Assembly: GCA_050012475.1 (NCBI GenBank)
Contig: JBEKHC010000001.1
Coordinates: 32,001-96,000, forward strand
Reading direction: 5' to 3'
DNA: 64,000 nucleotides
DNA from: Candidatus Velthaea sp.
GTDB taxonomy: Bacteria; Vulcanimicrobiota; Vulcanimicrobiia; Vulcanimicrobiales; Vulcanimicrobiaceae
The translations under genes and the position numbers were made by a program. Shown in pieces: positions 1 to 64,000 of the stretch. The stretch's first letter is position 1. The number at the start of each line of letters is the position of its first letter. Under the pieces are notes generated by a model. That model did no database searches. It was not told where the DNA came from and saw only the letters and a program-made list of their open reading frames with translations.

Positions 1-521
1 TGCTCGCCCGTCATCCGGAGATCGAAGCGCGCCTCCACGCCGAAGTGGCCGGGGCGATCGGGGGTCGCGACAGCCTCACCGTCGAGGATCTGCCTCGTTT
101 GCGGTATGCCGCGCACGTCTTTGCCGAGGTGTTGCGGCTCTATCCGCCGGCGTCGGCGTTCGGCCGGCGAGCGCTCGAAGCGTGCGCACTCGGCGGTTTC
201 GCGATCCGTCCCGGCGACGGTATTCTGCTCAGTCCGTATGTCAGTCACCGCAACCCGGCCGTCTTCAGCGAACCCGAGGCATTTGTGCCCGATCGTTGGG
301 CCGGTGCCGCGCCGCCGCCGTTCGCGTACTTTCCCTTCGGCGGCGGCGCGCGAACCTGCATCGGCGAAGCGTTCGCGCGCATGGAAGGCACGCTGGTGCT
401 CAGTGCCGTCAGCGCGCGCTTTTCCTTGCAGGCAGCGACGGCGGAACCGATCGGCATCGCCGGCTACGCCACGTTGCGGCCCGGCCGTCCGATCGTGCTG
501 TGTCCGCGGCGCCGCGCGTGA
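1..521 (+). CDS. Cytochrome P450, C-terminal part (5' end outside the window)
   Basis: Frame open from window edge ([15 protein letters not shown]); ExxR (EVLR), PDRW meander, heme-ligand motif [10 protein letters not shown]. Confidence 0.93.
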
Positions 522-543
522 TTCGTGCTAAGAACGGGCCGCG

Positions 544-2358
544 TCAGGGATTCGAGGGTGTTTGCGGGTCGCCGGCCAGCGGAAGTTGGGGAAAGCCCAG
601 AAAATTGCGCGCGTACGGCGTGCCGACGCCGATGATCGGATTATAACCGCGGGTCCCGGCGGGAACCGTGACGACGCCGTTGTTGCCGGGGATGCCCTGG
701 TGGAAGAAGCGGAACGGAAAGTTTCGCGGCAGCGCGTCGTTCGCCGCCGCCAACTCGTAGATGTAGGCGTTGGCGTTGCCCATGCGGGTGCGCGTCGCAC
801 CTATTTCGAGTGCCAGCAATCCGGCGAATTCCGGCGCGGACAGACTCGTCCCGATCGCCCCGGCAAAGGAGCCACCGAAGGCAACGATCGACGAACTATC
901 GCCAACGTTGCACGAAAGCGCACCAAACGGACAGCCACCCATCTGCATCGAGATATCCGGCACGGTGCGTCGATTGGAATGTGTGTCGACCAGGAACTGG
1001 TACCACGGTTTGCGCCAGATCGCGCTCGCACCGCTGCCGGAGCCCCAATAACCGCCCGGCACGGCTGTCGGTATCGACGAATCCCCGATGGCTGGGGCGA
1101 GCGGATCGCCGAACGCGTTTTCCGCGACGTATTGCGAGCGCAGCGGTCTGCCTGGCGTGGCCGTCGTCGTTTGGAGATTGGTGCCGCCGACGGCTGTGAC
1201 GGCAGGGTCCGACGCCGGAAAGTTGACCGACGGAACGTATTGTGCGTTGGGATCGCCGTTGAAGAACGAGGGGCTCAGACATGCCAAACCGCCCGAATCC
1301 CCGGATGATGCGACGAACGAAATCCCTTGTGCGTTGCCCTGCTCGAAGATCTCATGGAAGGCCCGGAGGATATCGGTTTCGTCGCCGAAGTACGCCGCGG
1401 TATAGTACAGTTCGCAACTCTCGAACGAACTGCTCAACACGTCGACGTAATTCTCTTCGACGACGTCGATATAGGCGCCGATCGTCGAGTCGTCGCCGAG
1501 ATCCGGAATGTTGTAGAGCGAGATTTCAGCACCCGGCGCGCTCCCGATGGCCGTTTGCACGTCGACGCTGGCCTCGAATGACGTATTGCTCAGCGGATCG
1601 AACGGTGCGCCGCCGAAGAGCACGACCCGCCGCAGCGGTTTGAGCGCCTTGCCCGAGATCTGATGAAATCGTTCGTGGTCGAATATGGCCTGCGTGTCTG
1701 AATCGAGCACGTCCGACGCCATGAGAACGCCGATCTTCGCGCCTTTGCCGTCGAGGCTGCGATCCGAGGGGTACGTGTAGGCTTCCTTGAGATCGTCGAA
1801 CCAATATTCCCCGTAGGGCCCATTGCGGCTTTGCGGCGCGCGGTGCGCATCGACGTGAAAGTGAACGCGCGGCTCGAGCCCGGTCACCGCGGCACCCAGC
1901 GCAGTCAATTCCGGCGGCACGGTAAGCGGCACCATGCCGCCGACGTGCGGAACTCCGCGCGCGTCGCGCCTGATGCCGAGTTGGGTTTGAAAGGTCCGCT
2001 CAACCGCCGCGGCCGGCCCGCTCACTTCCAAGCTCAGCGAGGTCTGGCGAACCACCTGCAGACCCCGCGCGCGCAGCGCCGCAGCGGCGCGAGCGAACAT
2101 GGCGGGCGTGGGGCCGAATGCGGCGCGAAATTGCGCCACGCTCAGGAAGTGCCGATAGAGTGGAGAATGCGGATCGCCTTGCTCGCCGATGAGCGATTCG
2201 AGCTGAGCTTCGTCGCGCAACGGCAGGTGAACGCTGAACGTCACGCTCTGCGTCGCTTGGGGATGCTGCACCATGGGGACGGCGGTTGCGCTTGCCGGCA
2301 GCGTCGTGATGAAGAGCGTCGCGATCAGTGCGGCTGCGGCAACAAACGGCGTTCCCAT
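544..2358 (-). CDS. Secreted S53 (sedolisin/kumamolisin) serine protease with pro-domain
   Basis: Signal peptide, pro-kumamolisin motif (SPLYRHFLS), catalytic E-x3-D (EASVD), SSGDSG, GTSLSAP; ATG 2358 after GAGG. Confidence 0.9.
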   Translation of the reverse strand: MGTPFVAAAALIATLFITTLPASATAVPMVQHPQATQSVTFSVHLPLRDEAQLESLIGEQGDPHSPLYRHFLSVAQFRAAFGPTPAMFARAAAALRARGLQVVRQTSLSLEVSGPAAAVERTFQTQLGIRRDARGVPHVGGMVPLTVPPELTALGAAVTGLEPRVHFHVDAHRAPQSRNGPYGEYWFDDLKEAYTYPSDRSLDGKGAKIGVLMASDVLDSDTQAIFDHERFHQISGKALKPLRRVVLFGGAPFDPLSNTSFEASVDVQTAIGSAPGAEISLYNIPDLGDDSTIGAYIDVVEENYVDVLSSSFESCELYYTAAYFGDETDILRAFHEIFEQGNAQGISFVASSGDSGGLACLSPSFFNGDPNAQYVPSVNFPASDPAVTAVGGTNLQTTTATPGRPLRSQYVAENAFGDPLAPAIGDSSIPTAVPGGYWGSGSGASAIWRKPWYQFLVDTHSNRRTVPDISMQMGGCPFGALSCNVGDSSSIVAFGGSFAGAIGTSLSAPEFAGLLALEIGATRTRMGNANAYIYELAAANDALPRNFPFRFFHQGIPGNNGVVTVPAGTRGYNPIIGVGTPYARNFLGFPQLPLAGDPQTPSNP

Positions 2359-2625
2359 GCAAGTGCCTCTCGACCGGCGGCGTGACGTGCGCAATCGAAT
2401 CCGCGCGCGCCGGCTACTTCAAGGCTTTGCCGCCGGCCCGCCCGCAAGCCTTGTCGAGCGCACGAGCTCGAACAAAGCTTTACAGCGCAAACGTGACAGC
2501 GCGCATTTCGAAACGAAAAACGCGCCATCTCGGATTCGGGCTTCGCGTCTTGCGTCCTTGGCAAGCGAACCTAGCCTTCGGGTAGCAGCCTGTGCCGTGC
2601 CGGCACTCGGGGTTCCGGCACCAGT

Positions 2626-2764
2626 GGATTGCGCTACGCGCAATCCTTCGCGTTTGGGCTTATGGGTTCGTCTCGGCTTCGCTCGACGAAACCCCAATCC
2701 GGAGCGTGTGGGCGTACCGAGCGCAGCCGAGGGCGCCCATCCGAGCGAAGCCGAGGGCACCCAT
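2626..2764. repeat. Intergenic cluster of GC-GNA-GC mini-hairpins with a 24-bp tandem duplication
   Basis: ggattgcgc-tac-gcgcaatcc (2626-2646); ccgagcgcagccgagggcgcccat / ccgagcgaagccgagggcacccat (2717-2764). Confidence 0.7.
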
Positions 2765-2799
2765 CCGGTCGTCGCTTGTCCGACAAGCCGGACAAACTG

Positions 2800-4641
2800 C
2801 TAAGGGTTCGAGATGGTCTGCGGATCGCCGGCGAGCGAAAACTGCGGGACGCCGATGAAGTTCTGCGCATACGGCGTTCCGACGCCGACGATCGGATTGT
2901 AACCGCGCGTGCCGGCCGGCACGTGAACGATGCCGTTGTAGCCCGGAATTCCCTGATGGTAGAAGTGCGTCGGGAAGCTGGGGGGAAGAGCATCGTTGGC
3001 TTGCGCGAGTTCGTAAATGTAGCCGTTCACGTTGCCCAGCCGCTGATGCGTCGCGCCGATCTTGACAGCGAGCAAACCGGCGAATTCGGGCGATGAAAGG
3101 CTCGTGCCGACCACCCCGGTAACGCTGCCGTCGAAATAGAATACTCCGTAACTGTCGCTCGAACGGCAACTGGCATCAAGCGAGATGTTCGGACAGCCGC
3201 CCATGTGCATCGAGATATCCGGCACGGCGCGGCGGGTCGTGCCGGTCTTGACCAGATACTGGTACCACGGCTTCTGCCAGTAGGCGCTGGTGCCGCTGCC
3301 CGAGCCAAAGTATCCGCCCGACACAATGGGACCCAGACCGAATGGATCGTATTTGACTTCCGCATTCGCGAATTCGGACTCCGCCACGTAGCGCGATCGC
3401 AAGATCGGAGGGTTCGGCTGCGGGCTCGGCGGCGTCGTTGTTTTGAGATTCGTGCCGCCGACGCCGGTGACGTCCGGGTCGCTGGCCGGCGTTTCGACAC
3501 CGGGGAGGAACGTGGCCGTCGGACCGCCGGTTAGGTACGAAACAGACACCGCGCCAAGCCCCGCGCTATCGCCTGACGATGCGAGAAAGGTGATGCCCTG
3601 GGCGTTACCCTGCTGGAAGAGTTGATGGTACACCTTCAGAATGCCGGAAACGTCGATCCCGCCGTTATATGGCGCCGTGTAATCCAACTCGAACTCCCCG
3701 AAGGACATGCTCAACACATCGACCGCATTGCTTTCGACGACTTGAACGAGACCGGCAATGATCGACGCATCGCTGAGATCCGGGATATTGTAGAGATCGA
3801 TCTGGGCGCCTGGCGCGCTACCCTGCGAAGACTGCACGTCGATGCTGGCTTCGAGTGAGCCGGTGCTGTTGGGGTCAAACGGTGCTCCGCCAAAAACCGG
3901 GAAGCGTTGCAAGGGCAGCGGTGTCTTGCCGGAAATCGCCGTGTACTTTTCTTGATCGAAGGTGGCCCGCGTATCGGAGTCGAGGACGTCGGAACTGATC
4001 AAAACGCCGACCGTCGCGCCTTTGCCGTCCAATGCCCGATCGGACGGGTAGGTGTAGGCCTGCTTGAGATCGTCGAACCAGTACGGTCCGACAGCCGAGT
4101 AGCGATTGAGCGGCACCGCTCGCGAGTCGACGTGCATGCGCACGCGCGAATCGAGGCCGGTGACGACGGCACCGAGCGCGGTCAATTCCGCCGGCATGCT
4201 CAGCGGCGCGACGCTGGCGACGCGCCGAAAACCGGCGGCATCCCGCACGATGCCCAACCGGGTGCCGAAGGTTTTTTCGACGTTCGCACTGGTGCCGCTC
4301 ACCCGCAAGCTCGCCGTGGTTTGACCGGCGATCGTCAGTCCGCGCGCGCGAAGCGCCGCAGCGGCCCGCGCTGCGGTCTGCGGCAACGGACCGAAACTGG
4401 CGCGAAATTGCGCGGGGCTGAGGAAGTGGTGGTAGAGCGGCGAGGTCCGGTCGCCCTGCAATTGGACGAGCTGTTCGAGCTGCGCTTCGTTGCGCAGCGG
4501 AAAGTGGACGCTGAAGCTCACGTTTTGCGCCGGGGCGGGAACGCCCACCACGGCTGTCTGCGCCGCCGATGTCAGCAGCGGTGCGGTCAACAACACAGCA
4601 CCGAACGCCGCTCCGCTGAGAAACGAGCTTGTCATCCCCAC
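2800..4641 (-). CDS. Secreted S53 sedolisin-family protease, tandem paralog
   Basis: EASID, SSGDSAG, GTSLSSP motifs; clearly similar to 544..2358; start GTG 4641 or ATG 4635. Confidence 0.9.
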   Translation of the reverse strand: MGMTSSFLSGAAFGAVLLTAPLLTSAAQTAVVGVPAPAQNVSFSVHFPLRNEAQLEQLVQLQGDRTSPLYHHFLSPAQFRASFGPLPQTAARAAAALRARGLTIAGQTTASLRVSGTSANVEKTFGTRLGIVRDAAGFRRVASVAPLSMPAELTALGAVVTGLDSRVRMHVDSRAVPLNRYSAVGPYWFDDLKQAYTYPSDRALDGKGATVGVLISSDVLDSDTRATFDQEKYTAISGKTPLPLQRFPVFGGAPFDPNSTGSLEASIDVQSSQGSAPGAQIDLYNIPDLSDASIIAGLVQVVESNAVDVLSMSFGEFELDYTAPYNGGIDVSGILKVYHQLFQQGNAQGITFLASSGDSAGLGAVSVSYLTGGPTATFLPGVETPASDPDVTGVGGTNLKTTTPPSPQPNPPILRSRYVAESEFANAEVKYDPFGLGPIVSGGYFGSGSGTSAYWQKPWYQYLVKTGTTRRAVPDISMHMGGCPNISLDASCRSSDSYGVFYFDGSVTGVVGTSLSSPEFAGLLAVKIGATHQRLGNVNGYIYELAQANDALPPSFPTHFYHQGIPGYNGIVHVPAGTRGYNPIVGVGTPYAQNFIGVPQFSLAGDPQTISNP

Positions 4642-4914
4642 TGCCTTTCAAAAGAACGAGACCAAACGCCCGACCGATCGACGACCGCGCGCGCTGGCGT
4701 CCCATTCGTTCTCGCCGCGCCGGCTTCCTAACCGAAATTTGGCTTTTTTGCGCTTTTGCTACTGCCGGCTCACGCGCGTCGTCCAGGCAAAATGGCATGC
4801 GCCGCACCGCCTCTCGTCCTTCGTCCGAGAGAAGCAACCCCTGCCCGGGTCAGCCCGGGGACGGAGGAAACGCCACACCCGGCGGATCGCGGGATCCGCC
4901 GGATGGGCGTGCGT

Positions 4915-7764
4915 TCAGCGCCCGGTGTGAAGCCGGATCTGGACGCGAACCGTGCGTGCCGGTGCTGAAACGAGCGTGGGAACGTATGACGTCTGGCTGC
5001 CCGTCGACGTATTTGCGACCAGCGGCGCGCCCGCGTTGGGCGACGCGAGATACGACGCGTTGCTGTAGACGTTGGTGTTGAGCAGGTTCTCGACGCCCAC
5101 GAGCATCTCGACCGAGGACGTCACGGGAGCACGGAAGGTGAAGTCGACCAGCGCGAACGGCGGCTGAAAATAACTGTTGTTCTTGCCTTCGTACTCGACG
5201 CCCAGGCCCAGGAACGACCCGCCGCGCGTCGTGTAGTTGATCTGACCGTAACCTTTGAGATAGGGCAGACAGGTCGCGATGCCGGGCGCCGCCACGCCGT
5301 TGCCGCAGATCTGGACGCCGTTGGCGGGAACGTTCGCTACGAACGGCCCGATGCCCAGCGGCACGCCGTCGAGGATCGAGCGGTTTGCTGCGACGGCAGC
5401 ATTGAGGCCGAAACCGGTGCGCGGCGCATACGAATACCGCAACGTGGCGAGTTCGGTGCGCAGCCGCCCAACGTTGATCGGGGTGAAGATGCCCTCGAGG
5501 CCGCCGCCGGCGATCGTCGCGCTGCTCGTGAGCTGTTCAAACACGTTGTGAATGACGCCGTCCTGCAGATCGAGGCTGAGCACGGAGCTGTTCCCGAAAC
5601 GCTTATCGGCGCCGATATTGTACGACGTGCTCACCTCGGGTTCGAGGTTCGGATTCTTCTGTGTCAGCGTTCCGCCCGAAGCGAAGGGCGGTCCGAGCGA
5701 CGCCGCCGGCTGTTCGTACGTTGCCAGACCGCTGACTTGGCCGACGAACGGGAACGTCGCCGAGCTGCCGACCGCAGCGCGGTACGAAACATCGCCCGTC
5801 GGACGGAACGTCAACGCGAAATGGGGATCGAAACGCGAAACGCTGCGGTCGAGTCCCGTCAAGCTGGTATCGGTCGGCGAGTTCGGATGCAGGCGCTGCA
5901 CGCCGGCGACTTTCCAGAGTGTATCGTACAGGCCGATGTTCACCCCGACGTTCTTGAACGGCGCCAGCGCGCTGGTCAGCGAGAACGTCGAGAAGCGATC
6001 GGTCGAGAATGGGACGGAGATGTCGGCCGGCGAGTTGATGTAGGCGAACGTGCTTTCGCCGTGATAGTCGTACGAGAGATTGACTAAGTTGTTGCCGAAC
6101 GGATGCAGAATCGAAAACGTGGTGCCGTAGAGTTTATCCTGCTCGTACGTTTGATACGCCGAGTTGAAGCATTCGATTTGCCCGTTCTTGATGACCGTGG
6201 CCCCCGAGGGACTCGTCAAGTTTCCGAAGATATCGTTGCAGGCCGTGGTGAACGCGGCGAGCGCCGCGGGATTGGTCGCCGCCCCGACCGGCGAGAAGAA
6301 GGCCGGATACGATGCTTGCGTATCGCCGCCGGTGATGACCTCCGGTTCGATGTCGCCGATATACGGCCGGATCAGCAGCGTGTTGTTGCCCAGCGTCGTG
6401 CGCAGCTGCGCATCGTACAGCCATTGGTTGTTGTAGACCGACGATCCGGTATACCAGCCGTAGGCGTTGATGGTCTTGCCGATCAGACTCGCGTTGGTGG
6501 GGTTGGTGCACTTATTGGGACTGTCGGCGTCCGTTGCGCTCGATGCGGGAAGACACGGCAGGATCGTCGTCGCGCCCAGATACGTGCCCCAGGCAGTGCC
6601 CTGCGGCTGATAGCCGCCCCACGCGCCGGTAAAACCGACGTCGAACGACGTTGCCGCCGAAAAGTTATAACGCGCTTTGAGCAATTCGCCTTTGCTGAAG
6701 AACGAGCCGCTCGCATCGCCGCAATACTGGATGACGCCGGTGTTGCCGGGGACGTTGTCGTTGGCGCCCCCGAAGCTCGGCGTGACGACGCACTTGTTCG
6801 TTTGGTAGTACGGTCCGTTGATGCTGCTGACACCGGCTCCGGCGACGACTTGCAGCTTGGCCGCTGAGCCGGTCACCAGAAAATTCGAATACTGCGACTG
6901 ATAGTTGTCGATGCCGTAGGTGATCTCGGCCGTTGGACGCGTGGTGAAGTTCGGGGTGAGGATGTTGACGGTGCCGCCGACGGCGATGTTGGCGAACGGC
7001 GTGGTGTTACCCGGACCGGACTGCGTCTCGAGCCCGCCGATGAGATACGACGGAAAATACTGGCTCGTCCAGACGCCGTACTGCCCCAGCGCGAGCGGGT
7101 GGCCGTCGATGAGCACCTGCGTCTCGTAGGGCTGAACGCCGCCGAGCACGATCGACACGTCCGGTTGACTGCCCATGTGCTGCAAGGTGACGTCGGGGAC
7201 GCGCTCGAGCACGTTGTTGATCTGCGGGTTGGCGACGTTGGCGAAGGCCTGCGCCGGCACGAACGACGACGATGCGGCGCCGGTGTTGATCGCGCTTCCG
7301 CCGCCGCGCGACGTCGCCGAAACCGAGCCGATCGTCCGCAGCGACGAAAGGTTGAGGACGTTGAGCGTCACGGCAACCGGCACGGTCGTGCCGCCGACCG
7401 CGACGATGTTCGACAGGACCGCGGGATTGTAGCCTGATTGCCGCACGGTGAGCGTGTAGATGCCTTGCGGGACGGTCAGCGTGAACGCACCGTTCGCATC
7501 GGTCGTCGCGCTCGACGTCGCCGGTCCGCTGAGCCTCACGCTGGCGCCGGAGACCGGAAGCCCGGTTCCGCTGCGGACCGAGCCCTGCAGCACGGTGTTG
7601 GTGGCTTCGGCAGCGGCGGCCGGAGCCGGAGGCGCACTTTGGGCTGGTGCCGGTGCCGTCGGCACGGGAGCTGTCTGAGCGGCCGCGCCGCTCGTCACCG
7701 ATGCGGCACTAAGAAGTGCAAAGGCGGCTCTACGCAAGCCGTCCCGGAGACCCAAGAACCCCAT
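4915..7764 (-). CDS. TonB-dependent receptor with N-terminal carboxypeptidase-regulatory-like domain
   Basis: Signal peptide, GSV..G.PV.GA.V.L domain, plug (VLIDGHP; GGTVNI), barrel motifs NPNLEPE and ENLLN; ATG 7764 after AGGAG. Confidence 0.88.
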   Translation of the reverse strand: MGFLGLRDGLRRAAFALLSAASVTSGAAAQTAPVPTAPAPAQSAPPAPAAAAEATNTVLQGSVRSGTGLPVSGASVRLSGPATSSATTDANGAFTLTVPQGIYTLTVRQSGYNPAVLSNIVAVGGTTVPVAVTLNVLNLSSLRTIGSVSATSRGGGSAINTGAASSSFVPAQAFANVANPQINNVLERVPDVTLQHMGSQPDVSIVLGGVQPYETQVLIDGHPLALGQYGVWTSQYFPSYLIGGLETQSGPGNTTPFANIAVGGTVNILTPNFTTRPTAEITYGIDNYQSQYSNFLVTGSAAKLQVVAGAGVSSINGPYYQTNKCVVTPSFGGANDNVPGNTGVIQYCGDASGSFFSKGELLKARYNFSAATSFDVGFTGAWGGYQPQGTAWGTYLGATTILPCLPASSATDADSPNKCTNPTNASLIGKTINAYGWYTGSSVYNNQWLYDAQLRTTLGNNTLLIRPYIGDIEPEVITGGDTQASYPAFFSPVGAATNPAALAAFTTACNDIFGNLTSPSGATVIKNGQIECFNSAYQTYEQDKLYGTTFSILHPFGNNLVNLSYDYHGESTFAYINSPADISVPFSTDRFSTFSLTSALAPFKNVGVNIGLYDTLWKVAGVQRLHPNSPTDTSLTGLDRSVSRFDPHFALTFRPTGDVSYRAAVGSSATFPFVGQVSGLATYEQPAASLGPPFASGGTLTQKNPNLEPEVSTSYNIGADKRFGNSSVLSLDLQDGVIHNVFEQLTSSATIAGGGLEGIFTPINVGRLRTELATLRYSYAPRTGFGLNAAVAANRSILDGVPLGIGPFVANVPANGVQICGNGVAAPGIATCLPYLKGYGQINYTTRGGSFLGLGVEYEGKNNSYFQPPFALVDFTFRAPVTSSVEMLVGVENLLNTNVYSNASYLASPNAGAPLVANTSTGSQTSYVPTLVSAPARTVRVQIRLHTGR

Positions 7765-7963
7765 AGAACTCCTACTCGCGGATTGCCGGCGCTCCATACC
7801 GTCACGGCGAACGTGCGACTGCGCGCCGGCTACGTGGCGTCGTTAAGCATACGCGAGCGATCTTCTTTGGACAAACAGTGAACCGCCGGGAGAGCGGCGA
7901 GTCGCCTTGGTCGGCACCGGGCATTCGGTGGGTGATTGCTGGCGGACCTGCGAACATAGGGAT

Positions 7964-8230
7964 ATGTCGACGAGTCAAGAACAGCTCGCGGCCCCGCCGA
8001 TCGACGACCTGCTGGGCGAAACGGTCGCCACGTTGCTGTACGCCGCGGCGGCGTACCTCGAACCGCGCGATGCCGCGCAGGCGCCCGACCTCGGCTCCGC
8101 TGAATTGGCGGTCGACGTCGCCGGGCTCGCATTCGACCGAATAGCTCCCCGCCTCAGGCCAGATGCGCGCGGCGCGTTAACGGTGATGCTCACCGAGATG
8201 CGCCTGGCGATCGTTCGTAAGCGAGGTTGA
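7964..8230 (+). CDS. Small helical hypothetical protein (DUF1844-like)
   Basis: DLxxAxLAVD...LTEMRL pattern resembles DUF1844; ATG after AGGGA. Confidence 0.6.
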   Translation: MSTSQEQLAAPPIDDLLGETVATLLYAAAAYLEPRDAAQAPDLGSAELAVDVAGLAFDRIAPRLRPDARGALTVMLTEMRLAIVRKRG

Positions 8231-8296
8231 TATGCCTCGCTTTTTTGCACCCCGCCTCCGTCCCGAGAACCTCGAAACCGCGACAGAAAGGGAAAC

Positions 8297-8830
8297 GTGT
8301 CTGACGTCCTCGTTCTGAACTTCACCTATGAAGCGTTGAACATCACCAGTTTTCAACGCGCGGTCAAGTTGATATTCTCCGGCAAGGCCGAGATCGTGCA
8401 CGGCCGCGAGCATATGCTGTCCTCGGCCCGCTTCGAGATGCGCATGCCCTCGATCATCCGGATGCTGTACTATATCCGGCGCCCGATGCAGAAGGTCGCG
8501 CTGACCAAGAAAAACATCTTGCTGCGCGACGACTACACCTGTCAGTACTGCGGCGTCAAAGGCGAGCGCATGATGACCGTCGATCACGTGCATCCGCGCA
8601 GCAAAGGCGGTCCGTCGACGTGGGAAAACCTCGTTTGCGCCTGCATGCGCTGCAACAACCGCAAGAACAACCGAACGCCCGAACACGCCAACATGGCGCT
8701 CAAGCGCAAACCGAAAACGCCCAAATACATCCCTTGGATCCGCGTCAAGCGCAACACGCTGCCGGGCGAGTGGCACAAGTTTCTGTTCCTCTACAACGTA
8801 AGCATCGACGACCGGGTGGAAGCCGGTTAG
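8297..8830 (+). CDS. HNH endonuclease (McrA/HNH_5-like)
   Basis: VLVLNxTYE N-terminus, RDDYTCQYCG, TVDHVHPRSKGG, WENLVCACMRCNNRK. Confidence 0.9.
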   Translation: MSDVLVLNFTYEALNITSFQRAVKLIFSGKAEIVHGREHMLSSARFEMRMPSIIRMLYYIRRPMQKVALTKKNILLRDDYTCQYCGVKGERMMTVDHVHPRSKGGPSTWENLVCACMRCNNRKNNRTPEHANMALKRKPKTPKYIPWIRVKRNTLPGEWHKFLFLYNVSIDDRVEAG

Positions 8831-8854
8831 CCCCTCCGGTCCGCTTCGGCCGGC

Positions 8855-8881
8855 TTACTTGGTTGCCCGAAGTGCCGATAT
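8855..8881 (+). promoter_or_regulatory. Possible sigma28 (FliA/SigD/WhiG)-type promoter
   Basis: TTAC-N15-GCCGATAT ending 7 nt before ATG 8889; -35 element is imperfect. Confidence 0.45.
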
Positions 8882-8888
8882 TGCTCTC

Positions 8889-9074
8889 ATGGACGCTTTC
8901 ATCACGGTGTCGGATGCCGCCGGACGGACCCTGTTCCGCCGGCCGGCGACCGCCGAAGAGGTCCACAACGCCGTTCTCGCGGCCCAAGCCGCCGAGATCG
9001 AAGCGCGGGCTGCGATGGAACGGATCGCGCGCGAGCGTGCGGCATGGGAACGCGATGAGGCCAAAACCACGTGA
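8889..9074 (+). CDS. Small hypothetical protein (61 aa, helical C-terminus)
   Basis: GC3-biased codons; stop overlaps next start (GTGA). Confidence 0.55.
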   Translation: MDAFITVSDAAGRTLFRRPATAEEVHNAVLAAQAAEIEARAAMERIARERAAWERDEAKTT

Positions 9075-9433
9075 TGCCGCGCATCGAGCGGCACAGTGCG
9101 CCGCTCAGACGCGTCGCCCTCACGCGCCGCCGCAGAATTCTCACCTCGCTCGAGGACCGGCGCGATCCGGAACTCGCGCTGGCCTACTCAAACGGGTTCG
9201 TGACGGTCGAGATCTCGCAGGCGGCCCTCGACGCGTTCATCGAGCTGACCGGCGATGTACCGCTGCCGGTGGTATGCGATCCGCAGACCGGCGACCGCCG
9301 GGCCTACGACCCGCAGAATAAGGTCCGCGTCGTGTACGATGCCGCCGCAAACCTGCGCGAGATCTCGACGCGCGGCCGGGACGGAATATACGTCCGGATC
9401 AACTTCACCGGCGACGGCACCCGGGTCGCTTAG
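9071..9433 (+). CDS. Hypothetical protein
   Basis: 120-aa ORF with typical codon bias, coupled to the upstream ORF. Confidence 0.65.
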   Translation: MMPRIERHSAPLRRVALTRRRRILTSLEDRRDPELALAYSNGFVTVEISQAALDAFIELTGDVPLPVVCDPQTGDRRAYDPQNKVRVVYDAAANLREISTRGRDGIYVRINFTGDGTRVA

Positions 9434-9981
9434 AGGAGGCCGAGCCTCGCCGCGATTTTCGGCCAAACGGGCGCGAGGCCGGCGGCCAGCGCACACTTCA
9501 GCCCGTCGCCGATCATGAAGGGGAGGACGCCCACCGCGATCGCGTTCTGCGGCGTGAGATGAAAGATCGCCACGAGCCAGGCCACGCCGCCGGCAAACAC
9601 CAGCGACGTCCCGGCGAAGATGGCGACGAAGCGTGTGAGGTAGTTGCGGTCGAGGCCGCGCTCGAACAGCAGACCGATCGCGAAGGCCGCGACCGGGAAC
9701 GCCAACAGATAGCCGCCCGTGGCGCTCATGAGCGCGCCCGGGGCGAAAACGGGCAGGCCCAGTGCGCCTTCGGCGAGGTAGGTGAGGATCGCGAAGGTGG
9801 CAACGTTGCGCCCCAGCAGCGCAACCAGCAGCGGGATCGCCAAGGTTTGTCCCGTGATCGGGACCGGATACATCGGGAGGCTGAGCTTGGCGGCGAGCGC
9901 CATGAGCAGCGAGCCGCACAAAACCAGCAGTACCCGAATGCCGAGCGCGCGCGGAACCGGGGATGTCCGGGTGTACAACAT
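9430..9981 (-). CDS. bioY: Biotin transporter BioY
   Basis: PVPITGQTLA, YLAEGALGLPVFA, TGGYL, GVLPFMIGD.LK motifs. Confidence 0.92.
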   Translation of the reverse strand: MLYTRTSPVPRALGIRVLLVLCGSLLMALAAKLSLPMYPVPITGQTLAIPLLVALLGRNVATFAILTYLAEGALGLPVFAPGALMSATGGYLLAFPVAAFAIGLLFERGLDRNYLTRFVAIFAGTSLVFAGGVAWLVAIFHLTPQNAIAVGVLPFMIGDGLKCALAAGLAPVWPKIAARLGLL

Positions 9982-10030
9982 AACCGTCGGGGCTTCCGGT
10001 TTTCGAGTGCATCCCCTGCGCACCGTTCCG

Positions 10031-10039
10031 TGCTATAAT
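10031..10039 (+). promoter_or_regulatory. Extended -10 housekeeping promoter element
   Basis: TGCTATAAT 10 nt upstream of GTG 10050, implying a very short or absent leader. Confidence 0.6.
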
Positions 10040-10049
10040 CGCGCCCGTT

Positions 10050-11570
10050 GTGATCGTTCGCGAACCGGTCATCGTCCCGGGCTACAAGCTCGATCAGACG
10101 CGCACACCGTACTTCCAGGTCCTGCTCGACTACGTGGACGCGGGCGTCATCCCGTTCCACACCCCTGGTCACAAGCAGGGCATCGGGATGGATCGTGCGT
10201 TTCGCGACTTCGTCGGCGACAACGTGCTTGCCATCGATCTCACCCAGATCCGCGGACTCGACGACCTGCTGCAGCCGGAGGGGCCGCTGGTCGAGGCGCA
10301 GGAGCTGGCTGCGGAGTGTTTCGGCGCCGAACACACCTTCTTTTTGATCAACGGCTCGACCAGCGGCAACCAGTGCATGATGATGGCGGCGCTCAACCCG
10401 GGCGACCGCATCCTGCTGCCGCGCAACTCGCACAAGTCGGCGATGGGCGGACTCATCATGAGCGGCGCCTATCCGGTTTGGATGCAGCCCGAAGTCGATG
10501 AGTCGCTGCACATGGATCATACCGTCACGCCGCAATGCGTGCGTGCCGCACTCGAAGAGCATGCCGGCATCGCTTGCGTGTACATCGTTTCGCCGACGTA
10601 CTACGGCGTCGCCGCCGATATCGCCGGGATCGCCGACGTCGCCCACGAGTATGGCATTCCGCTGCTCGTCGACGAGGCCTGGGGGCCGCATTTCCACTTT
10701 CATCCGGCGCTGCCCAAGTCCGCGATGCAAGCGGGAGCCGACATGTGCATCAACTCGACGCACAAGATGCTCGGGTCGCTCTCGCAAACCGCGATGCTGC
10801 ACGTTCAAGGCGAGCGGATCAAGCTCGATCGGCTCAAGGCCGTCTACAAACTGTTCCTGTCGACCTCGCCGAACCTGGTGCTCGTCGCTTCGCTCGACGT
10901 TGCCCGCCGCCAGATGGCGCTCGAAGGCCCGGCGCTGCTGTCGCGGACGATCGAGATCTCGAACGATACGCGCCGGCGGCTCAACGCGATCCCCGGCATC
11001 TACTGCTTCGGCGACGAGCTCGAAGGACGTCCGGGCGTGTTCGATCTCGACCCCACCAAGGTCACGATCACGGTCAAGAATCTCGGCTACACCGGGTACG
11101 AGGCCGAAGAGATTCTCCGCCGGCGCTACAACGTCCAGTGCGAGCTGGCCGATCTGTTCAATACGCTGGCGCTCTTCACGATCGGGACCACGGTCGACGC
11201 CGCCGACGAGCTGGTGTACGCGGTGCGTGAGCTCGCCCGCGAAGACCGTCCCGTCGACATCTTCTCGCCGTCGGGCGTCTTGGAACGCCGGGTCAAAACC
11301 GGAACGTACCACCTGCCGCGGATTCCGCCGATCCGGCTGCTGCCGCGCGAAGCGTTCCTCTCGCCGACCGAATTCGTGCCGTTCAAGAAAAGCGCCGGCC
11401 GCATCTGCGCCGAGGTGATCACGCCGTATCCGCCCGGCATTCCGGTCATCTCGCCGGGCGAAGAGATCACGCGCGAGATCATCGACTATCTCGATTTGGA
11501 AAAAAAAGCCGGCGTCAAGATGCAGGGCCCCTACGATTCCGACCTGCGCAAGATTCGCGTCGTCCTGTAG
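10050..11570 (+). CDS. PLP-dependent Orn/Lys/Arg decarboxylase (Bacillus SpeA/YaaO type)
   Basis: FHTPGHKQG, LINGST, PRNSHKS, VDEAWG, NSTHK (PLP Lys), TPYPPGIP. Confidence 0.92.
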   Translation: MIVREPVIVPGYKLDQTRTPYFQVLLDYVDAGVIPFHTPGHKQGIGMDRAFRDFVGDNVLAIDLTQIRGLDDLLQPEGPLVEAQELAAECFGAEHTFFLINGSTSGNQCMMMAALNPGDRILLPRNSHKSAMGGLIMSGAYPVWMQPEVDESLHMDHTVTPQCVRAALEEHAGIACVYIVSPTYYGVAADIAGIADVAHEYGIPLLVDEAWGPHFHFHPALPKSAMQAGADMCINSTHKMLGSLSQTAMLHVQGERIKLDRLKAVYKLFLSTSPNLVLVASLDVARRQMALEGPALLSRTIEISNDTRRRLNAIPGIYCFGDELEGRPGVFDLDPTKVTITVKNLGYTGYEAEEILRRRYNVQCELADLFNTLALFTIGTTVDAADELVYAVRELAREDRPVDIFSPSGVLERRVKTGTYHLPRIPPIRLLPREAFLSPTEFVPFKKSAGRICAEVITPYPPGIPVISPGEEITREIIDYLDLEKKAGVKMQGPYDSDLRKIRVVL

Positions 11571-11585
11571 CAAACGAGTGCAACG

Positions 11586-11627
11586 AAAAAGAGACGAGCC
11601 GCCGGTTTCCCGGCGGCTCGTCTCTTT
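11586..11627. terminator. Bidirectional intrinsic terminator
   Basis: aaagagacgagccgccgg-tttc-ccggcggctcgtctcttt perfect stem between convergent genes. Confidence 0.85.
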
Positions 11628-11646
11628 GTGAAGAACGTGACGAACG

Positions 11647-13041
11647 TTAACGAGCTTCGGTTGTGATCCGAGTCCCGTTCGCATTGGGAATGACGAGCGG
11701 CATTGGATCGATCCCGTGGATCGCAAGGTCGCCGCCTTCGACATCGCCGTCGCTGGCACGCAGCGGGACGATGAACGAAACGATTTTCAGAACGATGAAG
11801 GTGGCGATCGCATCGTAGATGATGATGAACGCCGCCGCGACGAGCTGGAAGCCGAGCTGTTTGAAGCCTTGGCCGTACATCAGCCCGCCCACCGAGAATG
11901 CCGGAGTCTTCTTTTCGTTCGTGCTGAGATACTCGATCATCGCGGGATTGCCCATCACGCCGACCATCAGGCCGCCGATCAGACCGGCAACGCCGTGAGT
12001 GTGCAGCACGCCGAACGTATCGTCAACCTTGCGCAGCAGTGCGGTATTGCCGATGATGTTCAAGCTGAACCAAGCGATGCCGCCGGCGACGAGGCCGACC
12101 ACGATCGCACCAAAGCCGTCGACGAAGCCGGCGCCCGGCGTGATCGCGACGAGCCCGACGATCATGCCGTTGATCATCGAAACCGCGTTGACTTTCTTGG
12201 TGACGAACATATCGAGGATGAGCCAGACGAGCAGCGACATCGCCGTGCAGACGTTGGTATTGAGCACGGCTGCGCCCGCGTCGGCGTTGGCAGTATACGG
12301 ATCGCCGCCGTTGAAGCCGTTCCAGCCCAGCCACAGGATGCCGGCGCCGGCGAGCGCCATGATCAAGTTATTCGGCTCGAAATCTTTGCGGTCCGAAAGC
12401 GAACGCGCACCGACCATCGCCGCCGAGACGAAGCCCGAAACACCGGCTGCCAGATGGATGACGTACCCACCCGAATAGTCGACCGCGCCCAATTGCGCGA
12501 GCCAGCCGCCGCCCCAAATCGAGAAGCAGCCGACGGAGTAAACGCAGAGGCTCCACAACGGAACGAAGATCATCCACGCTTTAAAGTTCATCCGCCCGAG
12601 CACAGAGCCCGCGATCAAAATCGGCGTGATCGCCGCAAAGACGAACTGAAAGTAAATCATCGCCGCGCCGGGCATGCGAAGATCCGGCAGCGATGCTGCT
12701 GCTGCGGGAATGTTCGCCTGACCGATCAGCGCATCAGGAGTAAGCGCCCAGTGGGGAAGACCCAAGAATTGGTTTCCGGCAATTGCTAACCACGGATTGC
12801 CGAACGACATGTTATAGCCTAACAGAACCCACGCCAGCAACACGATCGAAAATGCGTAGAAGCACATTACGGCCGAGTTGAGCGCCCACTTTTTCTTTAC
12901 GAGCCCCGCATACAGAATAGCGAGACCCGGGATGCTTTGCAGCCCGACAAACGTTCCGGCGGTTAATTGCCACGCCGTGTCCCCCGAATTTAGAAACGGC
13001 GGCGCCGGTATGAGCGGATTAACATCCGCGAGAAAAAACAA
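11647..13041 (-). CDS. amtB: Ammonium transporter (Amt family)
   Basis: GDTAWQL, FQFVFAAIT, DYSGGYVIH, LWLGWNGFNGG, DDTFGVLHTHG; TTG start 13041 after GAGGGG is inferred. Confidence 0.92.
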   Translation of the reverse strand: MFFLADVNPLIPAPPFLNSGDTAWQLTAGTFVGLQSIPGLAILYAGLVKKKWALNSAVMCFYAFSIVLLAWVLLGYNMSFGNPWLAIAGNQFLGLPHWALTPDALIGQANIPAAAASLPDLRMPGAAMIYFQFVFAAITPILIAGSVLGRMNFKAWMIFVPLWSLCVYSVGCFSIWGGGWLAQLGAVDYSGGYVIHLAAGVSGFVSAAMVGARSLSDRKDFEPNNLIMALAGAGILWLGWNGFNGGDPYTANADAGAAVLNTNVCTAMSLLVWLILDMFVTKKVNAVSMINGMIVGLVAITPGAGFVDGFGAIVVGLVAGGIAWFSLNIIGNTALLRKVDDTFGVLHTHGVAGLIGGLMVGVMGNPAMIEYLSTNEKKTPAFSVGGLMYGQGFKQLGFQLVAAAFIIIYDAIATFIVLKIVSFIVPLRASDGDVEGGDLAIHGIDPMPLVIPNANGTRITTEAR

Positions 13042-13382
13042 GAGATAGACCCCCTCGCAAAGCCACGTGAGGCCTCTAGGATAGCCCTTCCCCGCCAAGC
13101 ATAGCATTCGACAAGCGCGTAACGAATCGGCGAAAGCCCGTTCTATACGTATATATTACGAATGTACGAACAGGGTAATTCGCGCGGTAGCGCAAGCGTG
13201 CTGGATTTCCTGCTTCCCCAATAGTCCTGAAATTGTTTCCCAATTATACCCGATTTTCACCGCTTTTGATCCAACCGCCGTCCACGGCGCGAAAAGGGCT
13301 GCCACATTGGGCTAAGGAAGGCTGTGTTCCGTCGCAGAACCGCGACGGTGTCTGCGAACAACAGACAAAAAGAGGATGGAGA

Positions 13383-14966
13383 TTGGCTGTCAACGCCGAG
13401 TCCTTCGCACCGAACCGGGAGCTGACGCAGCTCCTCGACATTTTCCCCCTCCCGTTGCGCCAGGCGCTGGTTCGCCTGCCGAATATCGTGAGCGTCATCG
13501 AAGTGATCCTCGACCTGGGCCGGCCGCCCGAGGCGCGGTTCGAAGACGACTTCGTGTTTCTCTCCGATCACCCGGTCACGCACGAGGATATCGCGCACGT
13601 CGTCTCCCGGCTGTCGCCCTTCGGCGCCGATAACCGGGCCGGCATCGAAAAAACGCTGCATCGCATCAGCGCGATCAAGAACCGGACCGGGAAGATCGTC
13701 GGACTGACGTGCCGCGTGGGCCGGGCCGTCTACGGTACGATCGATATCATCCTCGACGTCATCCGCAGCGGGAAGTCGATTTGCCTGCTCGGACGTCCGG
13801 GCGTGGGCAAGACGACGATGCTGCGCGAGTGCGCGCGCGTGCTCAGCGAAGATCGCAAACGCGTCGTCATCGTCGACACGTCGAACGAAATCGCCGGCGA
13901 CGGCGACGTGCCGCACCCCGGCATCGGGCATGCGCGGCGCATGCCGGTCGCGGATCCGGCGCTGCAGCACAACGTGATGATCGAAGCGGTCGAAAACCAC
14001 ATGCCGCAGGTCATCGTCATCGACGAAATCGGCACCGAAGCCGAAGCGTTGGCGGCGCGGACGATCGCCGAGCGCGGCGTTCAGCTCATCGGCACCGCGC
14101 ACGGCCAAACCCTCGAGAATCTGCTGATGAACCCGACGCTGTCGGACCTCATGGGGGGCATCAGCGCGGTCACGCTTTCCGATGAAGAAGCGCGCCGCCG
14201 CGGCACGCGCAAGACGGTGCTCGAGCGCAAGGCGCCGCCGACGTTCGACGTGCTGATCGAGATCCAGGATCGCGACCGGCTGGCCATCCACACCAACGTC
14301 GGGGACGTGGTCGACGCACTGTTGCGCGGCTATACCCCGCAGCCCGAAGTTCGCCAGCGCATGCCCGGCGGCGCGGTGTCGGTCGTTCAGGAGGCGAATG
14401 CCGAAGCGCTGGCGATCAGCAAGCCGCGCGATACGCGGCCGCAGCAACAGCGCGAAGACGAACTGCTCTTCGGCACCAACGCCGCCACCGGCGACGATCA
14501 CGACAAGCCGTTGCTCATCTTTCCCTACGGCGTTTCACGCAACAAGATCGAACGCGCCGTCCACAATCTGCGCGTCAACGCGTCGATCGCGCGCAAATGG
14601 GACGATGCCGATGTGGTGCTGACCCTCAAGACGCTGGAACGCAAGGAATCGGAGCGGCTCAAAACCATCGCCGCCGAGAACATTCCGATCTATTCGATCA
14701 AGACCAATACCACGACCCAGATTCAAACCGCGCTCAAAGACGTCTTCGATCTGCCGACGATCGACAACGAAGAGATCGCGATGCGCGAAGCCGAAGAAGC
14801 GGTCTACCAAGTCTTGCTCGACAGCCACGCGATCGAGCTGACGCCGCAATCGTCGTACATCCGGCGCATGCAGCACCAAGTCGCGGAAAAATACCGCCTG
14901 CAATCGCGCAGCACCGGCTTGGAACCCAATCGGCGCGTCCAGATCTTCCGCGGCGCCGAAGTTTAG
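13383..14966 (+). CDS. Ycf45-like AAA ATPase with C-terminal R3H domain
   Basis: DLGRPPEAR, GRPGVGKTT, VDTSNEIAGDGD, IDEIG, R3H RRMQH; TTG start inferred. Confidence 0.88.
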   Translation: MAVNAESFAPNRELTQLLDIFPLPLRQALVRLPNIVSVIEVILDLGRPPEARFEDDFVFLSDHPVTHEDIAHVVSRLSPFGADNRAGIEKTLHRISAIKNRTGKIVGLTCRVGRAVYGTIDIILDVIRSGKSICLLGRPGVGKTTMLRECARVLSEDRKRVVIVDTSNEIAGDGDVPHPGIGHARRMPVADPALQHNVMIEAVENHMPQVIVIDEIGTEAEALAARTIAERGVQLIGTAHGQTLENLLMNPTLSDLMGGISAVTLSDEEARRRGTRKTVLERKAPPTFDVLIEIQDRDRLAIHTNVGDVVDALLRGYTPQPEVRQRMPGGAVSVVQEANAEALAISKPRDTRPQQQREDELLFGTNAATGDDHDKPLLIFPYGVSRNKIERAVHNLRVNASIARKWDDADVVLTLKTLERKESERLKTIAAENIPIYSIKTNTTTQIQTALKDVFDLPTIDNEEIAMREAEEAVYQVLLDSHAIELTPQSSYIRRMQHQVAEKYRLQSRSTGLEPNRRVQIFRGAEV

Positions 14967-14971
14967 CGAGG

Positions 14972-15589
14972 GTGTTCATTACCTTCGAGGGGATCGAAGG
15001 CTCCGGCAAAACGTCGCTGATCGCCGGGCTGGCACTCGAACTGCGTTCGATCGGCGCGGACGTCTTCGTCACGCGCGAACCGGGCGGCACCGCGTTCGGC
15101 GACGCCGTGCGCAAGATCTTCGTCGATCCCGGGGCGCGCATCGAGCCGCTCGCCGAGGCGTTTCTCATGAACGCCTCGCGCGCGCAGCTCGTCGCCGAGC
15201 GCATTGCGCCGATGCTCAAAACCGGAGCGATCATTTTGTGCGACCGCTTCTTCGACGCGACCGTCGCTTATCAAGGCTACGGGCGCGGACTCGATATCGA
15301 GATGCTCATCCGGTTGTCGCTGGTGGCGAGTCAGTCGATTGCCCCGGATATGACGTTTCTGATCGACGTCGAGCCGCGGGTATCGCGCGCGCGCGTCGAT
15401 GCGCGGGGCGTGGCCGACCGGCTCGAACGCGAAGACGACGGTTTCCACGAGCGCGTTCGTCAGGGCTACCTCGAACTGGCCCGGCGCTTCGACCGGATCG
15501 TCATCCTCAACGGCAGCGAATCGCCCGAGCACCTCATCGCGCAAGCCCTGCAGATCATCGTTCGGCGCCGGTACACGATCGCACTATGA
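14972..15589 (+). CDS. tmk: Thymidylate kinase
   Basis: FITFEGIEGSGKT, TREPGG, CDRF..AT.AYQGYGRG. Confidence 0.95.
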   Translation: MFITFEGIEGSGKTSLIAGLALELRSIGADVFVTREPGGTAFGDAVRKIFVDPGARIEPLAEAFLMNASRAQLVAERIAPMLKTGAIILCDRFFDATVAYQGYGRGLDIEMLIRLSLVASQSIAPDMTFLIDVEPRVSRARVDARGVADRLEREDDGFHERVRQGYLELARRFDRIVILNGSESPEHLIAQALQIIVRRRYTIAL

Positions 15590-16587
15590 TCGAAGGCCAA
15601 TTCGACGTCGTCGGCGCCGCCGGACCGCTGACGTTCTTCGGTCATCTGTCCCCGGCCGCGCTCTCGCACGGATACTTGTTTGCCGGTCCCGCCGGAATCG
15701 GCAAGAAAACGTTCGCGCTGCGGCTCGCGCAGTCGCTCTTGTGCGTCACGCCGAAATCGACGCTGCTGGGATACTGCGGCCACTGCACGGGCTGCACGCG
15801 CGTCGTCGCCAAGTCGCATCCTGACTTGTACGTTGCCGAAGGCCAGCTCAAAATCGGCGATCGCGAAAGCGGCAGCGGTTTTCACGAAAGCGACGAAGCG
15901 ACGGCGCGCGACATCGTCCGCCAACTTTCGCTGCACTCGTACGCCGGCGGGAAGCGCGTGTTCATCCTGGGCGACGCCGATTTCACTCGCGAGGCGGCCA
16001 ACGCGCTGCTCAAGTTTTTCGAGGAGCCGCCGCCCGACGTCGTCCTGCTGCTGACGACGGCACAGCCCGGCCGGCTGCTGGCGACGATTCGCTCGCGACT
16101 CATCGAGGTGACCTTCGGACGGTTGACCGCTGCTGAGATCGCGGCTGTGCTGCAGCGCGAAGGCATCGACGCCGACGATGCGCTCAGTGCAGCGGAGATC
16201 GGCAACGGCAGCCTGGCGCGCGCCAAAGCGTATTTGGACGCCGGCGAAGGTGCGACGCGCGACGCTGCGGTCAGCTGGTTCTTTGCGGCGGTCGCCGGCA
16301 ACGAAGCCGATCATTCGCAGTGGGCGACGCGCGCGACGCTCGAAGACGGCCTCGATACGATCAAGACGCTCACGCGTGACTGGCTCGTCCTCGCGCTCGC
16401 GGGCCCCCAAGCGCCGCTCTTGGCCCGCGATCAAACGGCCCACCTCGAGCGTTTGCCCAAGCGCGAGCCGCTGGCGCTCACCCGCACGCTGGCCGCGATC
16501 GGCGACGCGGAACGCATCGCGCGCACGAACGTCACGCCGGCCCTCGTCGCCGGTCTGGTGCGGATGGCGTTGGCGCCGAGCCGCTAA
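15586..16587 (+). CDS. holB: DNA polymerase III delta' subunit
   Basis: HGYLFAGPAGIGK, Zn-binding CGHCTGC, AANALLKFFEEPP, TIRSR; ATGA overlap with tmk. Confidence 0.88.
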   Translation: MIEGQFDVVGAAGPLTFFGHLSPAALSHGYLFAGPAGIGKKTFALRLAQSLLCVTPKSTLLGYCGHCTGCTRVVAKSHPDLYVAEGQLKIGDRESGSGFHESDEATARDIVRQLSLHSYAGGKRVFILGDADFTREAANALLKFFEEPPPDVVLLLTTAQPGRLLATIRSRLIEVTFGRLTAAEIAAVLQREGIDADDALSAAEIGNGSLARAKAYLDAGEGATRDAAVSWFFAAVAGNEADHSQWATRATLEDGLDTIKTLTRDWLVLALAGPQAPLLARDQTAHLERLPKREPLALTRTLAAIGDAERIARTNVTPALVAGLVRMALAPSR

Positions 16588-16635
16588 AGCTCCGTAATCT
16601 TACCGACTCGTGGCCCGGCCTCGCGCCGTAGGTTC

Positions 16636-17385
16636 TCAGCGCCGGCCGAAACTGATGTCCGAATAGGTCTTGGTGACGATGAGCGCGATGTAACTGAGCG
16701 CAATGGCCTGGACGAGCGCGCCCAACAGCGCCCGCAGCAAGGATGAAGAGGCGAACGCGAGCGGCGCGAGCAGAATGTCGATGAACGGCGCCAGCAGCAC
16801 GCCCAAGAACAGGTAGAGCGCGACCGAGACGATGGCCACCACGATCGTGGGCAGCGGATTGGCGCGCGCGCGTTCGATCGAGACGTTCAGTGCCGCACCG
16901 CCCGGCACGCCGCCGATGGACGCCGCGGGGATGGTGTAGATCAAGAAGTAGATCGCGATGGCGGCCAGGATGAGCGAGATATTGCCGATGAGCGTTCCGG
17001 CGAACAACGCCAGGTAGAGGACGAACGTGAAGCCCATCGCTGCGGTGAGGATCTCGCCGCCCTTGCGCCGCGCCTCGTTCCATCCCTCGTCGAATGAAGC
17101 GCGGCCGCGGCGCCAGGCCATGTCGGCGATGATGCACGCGGCGCCGAACCCAAACATGTTGAGCAGCACGAGCAGGAAGGACATGAGGCCGTTGGTCAAA
17201 CTGCCTACGCCGCTTGCCACCCCGCCCAAGACGCCGCCCCCGCCGCCGGCGGCGCCGCTGACCTGCGAAACGAGAACGCCGACGATGGCCATGAGCAGCG
17301 GCACCACGATGATCGACGGATTGCGCACGAACAGACCGAGCGCGCGCACGTACATCATCGGGTCGAGGTTGCGCAGCTGCTGCAT
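16636..17385 (-). CDS. Hypothetical integral membrane protein
   Basis: About 6 hydrophobic segments; follows mtnP by 6 nt. Confidence 0.75.
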   Translation of the reverse strand: MQQLRNLDPMMYVRALGLFVRNPSIIVVPLLMAIVGVLVSQVSGAAGGGGGVLGGVASGVGSLTNGLMSFLLVLLNMFGFGAACIIADMAWRRGRASFDEGWNEARRKGGEILTAAMGFTFVLYLALFAGTLIGNISLILAAIAIYFLIYTIPAASIGGVPGGAALNVSIERARANPLPTIVVAIVSVALYLFLGVLLAPFIDILLAPLAFASSSLLRALLGALVQAIALSYIALIVTKTYSDISFGRR

Positions 17386-17391
17386 GCTAAT

Positions 17392-18195
17392 TCAACCGCG
17401 CGCGCCGGACAGCGCGCTGCCGCACCCGCAGGTACGCTCGGCCGGAATGTTTTCGATGATCTTGAAAATCGCGTTTTTCACCCGCTCGTTGTTGCTGGCG
17501 AAGATCTTCATGACTTCGGCGTGGGAGACGGGTTCGACGCCGTGTTGGCCCTCCAGGCCGACATCGTAGTCGGTGATGAGCGAGATGTTGACGTAACACA
17601 TCTCGAGTTCGCGGGCCAGATAGGACTCGGGATAGTTGGTCATGTTGATGACCTCCCAGCCTAGCGACGAGAACCACTTGGATTCGGCGCGAGTCGAGAA
17701 GCGCGGACCCTGGATCACGACAATCGTCCCTTTATCGTGGGTGGTGATCCCCAAACCGCGGAGCTGTTCGACGGCGATTGGGCGCAGTTGCGCGCAGTAC
17801 GGATCGGCGAAGCTCACGTGCGTGGTGATCGGGCCATCGTAGAAGGTGTCGATGCGGCCGCTGGTGCGGTCGACGATTTGGTCGGCGACGACCATTTCGC
17901 CGGGCTTGACCTCCGCCTTGAGCGACCCGCACGCCGTCGGCCCGATGATCCGCGTGACGCCCAACGATTTCATCGCCCAAGCGTTGGCGCGGTAGTTGAT
18001 CGATTGGGGCGGAAAGCGATGATCTTTGCCGTGCCGCGGAAGAAATGCCACGTTCTTTCCCGCGATGACGCCCAGCGCCACCTTGTCGGACGGCAGCCCA
18101 TACGGCGTTTCGATCCACGCTTCGCGCGGATTTTCGATCAGGCTATAAAAACCTGATCCGCCAAAAACACCGATTTCGGCCTGTTCTCCTGCCAA
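17392..18195 (-). CDS. mtnP: S-methyl-5'-thioadenosine phosphorylase
   Basis: IGVFGGSG, FLPRHG, GPRFSTRAES, INMT, TDYD; TTG start after GAGGA. Confidence 0.92.
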   Translation of the reverse strand: MAGEQAEIGVFGGSGFYSLIENPREAWIETPYGLPSDKVALGVIAGKNVAFLPRHGKDHRFPPQSINYRANAWAMKSLGVTRIIGPTACGSLKAEVKPGEMVVADQIVDRTSGRIDTFYDGPITTHVSFADPYCAQLRPIAVEQLRGLGITTHDKGTIVVIQGPRFSTRAESKWFSSLGWEVINMTNYPESYLARELEMCYVNISLITDYDVGLEGQHGVEPVSHAEVMKIFASNNERVKNAIFKIIENIPAERTCGCGSALSGARG

Positions 18196-18336
18196 CTTCC
18201 TCAACTCCGATCGACTCACAGCTCGGGCACATCGCTCCGGCACCCCGCGCCTTACGCGCGAAAAAGGCAACGCCCGGCGTTCTCAACCGTTCGTTCTACT
18301 CCCTTGCCTGCGACCGGTTTCAGCCCGCTGGGCGGT

Positions 18337-18810
18337 TTATTCGGTGAAGTCGCTGGGTTTGAGCTCTTCGAGGAACTTCTTGAATTTTTGCGTTTCCTCG
18401 ACTTCGGCTTTTTTGTCGGGGACCGTTTCCTCGAGCGCGATCTTGTCGGTCACGAAAATGGGCGCTTGCATCCGCAGCGCCAGCGCGATCCCGTCGGACG
18501 GCCGCGCGTCGATTTCCGTGGTATCCCCGTTTTGGCGCACGATCAGCTTGGCGAAGAACGTCGAGTCCTTGATGTCGTGGATGATGATCTGCTCGAGCTT
18601 GCCCTGCAGCGATTCCAGGATCGTGCGCATGAGATCGTGCGACAACGGCCGCGGAACGGCGGTTCCTTCGAGCGCTAGGGCAATAGCGGTCGCCTCGAAA
18701 GGGCCGATCAAGATGGGAAGATAGCGCTTGCCTTCGAGGTCTTTGAGGATCACAACCGGGTCGTGCGTCAGCAAATCGATTCCGAGCTTGTCGACCTTCA
18801 TCTGCCGCAT
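18337..18810 (-). CDS. Bifunctional nuclease family protein (DUF151)
   Basis: LPILIGPFEA.AIA, RPLSHDL, DARPSDGIALALR. Confidence 0.92.
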   Translation of the reverse strand: MRQMKVDKLGIDLLTHDPVVILKDLEGKRYLPILIGPFEATAIALALEGTAVPRPLSHDLMRTILESLQGKLEQIIIHDIKDSTFFAKLIVRQNGDTTEIDARPSDGIALALRMQAPIFVTDKIALEETVPDKKAEVEETQKFKKFLEELKPSDFTE

Positions 18811-18957
18811 GTATTCGCTAATCCTACGGCCCCAGGGCGAATCCTGTAGCGCGGCATATCACGCAGCATGCTCTTATCGTGCCGCTATTCATGCTGCTCT
18901 CGCCCGCGCCCGGCGGCGGGCCGCCGGCTCCCCGCGCAATCGGTAGACGCCTGACCG

Positions 18958-20052
18958 ATGGCCCTTTCATGCGGGATCGTGGGACTGCCCAACGTCGGAA
19001 AGTCGACGATCTTCAACGCGCTCACGCGGTCGGCTCAGGCGCTGGCCGCAAACTATCCGTTTGCCACCATCGAACCCAACGTGGGCGAGGTCCCGGTGCC
19101 CGACCCGCGCATCCGGACGCTCGCGGAGATCAGCGGCACGGACAAGCTCGTCTACGCCACGATGCGCTTCGTCGACATCGCCGGCTTAGTGCGCGGCGCG
19201 TCCGGCGGTCAAGGCTTGGGCAACGCGTTCCTGTCGCACATCCGCGAAACCGATGCGGTCGTGATGGTCGTGCGCTGCTTCGAAGACGACAACGTGACGC
19301 ATGTCGAGGGCGGCCCGGACCCGCTGCGCGACATCGACATCATCAACATTGAAATGTCGCTGGCCGATCTGGCGACGCTGCAAAAGCGCCGCGACAAGCT
19401 GGCGCGCGAAGCTCGCTCGAATCCGAAGCTGGCGCCGCGGCTCGAGGCGCTCTTGCGCCTCACCGCCGCCCTCGAGGGGGGCACGCCGGCGCGGAGTTTT
19501 CCGCCTGGCTCGCTCGAGGCCGAGATCGCGCGCGAAGTCTTTCTGCTGACCGCCAAACCGATTCTTTACGTTGCGAACGTCGACGAGGGGCAGATCGGCA
19601 AGCTCGGTCCGCTCGCCCAAGCCGTCTTCGGCGTCGCGCTGGCCGAAAACAGCCGTGCCATCGCCTTTTCGGGCAAGATCGAAGCCGAATTCGCCGGACT
19701 CAGCGATGAGGAGGCCGACGAATTCCGGCGCGACTTCGGCATCCTCGTCGGCGGCCTCGACCAGCTCATCGTCCAAGCGTACGACCTCTTGGGACTCATG
19801 ACGTTTCTGACGACCGGCGAGAAAGAAACGCGGGCCTGGATGATCGAGAAGAACACGAAAGCGCCGGCCGCGGCGGGCAAGATTCACTCGGACATCGAGC
19901 GCGGCTTCATCCGGGCCGAGATCTGCACGTTCGACGATTTCGTCGCCTACAAATCGCGCGACGCGCTCCGCACCGCCGGCCTGCTCCGTTCCGAGGGCAA
20001 GGACTACATCATGCAGGAAGGCGACATCGTCGAGTTCCGCTTCAACGTCTGA
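18958..20052 (+). CDS. ychF: Ribosome-binding ATPase YchF
   Basis: GIVGLPNVGKST, ANYPFATIEPN, DIAGLV, TGS-domain end EGDIVEFRFNV. Confidence 0.96.
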   Translation: MALSCGIVGLPNVGKSTIFNALTRSAQALAANYPFATIEPNVGEVPVPDPRIRTLAEISGTDKLVYATMRFVDIAGLVRGASGGQGLGNAFLSHIRETDAVVMVVRCFEDDNVTHVEGGPDPLRDIDIINIEMSLADLATLQKRRDKLAREARSNPKLAPRLEALLRLTAALEGGTPARSFPPGSLEAEIAREVFLLTAKPILYVANVDEGQIGKLGPLAQAVFGVALAENSRAIAFSGKIEAEFAGLSDEEADEFRRDFGILVGGLDQLIVQAYDLLGLMTFLTTGEKETRAWMIEKNTKAPAAAGKIHSDIERGFIRAEICTFDDFVAYKSRDALRTAGLLRSEGKDYIMQEGDIVEFRFNV

Positions 20053-20267
20053 TGGCAGCTAAGCTCAAACGCGGCCGCCCTGAGCGTTCCAAGACTTCGA
20101 TGCTACTGCGTGGTGACGTTTGGAGGGTGCATTTTCGCCAGTGCGTGAGGGGTCGAAAGTCCGAGCGCACGTGTATCGCTTTGTGCGACAATTGTCGAAG
20201 AAAAAGGTAGGACATTTGTGTTTTTGTCCCACCACGAAACAATGGATTGCCCGGAGGCCAGACTTGT

Positions 20268-21530
20268 ATGACGACGGCGGCAGGACGCGAGATCTCGGTA
20301 TTCGGGTCGGCGATCGAGTCATTCGACGAAGCCGCAGCCCTGGTCAACCTGGATCCTGGGATGCGCGCGATCTTGACCCACCCCTCGCGGCAGATCATCT
20401 TCGCGATTCCTTTCCAGCGTGACTCGGGCCTCATCGAGGTCTACACCGGGTACCGCGTCCAGTACAATTTCGCCAAAGGGCCCGCCAAAGGCGGTATCCG
20501 CTACCACCCCGGCGTCACGCTCGACGAAGTGACGGCACTGGCATTCTGGATGACCTGGAAGTGTGCCGCGATCGATCTTCCGTTTGGCGGCGCCAAGGGC
20601 GGCGTGACCTGCGACCCGTCGACCCTGTCGCAAAGCGAGCTCGAGCGGATCACCCGCCGCTATGCCGCCGAACTGGTCGAGGTGGTGGGGCCCGACAAGG
20701 ACGTGCCAGCGCCCGACGTCGGCACCACCCCGCAAACGATGGCGTGGTTCATGGACACGTATTCCATGCACATGCGCTGCAGCGTCCCGGGCGTGGTGAC
20801 CGGCAAGCCGCTGGAGATCGGCGGGTCGCGCGGACGCGTCGAAGCCACCGGCCGCGGCGTGTCGTTGTGCGCGCTGGACCAGATGGAGCGCATGCGGATG
20901 GCGCCGGCCAAGAGCCGCGTCATCGTTCAGGGTTTCGGCAACGTCGGCGGGGTTGCGGCGCGCATGTTCGCCGACGCCGGCTGCAAGGTCGTCGGCATCT
21001 CCGACGTTACCGGCGCTTACTACAATCCACGCGGTATCGACGTTGCCGCGGCGGTCGCTTACGCTCAAGAACATACGTCACTCGACGGCTACCAGGGCGG
21101 CGAGCGCGGCTCAAACGCGGCGCTGCTCGAGCAGGACTGCGACGTGCTCGTCCCCGCTGCGCTCGAGAAAGTGCTGACGGCAGAAAACGCGTTGCGGATC
21201 AAAGCCCGGCTGATCGTCGAAGGTGCCAATGGTCCGACCACGCCCGAAGCCGATCGCATTTTCCGCGCCAGCGGCACGATCGTCATTCCCGATATCATCG
21301 CCAACGCGGGCGGCGTGACGGTCTCGTACTTCGAGTGGGTCCAAGACCGCCAAGGCTATTTCTGGACCGAGGCCGAGGTCAACGCGCGCCTCAAAGATCT
21401 ACTGCTCACGAATTTTCACATCATTCGCGAGCTTGCGTTAGCGCGTCACGTTACGCTGCGAACCGCCGCCTACATGATCGCGATCGAACGCGTCGTGAAA
21501 TCGATGAAAATCCGCGGCGTGTACGCATAG
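20268..21530 (+). CDS. gdhA: Glu/Leu/Phe/Val dehydrogenase (glutamate dehydrogenase)
   Basis: GPAKGGIRYHP, GGAKGG, DVPAPD, QGFGNVG, EGANGP, NAGGVTVSYFEWVQ. Confidence 0.93.
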   Translation: MTTAAGREISVFGSAIESFDEAAALVNLDPGMRAILTHPSRQIIFAIPFQRDSGLIEVYTGYRVQYNFAKGPAKGGIRYHPGVTLDEVTALAFWMTWKCAAIDLPFGGAKGGVTCDPSTLSQSELERITRRYAAELVEVVGPDKDVPAPDVGTTPQTMAWFMDTYSMHMRCSVPGVVTGKPLEIGGSRGRVEATGRGVSLCALDQMERMRMAPAKSRVIVQGFGNVGGVAARMFADAGCKVVGISDVTGAYYNPRGIDVAAAVAYAQEHTSLDGYQGGERGSNAALLEQDCDVLVPAALEKVLTAENALRIKARLIVEGANGPTTPEADRIFRASGTIVIPDIIANAGGVTVSYFEWVQDRQGYFWTEAEVNARLKDLLLTNFHIIRELALARHVTLRTAAYMIAIERVVKSMKIRGVYA

Positions 21531-21532
21531 CA

Positions 21533-21583
21533 GGACTCGGCTGCGCCGAGTCCGTGGCGTTTGCGGCTGCGCCGCAAGCCGCG
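21533..21583. repeat. REP-like element: hairpin plus one ~30-bp unit
   Basis: ggactcggc-tgc-gccgagtcc then gtggcgtttgcggctgcgccgcaagccgcg; same family as the 45.7 and 58.1 kb copies. Confidence 0.7.
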
Positions 21584-21591
21584 TCAACGGG

Positions 21592-21969
21592 CTACAGGCG
21601 GCGGTCGAGCGCCTGAACTTCCGTCGGCTTCGTCGGCGGAACGATTTGCTCGGTGGATGCTTCTTGCGTGGGAGCGTGGGCTGCGTCGGCGGCGGCGAAG
21701 CCGCCGTCGAGGATGCGCACGTCGGGGTAGCCGTTGGCGCGCAGCTTTTCGGCGATCTCATCCAGCTGTTCTCCGCTGCCGCGCTCGTCGTAGAGCACGA
21801 CCGGCCGATCCGTCGCAATCGGCAGCGCGAGGTGGGAGGCGGTCAAGAGGTCGTTCGGGCGATACCGGATTGCACCGCGAATTTCTTGCGAGCCGGAGTG
21901 CGCACCAGCGTTGATGATCGTCGCGCCGTTGGGCCCGAGGGCTTCAAGTTCTTCGATCGAGATGTTCAT
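21592..21969 (-). CDS. Rhodanese-like domain protein (no catalytic Cys)
   Basis: IRGA, PVVLYD (Cys replaced by Asp), VRILDGGF. Confidence 0.8.
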   Translation of the reverse strand: MNISIEELEALGPNGATIINAGAHSGSQEIRGAIRYRPNDLLTASHLALPIATDRPVVLYDERGSGEQLDEIAEKLRANGYPDVRILDGGFAAADAAHAPTQEASTEQIVPPTKPTEVQALDRRL

Positions 21970-22100
21970 TCGTTATTTTTACCCGCTGCATTCGTGCCCA
22001 ATCCGCGAGAGGGGCGGTTGTTTGAGCCTCCCGAAAGAGAGCTTTCGCCCGTCGGATCGATCCAGCGGAGCCGCTCCGAGTTCGGAGGAACGAGGCACGA

Positions 22101-22781
22101 TTGCCGTCTACGTCAACACGGTTGCCTGTTTCTCGCGCGTCGGCGGCCGGTCTGATTCTCGCGCTGGGCTCGGGGCCCGTCCTCTCGCTTTTGCCCGGTC
22201 AAGCGCATCAACGCATTACCGACGTTCCGCAAGACATCGTCATTGTCGTTTTCGAGTGGGTCGTCGCGCTCGCGCTCGTCGCGATCGTCGTTTGGTGGGA
22301 ACGGCAGCCGCTGAGTTCGATCGGATTCCGTGCTCCGTCGCTGCGAGATTGCGTCGCATTCGTGGTCATCGGTGTCGGGATGTACGCCGTGCTGGCGGTG
22401 AGCTCGATCCGAGCGCATGCTCCCGACGCCGTACCGCCGGCCGAGATTGCCGCCGTTCCTCTCGCACTGCGTATCGTCATGTTCCTGACCGCCGGATTTT
22501 GTGAAGAAGTGATGCTGCGCGCGTATCCGATCGAACGGCTGACGCCGTTAACTGGGCAACGCTGGATCAACGGTGCGATCGTCGTCGTTTTCTTTACGCT
22601 CGTGCATCTTCCGCGTTATGGAATATCTCCATCGCTTCTGGCCGTCGCCATCATCGCTACGTTTCTGACCGCGCTGTACTTGTGGACGCGGAATTTCTGG
22701 ATGTGCGCAACGCTGCATGCATTCGTCGACTGTCTCGGTCTCGTTGTGGGACCCGCCCTCGCCGCGCGCGGACTTCTCTAA
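22101..22781 (+). CDS. CPBP/Abi family intramembrane glutamic protease
   Basis: EEVMLR, F.LVH, HAFVD motifs with TM helices; start uncertain. Confidence 0.85.
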   Translation: MPSTSTRLPVSRASAAGLILALGSGPVLSLLPGQAHQRITDVPQDIVIVVFEWVVALALVAIVVWWERQPLSSIGFRAPSLRDCVAFVVIGVGMYAVLAVSSIRAHAPDAVPPAEIAAVPLALRIVMFLTAGFCEEVMLRAYPIERLTPLTGQRWINGAIVVVFFTLVHLPRYGISPSLLAVAIIATFLTALYLWTRNFWMCATLHAFVDCLGLVVGPALAARGLL

Positions 22782-22882
22782 GCTGCGCTGAGGAGTGCAG
22801 GCACCCTCGAAGCGGTTACCGGCGCGCACCCGCCCGGCGGTGCGCGTGCAGTTCGCGCGTGCACTCGGTCCGGGACCGGAAC

Positions 22883-23266
22883 CTACAGCGTGACGACCTC
22901 GATGGCTTCGGCCTCCAGTTTCCTGGCGAAGCGACGGTCGGCTGTCATCAGTTTCGCGCGCTCCCGTTTTGCGACGACCGCATACAAACAGTCATAAACC
23001 GAATGATCGAGCAGCTGCGCGAACGTCGCCGCCTCTGCTGCGTAGGCGATGCTTGCGACGAGGCGGATGCGGTCGAAGAAACCCAGCACGTTTTCGAGCG
23101 CGGGCGCGGCGGCTCCCGACCGCACGATCTTCCAACGGGCGTTGAGCAGCTCGGCGACGATGAGGTCCGGGGCCAGGATGTCCGTTGCGCCGGCGAACAA
23201 CGGCGCGGCTCGTTCCGGCGTCGCCAGCATGACGAAAGCGAAGCTGGCGTCGACGACGGCTCTCAC
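22883..23266 (-). CDS. vapC: PIN-domain toxin (VapC)
   Basis: VVDAS, E in AELLN, SVYDCLY, TADRR acidic tetrad; GTGA overlap with antitoxin. Confidence 0.88.
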   Translation of the reverse strand: MRAVVDASFAFVMLATPERAAPLFAGATDILAPDLIVAELLNARWKIVRSGAAAPALENVLGFFDRIRLVASIAYAAEAATFAQLLDHSVYDCLYAVVAKRERAKLMTADRRFARKLEAEAIEVVTL

Positions 23267-23487
23267 CGCTCGTCGCGGGTCGCTCGGATGGCCTTGAGGC
23301 CGGCTTCGACGTCGATTCCCGGGTCGGCGACCCGCTTGAGCCACTCGAAGAGCGAATCGCCCATCGGCTGAATGCCGATGGCCAACGCTTCGAGTGCTTC
23401 CGCCTGAACCGACCTTCCGCGTTCACGGGCGCGAGCGCGCAGCGCTCCGAGAATCGCGGCGGGGATATTGCGGATGAGTAGGTCCAT
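23263..23487 (-). CDS. FitA-like ribbon-helix-helix antitoxin
   Basis: LLIRNIP....AL..RA...GRS.QAE pattern, upstream of PIN toxin. Confidence 0.85.
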   Translation of the reverse strand: MDLLIRNIPAAILGALRARARERGRSVQAEALEALAIGIQPMGDSLFEWLKRVADPGIDVEAGLKAIRATRDER

Positions 23488-23520
23488 CGACTGATATCAT
23501 TTCATGATATCAGTCGATGG
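23484..23520. promoter_or_regulatory. Putative toxin-antitoxin operator (17-bp perfect inverted repeat)
   Basis: ccatcgactgatatcat-ttc-atgatatcagtcgatgg; overlaps the antitoxin ATG and contains two TGATATCA. Confidence 0.8.
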
Positions 23521-23555
23521 TCAACCCCGGAGCGGCAACACTGTCACGCCGGCCT

Positions 23556-25382
23556 TCAGCTCCGCGCGGCCGCCCGCACCAGTGACAGTAACTCGCGCGT
23601 GCAGGTCTCGATACCGGTGTGCGTCGTGTCGATGAGCAGGTCGGGTGACGCCGGCTCTTCGTAGGGGGCCGAGATGCCGGTGAAGTTTTCGATCGCGCCG
23701 TCACGGGCACGCCGGTATTGCCCCTTGGTGTCGCGCGCTTCGCACGTCGCGAGATCGGCGCGCACGTAGATTTCGAGAAAGGCTTGCGGCGCGGCGGCGC
23801 GCGCGAGCGCGCGTCCTTCGCGCAGCGGCGAGACTTGCGCGACGAGCGCGATGCTGCCGGCGTCGGCGAACAGCGCCGCCACTTCGCCGGTGCGCCGCGC
23901 GGCCTCCACCCGATCGGGCGGCAAGAAGCCGAGATCGCCGTTGAGCCCGCCGCGCAGCGTGTCGCCGTCGAGCACGTAGGTCGACCAGCCGTCGGCGAAG
24001 AGCGCAGCTTCGACGTGCGCAGCGATGGTCGATTTGCCGGCGCCGGGCAGGCCGGTAAGCCAGACGACGAGTCCGCGATGGTGATTGCGCCGCACGCGGT
24101 CGGCCGCGCGCACCCCCGGCGCCCGGCTTTCGACTTCGGGCGAAGAGCGCCGGTGCACGTCGCGCTCGGTAACGACCGTCCGCACGATACCGCCGCCACC
24201 AACCGCGTCGCCGCGGTACAGCGCGAAGCGCGCCAGCTTTGCCGGATGCGTGTCGACCACCAGCGGCTGCAAGCCGCGCAGCGTCACGCGGGCAATGTCG
24301 TTGCGCTGGAGCGTCACCGTCGCCGACTCGGCGAACGTTTCGATGTCGATGACGCCGTGGATCGCGTCGAGTACGACGGTCACGTCGCGCGTGCCGCAGC
24401 GCATCCGCACGTTCTCGCCCAACTCCAGCGGTGCGCGATCGAGCCAAAAGATCGTGGCCTCGAGCGATTCCGCGATATGCGGCGGCTCAGCCAGCTCGCT
24501 CGCGACGTCGCCGGGACCGACGAAGATCGGATGGTCTAACGTGAAACCGAACGCTTCGCCGGCTTGCGCGGGTTGACCCGATTCGGGGAAGCGCACGATG
24601 CGGCTCACCCGCGCGCGGTCGCGGGTGGGTGAGAAGCAGAGCGTCATCCCCGCGGCGACGCGGCCGCCGTCGAGATTGCCGACCAGAATCCGTTCTTCTT
24701 CACGGCGGTACACGTCGTGCACCGGGAAGCGCAGCGGCGCGTGCACCGCGGCTCGTTCGTCGAGCGCTTCGAGCGCTTCGAGCAGCGACGGGCCGGAATA
24801 CCAGTCCATGCGCTGCGAACCCTTGGCGACATTGTCGCCGTCGCGCGCGACGGTGGGCACCGCTGCCGCCAACTCCAACCCGGTTTGAGCGAACACGGCG
24901 CGCACGTCGTCCGCGATTTCACGGTAGCGCTGCGGATCGAAACCGATCGCGTCCATCTTATTGATCGCGACGACCGCCCGCGTCACGCCGACGAGCGGGA
25001 GCAGCAAGGCGTGTCGGCGCGTCTGCTCGCCGACGCCTTCGACGGCATCGACGACGACCACCGCGGCCAGCGCGTCGGCGGCGCCGCTGACCATGTGGCG
25101 GACGAACTCACGGTGGCCCGGCGCGTCGATGATCGCATATTGCCGCGTGGCGCTGCTGAACCAGATGCGTGTGGCGTCGATGGTGACGGCTTGATCGCGT
25201 TCGACTTGAAACGCGTCGAGTAAAAATGAGATCTCCAGCGGTACGCCGCGTCGAGCGGCGGCAGCTTCGAGCTCGGCCAATTTCCCGTCGGGGAAATAGC
25301 CGGTGTCGAGCAACAGCCGCGCGACGAGCGTCGACTTGCCGTGATCGACGTGGCCGGTGAAGACGACGGGGAACGTCTTCAC
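23556..25382 (-). CDS. cysNC: Sulfate adenylyltransferase subunit 1 / adenylylsulfate kinase fusion
   Basis: GHVDHGKST, DAPGH, NKMD GTPase motifs plus WLTGLPGAGKST, LDGD.LR APS kinase; GTG overlaps cysD stop. Confidence 0.92.
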   Translation of the reverse strand: MKTFPVVFTGHVDHGKSTLVARLLLDTGYFPDGKLAELEAAAARRGVPLEISFLLDAFQVERDQAVTIDATRIWFSSATRQYAIIDAPGHREFVRHMVSGAADALAAVVVVDAVEGVGEQTRRHALLLPLVGVTRAVVAINKMDAIGFDPQRYREIADDVRAVFAQTGLELAAAVPTVARDGDNVAKGSQRMDWYSGPSLLEALEALDERAAVHAPLRFPVHDVYRREEERILVGNLDGGRVAAGMTLCFSPTRDRARVSRIVRFPESGQPAQAGEAFGFTLDHPIFVGPGDVASELAEPPHIAESLEATIFWLDRAPLELGENVRMRCGTRDVTVVLDAIHGVIDIETFAESATVTLQRNDIARVTLRGLQPLVVDTHPAKLARFALYRGDAVGGGGIVRTVVTERDVHRRSSPEVESRAPGVRAADRVRRNHHRGLVVWLTGLPGAGKSTIAAHVEAALFADGWSTYVLDGDTLRGGLNGDLGFLPPDRVEAARRTGEVAALFADAGSIALVAQVSPLREGRALARAAAPQAFLEIYVRADLATCEARDTKGQYRRARDGAIENFTGISAPYEEPASPDLLIDTTHTGIETCTRELLSLVRAAARS

Positions 25383-26173
25383 ATGTAGCCTCCCTGACGC
25401 AGACGCTCGAAGGCGTCTTCCGACTCGTGATCCATCGTGCGCCCGGCACGCTCGGGGGCACTCGTCGCAGCGAGTTCGGCGATGATGGCGTCGAGCGTCG
25501 CGGCGTCGCTGGGCACCGGCAGCGTGATGTTCTTTTCGCCCAGCGAGCGGTAGCGCATCCCGTCCTTGGCCAGGTACAAGGAGCAGTACGGGATGTTCTC
25601 GCGCTGCGTGTAGCGCCAGATGTCGATCTCGGTCCAGTGCAGCAGCGGGTGGATGCGCAAGTGCGCGCCGTCGGGCACGTCCGTTTGGTAGTAGTCCCAA
25701 AACTCAGGCGGCTGATCGGCAAAATTCCAGCTGCCGTCGGCTGCGCGCGGGCTGAAGATGCGGTCTTTGGCGCGCGTCGCTTGTTCGTCGCGGCGAATTC
25801 CTAAAATAACGCCGCGCCACTTCTCGCGCGCGATGAGCGCTTTGAGGCCTTCGGTCTTGCGCGCCGCGGCGCGGCCTGCCGGCGCCAGCGTTTGATCGAC
25901 TTCCGATTCCGGCGGGCAGAGCGCGTTGCGATAATCCAGGCCCCACGCCGCGATCAGATCGTCGCGAAACGCGTACACTTCGGGGAACTCCATCTCGGTG
26001 TCGAGCAGCGATACCGGAAACGGGATGCGGCCGACAAAGGCTTTGCGCGCCAGCCAGAGCAGCGCCGTGCTGTCCTTGCCGATCGACCACAACATGCCCA
26101 GCGGCCGGATGCGGCGATACGCTTCACGCAAAATAAAGATCGAGCGCGCTTCGAGAACGTCGAGTTGGTCCAT
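25379..26173 (-). CDS. cysD: Sulfate adenylyltransferase subunit 2
   Basis: LEARSIFILREA, WSIGKDS, GIRRDE, HPLLHWTE, RYRSLG, GGYM end. Confidence 0.93.
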   Translation of the reverse strand: MDQLDVLEARSIFILREAYRRIRPLGMLWSIGKDSTALLWLARKAFVGRIPFPVSLLDTEMEFPEVYAFRDDLIAAWGLDYRNALCPPESEVDQTLAPAGRAAARKTEGLKALIAREKWRGVILGIRRDEQATRAKDRIFSPRAADGSWNFADQPPEFWDYYQTDVPDGAHLRIHPLLHWTEIDIWRYTQRENIPYCSLYLAKDGMRYRSLGEKNITLPVPSDAATLDAIIAELAATSAPERAGRTMDHESEDAFERLRQGGYM

Positions 26174-27540
26174 CAATGGGCTCCGGCGGCGGCGGAGCGG
26201 CGCGCGGTCAGTAACCGCAAGCCGCTGGCGAGCATGGCGAGCGTCGCGCAGCCGGCAGCCAGCCACAGCGCGATCGGCGTCGCGCTGCGCACGACGGTTT
26301 CCATATGTTCGGCGCCCGCCGCGACGGCGGCGCCGAGCGTGCCGAACATGATGGCGACAAGCGCGGCGCCGACGGTTTGGCCCGTCAGGCGAACCGCAGC
26401 GAGCACGCCGGCCGCGCTGCCGACTTTCTCGCGCGGCGCGCTGCCGACGAGTTCGCGGTTATTGGGCGCCTGAAAAAATCCGAAACCGATGCCGCAGATC
26501 ATCCCGTGCAGCACGATTTCGATCGCTTGCGGATGGGCCGGCAGCGTGGCGTAGAGCGCTAAACCCAGCGCCATGACCGCGAGCCCCACTGTCGACAGGA
26601 TGCCGGCCGAGTGCCGGTCCGAGAGCCGGCCGGCGATCGGCGCGGCCAGTGCGACCGACAGCGGCCACGAGGTGAGCAGCAGACCCGATTCGAATGGCGT
26701 GCGGCCCAGCACGGCTTGAAACAGAAACGGCAGCGACACGAAGGCCAAACCTTGTGCGGTGTACGTGAGCGTCGAGGTAATGCTGGCCAGCGCAAATGCC
26801 GGCTTGGCAAACAGATCGACGGCCAGCATCGGCGCCGGCAAGCGCAGCTGACGACGGACGAAGAACAGTCCGCTGGCCAATCCGAGGGCGATCTCGAGCG
26901 CGATTGCCGGCCCGGAGTCGTGGCGCGCAAAACCGTCGATGCCGTAAATCAGAGAACCAAACCCGAGCGCACTCACGAAAACACTCGGTACGTCGAGCGG
27001 CTTGCCGGTCCCCCTTTCGTTGGGCAACATACGCAGCGAATACAGCGTGTCGAACAAACCCAGCGGAACGTTGACGGCAAACAGCCACGGCCACGGTGCG
27101 ATCGCCAAAATCGAACCGCCGATCGTCGGGCCTGCGGCTGCGCTCGTCGCGACGATCACCGCGCTGATCCCCAGCGCCTTGCCCAGCTCCTGCGGCGGAA
27201 AGATTTGCCGGTACAGCGCCGGTCCGACGGCCATGAGCGCCGCCGCGCCGAAGCCTTGAAAGATGCGCGAAACGACCAGCACCGGAAGTGAGCGCGAGAT
27301 CGCGCACGCCAGCGATCCCAGCGTGAACAAGACGATGCCCAAGCGATATACGAAACTCGTGCCGCGCGAGTCGCCCAAACTGGCATAGGTGAGAATCGTC
27401 ATCGTGACCGCGAGTTGGAAGCCGTTGACGACCCAAATCGATTGGGCGGCCGTGGTGTGCAGTTCGCGCGCGATCGTGGGCAGCGCGGTGTTGGCGATCG
27501 AGCCGTCGAGCACGGCCATGATGGTTCCGACGGCGACCAC
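26173..27540 (-). CDS. MFS transporter (DHA2/EmrB-QacA type)
   Basis: LDGSIANTALPTIA, WVVNGFQL, GPTIGG; many TM segments; true start probably further upstream (see findings). Confidence 0.9.
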   Translation of the reverse strand: MVAVGTIMAVLDGSIANTALPTIARELHTTAAQSIWVVNGFQLAVTMTILTYASLGDSRGTSFVYRLGIVLFTLGSLACAISRSLPVLVVSRIFQGFGAAALMAVGPALYRQIFPPQELGKALGISAVIVATSAAAGPTIGGSILAIAPWPWLFAVNVPLGLFDTLYSLRMLPNERGTGKPLDVPSVFVSALGFGSLIYGIDGFARHDSGPAIALEIALGLASGLFFVRRQLRLPAPMLAVDLFAKPAFALASITSTLTYTAQGLAFVSLPFLFQAVLGRTPFESGLLLTSWPLSVALAAPIAGRLSDRHSAGILSTVGLAVMALGLALYATLPAHPQAIEIVLHGMICGIGFGFFQAPNNRELVGSAPREKVGSAAGVLAAVRLTGQTVGAALVAIMFGTLGAAVAAGAEHMETVVRSATPIALWLAAGCATLAMLASGLRLLTARRSAAAGAH

Positions 27541-27597
27541 GACGACGGCCAGCCAGCGCTTTGCCGGCGGAAGGCCCGGGTGCGGCTGTTCGATCGG

Positions 27598-27864
27598 TTA
27601 CGCGATCCGGTCTTCGAGCCGCGTCACGCGCGTTTCGAGTGTGTCGAACCGCCCGTCGACGTCGTCGAACCGGCGCAGCATGCGCGTTTCGAGGCGCGCC
27701 ACATCGTTGCGAACGTCGAGAATTTTTTGTTCCAGGCCCCCGAGACGGGCATCGACTCCGGTAAAGCGCCGCTCGATCCGGTCGAAGCCCTCGGTCAGCG
27801 CTTGATGGAGTGATGCAAAACCCGAAAGAATGTCTTCGTCTTTCACCTTATCATCGAACGGCAT
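27598..27864 (-). CDS. Small coiled-coil protein with RFD.(V/L)(D/E) heptads
   Basis: GFDRIER RFTGVDA RLGGLEQ ... RFDDVDG RFDTLET RVTRLED heptad pattern. Confidence 0.7.
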   Translation of the reverse strand: MPFDDKVKDEDILSGFASLHQALTEGFDRIERRFTGVDARLGGLEQKILDVRNDVARLETRMLRRFDDVDGRFDTLETRVTRLEDRIA

Positions 27865-27921
27865 CGCTATTTCTCGCCCGTTTCTGCGAGGCTTCCCCAA
27901 TGCTTCGTCATCGATGCTGCA

Positions 27922-28806
27922 TCACGCGAAGGCTTGCTCCGCGTGGTACGAACTGCGCGACAGCGGGCTCGCGACCACCTGGCGGAAACCTTTGCTCTCG
28001 CCCAGCACGCGCAGTCGATCGAACTTCTCGGGCGTCACGAATTCGCGCACCGGCAAATGGCGCTTGGTGGGCTGCAGATATTGGCCCATCGTGAAGATGT
28101 CGACGCCGACCGCGCGCGCGTCGTCCATCGTTTGCGCGACTTCGGGTTCGGTTTCGCCCAAACCGAGCATCAGCGACGTTTTGGTGAAACGCGTTTTGCC
28201 GCTCTCTTTGGCTCGGGCCAAGACCGCGAGCGATTGACGGTAGCATGCCCGCCGGTCGCGCACGCTGGCCTGGAGACGTTCGACGGTCTCGAGGTTGTGC
28301 GCCAACACTTCGGGCTGCGCGGCGAGCACGATGTCGAGCGCGTCCAAATCGCCGGCGAAATCGCCGGTCAGACATTCGACTTTGGCGTCCGGCGATTGTT
28401 GGTGAATCATGCGCACGGTATTGGCGAAGATCGCGGCGCCGCCGTCGGCGAGGTCGTCGCGGTCGACGGCGGTGAGAACCAAGTAGCGCCAGCCCAGCTC
28501 GGCGACCGCCGCGGCGACGCGCTTGGGTTCGAGCCAGTCGACCTCGCCGTGCGGCGAGCCGGTTTTTACGTTGCAGAAGTGACAGCCGCGGGTGCACGTG
28601 TCGCCCAGGATCATGATCGTGGCGGTGCCGGCGCCCCAGCACTCACCCAGGTTCGGGCACATGGCCTCCTGGCAAACCGTGTGCAGGTCGAGCCGCTTGA
28701 CCTCCGCGCGGACGTATTCGTAGGCCGTGCCGCGCGGCAGCGTGACCTTCAGCCAGGGCGGCTTGCGAAGGACGGGCTGCGGGTTGATGAGGTCGATCGC
28801 GTCCAT
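27922..28806 (-). CDS. lipA: Lipoyl synthase
   Basis: RKPPWLK, CQEAMCPNLGEC, CTRGCHFC, HNLETV, GQYLQP, RSSY. Confidence 0.96.
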   Translation of the reverse strand: MDAIDLINPQPVLRKPPWLKVTLPRGTAYEYVRAEVKRLDLHTVCQEAMCPNLGECWGAGTATIMILGDTCTRGCHFCNVKTGSPHGEVDWLEPKRVAAAVAELGWRYLVLTAVDRDDLADGGAAIFANTVRMIHQQSPDAKVECLTGDFAGDLDALDIVLAAQPEVLAHNLETVERLQASVRDRRACYRQSLAVLARAKESGKTRFTKTSLMLGLGETEPEVAQTMDDARAVGVDIFTMGQYLQPTKRHLPVREFVTPEKFDRLRVLGESKGFRQVVASPLSRSSYHAEQAFA

Positions 28807-28947
28807 TGTCTTCCTAAAAGCAGCGTACTTGCGGATCCACGGCTTTGGGCGTCACCGCTCGGCGGTCGCCCGCCCGATCGATCCGGTACAGCCGGCCTGA
28901 GCCAATGTCGTTCGGCCAGGACCGCGCGGCGCACTTCCGGGCGGCCG

Positions 28948-29652
28948 CTATGCGGACTTTTCCCAGGACCGCGCTGCGGCCCAATCCGTTGCGCTGTCCG
29001 CCCGCTCGAACCGCACGTCGAACGCGCGCTCGAGTGCGGCCAGCAGCGCATCCCGGCCCGCTGCCCACGCCACGGGTCGTCCGGTTTCGCGGGCGATCGA
29101 GGTGATACCGAATTCGGGCGTCCCGCAGGGGGTGATCAGGCGGTCGTAGTCCAACAGCGGATCGACGTTGAGCGCGATGCCGTGCAGCGTGGTCATCCGC
29201 TGGACCGCCAAGCCGACGGCGCAGATCGCGTTTTCCCCGACGTACACGCCCCGATGTTCGGGGCGGCCGCCGGCGAGGATGCCGAAGCCGGCCAGGGCGT
29301 CGGCGACGGCGCCCTCGAGCTTGCCGACCAGCGGCACGATCTCGCGAAACCGTTCGAGCTTGACGATCGGATAGACGACGACCTGACCCGGCCCGTGATA
29401 GGTGACGTCGCCGCCGCGCTCAACTTGGCAGACGTCGATGCCGCGGGCGGCGAGCAGTTCGCGCGGCAGCAGCACGTTGGCGGCGTTCGCTTTGCGGCCC
29501 AGCGTGATGACCGGATCGTGTTCGACGACGATCCAGGTATCGCGCTCGCGGCCGGCGGCGACCGCCGCGTGGAGGGCTTTCTGCAGCTCGTGCACGCCGG
29601 GGTAGCGCGCGCGCCCCAGATCGAGCAGCCGAACCGGCCGCGGGTCGCTCAC
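28948..29652 (-). CDS. lipB: Octanoyltransferase
   Basis: EHDPVITLG, RGGDVTYHGPGQ, HGIALNV, TPCG; GTG start 2 nt after lpdA stop. Confidence 0.92.
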   Translation of the reverse strand: MSDPRPVRLLDLGRARYPGVHELQKALHAAVAAGRERDTWIVVEHDPVITLGRKANAANVLLPRELLAARGIDVCQVERGGDVTYHGPGQVVVYPIVKLERFREIVPLVGKLEGAVADALAGFGILAGGRPEHRGVYVGENAICAVGLAVQRMTTLHGIALNVDPLLDYDRLITPCGTPEFGITSIARETGRPVAWAAGRDALLAALERAFDVRFERADSATDWAAARSWEKSA

Positions 29653-29654
29653 CG

Positions 29655-31106
29655 TCAAACGGCGGCCGGGGTTTTGGGCTTGGGCTTGGGATTCAGCACG
29701 TGAATGGCCTTGCCGTGAATGAGTTCGGCGGCATCCATGATCGATTCGGTCAGCGTCGGGTGGGGATGAATCGAGAGGCCAATGTCTTCGATCGTGGCGC
29801 CCATCTCGAGCGCGATCACGCCTTCGCCGATGAGGGATTCGGCCTGCGGTGCGACGATGTGCATACCCAGCAGCAAGTCGGTCTTGGCGTCGCCCACGAG
29901 TTTGATGAGCCCGTCGGATTCGTTCATCGTGCGCGCGCGGCCCGAGGCGATGAGCGGGAACTTGCCGACCGTGATCTCGTAGCCTTTGGCTTTGGCCTCT
30001 TCCTCTGACAGCCCGACGGTTGCGACTTCGGGATCGGTATACACGCAGTTCGGAACCGCGACCGGATCGTAGGCCGACGCCTTGTCGCCCGCGATGACTT
30101 CGGCCGCGACCACGCCCTGTTTCATCGCGCGATGGGCGAGCAGCGGCTGACCGGTGACGTCGCCGATCGCGTAAATGCCGCTTGCTGCGGTGCGCATCTG
30201 CGGATCGACGGCCAAAAAGCCGCGCTCGTCGGTGCTCAGGCCGGCGGCCGCGAGATCGAGCGTGTCGGTGACCGGCCGCCGGCCGACCGCGACGAGCACC
30301 ATGTCGAATTCGCGCGTCTCGGGTTTCTTGTTCGTATACTCGCCGTTGATCGTGGCCTTGACGTTGCCGTCGGCGACTTTTTCCAGGCTTTCGACCGTGG
30401 TGTTGAGGGCGATCTCGATGCCTTGCTTTTTGAGGATGCGCGCGAGGGTCTTGGAGATCTCGAGATCGGTGCCGGTGAGGATGGTGGGGAGCGCCTCGAC
30501 GACCAACACTTTGGCGCCCATGCGCGTGTAGACGGTCGCGAACTCGAGTCCGATCACGCCGCCGCCGACGACGAGCAAGTTGTTCGGGATCCGTCCCAAA
30601 CCCACGGCATCGTCGGAGTTGATGATCGTTTCGCGGTCGCGCGGCCAGGCCTTCACGTCGATCGGTGCCGAGCCGGTCGCGATGACGATCGCCGGAGCGG
30701 TGTACTCGTCGGTTGTGCCGTCGCGCTTCTTGAGGCTGACCGTGTTCTTGCCGGTGAACGTCGCGTCGCCGTACGCGAAGGTGACTTTGTTGGCTTTGAA
30801 CAGCGACTGCACGCCGCCCACGTTGGCTTTCACCACCGAGTCTTTGAACTTGAGGACGCCGGCGCGATCGATCTGGGCCTGCGGCACGGTGATCCCGATT
30901 TCGGCGGCATGATTGATGTGACGCGTCACCTCGCCGACGTGCAGCAGCGCTTTGGTCGGGATGCAACCCCAGTTGAGACAAACGCCGCCGACCTCGTCAC
31001 GGTCGAAACAGACGACGTTCTTGCCGAGTTGACCAAGGCGGATCGCGGCGTGATACCCGCCGGGACCCGCGCCGATGACGATGGCGTCGACGCTGATGGT
31101 TGCCAA
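29655..31106 (-). CDS. lpdA: Dihydrolipoyl dehydrogenase
   Basis: GAGPGG, GGVCLNWGCIPTK, GGGVIGLE, HPHPTLTE. Confidence 0.95.
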   Translation of the reverse strand: MATISVDAIVIGAGPGGYHAAIRLGQLGKNVVCFDRDEVGGVCLNWGCIPTKALLHVGEVTRHINHAAEIGITVPQAQIDRAGVLKFKDSVVKANVGGVQSLFKANKVTFAYGDATFTGKNTVSLKKRDGTTDEYTAPAIVIATGSAPIDVKAWPRDRETIINSDDAVGLGRIPNNLLVVGGGVIGLEFATVYTRMGAKVLVVEALPTILTGTDLEISKTLARILKKQGIEIALNTTVESLEKVADGNVKATINGEYTNKKPETREFDMVLVAVGRRPVTDTLDLAAAGLSTDERGFLAVDPQMRTAASGIYAIGDVTGQPLLAHRAMKQGVVAAEVIAGDKASAYDPVAVPNCVYTDPEVATVGLSEEEAKAKGYEITVGKFPLIASGRARTMNESDGLIKLVGDAKTDLLLGMHIVAPQAESLIGEGVIALEMGATIEDIGLSIHPHPTLTESIMDAAELIHGKAIHVLNPKPKPKTPAAV

Positions 31107-31190
31107 AATAGTTCCTTTCGAGCCGGTATGAACGCTCGGGGTTTCGCCGCGGATGCGCTCGGGCGCTCCTTCTGCCGGCCGCCGACTTGC

Positions 31191-31562
31191 TTAGTGCGGA
31201 CCGGTCACAAGTGCTGCCAGCTTCGCCGGCGCGACCGTCCGGTACGCTTCGGTAATGAAGGCGGCTACCTGCCGCCAATCGGGCTGACGGTCGAGCCGAA
31301 CGCCGATCCAGCCGCGATGGCCGACGTATGCCGGCCGAAAGAAGCGCTCGCCATCACTCGCAATGAGATCGTGCTGCATGCCGTCGGGCGCCGCACACCA
31401 AATCGCGAGCCGCCCGTCGCCGTGATGGTTGTCGAGGAACATGACGAACGTTGCTTTGCCGCGGACGAAAAACGATGGCTGCCCGTGGCTGAGGCGTTCG
31501 CTGGTCTCCGGCAACGCTAGGCACCGCTTGCGGACGCGTGCGAGAGCCGCGGCGTTCGTCAT
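31191..31562 (-). CDS. MmcQ/YjbR family protein
   Basis: CLALPETSERLSHG.P.F, DNHHGDGR, FFRPAYVGHRGWIG; start may be 31607. Confidence 0.85.
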   Translation of the reverse strand: MTNAAALARVRKRCLALPETSERLSHGQPSFFVRGKATFVMFLDNHHGDGRLAIWCAAPDGMQHDLIASDGERFFRPAYVGHRGWIGVRLDRQPDWRQVAAFITEAYRTVAPAKLAALVTGPH

Positions 31563-31743
31563 CCGGTGGTGTCGCGTCGAATCGGCCGACGCATCGAACG
31601 CGTTCATGCTGTCTACGTAGCCGACGAGCAACGTTCGCGTCAAGAGCCGAGCGTACTGCGCAGGCGCTGCGTGCAAATCACGACGAATGGGAATAGACGG
31701 CGTCGGAAACTCGCTGTCGGCCACTGGTGGGGAGATGCAACAC

Positions 31744-32181
31744 ATGCCAAAAGCGACGGTCGTACATGCGGGAGACGCGGTGAGCGCTACGCTGACGTTT
31801 ACGCTGGCGGCCGGGGAAGAAGCGTCGCGCGTGACGCTGCTCATGACGCGGACGCAAGCGCACAGCGAACACTCGGCGGTCGGACGGGCGCGCTGCATCA
31901 TCCTCGAATCAAGCCGCGAGCCGGCGGGACGTTCCCAGAGCGCGATCCGGGCGGCGGGGATCGGCGATGCTCCCCGTGCGCGCTTTCAGACCGAACTGCG
32001 CGGCATCGTTCCAGCGTCGATTTGCGGTGGCACGTACGCGCCGGTGTTTTGCTTTTTCGCCTACGCGAACGGCCAGCCGACAACCGGCTTCGAGATCGAT
32101 GCCGATCAGCGCTTCGCGGTCAGTGTTGCCGACGATGCCGACGCGGTCGATGCCGGACCGGCGATCGTCGAAATCGCGTAG
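31744..32181 (+). CDS. Hypothetical protein
   Basis: ORF with GGGAG RBS; beta-rich; no family recognised. Confidence 0.5.
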   Translation: MPKATVVHAGDAVSATLTFTLAAGEEASRVTLLMTRTQAHSEHSAVGRARCIILESSREPAGRSQSAIRAAGIGDAPRARFQTELRGIVPASICGGTYAPVFCFFAYANGQPTTGFEIDADQRFAVSVADDADAVDAGPAIVEIA

Positions 32182-32200
32182 CGGCCGCGCGCGGGGACGC

Positions 32201-32656
32201 TTATCGGACGAGGCGCCGAACGGGCAGCGTCGCGCAGGTCGTGCTTCCCGCTTCAGCAGCGCCGGGCAAACTCAAGTCGCGGGCCAGCGATTTGATGATG
32301 AACAGCCCGCGGCCCGACTCGGCCAGCGGATCGGCAGGTAAGCACACCGGCGGTGCGACGTAGCGCTTCGCGTCGCTCACCGAGAGCTTGGGAAATTCAC
32401 CGCCCCAATCGAGGCGGATCGTGACCGGCCCGTGGGCGTGCCGGATGAGGTTGCCAATCAACTCGACGCAGATGAGTTCGGCCGACGCGAAGTCGCTGTC
32501 CGCAGCGCCCTCGCGGCGCAACAATTCCATGAGTTCACCCTGCATTGCGCTCGGGTAGATGTCCCCCACAGACTTGAAATGCCACTCCACGCGTGAACCT
32601 CGGTACGGAGTATACCCGTTGCGACCGTGCTCATTTGCTCGGTGTGTAACTATCAT
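32201..32656 (-). CDS. RsbW-like HATPase_c_2 (anti-sigma/Ser kinase) protein
   Basis: ELIGNLIRH, VSD, ESGRGLFII motifs; start uncertain. Confidence 0.75.
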   Translation of the reverse strand: MIVTHRANEHGRNGYTPYRGSRVEWHFKSVGDIYPSAMQGELMELLRREGAADSDFASAELICVELIGNLIRHAHGPVTIRLDWGGEFPKLSVSDAKRYVAPPVCLPADPLAESGRGLFIIKSLARDLSLPGAAEAGSTTCATLPVRRLVR

Positions 32657-32774
32657 AAGCCAGAGCTGCCCAATTTCCTGAATACATCAGTCGGCGCGGC
32701 GAAACCACGGAGGAAAAGGTTTCCATGCCCGCGTGATTCTATCGCATGTTTGCCCTGGAGCGCAGTCGGCGCAC

Positions 32775-34289
32775 GTGACGCCCGCGGCCCCGTTATTGGA
32801 GGTTCGGGCGCTTTCGAAGGGCTTTCCCGGCGTGGCGGCGCTCAGCGACGTGAGCATGACCATCGAAAACGCGGAAGTTCACTGCCTGCTCGGCCAAAAC
32901 GGCGCCGGCAAGAGCACGTTGATCAAAATTCTAGCAGGCGCTCAGTCGCCTGATCGCGGCGAGTTGCGCTGGTGCGGTGAATCGGCGGCCTTCGCGCAGC
33001 CGACCGACGCGCTGGCGCGCGGTATCGCCACCATTTACCAGGAACTGGATCTGATCGGCGGTCTATCGGTCGAGGACAATATTTTTCTGGGTCACGAGCC
33101 CCAGACGTTCGGCTTTTCGCGCCGCAATGCGATCCGCACTGCCGCCCGCGCGCTGCTCGAACGCTTGGGGTGTCCGTCGATTGCCCCTGGTGCGATCGTC
33201 GAATCGCTGTCGTCCGCCGAGCAACAGCTGGTGAGCGTGGCGCGCGCGCTGTCGTATCGCGCCCGGCTGCTGATCATGGACGAGCCGACGGCCGTGCTCG
33301 ACCGAGGCGAGGTCGAAACGCTGTTTCGGATCATTCGCGAGCTGGTGGCCGACGGCGTGGCCATCATCTATATCTCGCACCGGCTCGACGAGATTCGCGA
33401 GATCGGCGACGTCGTGACCGTGCTCAAAGACGGCCGGACGATCGGTGAGCGGTTGCCGGCGCGAACGACGTCGACGCCCGAGCTCGTCCGACTCATGACC
33501 GGTCGCAGCGTCGAATATCCGTTTCCACCACGACCCCCCGTCGAGCAGGCCGATTCCCGGCCGGCGGTGTTGCAAGTGATGCAGCTATCGCGCGCCGGAG
33601 CATTTACCGACGTGTCGTTCGACATTCGCGCGGGTGAGATCGTCGGTTTGGCCGGGCTCGTGGGCTCCGGCCGCTCCGAGCTGCTCGAAACGATCTACGG
33701 CGCCGCCCGCGCCACCGCGGGCAGCGTTCGGGTCGGGGGCAGCCCCTTGCCCGGCGGATCGACCGAGGCTTCCGTCGCGCGCGGGATCGGCCTGGCTCCC
33801 GAAGAGCGCAAGCGCCAAGCGCTGCTGCTCGACGACAGCGTGTACCACAACGTATCGCTGCCGTCGCTGGGGCGCTTCGCGCGCGGCGGCTGGATCGATG
33901 CCCGGCGTGAATTGGCGGCGGCGGCCGGCGTTCTGACATCGCTCGACGTTCGTCCGGCCGATCCGCAGCGCATCGTGCGCGAACTCTCGGGCGGCAATCA
34001 ACAGAAGGTCGTCGTTGCGCGCTGGCTGCTGCGGGAATGCGCGTTGCTGATGCTCGACGAGCCGACCCGGGGCGTCGACGTCGGCGCGCGCGCAGATCTG
34101 TACGCGCTCGTGCGAACGCTGGCCAACGACGGCATCGGGATCTTGCTCGTCTCGAGCGAGATTCCCGAAGTCTTGGGCTTGGCGGACCGCGTGCTCGTGC
34201 TGCGCGAAGGACGCATTATTCATCAGGCGCCGGCCGGCGAACTCGACGAAGCGCGCGTGCTCGATCTGATCATGGCCGGACACGCATGA
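32775..34289 (+). CDS. Sugar ABC transporter ATP-binding protein (RbsA/MglA type)
   Basis: GQNGAGKST, MDEPT, LSGGNQQKV, DEPTRGVDVG. Confidence 0.93.
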   Translation: MTPAAPLLEVRALSKGFPGVAALSDVSMTIENAEVHCLLGQNGAGKSTLIKILAGAQSPDRGELRWCGESAAFAQPTDALARGIATIYQELDLIGGLSVEDNIFLGHEPQTFGFSRRNAIRTAARALLERLGCPSIAPGAIVESLSSAEQQLVSVARALSYRARLLIMDEPTAVLDRGEVETLFRIIRELVADGVAIIYISHRLDEIREIGDVVTVLKDGRTIGERLPARTTSTPELVRLMTGRSVEYPFPPRPPVEQADSRPAVLQVMQLSRAGAFTDVSFDIRAGEIVGLAGLVGSGRSELLETIYGAARATAGSVRVGGSPLPGGSTEASVARGIGLAPEERKRQALLLDDSVYHNVSLPSLGRFARGGWIDARRELAAAAGVLTSLDVRPADPQRIVRELSGGNQQKVVVARWLLRECALLMLDEPTRGVDVGARADLYALVRTLANDGIGILLVSSEIPEVLGLADRVLVLREGRIIHQAPAGELDEARVLDLIMAGHA

Positions 34290-35260
34290 GCCGGCCGATC
34301 GTTGCCGCCACGCTTCCCCGTTCGCTGCGCAGCCGTTTGTTCGGTGCCCATAACATCGGGTTGATCGCGGCGTTCGTTGCGATCGTCGCGGCCGGTTCGC
34401 TGCTGTCGCCGTATTTCTTGACCGCGTCGAACGTGCTGACGATTCTGACCACCGCTTCGGTCATCGGCGTCATCTCGGTCGGCATGACGTTCATCATTTT
34501 AGCCGGCGGCATCGATCTGTCCGTCGGCGCGATCGTTGCGCTGGCCGGCGTTTGCGCGACGACTCCCGCGAGCCAGTCGCTGGGGTGGCTGACCATGGTC
34601 GCCATTTGCATCGCCGTCGCGGCAATCGTCGGACTGCTCAACGGCGTGCTCATCGCCTACGGGCGAATGGTGCCGTTCATTGCGACGCTGGCGATGCTCG
34701 TCGCGGCGCGCGGGCTCGCGCAGCACATCTCGGGCGGCGTGCCCCAAACCGTCGACGATGCGACGTTCAACGACATCGGTTCGGCGCTCGTGTTGGGTGT
34801 GCCGTTGCCGGTGTGGGTGTTTGCTGCGGTCGTCGTCATCGGTTGGGTCGTGCTCAATCGCACGACGTTCGGCCGGCGCACGATCGCGATCGGCGGCAAC
34901 CCCGAGGCCAGCCGGCTCGCCGGGATCAACGTCGCACGGCAGACGCTCGTCCTCTACGTGCTGTCGGGCGTGTGCGCCGGCGTCGCGAGCGTGCTGCTCA
35001 CGGCGCGCTTGACGTCGGGATCGAACGATGTCGGCAACCTGTACGAGCTCGATGCGATCGCGGCGGTGATCATCGGCGGAACGCGGTTGACCGGAGGGCG
35101 CGGAACCCTGGCTGGCTCGATCGTCGGCGTGCTCATCTTCACCCTGATCAGCAACATCTTCGTGCTCGAAAATCTCCCCTCCGACATCCAGAGCATCGCC
35201 AAGGGCGTGATCATCGTCGCTGCCGTGCTGCTGCAGCGCAGAAGTGGTTCTTCAAAATAG
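34286..35260 (+). CDS. Sugar ABC transporter permease (RbsC type)
   Basis: GGIDLSVG, FGR...AIGGNPEASRLAG, YELDAIAAVIIGG. Confidence 0.93.
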   Translation: MSRPIVAATLPRSLRSRLFGAHNIGLIAAFVAIVAAGSLLSPYFLTASNVLTILTTASVIGVISVGMTFIILAGGIDLSVGAIVALAGVCATTPASQSLGWLTMVAICIAVAAIVGLLNGVLIAYGRMVPFIATLAMLVAARGLAQHISGGVPQTVDDATFNDIGSALVLGVPLPVWVFAAVVVIGWVVLNRTTFGRRTIAIGGNPEASRLAGINVARQTLVLYVLSGVCAGVASVLLTARLTSGSNDVGNLYELDAIAAVIIGGTRLTGGRGTLAGSIVGVLIFTLISNIFVLENLPSDIQSIAKGVIIVAAVLLQRRSGSSK

Positions 35261-35280
35261 CCCAAACGAAAGGTCGAATC

Positions 35281-36267
35281 GTGAAAAGATCAGAGCTGGT
35301 CCAAGGTGCCGCCGTCGTCGCGGCCGGTGCGGCGTTCGCCGGAACGGCGACGCTCGCCGACGTCCAGGCCGCGCACGCGCAAAGCGGGAAGAAGATCAAC
35401 ATCGGATTTTCCGCGCCCGGTGCCAATCACGGCTGGCTGGCCGCGATTACGAAAAACGCCAAAGCGCAAGCGGCGAAATACCCCGACGTCGAACTCGCGT
35501 TGACCGAAGGCAATTCGACTTCGGCCGAACAGATCGGACAGATCGAAACACTGATCAATCGCAAAGTCGACGTGCTGGTGATCTTGCCGCAAGAGGGTCA
35601 GGCGCTCACCGCAGTGGCGATCAAAGCCATGCGCGCCGGAATTCCGGTGGTCAATCTCGATCGCATCTTCAGTTCGCCGCTGGCGTACCGCACGTGGATC
35701 GGCGGCGACAACTACGGGATGGGTGTCTCGGCGGGAAACTATATCGGTCAGACGCTCAAAAAGGGCAAAGTCGTCGAGATCGCCGGGCTTGATTCGCTCG
35801 AACTCACCAAACAGCGCAGCGCCGGGTTTGCCGACGCGCTCAAGGGCTATCCGGGCATCGAGGTCGTCGCGCGTCAGGCCGCCGATTTCACCCCCGATAC
35901 GGGCGAACGCGTGATGGCCAACGTATTGCAGGCCCAGCCGCACATCGACGCGGTGTGGAATCACGACGACGATCAGGGCATCGGCGTCGAGGCAGCGATT
36001 CGCAATGCGCACCGTTCGGAATTCTTCATGGTCGGCGGTGCGGGATCGAAGCACGCGATGGACGTGATCCGCTCGGGCGGCATCATCAAAGCCACGGTCC
36101 TGTATTCGCCGTCGATGGCGGCGTCGGCGATCAACTTGGCACGGCTGATCGGCATGGGTCGCGGCCTGTCGGAGACCGCCGAGAAAGTCGTTCCGTCGTC
36201 GATCACGCTGTATTCCGCGGTCGTCACCAAAGAGAACGTTGCCCAGTACGCCGACGTCGGTTTCTAG
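35281..36267 (+). CDS. Sugar ABC substrate-binding protein
   Basis: Signal peptide, GIPVVNLDR, IGGDNYGMG, WNHDDDQ. Confidence 0.9.
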   Translation: MKRSELVQGAAVVAAGAAFAGTATLADVQAAHAQSGKKINIGFSAPGANHGWLAAITKNAKAQAAKYPDVELALTEGNSTSAEQIGQIETLINRKVDVLVILPQEGQALTAVAIKAMRAGIPVVNLDRIFSSPLAYRTWIGGDNYGMGVSAGNYIGQTLKKGKVVEIAGLDSLELTKQRSAGFADALKGYPGIEVVARQAADFTPDTGERVMANVLQAQPHIDAVWNHDDDQGIGVEAAIRNAHRSEFFMVGGAGSKHAMDVIRSGGIIKATVLYSPSMAASAINLARLIGMGRGLSETAEKVVPSSITLYSAVVTKENVAQYADVGF

Positions 36268-36273
36268 CCCGGC

Positions 36274-37242
36274 ATGAACATTTGCGTCGTCGGCTCGACG
36301 ATGGTCGACCTCGTTACGCGCGTGCCGCGGTTGCCGCAGGCGGGCGAAACGTTGGCGGGATACTCGTTCTCGCTGGGCTACGGTGGGAAGGGCGGAAACC
36401 AAGCGGTCACCGCCGCGCGGCTCGGCGCGCACGTCACGCTCGTCACGCGCATCGGCACCGACGTTTTCGGTGACGGTGCGTTGGCGAATTATCGCGCCGC
36501 CGGTTTCGACGTGCGTTACGTGCTGCGCACCGCGCAGCACGCAACGGGCGTTGCGACGATCCTCGTCGACGATGCCGCGCAGAATTGCATCGCGATCGCG
36601 CCGGGTGCGAACGCCCAACTTTCAGACCAGGACGTTCAAGGGGCAAGCGCCGCGATCGGTGCCGCCGACGTCGTCGTGTGTCAGCTCGAAGTCCCCGTGG
36701 CCGCGGCCATCGCGGCCTTCCGCATCGCGCGCGCCGCCGGCGTCAAGACCATCTTCAATCCGGCGCCCGCAGCGCCGGTTCCGGATGAAATCTGGCAACT
36801 CACCGACGTCGCGACGCCGAACGAAACCGAAGTCGAACTGCTGACCGGGATTCGCGCCGACAGCGACGAGCATGCCGAGCGCGCCGCGCGCGCGTTGCTC
36901 GAGCGCGGGGCGCGTGCGGTGATCCTGACGCTGGGAACGCGCGGCTCGCTGGTCGTGACGCCGGAAGGCACCGATCGCATCGCACCGGTGAGCGTCGAAG
37001 CAGTCGACTCGACCGGGGCGGGTGACGCCTACGTCGGAACGCTCGCCGTCTGCTTGGGTGCGGGATTCTCGCTGGTCGATGCGGCGCGGCGCGCGAATCT
37101 CGTCGCTGCGTTATCCGTCACTCGCCCCGGAACGCAAACGTCGTTTCCGGATGCGGCGCAAGCGCGGGAATTTCTGGGCCGCTACAATCTCGAATTGCTG
37201 CCCGACCCTCCGGCGCAAAGCACTGCGCCCACCGTAGCTTGA
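36274..37242 (+). CDS. rbsK: Ribokinase / PfkB family kinase
   Basis: GGKGGNQA, QLEVP, FNPAP, PNETE, DSTGAGDA. Confidence 0.85.
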   Translation: MNICVVGSTMVDLVTRVPRLPQAGETLAGYSFSLGYGGKGGNQAVTAARLGAHVTLVTRIGTDVFGDGALANYRAAGFDVRYVLRTAQHATGVATILVDDAAQNCIAIAPGANAQLSDQDVQGASAAIGAADVVVCQLEVPVAAAIAAFRIARAAGVKTIFNPAPAAPVPDEIWQLTDVATPNETEVELLTGIRADSDEHAERAARALLERGARAVILTLGTRGSLVVTPEGTDRIAPVSVEAVDSTGAGDAYVGTLAVCLGAGFSLVDAARRANLVAALSVTRPGTQTSFPDAAQAREFLGRYNLELLPDPPAQSTAPTVA

Positions 37243-37321
37243 GCGAACACATCGAAAGCCTGCCGCCGCTGGGTCGCGCGATCCACCTGCGCGTTCTTGG
37301 ATAAAAGGGACTTGGGACGAA

Positions 37322-38569
37322 ATGACAACAACTTCGGAATCGCAAAGCGCGACCGCACGACCGAAGCCGTCGATCGGCGTCGGTATGGCCGGCTACGCCT
37401 TCATGGGCGCCGCACATTCGCAAGCCTGGCGGACCGTGGGCCGGGTGTTCGACTTGGCCCTGGCCCCCACGATGGTTGCGATTGCCGGCCGGAACCGGAC
37501 CGCGGTCGCGGCGGCCGCGGAACGCTTTGGCTGGCAGTCGTTCGAGACCGATTGGCATCGCTTGATCGAGCGGGCGGATATCGATCTCGTCGACATCTGT
37601 ACGCCGGGTTCGTCGCACGCTGAGATCGCGATCGCTGCGTTGCGCGCCGGAAAGCACGTGCTATGCGAGAAGCCGCTGGCGAACACGCTCGCCGAAGCCG
37701 AAGCGATGACGCTCGAAGCCGATCGCGCGGCGGAACGCGGCGTGCGCACGATGGTCGGCTTCAGCTACCGGCGCGTCCCGGCAATCGCGTTCGCGCGCCA
37801 GATGATCGCCGAGGGGCGGCTGGGGACCATCCGCCACGTCCGCGCGCAGTATCTGCAAGACTGGATCGTCGACCCTCAATTCCCGCTGGTCTGGCGGTTG
37901 CGCGCCGAAGAAGCCGGATCGGGCGCGCTGGGCGACATCGGCGCGCATATCATCGACGCGACGCAGTTTATTTTGGGCGACCGCATCGCCGGCGTGAGCG
38001 GATTATCGGAAACCTTCGTCAAGGAGCGGCCGCTCCCGGCGCAGAGCGCGGGCGGCGGCCTGCAAGCGACGGGTGCGGCGGGCCGCGGAGCCGTGACCGT
38101 CGACGACGCTGTCGTTTTCATCGCGCGCTTCGCCGGCGGTGCGCTGGCAACGTTCGAGGCGACGCGGTTTGCGACGGGTCGAAAGAATTCGCTGCGGCTG
38201 GAGTTCAACGGCGAGCTGGGTTCGCTCGCGTTCGATCTCGAGGCGTTCAACGAACTCCACTATTTCGACCGCAGCGGACCCGCGACAACGCAAGGTTTCC
38301 GGCGCATCCTCGTCACCGAGCCCGAGCATCCGTACATGGCGGCGTGGTGGCCGCCCGGGCATATCATCGGCTACGAACACACCTTCACCCACGAAGTCCG
38401 CGACCTGCTTGAAGCGATCGCCCAAGGGCGCGATCCGGCGCCGGCGTTTCGCGACGGACTGCAAGTGCAGCGCGTGCTCGACGCGGTCGGCCGCAGCGCT
38501 GCCGCGAACGCAGGTTGGATGGCCGTTCCGCTCGACAACGCCGTTTTGACTGGAGGCCCACAGAAATGA
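37322..38569 (+). CDS. Gfo/Idh/MocA oxidoreductase
   Basis: [30 protein letters not shown]. Confidence 0.92.
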
Positions 38570-39570
38570 GACCGATGACGCTCTTCACCGGACAATGGGC
38601 GGATCTGCCGCTGCGCGTCGTGTGCGAGAAGGCTGCGGCGTGGGGGTACGACGGACTCGAGCTTGCCTGTTGGGGCGATCACTTCGAGGTCGACAAAGCG
38701 CTGGCCGACGATTCTTACGTGGGCGAGAAACGACGGCTTTTGGAGTCGTACGGTCTGGGCTGCTGGATCATTTCCAATCATTTGGTGGGACAAGCGGTGT
38801 GCGATCACCCGATCGATCTGCGCCATAAGAACATTTTGCCGCCGCGCATTTGGGGCGACGGCGACCCCGAAGGCGTTCGCCGCCGGGCTGCCGAGGAGAT
38901 GAAAGACACGGCGCGCGCGGCGGCAAAATTCGACGTGAAAACCGTCGTCGGCTTTACGGGCTCGAAGATCTGGATCACGCTCGCAGGTTTTCCACCCGTG
39001 CCGCCCGAGATGATCGACGACGGCTATCGGGATTTCGCCGACCGCTGGAATCCCATCATCGACGTCTTCGATTCCGTCGGCGTGCGCTTTGCGCACGAAG
39101 TCCATCCGTCCGAAATCGCATACGATTACTGGACGACGAAACGCGCGCTCGAGGCGATGTCGAACCGGCCCGGTTTCGGTTTGAATTTCGATCCCAGTCA
39201 CTTCATCTGGCAGGATCTCGACCCGATTGCGTTCTTGCGCGATTTCGCCGATCGCATCTATCACGTCGACTGCAAAGAGTCGGTCCGTCATCTCGACGGA
39301 CGCAACGGCCGGTTAGCGTCGCATCTGCCCTTCGGCGATCTGCGCCGCGGCTGGGATTTCGTCTCCGTCGGCCACGGGGACGTGCCGTGGGAGCACTGCT
39401 TTCGCATGCTCAACGCGATCGGATACGACGGCCCGATCTCCGTCGAGTGGGAAGATTCGGGCATGGATCGCGAACTGGGCGCACCCGAAGCGCTGGCCTT
39501 CTTGCGCAAGCTGAACTTCAGCCCGCCGGCCACGGCGTTCGACGCGGCGTTCGCGAGTTCGAGCGCCTAG
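38566..39570 (+). CDS. Xylose-isomerase-like TIM-barrel sugar epimerase/lyase
   Basis: [33 protein letters not shown]. Confidence 0.88.
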
Positions 39571-39622
39571 GCAGACCGGACTTCGCGACCAGCGGTGTGC
39601 GCTCGCGCACGGCTGTGCTGGC

Positions 39623-39682
39623 TAAGGCTTCTTTGTCAACTCTCCGATACAAGCCGTACGGCGCTCGTAAAGCGTCGGTAAA
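39623..39682 (+). promoter_or_regulatory. Sigma28-type promoter plus GTAAA-N6-GTAAA direct repeat
   Basis: TAAG-N16-TCCGATAC (39623-39650); gtaaagcgtcggtaaa (39667-39682). Confidence 0.5.
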
Positions 39683-39706
39683 TTTCGCGCCCGGAGAGCC
39701 GAACAA

Positions 39707-40879
39707 ATGCCAGTCTCGCCAGCCCGCTCCCACGTCGCACGCCTTGCAGCGTTTACTCTGGCCGCCGGCTTGACCGCCTGCGGCGGGGGCGGCGGCAGCG
39801 CCGCGCTGAGCCCGGCTCTTCGTCCGGCGTCCAGTGCCCTGGGCGCGCTGGCGCCGACGGGTGCAGCGCGCTACTCGCTCGGGTTGGTCAACGCGGCTCC
39901 GGCGGAGATCGCGCAAATGCCGCACATCCGGCACGAGCTCTCGCTCACGACGCTTCCGGCGGCTGTCGATCTCTCGGCGAAAATGCCCGCAGTCGGATAC
40001 CAGGGCCAAGAAGGTTCGTGCGTCGGTTGGGCGACCGCGTATGCGATGCGCGGCTATGAGGCGCGTCAGGACGTGTGGTCGAGCATCGCGCCGCAAAGCA
40101 CCGATCCGGCGGTGAATTTCAGTCCGGCATTCGTTTATAACCAACTCGACGGCGGCAAGGACGCCGGCATTTCCATTCCCGCGGCCCTCGCCTTGATGCA
40201 GCAACGGGGCGCCGCAACGTTAGCCGACATGCCGTATGTTGCCGGCCAGTACAAAACGCAGCCGTCCGCCGCAGCGTTTGGCGACGCCGCGCACTATAAA
40301 GTGTCCTCGTTCGGCAGCATCGCTCCGAGCGACCTGACGTCGATGAAAGCGCAGGTCGCCGCCGGCATCCCGGTGATGCTGGCGATCAAAGTCTACGCCA
40401 ACCTCTACGCGCTGGGCGCGAACCAAGTCTACACGGGCATCGCGGGGACCTACGAAGGCGGACATGCAGTTTCGGTCGTCGGCTACGACGACGCGAAGCA
40501 GGCCGCCAAATTCATCAACTCCTGGGGCACGTCGTGGGGCACGGCGGGATACGGCTGGATCAGCTATGCAGCGTTGAATCAAATTACGGTCGAAGCCTAT
40601 TCGGCCATCGACGATCATGGTGCGCCCAAGCCGGTCGCTACCGTAGCGCCGGCGACACCGCGGCTGGCAACGACGCCCACACCGGCACCCAAGCCCAAAG
40701 TGACGCCGGCGCCGACGCCCAAACCCAAAACGACGCTGACGCCGAAGCCGGCCCCCAAGCCGACGGCAATCGCGAAGCCGACGCCGAAGCCAGCCCCCAA
40801 GCCCACGGCAACCGCGAAGCCGAAGCCGGCGCCGACCTCGTCGCCCAAACCGAAGGCAAGCGCGACGCCGCACGGCTAA
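39707..40879 (+). CDS. C1 (papain-like) cysteine protease lipoprotein with Pro/Lys/Thr-rich tail
   Basis: Lipobox [32 protein letters not shown]. Confidence 0.9.
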   Translation: MPVSPARSHVARLAAFTLAAGLTACGGGGGSAALSPALRPASSALGALAPTGAARYSLGLVNAAPAEIAQMPHIRHELSLTTLPAAVDLSAKMPAVGYQGQEGSCVGWATAYAMRGYEARQDVWSSIAPQSTDPAVNFSPAFVYNQLDGGKDAGISIPAALALMQQRGAATLADMPYVAGQYKTQPSAAAFGDAAHYKVSSFGSIAPSDLTSMKAQVAAGIPVMLAIKVYANLYALGANQVYTGIAGTYEGGHAVSVVGYDDAKQAAKFINSWGTSWGTAGYGWISYAALNQITVEAYSAIDDHGAPKPVATVAPATPRLATTPTPAPKPKVTPAPTPKPKTTLTPKPAPKPTAIAKPTPKPAPKPTATAKPKPAPTSSPKPKASATPHG

Positions 40880-41048
40880 GCCGCCAAGACGTGCTGCTGC
40901 CTTTATTCGGCGGCACGTGCTGCTTGGCAGACCAAAGTCTTGAGTGCAGCGGGTGCCGACGCGTTAGGCTCAGAGGAGGCCCGTCGTCCGACCGGGCGCT
41001 CGCGCCGTCCTCGAGACGGCCTGAACTCTCGTTTGGGTGCTCATTTTC

Positions 41049-42974
41049 ATGGCATTGCAGGGAATCGCGCAGGGAAATCCGATCGAGCGGCGTCAACCCG
41101 CCGCCTCGCACGGTAAGAGTCTCGGCCTGCCGGCCGGTCTGGCCGTCGCGGCGTTAGGCGTCGTTTTCGGCGACATCGGGACCAGCCCGCTCTATACGCT
41201 CAAGACCTGTTTTGACACCGCCGGCGCCGCTCCGACGGCCGAAAACGCGCTTGGAATCGTCTCGCTGCTTGTCTGGGCGCTGTTTTTCGTGGTCTGCCTC
41301 AAGTACGTCACGGTGCTCATGCGCATCGATCACGACGGTGAAGGCGGTATCCTCGCGTTGCTCGCGCTGGCCGAACCGCCCAAGGTTCATGGCTCGAAAA
41401 CCAAGGCCAGTTGGCTCGTGTGGGTCGTCGTCATCGGCGGCGCGATGCTCGTCGGCGACGGCATGATCACGCCCGCGATCTCCGTCATCTCGGCGGTCGA
41501 GGGGATCGGGGTCGCGACCTCGGCGGCGCAGCCGTTCATCGTGCCGATCTCGGCCGGTTTGCTGATCGCGCTTTTTTCGATCCAGTGGCGCGGCACGCAG
41601 AGTGTCGGCCGGGTTTTCGGCGCGGTAATGGTCGCCTGGTTCATCGCGATCGCGCTGACCGGCTTGGTTTCCGTCGTCAAGCATCCGGCGATCTGGGCCG
41701 CGCTCGACCCGCGGCATGCCGTCGGCTTCGCGACGCATCACGGCATGATGGGATTCTTGGTTTTCGGCGCGGTCGTGCTGTGCGTTACCGGCGCCGAGGC
41801 GCTCTACGCCGACATGTCGCACTTCGGCCGCAAACCGATTGCGCTGGCATGGTACGGACTCGTGCTCCCGGCGTTGCTGCTCAACTATCTAGGCCAGGGC
41901 GCGGTCGTCATTGGCGACCCGAGCGCGCTGGCGTCACCGTTCTACGCTTTGTCGACGGGCCCGATGCTGTGGCCGATGGTCGCCCTGGCAACCGCTGCAA
42001 CCATCATCGCCTCACAGGCGCTCATTTCGGGAGCGTTTACGATCACGGAGCAAGCCATCGCGCTGAACTTGAGCCCGCGGCTGGCTGTGCTCCACACCTC
42101 GCGCGACCAGCGCGGCCAAGTATACGTGCCGGTCATCAACATGGCGCTTGGGTTCGCGTGCTTGTCGCTGGTCCTCGCATTTCGCAGCAGCGACCGGCTC
42201 GCGGCGGCTTACGGACTCGCGGTTGCGTGCACGATGGCCGCGACCGACATCGCGTTTTACATCGTCGCGACGCGCGTCTACAAGTGGTCCAAGAAGTGGG
42301 TCGTGCCGCTCGTCGGGACGTTCCTGACGCTCGACGCAACCTTCATTCTCGCCGGCTTGCCGAAATTTTTCGACGGCGCTTGGATACCGCTCGCGATCAG
42401 CGCGCTCGTCATGGCGATCGCGATCACCTGGCTGGAAGGGCGCCGCGGCGTTGCTGCGGTCTTGACCCAGCAACAGATCCCGGTTGCGGAATTCCTCGCC
42501 GAATATCCGGCGCTGCGGCAAAAGGCGGAAGGCACGATGGTGCTGCTCACCGGCGATCCGACCGGCGTCCCGTTCGTGCGCAATCACCGTTGGATCGTAC
42601 CCCGGCTCGATCGCGAGCGCGTCGCACTGCTGACGATCGTTACCGCCGCGCGTCCATACGTCGAGGAGTACGAACGGGTCACGATCACGCGCCCGTGCGA
42701 CCGGTTCGCGCAAATTTCGGCGTCGTTCGGCTACATGGAACGACCGCGCATCAAACCGATTCTCGACGCCTGCAAACTGCGCAACTTCGATATCGACAGC
42801 GACACGACGACGTTCATTTACGCCGATCCGATCATCTTGCGCAAGATCAACGGGCTGCCGCGTTGGCAGCGCCGGCTCTTCGGCTTCCTGCACCGGCTCT
42901 CCAAACCGCTGGCCGAAGAACTACGCATCAAGCCCGAGCGCCGTATCGAACTGGGCTTGGAGGTCGACGTTTAG
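41049..42974 (+). CDS. kup: KUP/HAK/KT potassium transporter
   Basis: GVVFGDIGTSPLY, GEGG, GDGMITPAIS, TGAEALYADMSHFG, SFGYME. Confidence 0.95.
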   Translation: MALQGIAQGNPIERRQPAASHGKSLGLPAGLAVAALGVVFGDIGTSPLYTLKTCFDTAGAAPTAENALGIVSLLVWALFFVVCLKYVTVLMRIDHDGEGGILALLALAEPPKVHGSKTKASWLVWVVVIGGAMLVGDGMITPAISVISAVEGIGVATSAAQPFIVPISAGLLIALFSIQWRGTQSVGRVFGAVMVAWFIAIALTGLVSVVKHPAIWAALDPRHAVGFATHHGMMGFLVFGAVVLCVTGAEALYADMSHFGRKPIALAWYGLVLPALLLNYLGQGAVVIGDPSALASPFYALSTGPMLWPMVALATAATIIASQALISGAFTITEQAIALNLSPRLAVLHTSRDQRGQVYVPVINMALGFACLSLVLAFRSSDRLAAAYGLAVACTMAATDIAFYIVATRVYKWSKKWVVPLVGTFLTLDATFILAGLPKFFDGAWIPLAISALVMAIAITWLEGRRGVAAVLTQQQIPVAEFLAEYPALRQKAEGTMVLLTGDPTGVPFVRNHRWIVPRLDRERVALLTIVTAARPYVEEYERVTITRPCDRFAQISASFGYMERPRIKPILDACKLRNFDIDSDTTTFIYADPIILRKINGLPRWQRRLFGFLHRLSKPLAEELRIKPERRIELGLEVDV

Positions 42975-43801
42975 CAGTGTTTGCTGCACGCGCGCGGATG
43001 CTTTACATGAAATCGTCTCGTGGTCGCAAGTGACGGTCTTGCTCGAGTAATCGAAACGGTAGCGCAGGTTGTCCGAGACCGCAGTGAAACCCAATCCCCG
43101 GTACAACGAGTTGGAAGCGGCGTTGCCTAGGTCGGCAAAGAGCACGCATCGCTGGCCGTTGCGATGGGTTTTGATTGCAAGCCCGCTGACGCACGCGCCA
43201 GCGTACCCGCGATTCCGATACTGCTCGGGCGTATAGACGCCTTGGACGCGTCGAACTCCGGCGGCCGCCGCAGAGAGGGCAGCCATCGACACCGGACCTC
43301 CGTCGTCCCAAAGCCACAAGCCGTCCGATGCCATCCCGTCGTCGACGTTTCTTTGCGGATTGCCGCGTTCGTCTACCTCGGCGTAGAATGCCGTCATCCA
43401 TCCAACGAGCAGGTCTTGCTCGCCGGGCATCGGGCGGCGCAGACTTCCACGCACCGCAACTCGGTCGCGCAAATCATGAAGTTCGTACAGACGCAGTCCT
43501 CGGACCGGAACAGCGCCGCAGCGCATCCGCTCCGTCCAGCACGTGGCGAACGCCAGCGCCGTGAGCGCTTCTCCGATCGCTCCCGGAAGTACGATACCGT
43601 CGGCGACGATCGCATCGACGATTGCGTGGACGGCCTTCGAGTTCATCGGCGTAAACGTAGCGGCAAAGTCCAGCGGCGACTGCAAGACGATGCCGGTTAC
43701 GTTGCGATCCTCGGTCGCGATCCAGTACCGGCCAGGTTCCGGCCGAGCGCTTCCGCTAACACCGATGCGGCTTCGTCGGTCGATCTGCCTTTGACGGTCA
43801 T
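42921..43801 (-). pseudogene. GNAT/FR47-like acetyltransferase, frameshifted and lacking its normal stop
   Basis: VYTPEQYRNRGYA and NAASNSLYRGLGF motifs; plausible N-terminus MTVKGRSTDEAASVLAEA (ATG 43801) lies in another frame; C-terminus runs 54 nt into kup. Confidence 0.65.
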
Positions 43802-44061
43802 GGACCTTCGGTTCGCCGACAGCACCATGCGCAACTCGCCAAGCCCATTGCGCTCGAGTCGAGTTTGGGCGCACTGCGCGCATGACGGCTGACAGCGGTT
43901 CGATTGCGACTCGTCGTCCGAGTAGGACCACATAAGGCCGACGTATGGGGCAAATTTGTGCGTATCGTCGGCCGTCGCGGTACGCCTGAGTCCTCGACGG
44001 CGGGTTCGTCAACAATGGTCGGTGTGCCGCTCATTGTGTTTGGGCGCACGCTGTTGAGCGT

Positions 44062-44120
44062 TAACGAGCGGCGGCGGCTTGCCGATATACCGGAAGAAGC
44101 GCCCGTAAAGCCTTCGTAAA
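44062..44120 (+). promoter_or_regulatory. Sigma28-type promoter plus GTAAA-N6-GTAAA direct repeat
   Basis: TAAC-N15-GCCGATAT (44062-44088); gtaaagccttcgtaaa (44105-44120). Confidence 0.6.
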
Positions 44121-44148
44121 ACTTTTGCTTGGAGAGCCTTACATTACA

Positions 44149-45624
44149 ATGCGATCGTCCTTCACTCGATCAGCGATAGCGCGCTGCGCCGTGTTTGCCC
44201 TGGCCGGGAATCTCGCGGCCTGCGGCGGAGGCGGCGCCAGCAGCACGATCGCTCCTGCGCGCTCGAGCACCGTACCGTCCGCAGCGAACCGATTCTCGTT
44301 GGGCCTCGTCGCCGCGAAGCCGGCGGAAATCGCGCAAATGACGCACATCCGGCATCTGCTCAGCGTCACGACGTTACCCGCCGCGGTCGATTTGTCCGCG
44401 AAAATGCCGAGCGTGGGCGATCAGGGACAAGAAGGTTCGTGCGTCGCGTGGGCTTCCGCATATGCGATGCGCGGCTATGAAGCGCGCCAAGACGTCTGGG
44501 CCGCGATCGCTCCGAAGAGCACGGATCCGACGCTCAATTTCAGCGCGTCATTCATTTACAATCAGCTCAACGGCGGTCAGGATGCCGGCATCTCGATTCC
44601 CGCGGCGTTGAACCTCATGGAGCAAAAGGGAGCCGCGACGCTGGCGGACATGCCGTATGTGGCGGGCCAATTTACCACGCAACCCTCCGCTGCCGCTTTG
44701 AGCGACGCGACGCACTTCAAGCTCTCGTCGTACGGTTACATCGCGCCGACGGATTTCACGTCGATGAAAGGCCAACTCGCGGCCGGTATTCCCGTCATCC
44801 TCGCGATCCAGGTGTACAGCAACTTTTTCGGGCTCGGCCAAAATCAAGTGTACACCGGCGCCGCCGGAACGTACGAAGGCGGCCACGCGATCGCGGCCGT
44901 CGGCTATGACGATTCGAAACAGGCGGTCGAAATCATCAACTCATGGGGACCGTACTGGGGAACCGCGGGCTATGGTTGGATCAGCTATACTGCGTTGAGC
45001 CAAATCGGGCTCGAAGCGTATTCGGCGATCGACGACCACGGTGCACCACCAGCACCCGTTCCCAGCCCCACACCGACCGCGACCCCGGCGCCGTCCCCAA
45101 CCGCAACCGCCAAACCGTCGCCGACGCCGAGCACGACGCCAACCCCATCGCCGTCACCGACCGCGACGCCGAAACCGTCGCCGACACCGACGTCGACGCC
45201 GACCGCGACGCCGAAACCGTCGCCGACACCGACACCGACGCCGAAACCGTCGCCGACGCCGACACCGACGCCGGTTCCGACCGCGACGCCCAAACCGTCG
45301 CCGACTCCGACGCTCAAGCCGTCACCGACACCGACGCCCAAGCCGTCGCCGACACCGACGCCCAAGCCGTCGCCGACACCGACGCCCAAGCCGTCGCCCA
45401 CCGCGACACCGAAACCGTTACCCACCGCGACACCGAAGTCATCGCCGACCGCGATCCCCAAGTCGTCGCCGACCGTGACGCCCAAACCAGCGCCGACGGC
45501 AACGCACAAACCAACGGCGCCGCGCAAACCCTCACCGACGCCCAAACCTTCGGCGAAACCGACCGCCGAAGCGTCGAGTACTCCACACCCCTCACCGTCT
45601 CCGGCGGCGGCATCCGGCCGGTAA
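44149..45624 (+). CDS. C1 cysteine protease lipoprotein paralog with long Pro/Thr/Ser/Lys tail
   Basis: Lipobox [28 protein letters not shown]; tail of about 190 aa. Confidence 0.9.
45061..45600 (+). repeat. Coding tandem repeats (TPKPSPT(P/A))n
   Basis: 24-nt unit ccgacgcccaagccgtcgccgaca and variants. Confidence 0.85.
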
Positions 45625-45638
45625 TTCTGCCCTGCGAT

Positions 45639-45671
45639 AATGGACCGCACGAGTGAGCCGTGCGGTCCATT
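45639..45671. terminator. Stem-loop between convergent genes
   Basis: aatggaccgcacg-agtgagc-cgtgcggtccatt 13-bp stem. Confidence 0.6.
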
Positions 45672-45682
45672 CCATGCAACGG

Positions 45683-45789
45683 GCGACTTGGGCGAAGCCC
45701 GAACCTGCGACAGCGGCTTGGGCGAAGCCTAGACTGCGACGGCGGCTTCGGCGCAGCCGAAACGCGAGGGGTCCAGCGAAGCTGAACCC
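45683..45789. repeat. REP-like tandem ~30-bp units with GCGAAGC/GCGCAGC cores
   Basis: gcgacttgggcgaagcccgaacctgcgaca / gcggcttgggcgaagcctagactgcgacg / gcggcttcggcgcagccgaaacgcga; similar to the reverse complement of the 58.1 kb units. Confidence 0.75.
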
Positions 45790-45790
45790 T

Positions 45791-47461
45791 CTACAGCAAG
45801 GTTTTGCGCATGTCAGCCAACAGGGCCGCGAGATGAGCGCAAAAGCGCGCGGCAGCCGCTCCGTCGATCACGCGGTGGTCGTACGACAGCGACAGCGGCA
45901 AGATCAAGCGCGGTACGAAGGCCTTGCCGTCCCACACGGGTTTGAGCGCGCTGCGCGACACGCCCAGGATCGCGACCTCGGGCGCGTTGATGATTGGCGT
46001 GAACGACGTTCCGCCGATGCCGCCCAAACTCGAGATCGTGAATCCGGCGCCGCTCATCTCCGCCGGGCCCAGCTTGCCATCGCGCGCTTTTTTCGCCAGC
46101 GCCGACGTCTCGGCTGCGAGTTCGAGCACGCCTTTCTTGTCGACGTCGCGGATGACTGGAACGACGAGCCCGGCCGGCGTGTCGGCTGCAAAGCCCAGAT
46201 GAAAATACTTCTTGAGCACCAGGTCGTCGCCGTCGAGCGAACTATTGAAGTTGGGGAAACGCCGCAGCGCCGCCACGGCCGCTTTCATCAGCAGCACGAG
46301 CATCGTGACTTTGACATCCTTGAACTCGGCATTGAGCGCTTTGCGAAACTCCTCGAGTTCGGTAACGTCGGCATCTTCCTGTTGCGTGACGTGCGGGATC
46401 ATCACCCAATTGCGGGCGAGATTGGCACCGGAGATCTTCGCGATGCGCGAGAGCGGCTTGCGTTCGATCGGGCCGAACTTCTCGAAATCGATCTTCGGCC
46501 AAGGCAGCACGTTCAGGCCGCCGGTGCCGGCACCGGGCGACGGTGCCCCGACCGGCGCGGGCGTCGCCAACGCGCGTTTGACGTGCTGCTGCACATCTTC
46601 GCGGGTCACGCGCCCGTTGGGTCCGCTGCCGGAAACGCCGTGCAAATTCACGCCGAGTTCGCGCGCAAAGCGCCGGATCGCCGGACTGGCGTGCACCGGA
46701 CCGGCAGCCTCGCCGGCATCCGTCGCGGCCGTGTTCCCGTTGGTCGAGGGTGGCGCCGGAGCGACGATCGCCGCGAGCGCCGGTGCGGGCCGCTCCGGCT
46801 CGGGCGGACGCGCCGAAGCTGCTTGACCGTTCGCCGGTGCCGACGGCGAGGCGCCCACGCCGCCGATGCGGGCCAACAGCGAGCCCTGAGAAACTTTGTC
46901 GCCGACTTTGACCACCACGTCGCTCACAACGCCGCCCACGAGAGCCGGAACTTCCATCGTTGCTTTATCGGACTCGAGTTCGACCAGCGGCGCGTCCTTT
47001 GCGATCGTATCGCCGGCTTTGATGAAGACCGAGATCACCGGCACGTTCGAGAAGTCGCCGATATCCGGCACGACCAGATCGGCGGTTCCGCCGGCGGACG
47101 AAGCGGTATCGGGTCGAGCGATTTCCGCGGCTTCGTTCGCGCTCGCGGCGGATGCGGGGGCGGCGCCGCCCGCGGCTGCCGCGATCGGCTCGCCGGGGAC
47201 GGCCGCCGGCACGGCATCCTCGACGACTTCGACATTCGCGAGAATGCTGCCGGTCGAGACGCGGTCGCCGATCTTGACCTTCACCTCGCGAACGATGCCG
47301 GCTGCCGATGCCGGCACTTCCATCGTTGCTTTGTCCGACTCGAGCGTCACCAGGGGCGCGTCCTTGCCGATGCGATCGCCGCTGGCGATCATCACTTCGA
47401 TGATCGGAACGTCTTCGAATCCGCCCAGATCGGGAACGGTGAGTTCGATCGTTTGCGCCAT
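45791..47461 (-). CDS. aceF: Pyruvate dehydrogenase E2 (two lipoyl domains)
   Basis: Two LESDKATMEVP, HASPAIRRFARELG, SLSYDHRVIDG. Confidence 0.95.
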   Translation of the reverse strand: MAQTIELTVPDLGGFEDVPIIEVMIASGDRIGKDAPLVTLESDKATMEVPASAAGIVREVKVKIGDRVSTGSILANVEVVEDAVPAAVPGEPIAAAAGGAAPASAASANEAAEIARPDTASSAGGTADLVVPDIGDFSNVPVISVFIKAGDTIAKDAPLVELESDKATMEVPALVGGVVSDVVVKVGDKVSQGSLLARIGGVGASPSAPANGQAASARPPEPERPAPALAAIVAPAPPSTNGNTAATDAGEAAGPVHASPAIRRFARELGVNLHGVSGSGPNGRVTREDVQQHVKRALATPAPVGAPSPGAGTGGLNVLPWPKIDFEKFGPIERKPLSRIAKISGANLARNWVMIPHVTQQEDADVTELEEFRKALNAEFKDVKVTMLVLLMKAAVAALRRFPNFNSSLDGDDLVLKKYFHLGFAADTPAGLVVPVIRDVDKKGVLELAAETSALAKKARDGKLGPAEMSGAGFTISSLGGIGGTSFTPIINAPEVAILGVSRSALKPVWDGKAFVPRLILPLSLSYDHRVIDGAAAARFCAHLAALLADMRKTLL

Positions 47462-47473
47462 TGCGATGCGTCC

Positions 47474-50182
47474 TTAAACCGTGACCGGATTCGGCTTGTT
47501 CGGATCGATGCCGTATTTTTCGATCGCTCGCGCCGCTTCTTCGGCGGCCACTTTCCCTTCAGCGGCGAGCTCCCGCAGCGCCGCCAGGACGATCCAGTGC
47601 CGGTCGACTTCAAAGAATGACCGCAACTTCGCCCGCGCGTCGCTGCGGCCGAACCCGTCGGTACCCAGTGCGTGAAAGCGCCGATCGATGAACGGCCGGA
47701 CTTGTTCGGCGAACATTTTCACGTAATCGCTGGCCGCGACGACCGGTCCGGCGTGACCAGCCAACTGCTGCTCGACGAACGGCACTTTGGGCGATGCCAG
47801 CGGATGCAGCATATTTTGGCGCTCGGTTTCGAGCCCGTCACGTCCCAACAGCGTGAAGCTCGTGACGCTCCAGACGTCGGCGGTGACGCCGAAGTCGTCG
47901 CGCAGCAGCGTCGCAGCGGCTTCCACTTCGCGCAAGATCGTCCCCGAGCCCAACAATTGGACGCGCGGAGCATCCGGCTTGACGGGCTCGCCGGCGCGCA
48001 ACAGATACATCCCGCGCAAGATGTCGCCTTCGACGCCGGCAGGCATCGCGGGATGATGGTAGTTTTCGTTCATCACCGTGATGTAGTAGTAAACGTCTTC
48101 CTGGTCGACGAGCATGCGCCGCAAACCGTCTTGGATGATGACCGCCACTTCGTATCCGTAGGTCGGATCGTAGGGGACGCAGTTCGGGATCGCGGACGCG
48201 AACAGGTGGCTATGCCCGTCCTCGTGCTGCAGACCCTCGCCGTTGAGCGTCGTCCGGCCGGCGGTACCGCCGATGAGGAAGCCGCGTGACCGCATATCCG
48301 CCGCGGCCCATGCGAAGTCTCCGATGCGCTGGAATCCGAACATCGAGTAGAAGATGAAGAACGGAACCGTCTGCACGCCGTGCGTCGAATACGATGTGGC
48401 CGAGGCGATCCAGGACGCCATCGCGCCCGCTTCGGTGATGCCCTCTTGGAGGATCTGGCCGGATTTGTCTTCGCGGTACCACATGAGCTGATCGGCGTCT
48501 TGCGGCCGGTAGAGCTGGCCTTGCGGCGCGTACATCCCGAGCTGGCGGAACATCCCCTCCATGCCGAACGTGCGCGTCTCATCCGAGACGATCGGCACGA
48601 TGCGCGCGCCGATCGTTTTATCGCGCACGAGGACGCCCAGGCTGCGCACGTAGGCCATCGTCGTCGAGATCTCGCGTTCGCCGGTATCTTCGAGCAGCGC
48701 CGCAAAGGCCGACAGCGGCGGTACCGCCAGCGGTTTTTCAACGTTGCGCCGGCGTTGCGGAACCGTGCCCAGCGCCGCGATCCGCTCGCGCAGATACTGC
48801 ATCTCGGGCGAATTGTCGGGCGGCTTGATGAACGGCACATCGTCGACGAGTTGCGCGTCGGAGACGGGGATGGCGAAGCGGTCGCGAAACGCGCGAACTT
48901 GTTCGACGACCATCTTCTTGGTGTTGTGGGCGACGTTCATCCCTTCGCCGGCCGTGCCCAGGCCGTAGCCTTTGATGGTTTTGGCCAGGATGACGGTCGG
49001 ACCGCCGGTAAACTCGGTCGCCGCTTTGTAGGCGGCGTACACCTTATACGGATCGTGGCCGCCGCGGTTGAGCCGCCACACGTCGTCGTCCGACATGTGC
49101 TCGACGAGCTTGCGCGTTTCGGGTGTCTGGCCGAAGAAGTGTTCGCGCACGTAGGCGCCGTTGCGCGATTTGAACGTTTGGTAGTCGCCGTCGATGGTCT
49201 CGTTCATGAGCCGCACGAGCGTGCCGGTCTGATCGGCGGCAAACAGCGTGTCCCAGCGGCGGCCCCAAATGACTTTGATGACGTTCCAGCCGGCGCCGCG
49301 GAACACGCCCTCGAGTTCCTGGATGATCTTGCCGTTGCCCCGCACCGGGCCGTCGAGCCGCTGCAGGTTGCAGTTGACGACGAAGATCAAATTGTCGAGG
49401 CCTTCGCGTGCGGCAAGCGCCAAGCCGGCGAGCGACTCGGGTTCGTCGACTTCGCCGTCGCCCAAGAAGCTCCACACCTTGCGATTCGACGTATCGGCCA
49501 GTCCGCGGTTGTGCAGATACTTCATATAGCGCGCGGCGTACACCGACTGCAGCGGGCCCAGGCCCATCGAAACGGTGGCGAATTGCCAGAAGTCGGGCAT
49601 CAGCCAGGGGTGCGGATAGGACGAGAGCCCGCGCCCGTCGGTCTCTTGCCGGAAATGCTTGAGCTGATCTTCCGTGATCCGGCCTTCGAGAAAAGCGCGC
49701 GCGTAGACACCGGGCGAGGAATGGCCCTGAAAATAGACCAGATCGCCGCCGTGCGTCGCCGACGGGGCGTGCCAGAAATGGTTGAACCCGACGTCGACGA
49801 GGGTGGCCGCCGACGAGAACGTCGCGACGTGGCCGCCCAGATCCGAACCGAGCTTGTTGGCCTTGACGACCGTCGCCATCGCGTTCCAGCGCACATAGTG
49901 ACGCAGCCGCTCTTCGATATCGTGATCCCCCGGAAACGGCGCCTGCCGCCCGACGGGGATCGTGTTGATATACGGCGTGGTGAGCGCGAGCGGCAAGTCG
50001 ACACCCCGCACGCGGGCGCGCTGCGAAAGCGCGTCGAGAATCTCACGTGCACGGTCGGCGCCTTCGGCCGAAATGAGCCCATCGAGTGCTTCGACCCACT
50101 CTTGCATCTCTTGCGGATCGGCTTGCGGTGCAGCGGTGCTGCTCCCGTTCGAGGACGTTGTCGGGCGTGGCGTATCGATCAT
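47474..50182 (-). CDS. aceE: Pyruvate dehydrogenase E1, homodimeric AceE type
   Basis: YFQGHSSPG, SSYPHPWLMP, GDGE, NCNLQRLDGPV, GEGLQHEDG. Confidence 0.96.
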   Translation of the reverse strand: MIDTPRPTTSSNGSSTAAPQADPQEMQEWVEALDGLISAEGADRAREILDALSQRARVRGVDLPLALTTPYINTIPVGRQAPFPGDHDIEERLRHYVRWNAMATVVKANKLGSDLGGHVATFSSAATLVDVGFNHFWHAPSATHGGDLVYFQGHSSPGVYARAFLEGRITEDQLKHFRQETDGRGLSSYPHPWLMPDFWQFATVSMGLGPLQSVYAARYMKYLHNRGLADTSNRKVWSFLGDGEVDEPESLAGLALAAREGLDNLIFVVNCNLQRLDGPVRGNGKIIQELEGVFRGAGWNVIKVIWGRRWDTLFAADQTGTLVRLMNETIDGDYQTFKSRNGAYVREHFFGQTPETRKLVEHMSDDDVWRLNRGGHDPYKVYAAYKAATEFTGGPTVILAKTIKGYGLGTAGEGMNVAHNTKKMVVEQVRAFRDRFAIPVSDAQLVDDVPFIKPPDNSPEMQYLRERIAALGTVPQRRRNVEKPLAVPPLSAFAALLEDTGEREISTTMAYVRSLGVLVRDKTIGARIVPIVSDETRTFGMEGMFRQLGMYAPQGQLYRPQDADQLMWYREDKSGQILQEGITEAGAMASWIASATSYSTHGVQTVPFFIFYSMFGFQRIGDFAWAAADMRSRGFLIGGTAGRTTLNGEGLQHEDGHSHLFASAIPNCVPYDPTYGYEVAVIIQDGLRRMLVDQEDVYYYITVMNENYHHPAMPAGVEGDILRGMYLLRAGEPVKPDAPRVQLLGSGTILREVEAAATLLRDDFGVTADVWSVTSFTLLGRDGLETERQNMLHPLASPKVPFVEQQLAGHAGPVVAASDYVKMFAEQVRPFIDRRFHALGTDGFGRSDARAKLRSFFEVDRHWIVLAALRELAAEGKVAAEEAARAIEKYGIDPNKPNPVTV

Positions 50183-50315
50183 GGCGGCTCCGATATTTGT
50201 CACATTGAATCGCTGGTCCCACCAGTATAGGGATCGGGCCGCCAAGTACCAGCGCCGCGACGTTTCACGAAAGCAGACATGGGAGGGGCTGGTTTGCGTC
50301 CAAATGGCTGGGACG

Positions 50316-51764
50316 ATGATGCGCAATGGATGGTCGGACCTAGCCGTTGAGATCGATCGCACGAGCGCCGTGCCCATCTACCGTCAAATCGTCGAGCGTT
50401 TGCGCGAACTGATTCTGACCGGCGCGCTGCCCGAGGGAACGCGGCTGCCGCCGGAGCGAAGTCTGGCGGCCGTTCTCACCGTCAATCGCAGCACCGTCGT
50501 GCACGCCTACCGCGATCTCGCGGTCAGCGGATTGATCGACCAGCGCGTCGGATCGGGTTCACGGGTCGCCGTACTCGAGCCCGATCATCCCGAGCGCAGC
50601 GCGGTGGTCCCGTGGTGGCAGACACTGCCGCCTTGGCGCTCGGGCCGGCCTCCGGCGCTGCTCGAAGAACTCGCGGCCGTCGAACGCCGCGACCGCATCG
50701 CCTTCGTCGCCGGCATTCCGCCGCCGGATCCATCGCCGCACGGCGATTTGGGGCGATCGTTCGCTCGGGTGGCCGAAAATCACCGAGCGGTCGCGGGCTA
50801 CGGCGAAAGCGAAGGCTACCCTCCGCTGCGCGAGGCAATCGCCGAACGCTTGCGCTTCCGCGGCGTGCGCAGCACCGCCGCCGACGTGCTCGTGCTGACC
50901 GGATCGACGCAAGGCATCGCGCTCGTCGCGCAAGCGTTGGCCGAACCGGGCGACGAAATCGTCGTCGAAGCGCCAACGTATCCGGGTGCGCTGCAAATCT
51001 TTGCCGTGCAGGGTCTGCGCGCGGTCGCCGTGCCCGTCGATGAAAGCGGGCTGCGCGTCGATCACCTCGAGGCCGTGCTGAGCGCTCGCCGGCCGCGCTT
51101 CATTTACACGATGCCCGCCCTGCACAATCCGACCGGCGTAACCCTGAGCGAAGCACGGCGCGAACGGCTCATCGCGCTGGCCGCGCGCGCCGGCGTGCCG
51201 ATCGTCGAGGACGATCCGTACGGCGACCTGGCGCCGGCGCACAGCACCCCGCTCGTTGCGCGCAACCCCGCCGGCGTCATCCACCTGGGCAGCTTCAGCA
51301 AGACGATCGCGCCGTCGCTGCGGCTGGGATATGCGTGCGCCCCGCGCACGATCTACGAGCGTCTGCGGCTGCGGAAACAGGCCGGCGACCTGGCGACCTC
51401 GATGTACGTTCAAGCCGCCGTGCGTGATTATTTGCTGACCGTCTACGACGCGCATTTGCCGCGGCTGCGGGCCGAACTGGAGGCGCGCCGCGCGGTCGCC
51501 CTGGATGCCGTCGACACCTATTGGCCCGCTTCGATGCACATCGTGCGGAACGGCTCCGGATTCTATCTTTGGGTGACCGCGCCGGACGGCGTGCGCGCGA
51601 GTGCGCTGCTCGAGGCTGCCGAGCGCCGTGGTGCGTCGTTCCTGTGCGGCGAACCGTTTTTCGCGCCGCCCGGCGGCGAGCGCAATTTTCGTCTCGCGAT
51701 CACCCCGATGCCGGCGGCCGCAATTGCCGAGGGCATCCGGCGCATCGGCTCCGCTCTCGGTTGA
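50316..51764 (+). CDS. MocR/GabR-family regulator (GntR HTH plus PLP aminotransferase domain)
   Basis: PIYRQI, RLPPERSLA, VNRSTV..AY, EDDPY, GSFSK. Confidence 0.92.
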   Translation: MMRNGWSDLAVEIDRTSAVPIYRQIVERLRELILTGALPEGTRLPPERSLAAVLTVNRSTVVHAYRDLAVSGLIDQRVGSGSRVAVLEPDHPERSAVVPWWQTLPPWRSGRPPALLEELAAVERRDRIAFVAGIPPPDPSPHGDLGRSFARVAENHRAVAGYGESEGYPPLREAIAERLRFRGVRSTAADVLVLTGSTQGIALVAQALAEPGDEIVVEAPTYPGALQIFAVQGLRAVAVPVDESGLRVDHLEAVLSARRPRFIYTMPALHNPTGVTLSEARRERLIALAARAGVPIVEDDPYGDLAPAHSTPLVARNPAGVIHLGSFSKTIAPSLRLGYACAPRTIYERLRLRKQAGDLATSMYVQAAVRDYLLTVYDAHLPRLRAELEARRAVALDAVDTYWPASMHIVRNGSGFYLWVTAPDGVRASALLEAAERRGASFLCGEPFFAPPGGERNFRLAITPMPAAAIAEGIRRIGSALG

Positions 51765-52666
51765 CGACGGCGTCCGGCGCGCTGCTCGCGTGGTACGCGC
51801 GTTTCGGACGCACGCATCTGCCGTGGCGGCGCACGCGCGACCCGTATGCGATCGTCGTCGCCGAATTCATGCTGCAGCAGACCCAAGTCGATCGCGTGCT
51901 GCCGCTGTATGCTGCGTTTGTCGAACGTTTCGGCACGTTTGAAGCCCTCGCTGCGTCCGACGCCGGCGACGTGATGCGCGCTTGGCGGGGGCTGGGCTAC
52001 AATTCGCGCGCGCAGCGGTTGCGGCTATTGGCGCAAACCGTCGTGCGCGAGCATCGGGGAGCGCTGCCGCGCGAGCGCGACGCCTTGCTCGCGCTGCCCG
52101 GTATCGGTCCGTACACGGCGGCAGCCGTGCGCGCCTTCGCGTTCGACGAAGACGATGTTGCGCTCGACACCAACATTCGCCGGGTCGTGCACCGGCTGCG
52201 GTTCGGACTCGAGTTTCCGGCCCGCGCGAGCGAGCGCGCCGTAGACGCCGCCGCGACGGCGCTGGTCCCAGCGGGACGCGGCCACGATTGGAACTCGGCG
52301 ATGATGGACTTGGGCGCGACGATCTGCACGTCGCGCGCGCCCAAGTGTTTGCTGTGCCCGCTGGCCAAGGACTGCGCCGCCGCGCCGATCGACGCACCCC
52401 GGCTCGCGGAGCTGGCGAAAACGGCGGCGCGCCGTTCGCCCCAGGAAGCGCTGCCGTTCGTCCGGACGACGCGCTTCTTGCGCGGCCGAATCATCGATCG
52501 GCTGCGTGACCTGCCGGCAGCCGCCGGTTTAACGCTCGACGAGTTGCAGGTCGATCTGCGCGCGGCCGTGCCCGCCGACCGGCTTGCCGAGATTCCCGCG
52601 CTCGTTCGCGCGCTCGTTAGCGAGGGCTTGGTGGTGCTCGACGAGCGCGGCGTTCGCTTGCGGTGA
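51761..52666 (+). CDS. mutY: A/G-specific adenine glycosylase (short form)
   Basis: LPWR, EFMLQQT, WRGLGY, LPGIGPYTA, LDTN, 4Fe-4S C-x6-C-x2-C-x5-C. Confidence 0.88.
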   Translation: MTTASGALLAWYARFGRTHLPWRRTRDPYAIVVAEFMLQQTQVDRVLPLYAAFVERFGTFEALAASDAGDVMRAWRGLGYNSRAQRLRLLAQTVVREHRGALPRERDALLALPGIGPYTAAAVRAFAFDEDDVALDTNIRRVVHRLRFGLEFPARASERAVDAAATALVPAGRGHDWNSAMMDLGATICTSRAPKCLLCPLAKDCAAAPIDAPRLAELAKTAARRSPQEALPFVRTTRFLRGRIIDRLRDLPAAAGLTLDELQVDLRAAVPADRLAEIPALVRALVSEGLVVLDERGVRLR

Positions 52667-52679
52667 TTCGGGCGTCACC

Positions 52680-53225
52680 TCAGCCGAACCAGGCCGGCAG
52701 GTCCGCGTAGCGCTCTTCTTTCCACGGGTCGCCGTCGTTGTGGTAGCCGCGAACCTCCCAAAACCCCTTGACGTCGTGGTCGAGAAACTCCAGCCCGTTG
52801 ATCCACTTCGCACTCTTCCAAAAATAGAGCTTGGGCACGAGCATGCGGACGGGTCCACCGTGGATGGGCTCGAGCGCCTGGCCATCGAATTCGTATGCCA
52901 CCAGGCAATCCTCGCCCAGCATCGCTGCGAGCGGCAGATTCGTCGTGTAGTCGTTGTCGGCGTGCTGAACCACGTGGGTTACTCCCGCGTCGGGCCGCGC
53001 GCGTCCGACCAAATCACGAAACAGCAAGCCGCGCCATTCGGTTGAGGGGAGCGCCCGCAGCTCATCGAAACTCAGCGCGAACGGCTCGTCGACCAGCCCG
53101 AAGACGCGCAAGCGCCACGTTGCCCGGTCGAAGCGCGGTACGTTGCCCACGTGCAGTACCGGAAAGCCGGTCGTGACGGCTTGGCCGGGCGGTACCGTCG
53201 CGTCTTTTTGTTTGAAGAACGGCAT
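52680..53225 (-). CDS. Sulfite-oxidase-like molybdopterin protein (YuiH/MsrP-like) lacking the Cys-ligand segment
   Basis: PPGQ, FPVLH, YTTNLPL, HGGPVR, YFWKSAKW, GFWE.RGYH..GDPW.EERY; no HCVT motif. Confidence 0.85.
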   Translation of the reverse strand: MPFFKQKDATVPPGQAVTTGFPVLHVGNVPRFDRATWRLRVFGLVDEPFALSFDELRALPSTEWRGLLFRDLVGRARPDAGVTHVVQHADNDYTTNLPLAAMLGEDCLVAYEFDGQALEPIHGGPVRMLVPKLYFWKSAKWINGLEFLDHDVKGFWEVRGYHNDGDPWKEERYADLPAWFG

Positions 53226-53278
53226 GCCGCATCCGACGTCCGCGAAGGCAGCAAGAGTTGCGCCGCCAACGTTTGGGC

Positions 53279-53971
53279 GTGGCCATTCCGTTTCCGACCC
53301 GTAAAGTAACGCGCAAGGTCGCGCTCGCCGAGCTCGCGATTCTCGAAGCCGCGTATCCGGCTGCGGTCACCGCGCTGAACTATCGTAACCCGTTCGAGTT
53401 GCTCGTCGCGGTCATTCTGTCGGCCCAGTGCACGGACGCGCGCGTGAATCTCACCACGCCCGCGCTGTTTGCGGCCTATCCCGACGCGGCGGCCTTGGCG
53501 GGCGCGAACCTCGAAGACGTCGAGAAGATCATCAAATCGTGCGGTTTCTTTCGCATGAAGGCGAAGAATATCGTCAACGCGGCGCGCGCGCTGGCCGAGC
53601 GGCACGGCGGCGAGGTGCCGCGCGAACGCGAAGAGCTCGAAGCGCTGCCCGGCGTCGGGCGAAAAACCGCCGCCGTCGTGCTCTCGGTCGCCTTCGAGGG
53701 CGCGGCCTTTGCGGTCGACACGCACGTCTTCCGGGTCGCCCACCGGTTGGGACTGACGGTCGGGAAAACGCCGCGCGCCGTCGAGGACGATGTGACCAAG
53801 CTCGTTCCGCCCGCGCAGTGGCGGCACGCTCACCATTGGCTAATCCTACACGGCCGCGCGATCTGCAAAGCACCGACGCCATGGTGCGATCGCTGCCCGG
53901 TCACGATGTGCCCGTCGCGCTCGCTGGTGGCAAAGTTCAAGCGCGACGCTCTGCGCGCCCGCACGGCCTGA
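53279..53971 (+). CDS. nth: Endonuclease III
   Basis: LSAQCTD, LPGVGRKTA, VDTHV, HGRAIC...C..C....C. Confidence 0.94.
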   Translation: MAIPFPTRKVTRKVALAELAILEAAYPAAVTALNYRNPFELLVAVILSAQCTDARVNLTTPALFAAYPDAAALAGANLEDVEKIIKSCGFFRMKAKNIVNAARALAERHGGEVPREREELEALPGVGRKTAAVVLSVAFEGAAFAVDTHVFRVAHRLGLTVGKTPRAVEDDVTKLVPPAQWRHAHHWLILHGRAICKAPTPWCDRCPVTMCPSRSLVAKFKRDALRARTA

Positions 53972-53981
53972 AGCCCGGGGT

Positions 53982-54488
53982 TCAGAAGCGCATCGGGCCG
54001 GGCGCGTCGAGGTGCGGCGGACGCGGAAGCTCGGCGTCGCCCGCAATGGCCTTGAGCAGGCCGGCCGCGGTCAGCGCTTCCCCGTAGCCGGGCTCGGTCG
54101 AAAGCTTCGAGAGATTGAGCAGGGCCGGAGCATCCGAGCCGGCGTCGAACTGGTATTCGCCATCCAGGTCCAGGCCGCTCACGAGGACGAGCTGCCGCTC
54201 GCTGTCGAGATCGAGGGCAACGCGCCGGCCCGCGAAGCGCAGGCGCAGGCGCAGTGGTTTTTCGAGCCGGACGAAGGTCACGCCGTTTTTGCCCAAGATC
54301 GAATTGAGCCGCCTCGACCCGAGCGCGAGCGCCTCGGCTAGGGCCGCGAACGCGGCTTCGGCGTCGCCGGCATCGCCGGCCGGGGCATTTTGCGTCGCCG
54401 AATCGATCGCCGCGCCGAGGTCGGCGCGGGCGCGCAGTTTCATCGCCATCGCCACGATTGGGTTTTGTTCGGGCTGGTCGTCGTTCAT
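53982..54488 (-). CDS. Hypothetical protein
   Basis: Coding-like ORF filling the gap between nth and SRPBCC gene; start uncertain. Confidence 0.65.
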   Translation of the reverse strand: MNDDQPEQNPIVAMAMKLRARADLGAAIDSATQNAPAGDAGDAEAAFAALAEALALGSRRLNSILGKNGVTFVRLEKPLRLRLRFAGRRVALDLDSERQLVLVSGLDLDGEYQFDAGSDAPALLNLSKLSTEPGYGEALTAAGLLKAIAGDAELPRPPHLDAPGPMRF

Positions 54489-54613
54489 CGCTAGTTTGCC
54501 ATCCTTGCCATCGCGATTCTTTCCGCTCACCTGGCCAGCGTGCCCGTCAGCTTCGCCGTCCGCTCGCGTTCCGGCGGGATTCTGATCGGCAGATGGCTGA
54601 TGCGTGACGCCGT

Positions 54614-55060
54614 ATGAAGTGGGAGCAAGGGGCGTCGGCGATCTCGAGCGCGCCTCCGCAGGCAGTTTGGGACGTCCTGCTCGACGGGCGGCGCTGGAGC
54701 TTTTGGAATCCCGGCGCCGAGTGGATGTGGCTGGAGGGCGCGGTCGAGCCGGGGACGCTCGTCACGATCAAACTTCAAGGCGTCAGGCAGACGGCGCTGC
54801 GGATCGTGGAAGCGCGTCCGCCGCAGTGCTTTGCGCTTGCTTTGGCGATCGGACCAATCGCCCGGTTCGAGATCGTCTGGACGCTCGCCATACAAGGGAG
54901 CGGCACGCGCATCGATACGGCCGTCGCGATTGCGGGGATTGCTGCGGGCTGGCTGCTGCGGCGCCCGGCGCAGCGGGTGGCGGAGGCGCTGCCCGGGCAT
55001 GTCGAACGGCTGGCTGCCCGCGCTCAGGAGGAGGAAGAAAAAAACGCGCGGCTCCAATGA
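54614..55060 (+). CDS. SRPBCC (START/polyketide cyclase-like) protein
   Basis: SAPPQAVWDVLLD...W..WNP motif and C-terminal helix. Confidence 0.8.
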   Translation: MKWEQGASAISSAPPQAVWDVLLDGRRWSFWNPGAEWMWLEGAVEPGTLVTIKLQGVRQTALRIVEARPPQCFALALAIGPIARFEIVWTLAIQGSGTRIDTAVAIAGIAAGWLLRRPAQRVAEALPGHVERLAARAQEEEEKNARLQ

Positions 55061-55068
55061 ACCGCGCG
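55038..55068 (-). terminator. Intrinsic terminator on the minus strand
   Basis: Minus strand cgcgcggttc-attg-gagccgcgcg followed by T7; the U.G pair forms only on the minus transcript. Confidence 0.8.
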
Positions 55069-55108
55069 CGAATGAGGAATTATTGCTTTATTGAACCGGT
55101 TGAAGAAC

Positions 55109-55159
55109 CTACTTCTTCATTTTCTTTCCAGCCTTCTTCGCTTTTTTCTTTTTTGCCAT
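55109..55159 (-). CDS. 16-aa lysine-rich micropeptide MAKKKKAKKAGKKMKK
   Basis: GGGGGTGA RBS 7 nt before ATG, TAG stop, own terminator about 40 nt downstream. Confidence 0.7.
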   Translation of the reverse strand: MAKKKKAKKAGKKMKK

Positions 55160-55392
55160 GTGATCATCACCCCCTGGTCTGTTAAAATTGACAGCCGGCG
55201 TTGGACGGCGGTTGTACCGAATAAACGCAGTGTACTCTCGGGCAGTTCCGCGAACCGCGGACCAACCCTGCGAATTTGATTAGAATCCAATGATGACGAG
55301 CAAGGGTAAACTTGTCGTCAAATTCGGCATGCTCCGGCTTTCGCGGAGCGCATGCCGGGTTATGCTTCGCCTTACGTGGAAACCATGGGTGG

Positions 55393-56403
55393 ATGCCGAT
55401 CATCGAGACCCGCGACCTGCGCAAAGTTTTTCGGTCGCTCAAACGCGAGTCGGGGGTTCTCGGTACGCTGACGACGTTGTTTTCGCGCACGTACGAAGAG
55501 AAGGTCGCCGTCGACAACGTTACGATGTCGCTCGACGCGGGCGAACTCGTCGGCTACATCGGACCGAATGGAGCCGGCAAATCGACGACGATCAAGATGC
55601 TGACCGGCATTCTCGTTCCGACCTCGGGTACGATTCATGTCGCCGGCTTGGTGCCGCACGAAAAACGCAGTCAGAACGCGGCGAACATTGGGGTAGTTTT
55701 CGGTCAACGCAGTCAGCTGTACTGGGACCTCCCGCTGCGCGAATCGTTCGAGCTGCTGCGGGCGATTTACGGCGTGCCGCGCGACCGCTACCGACAGAAC
55801 CTCGCCCACTTCGCCGAAATCCTCGATCTCGATCGCTTCATGGCCACGCCCGTTCGCCAGCTGTCATTGGGCGAACGGATGCGCGGCGACTTTGCTGCCG
55901 CGATGCTGCACGATCCGCAGATCGTGTACCTCGACGAGCCGACGATCGGCCTGGACGTGGTGGCCAAGGAAGCAATTCGCAATTTCATCTGCGAGATAAA
56001 CAGCGAGCGCGGCACGACCGTCATTCTCACGACGCACGATCTCGCCGACGTCGAGCGGCTGTGCAATCGGATCGTCCTCATCGACAAAGGCACGATCATT
56101 TACGACGGCTCGGTCGAACGGCTGCGGACCGAGTACGGAACGCACCGCACGCTCGTCGTAACCCTCGCCGAATCGTACGCTGACGTCGACGTCGAGGGCG
56201 CCGAATTCGACGGCCGCGAAGGCAACGTCGTTCGCTTGCGCTTCGACCGCCGCACCTTGAGCGCTGAAGCGCTGATCCGCCGGGTCACCGAACGCTTCGC
56301 CATCACGGACGTCTCGATCATCGAACCGGATATCGAAACGATCGTCCGCCGCATCTACGTCGAGGGTTATCAGGAGCAGCTGCCCGCGACGCAAACGCTG
56401 TGA
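55393..56403 (+). CDS. ABC exporter ATP-binding protein
   Basis: GPNGAGKST, GVVFGQRSQL.WDLP, LSLGERMR, LDEPTIGLD. Confidence 0.93.
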   Translation: MPIIETRDLRKVFRSLKRESGVLGTLTTLFSRTYEEKVAVDNVTMSLDAGELVGYIGPNGAGKSTTIKMLTGILVPTSGTIHVAGLVPHEKRSQNAANIGVVFGQRSQLYWDLPLRESFELLRAIYGVPRDRYRQNLAHFAEILDLDRFMATPVRQLSLGERMRGDFAAAMLHDPQIVYLDEPTIGLDVVAKEAIRNFICEINSERGTTVILTTHDLADVERLCNRIVLIDKGTIIYDGSVERLRTEYGTHRTLVVTLAESYADVDVEGAEFDGREGNVVRLRFDRRTLSAEALIRRVTERFAITDVSIIEPDIETIVRRIYVEGYQEQLPATQTL

Positions 56404-57212
56404 TCTCGGCCGGCGCTCGATTTCGCCTCGAACCGTATGTCGAGTTCGCGAAAAAGGCGATCTCGCGCGAGGCGACCTACCGGTTCGACGTCTTCACCAG
56501 CATCGGCTCGCTCGCCGTTCGCGTCTATCTGCTGCGCATGGTGTGGACCGCGTTGTACGCCCACAACGCTGCGCCCGGCGATTTGCCGCTGCACGCCATC
56601 ATCACCTATTCAACGGTGGCGCTGCTGATGGGGCTCGTGCTCGATATCGACCAGACGCGCATCCTCCACGACAAGCTTCACGACGGCAGCATCGCCGGCG
56701 ATTTCATGAAGCCGATCAGCGTGCCGCTGTATTTGTTCAGTGACGGAACGGGGGAAGTGCTCTTCCACGCCTTTCTGATCGTGCCCGCGCTGCTGTTGTC
56801 GCTGCTTCTGGTGCACATCGACGTCCCGGCTCCAGCGGTCCTCGCTGCGTTTGGTCTGAGCTTTTTGCTCGGTTATTTCGTCGGCTTTTTCATCAACTTC
56901 ATTCTCAACTGCGTTGCGTTCTGGACGCTCGAAATCTCGGGCGTGCAAATGATCCTGACGTGGGTGACCGATCTCTTGGGCGGCGGCATCATCCCGTTGA
57001 TCTTGTTCCCGCTGGGTCTGCAGAAGGTCATCTTTGCTTTGCCGTTCGCCGCGATGTTCTCGACGCCGCTGCTCATCTACGTCGGCCGGATCCCTCCCGC
57101 CGGCTATCTCGCCGCGTTCGGCGTGCAGTCGCTGTGGTTGCTTCTGCTTGCCGGCGTCGCGACGATCATCTGGCGAGCGGGGGCGCGCCGGGTCGTGGTG
57201 CAAGGCGGATGA
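56400..57212 (+). CDS. ABC-2 family permease
   Basis: DGSIA...KP, GG.IPL..FP, C-terminal VVQGG. Confidence 0.88.
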   Translation: MISAGARFRLEPYVEFAKKAISREATYRFDVFTSIGSLAVRVYLLRMVWTALYAHNAAPGDLPLHAIITYSTVALLMGLVLDIDQTRILHDKLHDGSIAGDFMKPISVPLYLFSDGTGEVLFHAFLIVPALLLSLLLVHIDVPAPAVLAAFGLSFLLGYFVGFFINFILNCVAFWTLEISGVQMILTWVTDLLGGGIIPLILFPLGLQKVIFALPFAAMFSTPLLIYVGRIPPAGYLAAFGVQSLWLLLLAGVATIIWRAGARRVVVQGG

Positions 57213-58024
57213 CGCCCAAACTGCGGATGATGTTCGACGTCTACGCGCAATACTGGCGGATCAATCTGCTCACGACGCTCGAGTATCGCGCCAACTTCTT
57301 TATCTGGCTGGTCTTTACGTTCGTCTATCACGGGACCGCGATCGCGGCGCTGTACATCATCCTGCAGACATTTCCTTCGATGAACGGCTGGTCGTTTCGC
57401 GACATGGCGTTCTTGTACGGTCTGTGGATGCTGGGTCACGCCTTGAACAACACGTTCTTCAACTCGGTAGGCGACATCCCCGAGCATATCCGCGACGGCG
57501 AGTTCGATCGCTTTCTCGTGCGCCCGCTCGACGCGCTTTTTCAAGTGATCACCTTGCCCGGGCAGATATTCCCCGACGAGCTCGTCCTCGCCGTCAGCTA
57601 TTTTTGCGCGGCGGTCTGGTACGGCCACGTCCACGTCGATGCCGGATTCGTCATGCTCGTGCCGCTGATCGCGGCCGGCGGCGCGCTCATCGACCTCGGC
57701 ATCGGTTTGCTCATCTCGACGGTTGCCTTTTGGTTCATTCGCGTCGATGCGCTGCGCTGGATCGTGCTTCAGCTCGAACAGGAGTTCACCCGGTACCCGC
57801 TGACCATCTACTCGCGCGGCGTTCGGCTCGTGCTGGCCTTCGTGTTTCCGTTTGCGTTCATGAATTATTTTCCGGCGACGTTCTTTCTGCACAAAGCGGA
57901 GACCGGGCTGTCGCTTCCGCCCGCGGTCGGCCTCCTTACCCCCCTCATCGGCATCGCGTTCGTGGCCGTCGCTTACGTTTTCTGGCGCATCGGCCTCAAT
58001 CGCTATCAGGGCGTGGGCCACTAG
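57209..58024 (+). CDS. ABC-2 family permease
   Basis: EYRANF, GW, GEFDRFLVRP, YPLTIY, RYQGVG. Confidence 0.88.
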   Translation: MTPKLRMMFDVYAQYWRINLLTTLEYRANFFIWLVFTFVYHGTAIAALYIILQTFPSMNGWSFRDMAFLYGLWMLGHALNNTFFNSVGDIPEHIRDGEFDRFLVRPLDALFQVITLPGQIFPDELVLAVSYFCAAVWYGHVHVDAGFVMLVPLIAAGGALIDLGIGLLISTVAFWFIRVDALRWIVLQLEQEFTRYPLTIYSRGVRLVLAFVFPFAFMNYFPATFFLHKAETGLSLPPAVGLLTPLIGIAFVAVAYVFWRIGLNRYQGVGH

Positions 58025-58026
58025 CA

Positions 58027-58210
58027 GGGTGAAGCGGACTTACGTCCGCTTCACCCGTGGCGTTTTCGGGCTTCGCCCAAAGCCGCGGGTGTCGCTTTGG
58101 CCTGCACCATAAGCCGCGGTGGCGTTTTGGGCTTCGCCCAAAGCCGCGGGTGGCGTTTGGCGGTGCGCGCCGTGCCGCGGGTGGCGTTTGGCGGTGCGCG
58201 CCGAGCCGAG
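58027..58210. repeat. 13-bp hairpin plus five tandem ~30-32 bp REP-like units
   Basis: gggtgaagcggac-ttac-gtccgcttcaccc, then units of the form gt(g/t)(g/c)cg..ttt-[inner stem]-gccg(c/a)g, e.g. gtggcgttttgggcttcgcccaaagccgcgg. Confidence 0.8.
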
Positions 58211-58396
58211 GTCGCGCTTCGTAGCCTCGCGATCGACGCGTTGTCGAGCGTGACTTGCCACCTGAGCAGGACGTGTCACGCGGCGTGCCGCGCGGGTGTG
58301 TTGGGGCTCGCTTTAACGGTTGTGATGTAATGCTTGCGAGCGCGCACGCCGATCTATTCGTACACAGGACTGTGGAAAAATGTGTGTGCCTTCGGT

Positions 58397-58423
58397 TAAG
58401 TTCTTGCCCTGCTCCGCCGATAT
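58397..58423 (+). promoter_or_regulatory. Sigma28 (FliA/SigD/WhiG)-type promoter
   Basis: TAAG-N15-GCCGATAT, near the TAAA-N15-GCCGAT(A/T) consensus, 54 nt before ATG 58478. Confidence 0.7.
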
Positions 58424-58477
58424 CAGTCAGTGAGTCCTTACTCGTACTGACAACTCAAGCTTCCGCCAGGAGAACCC

Positions 58478-59080
58478 ATGAATCTTAACCTTATCGCTCG
58501 TTTTGGCGTCCTCGTCGCCATCGTTGCCTTGCCGGCGTGCAGCGGCGGCGGAGTGAGCACGTCGAGCGCCGCCCCCCTTTCCGCGGTCATTCCGCAAACC
58601 CAGAGCGTCAAGCTCAAGTCCGAGAGCCTGCGCAGCGACATCGTTTCAAAGGTGTCGACAAGCAGCTTGCGCAGCGACGTCATCGCACCCGCCACGGCGA
58701 AGGTGTCGACGAGCAGCTTGCGCAGCGACGTCATCGCACCCGCCACGTCGAAGGTGTCGACGAGCAGCTTGCGCAGCGACGTCATCGCACCCGCCACGTC
58801 GAAGGTGTCGACGAGCAGCTTGCGCAGCGACATCGTTTCAAAGGTGTCGACGAGCAGCTTACGCAGCGACGTCGTCTCAAAGGTGTCGACGAGCAGCTTG
58901 CGCAGCGACGTCGTCCCCGCCAAGGCGACTGCGGCGGCCCATGCCTCCAGTCTTCGCCTCGTCGTCCCGGGCCCGGGTCCGAAAGCTGGCCCGAAGAGCC
59001 TGCGCAGTGACATCGTCAAGGCGAATACGTCCAGCGTTCGCTTAGGCGGCAGAATGGCCGTCGACCCCGATCATCGCTGA
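58478..59080 (+). CDS. Secreted lipoprotein with 8 SLRSD(I/V)(V/I) repeats (candidate multi-copy peptide precursor)
   Basis: AGGAG RBS; signal peptide with LPAC-SGGG lipobox; six KVSTSSLRSD units in 39/51-nt DNA repeats. Confidence 0.8.
   Translation: MNLNLIARFGVLVAIVALPACSGGGVSTSSAAPLSAVIPQTQSVKLKSESLRSDIVSKVSTSSLRSDVIAPATAKVSTSSLRSDVIAPATSKVSTSSLRSDVIAPATSKVSTSSLRSDIVSKVSTSSLRSDVVSKVSTSSLRSDVVPAKATAAAHASSLRLVVPGPGPKAGPKSLRSDIVKANTSSVRLGGRMAVDPDHR
58624..58915 (+). repeat. Coding tandem repeat, 30-nt core plus 9- or 21-nt linker
   Basis: aaggtgtcgacgagcagcttgcgcagcgac followed by atcgtttca/gtcgtctca or gtcatcgcacccgccacg(g/t)cg. Confidence 0.9.
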
Positions 59081-59121
59081 CGGTGTACCGAAAGACAACT
59101 CTGAAAGGATAAGGAGGAGAG

Positions 59122-62100
59122 ATGCGCGCTGTTAGTCGTTCGCCACGTTCGACGATCTGGCAGCGCGCTGCCCTCGTTCGTAACTTCGTCGAACTGCTGT
59201 CGACTCAAGCACCCGCCGGAGATGTCTGGTCGATGTGCTGTGAGCCGATCGCCAACCTCATGGAAGCCCGCGGCGTCTCGATCGTCTTTTGCGAAGAGAG
59301 CGGGGACCGCGTTGCTTGTCAGATGGTCGACGGCGTTGCGACTTTTCCCAAGGAGACCGGGTTGGCGCCCCACTCGCTTGCCGCCGACGTCATCGCCGCG
59401 AATGCTACCGTGATCCGCGAACGCCCGGACCCGACCCAAACCTCGATCGGCGTTCCAATTCGTTTCGGGACAGCGTTGCTGGGTGCGATCTGTGTGGAAA
59501 ACGCCGTTCGTCCCGATCGGGAACTCATTACCCTGCTTGAATCGTGCGCGCTTTCGGCGGGCGCGCGGATCAATACCGACGCGATGGTCGACAATACGGC
59601 GCGCTACGAGCGGCTCGCATTCACCGATGCGCTGACCGGGATTGCGAATCGCCGTCGATTCGACGAAACGCTCGCCCTCGAGTGGTCGCGGGCCGCACGC
59701 AGCGGTTCGTCGTTGACTTTGTTGATGATGGACGTCGACCATTTCAAGCTGTACAACGATGCGTACGGTCATCCGGCGGGCGACGTCTGTCTCAAACACA
59801 TCGCGAGCGCGATCAAAGAGAGTACTCAGCGCTCTGCCGACCTCGGTGCCCGCTACGGTGGCGAAGAGTTCGTTGCGCTTTTGCCCGGGGTCGATCTCGA
59901 AGGCGGAACGCGCGTCGGCGAGGCGCTGCAACTCAACGTCGCAACCCGCGACATCGCGCACAGCGGGTCGTCGTTGTCGCGCGTTTCGCTTAGCATCGGC
60001 GTTGCCTCGATGGTCCCCAGCTTCGACAGCCGCTGCGACGTGCTGCTCACGGCGGCTGATGCGGCGCTGTACGAAGCTAAGCGCAGCGGCCGCAATCGCG
60101 TTTTCGCGGTCGGGTACACGCCGCCGGTTCAGCCGCAGCCGGCGCTCGTGCGCAATGTCGCGGCGCTCAACAACCTGCCCCAACAGCATACGCGCTTGAT
60201 CGGCCGCGTAACCGAAGTCTCCGAGATCATCGAACTCCTCGAGGAGTCGCCGCTGGTCACGCTTCAGGCCTGCGGAGGTGCCGGCAAGACCCGCATCAGC
60301 GTCGCGATCGCAACCGAGATGAGTGCCGCGTTCCCGGATGGTACGTGGTTCGTGGATCTTGCCCGGGTGACCGATCCGGCCCTCATCCCCGGAACGATCG
60401 GTTCGCTTTTCCGGCTCGAGATCACACCGGGTGCAAACGCCGCTGGTTCGCTTGCACGAGCGCTCGCCGCCAAGAACACGCTGCTCGTCTTCGACAACTG
60501 CGAACACGTTCTCGAGGCGACTGCCGAAGTCGCCACGGCGTTATTGCAGACGTGCGGCGGCGTGCGGATCCTGGCGACGAGCCGGGAGCCCTTGGGTATC
60601 CGCGGCGAGACCATCTACCGGTTACCGCTCCTCGCGGTTCCGCCGTTGGACGCTCCGCTCGATGCCGAGAGAGCCACCGGCTACGAGGCCGTCGCGCTGT
60701 TCGTCGAACGAGCCAAGGCGGCGAAGCGTGATTTTCGCCTCACCGACGAGAACGCCGCCATCGTCGGCGCGATCGTTCGTCAGCTCGACGGGATTGCGTT
60801 GGCAATCGAACTCGCCGCCGCGCGCGTCAGCGTCATCAGCGTCGGCGAGATTGCCAAACGTTTGGGCGAACGCTTTCGGTTGCTCAAGGGCGGCGACCGA
60901 ACGGCATTGCCCCGGCAGCAGACGATGCGCGCGCTCATCGATTGGAGCTACGATCTGCTCTCGCTCGAGGAGCAGCTCGTCTTCCGCCGGTTGTCGGTTT
61001 TCGTCGGTGGCTGGACGCTCGAGGCGATGAGCGAGATTTGCGCCGGCGGTGAACTCGACGAAGACGACGTATTCGATTTGCTCGGCGGCCTCGTCCGCAA
61101 GTCGCTCGTCGTCGATACGATCGACGACTCGACGAGCCGCTATCGCCTATTGGAGTCGGTGCGTGAGTACGCCGGCGAGAAGCTCGATGCTGAAGCGGAG
61201 AGCGACGACCTGCACCGCCGTCACGCGCACTACTACCTCGTGCTGGCCGAAGCCGCGAAGTCGACGTACTACACGACGGCCTCGAAACAGTGGCTGCTCA
61301 AGTTTCTTCCGGAGTGGGAGAATTTCCGCGGCGCGCTGCACTGGTCGCTGGCTCTGGGCAAGGATATCAAGCTCGGGGCGACGCTGGCTGGTGCGCTCGT
61401 GATGTTCTTGTCCCACGTTTCACCCAATGAGAGCCTCCGCTGGACACGCATGGCGCTGGCGCGCTTGCCGGCCGACAGCGAACCCGCGATCGAAGCCGCC
61501 CTATGGTACGGCGTCGGGCGAGCCGCCGAAAATCTGCCTGCCGACCAAATGCGCGCCGCTGCCGAACGCGCCGTCGCGCTTGCGCGCGTCGCCGGCAATC
61601 AACAGTTGCTGGGTGAAGCGCTGCGTCGGCTCATGGTCGTCCTGGGCTGGTATTATCCCGAAGAACAGGCGTTCACCGCGGCCCTGGGGCAAGAAGCCAT
61701 CGAGTCGGCGCGCGCCTTGGGCGAGCCGATCGAAATCGCGCTGGCCCTGCGCAGTTTGAGCGTCTCAATCGATAACTCCGATGTCGCGCGCAAGCTGGCC
61801 GTTCTCGAAGAGAGCCTGACCCTGCTCTTGGCGCACGGCAACGATTTACAAACTGCCGTGGCCTTCATGTGGCTGGCTGAGTATGATTTCTGCTTCGGCG
61901 GAGCGCTCAAGGCTACGAGCTACGCCCGCGAAGCGATGCGGTCCGCCGAAGAATCGGGCTCGGGCAGCATGCTCGCTCAGATGGCCACGAACCTAGCCCA
62001 GTACGCAGCCGCCGAAGGCGACTGGGCAGCCACGCGCAAGGCGGCTGCCAACGCCGCCGAAGCCGCCGGTCAGCTCGGCATGGACGATCAGGTCACCTGG

Positions 62101-62367
62101 GCGATACAAGCACTGGCGATCGCGAGCGCCGGGGCCGGCGATTGCCAAACGGCCGCGCGGCTTCTGGGCTTTTGCGATAGCCGAACCGGTACGCTGCACA
62201 GTCAGCGCCAGGTGAACGGCGCCGAAGACATCTTGTATCGCCGGTTGCTGGCAACGCTCAAAGAAGAGCTTGACCCAGCGGTGATGGATGCTGAAATGAA
62301 GTGCGGCGTGGGTCTCACCGAAACCGAGGCGGTCCAGGCCGGACTCGCCGTCGCCCTAGCGGCCTGA
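59122..62367 (+). CDS. GAF - GGDEF diguanylate cyclase - STAND/NB-ARC-like ATPase - wHTH - TPR-like protein
   Basis: TDALTGIANRR, DVDHFK, RSAD I-site, RYGGEEF; NNLP, GGAGKT, LVFDNCEH, LDGIALAIELAAAR, IDWSYDLL, LVRKSLV; helical C-terminus; AAGGAGG RBS. Confidence 0.92.
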   Translation: MRAVSRSPRSTIWQRAALVRNFVELLSTQAPAGDVWSMCCEPIANLMEARGVSIVFCEESGDRVACQMVDGVATFPKETGLAPHSLAADVIAANATVIRERPDPTQTSIGVPIRFGTALLGAICVENAVRPDRELITLLESCALSAGARINTDAMVDNTARYERLAFTDALTGIANRRRFDETLALEWSRAARSGSSLTLLMMDVDHFKLYNDAYGHPAGDVCLKHIASAIKESTQRSADLGARYGGEEFVALLPGVDLEGGTRVGEALQLNVATRDIAHSGSSLSRVSLSIGVASMVPSFDSRCDVLLTAADAALYEAKRSGRNRVFAVGYTPPVQPQPALVRNVAALNNLPQQHTRLIGRVTEVSEIIELLEESPLVTLQACGGAGKTRISVAIATEMSAAFPDGTWFVDLARVTDPALIPGTIGSLFRLEITPGANAAGSLARALAAKNTLLVFDNCEHVLEATAEVATALLQTCGGVRILATSREPLGIRGETIYRLPLLAVPPLDAPLDAERATGYEAVALFVERAKAAKRDFRLTDENAAIVGAIVRQLDGIALAIELAAARVSVISVGEIAKRLGERFRLLKGGDRTALPRQQTMRALIDWSYDLLSLEEQLVFRRLSVFVGGWTLEAMSEICAGGELDEDDVFDLLGGLVRKSLVVDTIDDSTSRYRLLESVREYAGEKLDAEAESDDLHRRHAHYYLVLAEAAKSTYYTTASKQWLLKFLPEWENFRGALHWSLALGKDIKLGATLAGALVMFLSHVSPNESLRWTRMALARLPADSEPAIEAALWYGVGRAAENLPADQMRAAAERAVALARVAGNQQLLGEALRRLMVVLGWYYPEEQAFTAALGQEAIESARALGEPIEIALALRSLSVSIDNSDVARKLAVLEESLTLLLAHGNDLQTAVAFMWLAEYDFCFGGALKATSYAREAMRSAEESGSGSMLAQMATNLAQYAAAEGDWAATRKAAANAAEAAGQLGMDDQVTWAIQALAIASAGAGDCQTAARLLGFCDSRTGTLHSQRQVNGAEDILYRRLLATLKEELDPAVMDAEMKCGVGLTETEAVQAGLAVALAA

Positions 62368-62378
62368 AACGTTCGCCG

Positions 62379-64000
62379 TTAGACCGCGCGCACGTCGGGT
62401 GCCAGCGGCGGATCGAACGGCGCGCCGTTGCGATAGCGTGCCAACTCAATTGCGCTCAGCGCAACCGAGGCATGCGCGACCACCCGCGCGAGGTGTTCGC
62501 GTTCTTCGGGATCGAGATCCAGCCCGCTGACGTTGTGACCGTACATCACGATGCCCAGCACGGCCCGGTCGAAAAAGATCGGCGCGGCGAACGTGAGCCG
62601 CTCACCGGGAAATGCGCGGGCGATGATCCCGCTGTCCTTACTGCTGAAGCTCAATGCGCCGCGCGTACGCGTGAGCTTGCGGGTCAATTCGTCGTCGGCC
62701 GCCAACCGGGTGATGCAGTCGCTGGGCCAGTTGTGCTCGTACGATAAAGCGTAGTCGCCGGAGGGAAGCCGGGCGAGAAAGCCGCCGAAAGAAAGCTGCA
62801 GCGCGTGCGCGGCGTCGGCAAGCAGTGCCCGGTACACGTCGTCGCGCGCTTCGGCGTCGAGAATGTATCCCTCGATGAGTTCGAGCGCCCGGCGCTGATC
62901 GCGCCGGTTACGGAAAATGAAACGATCGACGACGTGCTGCAGAATCGGATTGATCTTGCCGGTCGCCGCTCCGATTCCCATCGACAGTAAAATGATGAAC
63001 CCGTACGCGACGTCGGTGTTGTTATAGAATACGTAGGTGCCGACTTCTTCGATGACGCTCACCGTCCCGAACGCGGCGGCGGTCAGAGCGACGTACACGA
63101 TCGCGCGGCTCACGACGAAGTCGACATTGAAGAAACGCTGCCGCAACACTGCAATCCCGACGCCGACGATCGGCACGATCGTCGCCGACACGAGGATACC
63201 GTTGACCCAGGGCGGTATCCAGCGCGGGAACAGTTCGTCCGAAGCCAGCCGCGCGGCCGCCGCGAAAAGGAACGTCGCAACGATCCAAACGATGCGCTGC
63301 CGCTCGATCCCGCGCGCGCGTACGAACGCGATCACGAACGTGACCGTGGTGAGCACGGTCAGGACGTCGGCGGCGGTCGTCGAGAAACGGCCGATACGAC
63401 CCGCCGGCTCACCGGCGTAGGTGAGCAGCCACGCGCCGTACGCGTCGACCGTTCCCAACGCCAGCGCGGTCGCCGCGCAAAGCAGCGCGAAGACGCGCTC
63501 GCGCCGCGCGTCGGCGTCGCCGTCGATCAAGCACAGCGCAAAGAGCAAGAGCGCCGGACGCGCAGCACCGCGAAGCGTGTCCCCGAACCATTGCGGAATC
63601 GGCCGCCAGGGGTTGGGAACGATGAGATCCAGATACGTCGTGGGCGCTTCGGCGCCTAAACAAAAGACCAAGAACGCTGCCGTCGCGATGCCGGGCTTGA
63701 CCAAAAAGAGAATCGCGCCGATCGCGATCGAAATGATGAAGATGGTGATGCGCAAGACGGCGAAGAACCGGCTCGCGGGCGACTCGGGCCGCGCGACGAG
63801 ATGCAGCACCTGAACTCGTCCGTTTCGCTCGACCGGCAAGAACCGGTCGGGGTTGTCATACGTGAAGCCGACGCCCGCGAGCCCGGGCTTGCGATCGTAG
63901 GGCTTGATCCGATCGATCCGCACGCGATCGTGGATGGCGATACGGTCGGGCCGCGACGGCTGCTGCTTGTCGTTTTTGGATCGCGGTCGCGCGGGGCTGC
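62379..64000 (-). CDS. Multi-TM membrane protein with C-terminal GAF-like domain (5' end outside the window)
   Basis: Frame open to the window edge; RGIERQRIVW, FNVDFVVSRAIVY, VDRFIFR motifs; GAF-like end GLDLDPEEREHL. Confidence 0.75.
   Translation of the reverse strand, partial: SPARPRSKNDKQQPSRPDRIAIHDRVRIDRIKPYDRKPGLAGVGFTYDNPDRFLPVERNGRVQVLHLVARPESPASRFFAVLRITIFIISIAIGAILFLVKPGIATAAFLVFCLGAEAPTTYLDLIVPNPWRPIPQWFGDTLRGAARPALLLFALCLIDGDADARRERVFALLCAATALALGTVDAYGAWLLTYAGEPAGRIGRFSTTAADVLTVLTTVTFVIAFVRARGIERQRIVWIVATFLFAAAARLASDELFPRWIPPWVNGILVSATIVPIVGVGIAVLRQRFFNVDFVVSRAIVYVALTAAAFGTVSVIEEVGTYVFYNNTDVAYGFIILLSMGIGAATGKINPILQHVVDRFIFRNRRDQRRALELIEGYILDAEARDDVYRALLADAAHALQLSFGGFLARLPSGDYALSYEHNWPSDCITRLAADDELTRKLTRTRGALSFSSKDSGIIARAFPGERLTFAAPIFFDRAVLGIVMYGHNVSGLDLDPEEREHLARVVAHASVALSAIELARYRNGAPFDPPLAPDVRAV

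Follow-up and report, generated by a model that had tools for sequence, protein, structure and literature searches.

The window (the whole stretch of DNA that was analysed, 64,000 nucleotides) contains a candidate two-gene unit in which a gene for a repeat lipoprotein is followed on the same strand by a gene for a GAF-GGDEF-STAND-TPR protein. The features of the locus, in window positions, are as follows.

58057..58208, no strand assigned: REP-like array of 31-bp repeats, lying between the promoter and the ABC-2 transporter genes upstream of it, outside the two-gene unit
58397..58423, + strand: sigma28 (FliA)-type promoter, TAAG-N15-GCCGATAT
58478..59080, + strand: repeat lipoprotein gene, candidate multi-core precursor (200 aa; GC3 0.82; homologs keep the leader and the motif)
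58478..58540, + strand: signal peptide with a hydrophobic leader and lipobox L-P-A-C21, a putative lipoprotein signal judged by motif
58625..59053, + strand: ten S[LV]R motifs (starts 58625, 58664, 58715, 58766, 58817, 58856, 58895, 58949, 58997, 59033)
58649..58915, + strand: recent duplications of DNA in tandem, with units of 51 bp (x3.6) and 39 bp (x2.9)
59111..59119, + strand: ribosome-binding site (RBS) of the cyclase gene
59122..62367, + strand: GAF-GGDEF-STAND-TPR protein, 1081 aa
59617..60099, + strand: GGDEF domain (RSAD I-site aa 237-240, GGEEF aa 246-250)
60154..61221, + strand: STAND NTPase, helical and winged-helix domains (Walker A/B in the sequence; fold match PH0952)
61264..62364, + strand: all-helical arm and TPR-like sensor (AF2 mean pLDDT 87 for STAND plus sensor)
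62379..64000, - strand: multi-pass membrane protein with a GAF-like domain at its end, convergent to the cyclase and running past the window

The source is a bacterium of peat soil and a diderm member of the Eremiobacterota. Its genome encodes BamA and LpxC, which mark a diderm envelope, and LspA; LolA was not detected in this genome, which is 94% complete.

Promoter and transcription

The original prediction placed a sigma28-like promoter ahead of the lipoprotein gene, and the genome-wide distribution of the motif agrees with it. TAA-N17-CCGATA was found at 20 sites (17 intergenic) and the N18 form at 19 sites (15 intergenic), against just 3-10 sites each (1-5 intergenic) for the ten other spacers. 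The same motif precedes two flagellin genes, and a FliA/WhiG match exceeds its cut-off. The lipoprotein and cyclase genes are separated by 41 nt on the same strand, and the gap holds a strong RBS and no terminator-like site. One RNA-library contig covers 58992-59547, i.e. it runs across the junction of the two genes, and in a second RNA library the cover begins at 58448, just past the promoter; both are contigs from two runs of one study, in which DNA carry-over is possible. The two genes could form a single unit driven by sigma28 as part of a motility or attachment programme.

Two C1 and two S53 proteases are real genes of this genome, and their only tie to the lipoprotein is the promoter motif. 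Because this motif marks 32 intergenic sites, the role of maturases that had been proposed for the C1 enzymes is not supported.

The repeat lipoprotein and its family

A 200-aa lipoprotein with eight copies of SLRSD(I/V)(V/I), besides SLRLVV and SVRLGG, had been predicted, and both coordinates and counts hold. Residues A17 L18 P19 A20 C21 are invariant in 6/6 aligned family members. The ten S[LV]R motifs are spaced by 12-18 aa, and their Leu codon varies synonymously (CTG, TTG, TTA, CTT). The protein matched no Pfam or NCBIfam family and its AF2 model reached pLDDT 39, with short predicted strands at ~51 over the tandem copies and no confident fold, which is in line with the earlier statement that it carries no recognisable folded domain. 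A beta-solenoid or amyloid fold was not adopted because the spacing of 10-36 aa comes with many prolines, and the resemblance between x[SN][LV]Rx and pentapeptide repeats was dropped because the copies are not contiguous. An antisense ORF of 193 aa was set aside as a shadow frame with neither leader nor homologs.

At least two SLRSD(I/V)(V/I) copies occur in this ORF only, among 73,031 six-frame ORFs of the genome, and the lipoprotein is the densest repeat carrier among the 2,503 secreted-like ORFs. Ten of its 12 mature Arg residues lie inside [SNG][LV]R, a pattern picked after the sequences were seen (shuffle mean 0.7, maximum 4 in 2,000). The 51-bp and 39-bp arrays show 98% and 94% matches, respectively. 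Six consecutive copies of the eight SLRSD copies lie inside these arrays, in near-identical DNA and all with the lead-in KVSTS. The described picture of a constant core with variable spacers is thus only partly right: the motif is repeated at the protein level, but spacer variation does not apply to the six copies that sit in near-identical tandem arrays. In other assemblies the same gene encodes 183, 136 and 123 aa, by real variation or by collapsed assembly.

It could be argued from such observations that the adjacency is incidental, a low-complexity lipoprotein inflated by replication slippage lying behind a sigma28 promoter and beside an unrelated cyclase, and the motif having little specific function. 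The near-identical tandem DNA, the length variants of 123-200 aa and the rearranged upstream side of the locus in a related genome (G001, below) fit this account. It is nevertheless considered very improbable, as homologs of 36-49% identity keep the motif at the protein level with unrelated spacers, and the Leu codons of the motif vary synonymously.

The lipoprotein family is rare and comprises seven sequences with 41 motif copies (32 distinct), in which most Arg residues are confined to the motif. Complete-looking homologs measure 104-215 aa, the spacers between cores 10-36 aa, and conservation of the leader is close to that of the receptor. The family-wide element is [K/H]xx[S/N][L/V]R, and residues beyond the Arg vary widely among copies, even inside one precursor. 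Because [SN][LV]R alone stays the same among the homologs, the SLRSD(I/V)(V/I) heptapeptide that had been taken as the core is not supported. The conserved core, the spacers of 10-36 aa, the fast turnover and the absence of a fold together give the protein the look of multi-core propeptides.

Further precursors were searched for in several collections. None was found in 60 relatives (0/60), and three same-genus genomes gave no match better than E 0.005. Of 400 phylum genomes, 45 gave weak matches, none better than E 3.7e-5 and almost all of them covering the leader, and the lipoprotein ORFs printed from 29 loci fetched from them had no such repeats. A triple-core DNA pattern matched 77/347 family genomes, and by eye no listed match resembled a precursor. 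The genome contig collection returned two unrelated weak matches and one empty scan, the ESM Atlas only scores up to 0.80, and a metagenome scan the same organism only (L113). The lipoprotein and receptor families are similarly narrow: outside G000, a single receptor ortholog turned up in the genome contig collection, and the lipoprotein had no homolog there. The motif was found in 3/64 other lipoprotein tethers against 3.0 expected, from a list that holds some false lipoproteins, and a general lipoprotein shedding site was rejected on this count.

The cyclase and the recurrence of the pair

The anatomy predicted for the second protein, with an intact GGEEF, an RxxD site (RSAD), a STAND module and a TPR-like sensor encoded 41 nt downstream of the lipoprotein gene, was confirmed. 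Its GGDEF domain matches PF00990 (E 8e-47) and TIGR00254 (E 3e-48), while the GAF and NB-ARC matches are weak. RSAD ends five residues ahead of GGEEF, and D204, N212, D213, H217, D221 and K320 are invariant in 17 aligned relatives. By sequence, the protein has the features of an active diguanylate cyclase, namely GGEEF, the metal- and GTP-binding residues and the RxxD I-site. The STAND motifs include Walker A ACGGAGKT, Walker B LLVFDNCE and ATSR, and the position of the GxP motif reads GIA. The best fold match of the STAND plus sensor model was PH0952 (6MFV; E 5.9e-14, TM 0.48), followed by Apaf-1, and the order of NBD, helical, winged-helix, arm and helical-repeat sensor is that of a STAND NTPase with a TPR sensor. 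The sensor is a TPR-like solenoid in the AF2 model and by fold match; the cyclase gave no Pfam TPR match.

No RRNPP receptor structure was present among the 50 top fold ranks of STAND plus sensor, and a PDB sequence search with the same part gave one chance match only. Defence profiles (PADLOC) gave 0 families for 3/3 proteins, including no match to anti-phage STAND (Avs), and viral contigs scanned with the sensor motif gave 0. When aa 690-1081 of the sensor (17-row alignment) were co-folded with aa 44-78 of the precursor, the score was 0.00 in a run for which controls were not folded, a value that speaks neither for nor against binding.

A GGDEF-STAND match is encoded in 43/201 class genomes, i.e. 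about a fifth. It had been expected that precursor and receptor would be paired across the phylum; this was checked and was not supported. A multi-motif secreted neighbour was seen at 0/53 other distinct GGEEF-bearing GGDEF-STAND genes examined, in a screen where 51/53 genes had at least 800 bp upstream and 36/53 downstream and which flagged the window's own gene as positive; one further pair is probable. RxxD was found in 51/53 of these genes. The 12 other STAND matches of the same genome have HTH- or TIR-type heads or are partial, with no such lipoprotein neighbour. The link between lipoprotein and cyclase is unproven because most relatives of the cyclase lack such a neighbour.

The cyclase has 13 close ortholog clusters (62-83% in the sensor region, the GGDEF-less P0028 counted). 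One ortholog belongs to G001, a genome of the same genus (94% complete, 20 contigs), in which neither a stretch of 20 kb nor a scan of the whole genome with the family profile yielded a precursor. Its cyclase is 66% identical and has the same downstream neighbour, and a sigma28-type promoter of its own stands immediately ahead of the start; the upstream side is rearranged. Since this ortholog has no precursor, dependence of the receptor on the precursor is not supported. The G001 sensor departs at just 17/158 columns invariant in the other 12 orthologs, and five of these departures cluster at aa 802-810, which, from the alignment, could mark a lost pocket.

The further pair consists of the receptor ortholog P0034 and the lipoprotein homolog P0002, each located on a 10,901-bp JGI contig (chance ~0.011), and from this equal length the two probably form a second occurrence. 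Compared with the window, the receptor is 86% identical (14% diverged) and the lipoprotein 43%. Both linked receptors fall inside one 5-row subclade with 100% SH-aLRT in a quick tree. In size, 1/6 precursor contigs matched; the misses say little because only the longest contigs were listed.

These observations bear on the peptide-ligand circuit of the original prediction, which with a corrected core is possible but rather unlikely. It holds that the lipoprotein is a multi-core propeptide that switches the STAND cyclase. An exported protease would cut in or beside [K/H]xx[S/N][L/V]R, the resulting Arg peptides would pass through Opp/Dpp-type import to the TPR sensor, and STAND oligomerisation would turn on c-di-GMP synthesis. 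In this account the recruitment would be recent and confined to one subclade of the widespread cyclase family, and G001 would either have lost the signal gene or predate the recruitment. It agrees with the single promoter, the 41-nt gap without terminator and the RNA cover of both libraries (with the same reservation of DNA carry-over), with the probable second pair in one subclade, with the 41 motif copies holding most Arg residues, with the top repeat density among secreted-like ORFs and with three matches to Opp/Dpp-type ATPases in the genome. Duplicated cores are also known in Phr (PMC11343458). However, 0/53 other family genes have such a neighbour, the G001 ortholog lacks a precursor, and the second pair is just 14% diverged, a divergence at which gene order is often kept; only 1/6 precursor contigs, among the longest listed, matched in size. 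The lipid anchor and the outer membrane would be obstacles, the residues beyond Arg vary widely within one precursor too, and RRNPP receptors are absent from the 50 top fold ranks. That a lipid-anchored multi-core precursor frees [S/N][L/V]R peptides which return into the cell and cause an NLR-like STAND-TPR protein to oligomerise and make c-di-GMP is regarded as doubtful.

Function of the pair and comparison with known systems

The best reading of the locus, held tentatively and at somewhat under an even chance, is a co-expressed envelope repeat protein together with a family-type STAND-gated cyclase, the motif not being a dedicated ligand of the TPR sensor. The second gene would belong, as an ordinary case, to the STAND-gated diguanylate cyclases, a family widespread among Eremiobacterota. 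In the resting state the ADP-bound STAND module would be kept shut by the TPR sensor and arm; an inducer would lead to ATP exchange and oligomerisation, and the GGDEF domains would then pair and make c-di-GMP under RxxD feedback. We infer this inducer-dependent switch by analogy with PH0952 and with MalT, the inducer of which is maltotriose. The inducer of the cyclase is probably common to relatives that have no precursor. The first gene would encode a lineage-restricted, lipid-anchored envelope protein displaying many short basic motifs, [K/H]xx[S/N][L/V]Rx[D/S/E][I/V]V, along a flexible chain of Ser, Ala, Val, Pro and Thr. The multivalent motif, whose presence and conservation are observed, would by inference bind surface polymers or partner proteins; no envelope binding partner was identified. 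The widespread cyclase family, the 0/53 neighbours, the G001 ortholog with its few sensor departures, the 12 other STAND matches, the diderm cell, the lipobox and the 8-10 copies were counted for this reading. Counted against it were the probable second pair, the similarly narrow families, the propeptide-like anatomy, the lack of enrichment of the motif in other lipoprotein tethers, the absence of an identified envelope partner and the aa 802-810 cluster.

The same precursor-like anatomy would also suit peptides whose target, a membrane sensor or other cells, is outside the cytoplasm; in a diderm such peptides need not be re-imported. The candidate sensor is the GAF protein next door, a convergent multi-pass membrane protein whose extracytoplasmic part has a PDZ-like look, by eye only. 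This neighbour also adjoins the cyclase ortholog in G001, which has no precursor, and the pair has no gene for a modifying enzyme or for immunity beside it; peptides of this kind are considered improbable.

The peptide-ligand circuit would be new, if true. It would combine a logic like that of RRNPP systems with an NLR-type switch and a second messenger, bring peptide quorum sensing via a cytoplasmic receptor to a diderm bacterium and give a non-immune bacterial STAND a self-made ligand. It would also link cell density directly to c-di-GMP, the biofilm messenger, and provide the first testable inducer for a cyclase family that about one in five of the searched class genomes encode. Should it fail, the locus would offer an unnamed lipoprotein family with one linear motif and an uncharacterised family of STAND-gated cyclases, which is of moderate interest.

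Enterococcal sex pheromones are cut from lipoprotein signal peptides and bound by a cytoplasmic TPR receptor, so that a lipoprotein serves there, as it might here, as peptide source for such a receptor. The pheromone is the end of the leader, whereas the candidate cores here lie in the mature chain.

The RRNPP systems (Rap-Phr, NprR-NprX, PlcR-PapR, AimR-AimP) likewise have a small exported protein with a repeated core beside a cytoplasmic helical-repeat sensor, together with Opp/Dpp-type ATPases; the two genes are adjacent, here 41 nt apart on the same strand. The pair departs from them in four features. RRNPPA propeptides have 50-120 aa and 1-4 core copies, with tandemly duplicated cores known in Phr (PMC11343458), or 10-100 aa (PMC10075063), whereas the lipoprotein has 200 aa with 8-10 copies. 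The RRNPP propeptide is secreted by Sec/SPI, with Sec/SPII accepted only at a 'relaxed' level, and the receptor measures 250-500 aa; here there is a lipobox, LPAC, judged by motif, and a protein of 1081 aa with a STAND ATPase and a cyclase. Pairing would be expected to recur across an RRNPP receptor family, whereas most receptor relatives here are without a propeptide. The hosts also differ, being Bacillota there and a diderm Eremiobacterota here.

In its STAND part the cyclase resembles PH0952 (PDB 6MFV) and MalT (PMC6468293), which have the same layout of NBD, helical, winged-helix, arm and TPR, and AfsR, described in 10.64898/2026.09.02.748808 as a STAND protein with a TPR sensor. Its effector is an N-terminal GAF-GGDEF and not a DNA-binding domain, and the identity is 15%. 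The same architecture and GGEEF are found in the Eremiobacterota GAF-GGDEF-STAND-TPR proteins, which carry the database name 'diguanylate cyclase'. Among their genes the repeat lipoprotein is seen at the window gene and probably accompanies P0034, and only these two.

Promoter, RNA cover and layout of the lipoprotein-cyclase pair

The lipoprotein-cyclase pair is real and unusual, with an unnamed repeat lipoprotein encoded beside a cyclase of an uncharacterised but widespread type. The elements of the locus are the following.

58397, sigma28-type promoter site
58478-59080, + strand, repeat lipoprotein of 200 aa, candidate multi-core propeptide
59122-62367, + strand, GAF-GGDEF-STAND-TPR protein of 1081 aa, candidate receptor and cyclase

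Spacer enrichment, flagellin-gene sites and FliA make the predicted sigma28 promoter at 58397 credible. TAA-N17-CCGATA occurs at 20 sites of the genome (17 intergenic) and TAA-N18-CCGATA at 19 (15 intergenic), while the ten other spacers give 3-10 sites each, 1-5 of them intergenic. The motif with the two enriched spacers precedes two flagellin genes, and FliA is encoded in the genome. The cyclase gene starts 41 nt past the lipoprotein gene with a strong RBS in front, no terminator-like site was found in the 41-nt gap, and the two genes are probably co-transcribed. In RNA libraries from a single study (two runs, available as contigs and lacking a silent-stretch control), cover of the lipoprotein gene starts at 58448 and one contig reaches across 58992-59547, which hints at expression, short of proving one transcript.

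Both C1 protease genes of the window are preceded by a sigma28-type motif (near 39623 and 44062) and had been proposed as maturases of the precursor; as the same motif lies at about 30 other intergenic sites, they are not singled out for this role. The two enzymes (39707-40879 and 44125-45624) are close papain-family lipoprotein paralogs with Pro/Thr/Lys-rich repeat tails. The window also encodes two tandem S53 (kumamolisin-like) proteases, at 544-2394 and 2800-4641, beside a TonB-dependent receptor (4915-7797).

The repeat lipoprotein and its family

The repeat ORF was described accurately in the original prediction: it has 200 aa, a lipobox, 8 copies of SLRSD(I/V)(V/I) and two variants, and it is the densest repeat carrier of 2,503 secreted-like ORFs in the genome. 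The genome encodes BamA, LpxC and LspA and thus belongs to a diderm with lipoprotein processing, in which the protein is probably lipidated; LolA was not detected in it. The copies of the supposedly constant core are present, but six consecutive ones lie in 51-bp (98%) and 39-bp (94%) tandem arrays, and the constancy within the gene is therefore mostly recent duplication. In other assemblies the same gene is shorter by whole units, with 183, 136 and 123 aa, and these size variants may be real or may reflect collapsed assembly. A minor contig in RNA run X12 (58646 and 58836-59003, depth <5) differs by one letter and in how the repeats are joined, and possibly comes from a strain whose repeats are arranged differently. 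Short REP-like arrays with periods of 24-31 bp lie between genes at 58057-58208, 45682-45767 and 2717-2767, and arrays of an imperfect 17-bp tandem repeat were seen in several genomes of one related genus (L192, L204, L207, L208 and G145:C2:1136337-1136586).

Near-identical DNA is present in peat, soil and wetland metagenomes. A small metagenomic lipoprotein family emerged when 5.8 billion and 1.84 billion proteins were searched: P0002 (43% identical to the window's protein), P0007, P0015, P0008, P0012 and, as a fragment, P0010; P0006 represents the window's own gene in fragmentary form. Among 9 matches of one search, P0009, P0011 and P0013 were dropped as unrelated. P0007 and P0015 bear the source name 'pyridoxine 5'-phosphate oxidase superfamily', which looks mis-annotated because P0007 has no Pfam match. 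The family has no match in any family library searched, structure prediction gave no confident fold, and no homolog was found in the 400 phylum genomes searched or in three same-genus genomes.

All family members keep a leader ending in ALPAC. In seven sequences the arginines of the mature part fall within [SNG][LV]R in 10/12, 7/9, 9/13, 9/12, 4/8, 2/5 and 0/1 cases, against shuffle means of at most 0.7, at a spacing of 10-36 aa. Of the 32 distinct copies, 16 have Lys or His three residues ahead of the motif; the Arg is followed by S (13), L (8), A (5), G (4) or T (2), and D occupies the next position in 12. Thus, in place of the SLRSDIV heptapeptide at first proposed, the unit under selection is [K/H]xx[S/N][L/V]R followed by a looser tail. 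Judged from these homologs, the motif is real at the protein level and fast-evolving. Peptides acting on an extracytoplasmic target would be one use of such a motif, an improbable one in our estimate.

The cyclase and its neighbours

The predicted anatomy of the cyclase was confirmed: a weak GAF domain, a GGDEF domain with all catalytic residues and RxxD, a STAND domain and an all-helical sensor. The protein belongs to the STAND-TPR class and, judged by sequence, is an active cyclase. An AF2-type model of aa 345-1081 (pLDDT 87) has PH0952 (6MFV) as best fold match and Apaf-1 next. In PH0952 and MalT, according to PMC6468293, the arm and TPR sensor keep the nucleotide-binding domain closed as long as no inducer is bound. 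Similar STAND gating would allow oligomer-driven pairing of the GGDEF domains, by analogy with these proteins and with general cyclase biochemistry. No defence-profile match was found at the locus. At E 1e-60 or better the GGDEF-STAND part was matched in 43 of 201 class genomes, at 60 places besides the window's (unpublished genomes G195, G150 and G178 included), and the architecture is common in the class. P0028 and its cluster (738-744 aa) are STAND-sensor orthologs that lack GAF-GGDEF, with 62% identity over the sensor region.

A neighbour screen took in 58 of the 60 class places (G150 and G178 omitted, G195 in), 80 genome_contigs loci and 16 same-genus loci. Its target was an ORF of 40-330 aa that has a hydrophobic leader, lies at most 900 bp away and contains either a 4-mer or [SN][LV]R three times; peptides present in one or two copies would escape it. 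Besides the window's own gene it flagged two neighbours, L074 and L108, both unrelated. The recurrent precursor-receptor pairing expected of a signalling family did not appear: a comparable neighbour accompanied none of the 53 other distinct GGEEF-bearing genes, for which at least 800 bp was seen upstream in 51 and downstream in 36. Among the matches listed, the 12 other STAND matches of the genome also have no such repeat neighbour. Upstream of three of these 12 STAND-TPR genes, each with an HTH head, lies a divergent gene for a related exported protein of 139-154 aa, TonB-C-terminal-like by eye, a recurring exported-protein/STAND pair within the genome:

C18:16577-19937, HTH-headed STAND-TPR gene
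C78:20251-23714, HTH-headed STAND-TPR gene
C29:13958-17201, HTH-headed STAND-TPR gene

The best cyclase matches are from Eremiobacterota, the top one being a Candidatus Velthaea record (L003). In G001 (same genus), which has the closest ortholog within a genome (66% identity), the membrane gene again follows the cyclase gene, the upstream neighbour is a divergent oxidoreductase gene, and a separate sigma28-type motif immediately precedes the cyclase start. This ortholog is the only other genome_contigs match of the sensor-specific pattern and is basal in a 15-row ortholog clade (quick tree of 33 rows, 14 class genes included); its sensor differs in 17 of the 158 columns that are invariant elsewhere, and five of these differences fall at aa 802-810. 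At the same-genus ortholog in L003 (4965-5003) only 7 nt separate the end of a sigma28-type -10 box from the cyclase ATG, which suggests a leaderless transcript.

P0034, a metagenomic ortholog with 86% identity, comes from a 10,901-bp JGI contig, and the only contig of P0002 is also 10,901 bp; by rough estimate 0.011 chance size matches are expected among 6 by 34 contig sizes. From the equal sizes P0002 and P0034 are taken to be probable neighbours. The other five precursor contig sizes had no match among receptor-ortholog contigs, which says little because only the longest contigs are listed. Gene order kept at 14% receptor divergence is a weak sign of function; the P0002 lipoprotein has diverged to 43% yet keeps the motif, and the two families are about equally narrow. 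An incidental adjacency of the two genes seems quite unlikely. We tentatively prefer a co-expressed envelope protein that would present many copies of the motif for multivalent contacts, next to a cyclase typical of its family that would respond to a different inducer. That putative peptides are cut from the lipoprotein, imported and bound by the cyclase is rather doubtful, given the missing recurrence, although the probable second pair speaks for it. These two readings are close in weight, signalling being the less favoured.

Comparison with known systems

As far as the accessible text of the open-access PMC and bioRxiv literature goes, no paper was found on a STAND-GGDEF cyclase, on a peptide-sensing STAND protein in quorum sensing or on the repeat lipoprotein family. 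The main text of PMC13581612, in the part available, has no mention of GGDEF; its supplements classify STAND clades and may include the GGDEF-STAND family. Set against the RRNPP criteria of PMC10075063 and PMC11343458, the pair differs in the size of the propeptide and of the receptor, in the type of leader and in the lack of pairing across the family. Because of these differences it is not a member, but its mode of action could resemble that of an RRNPP system.
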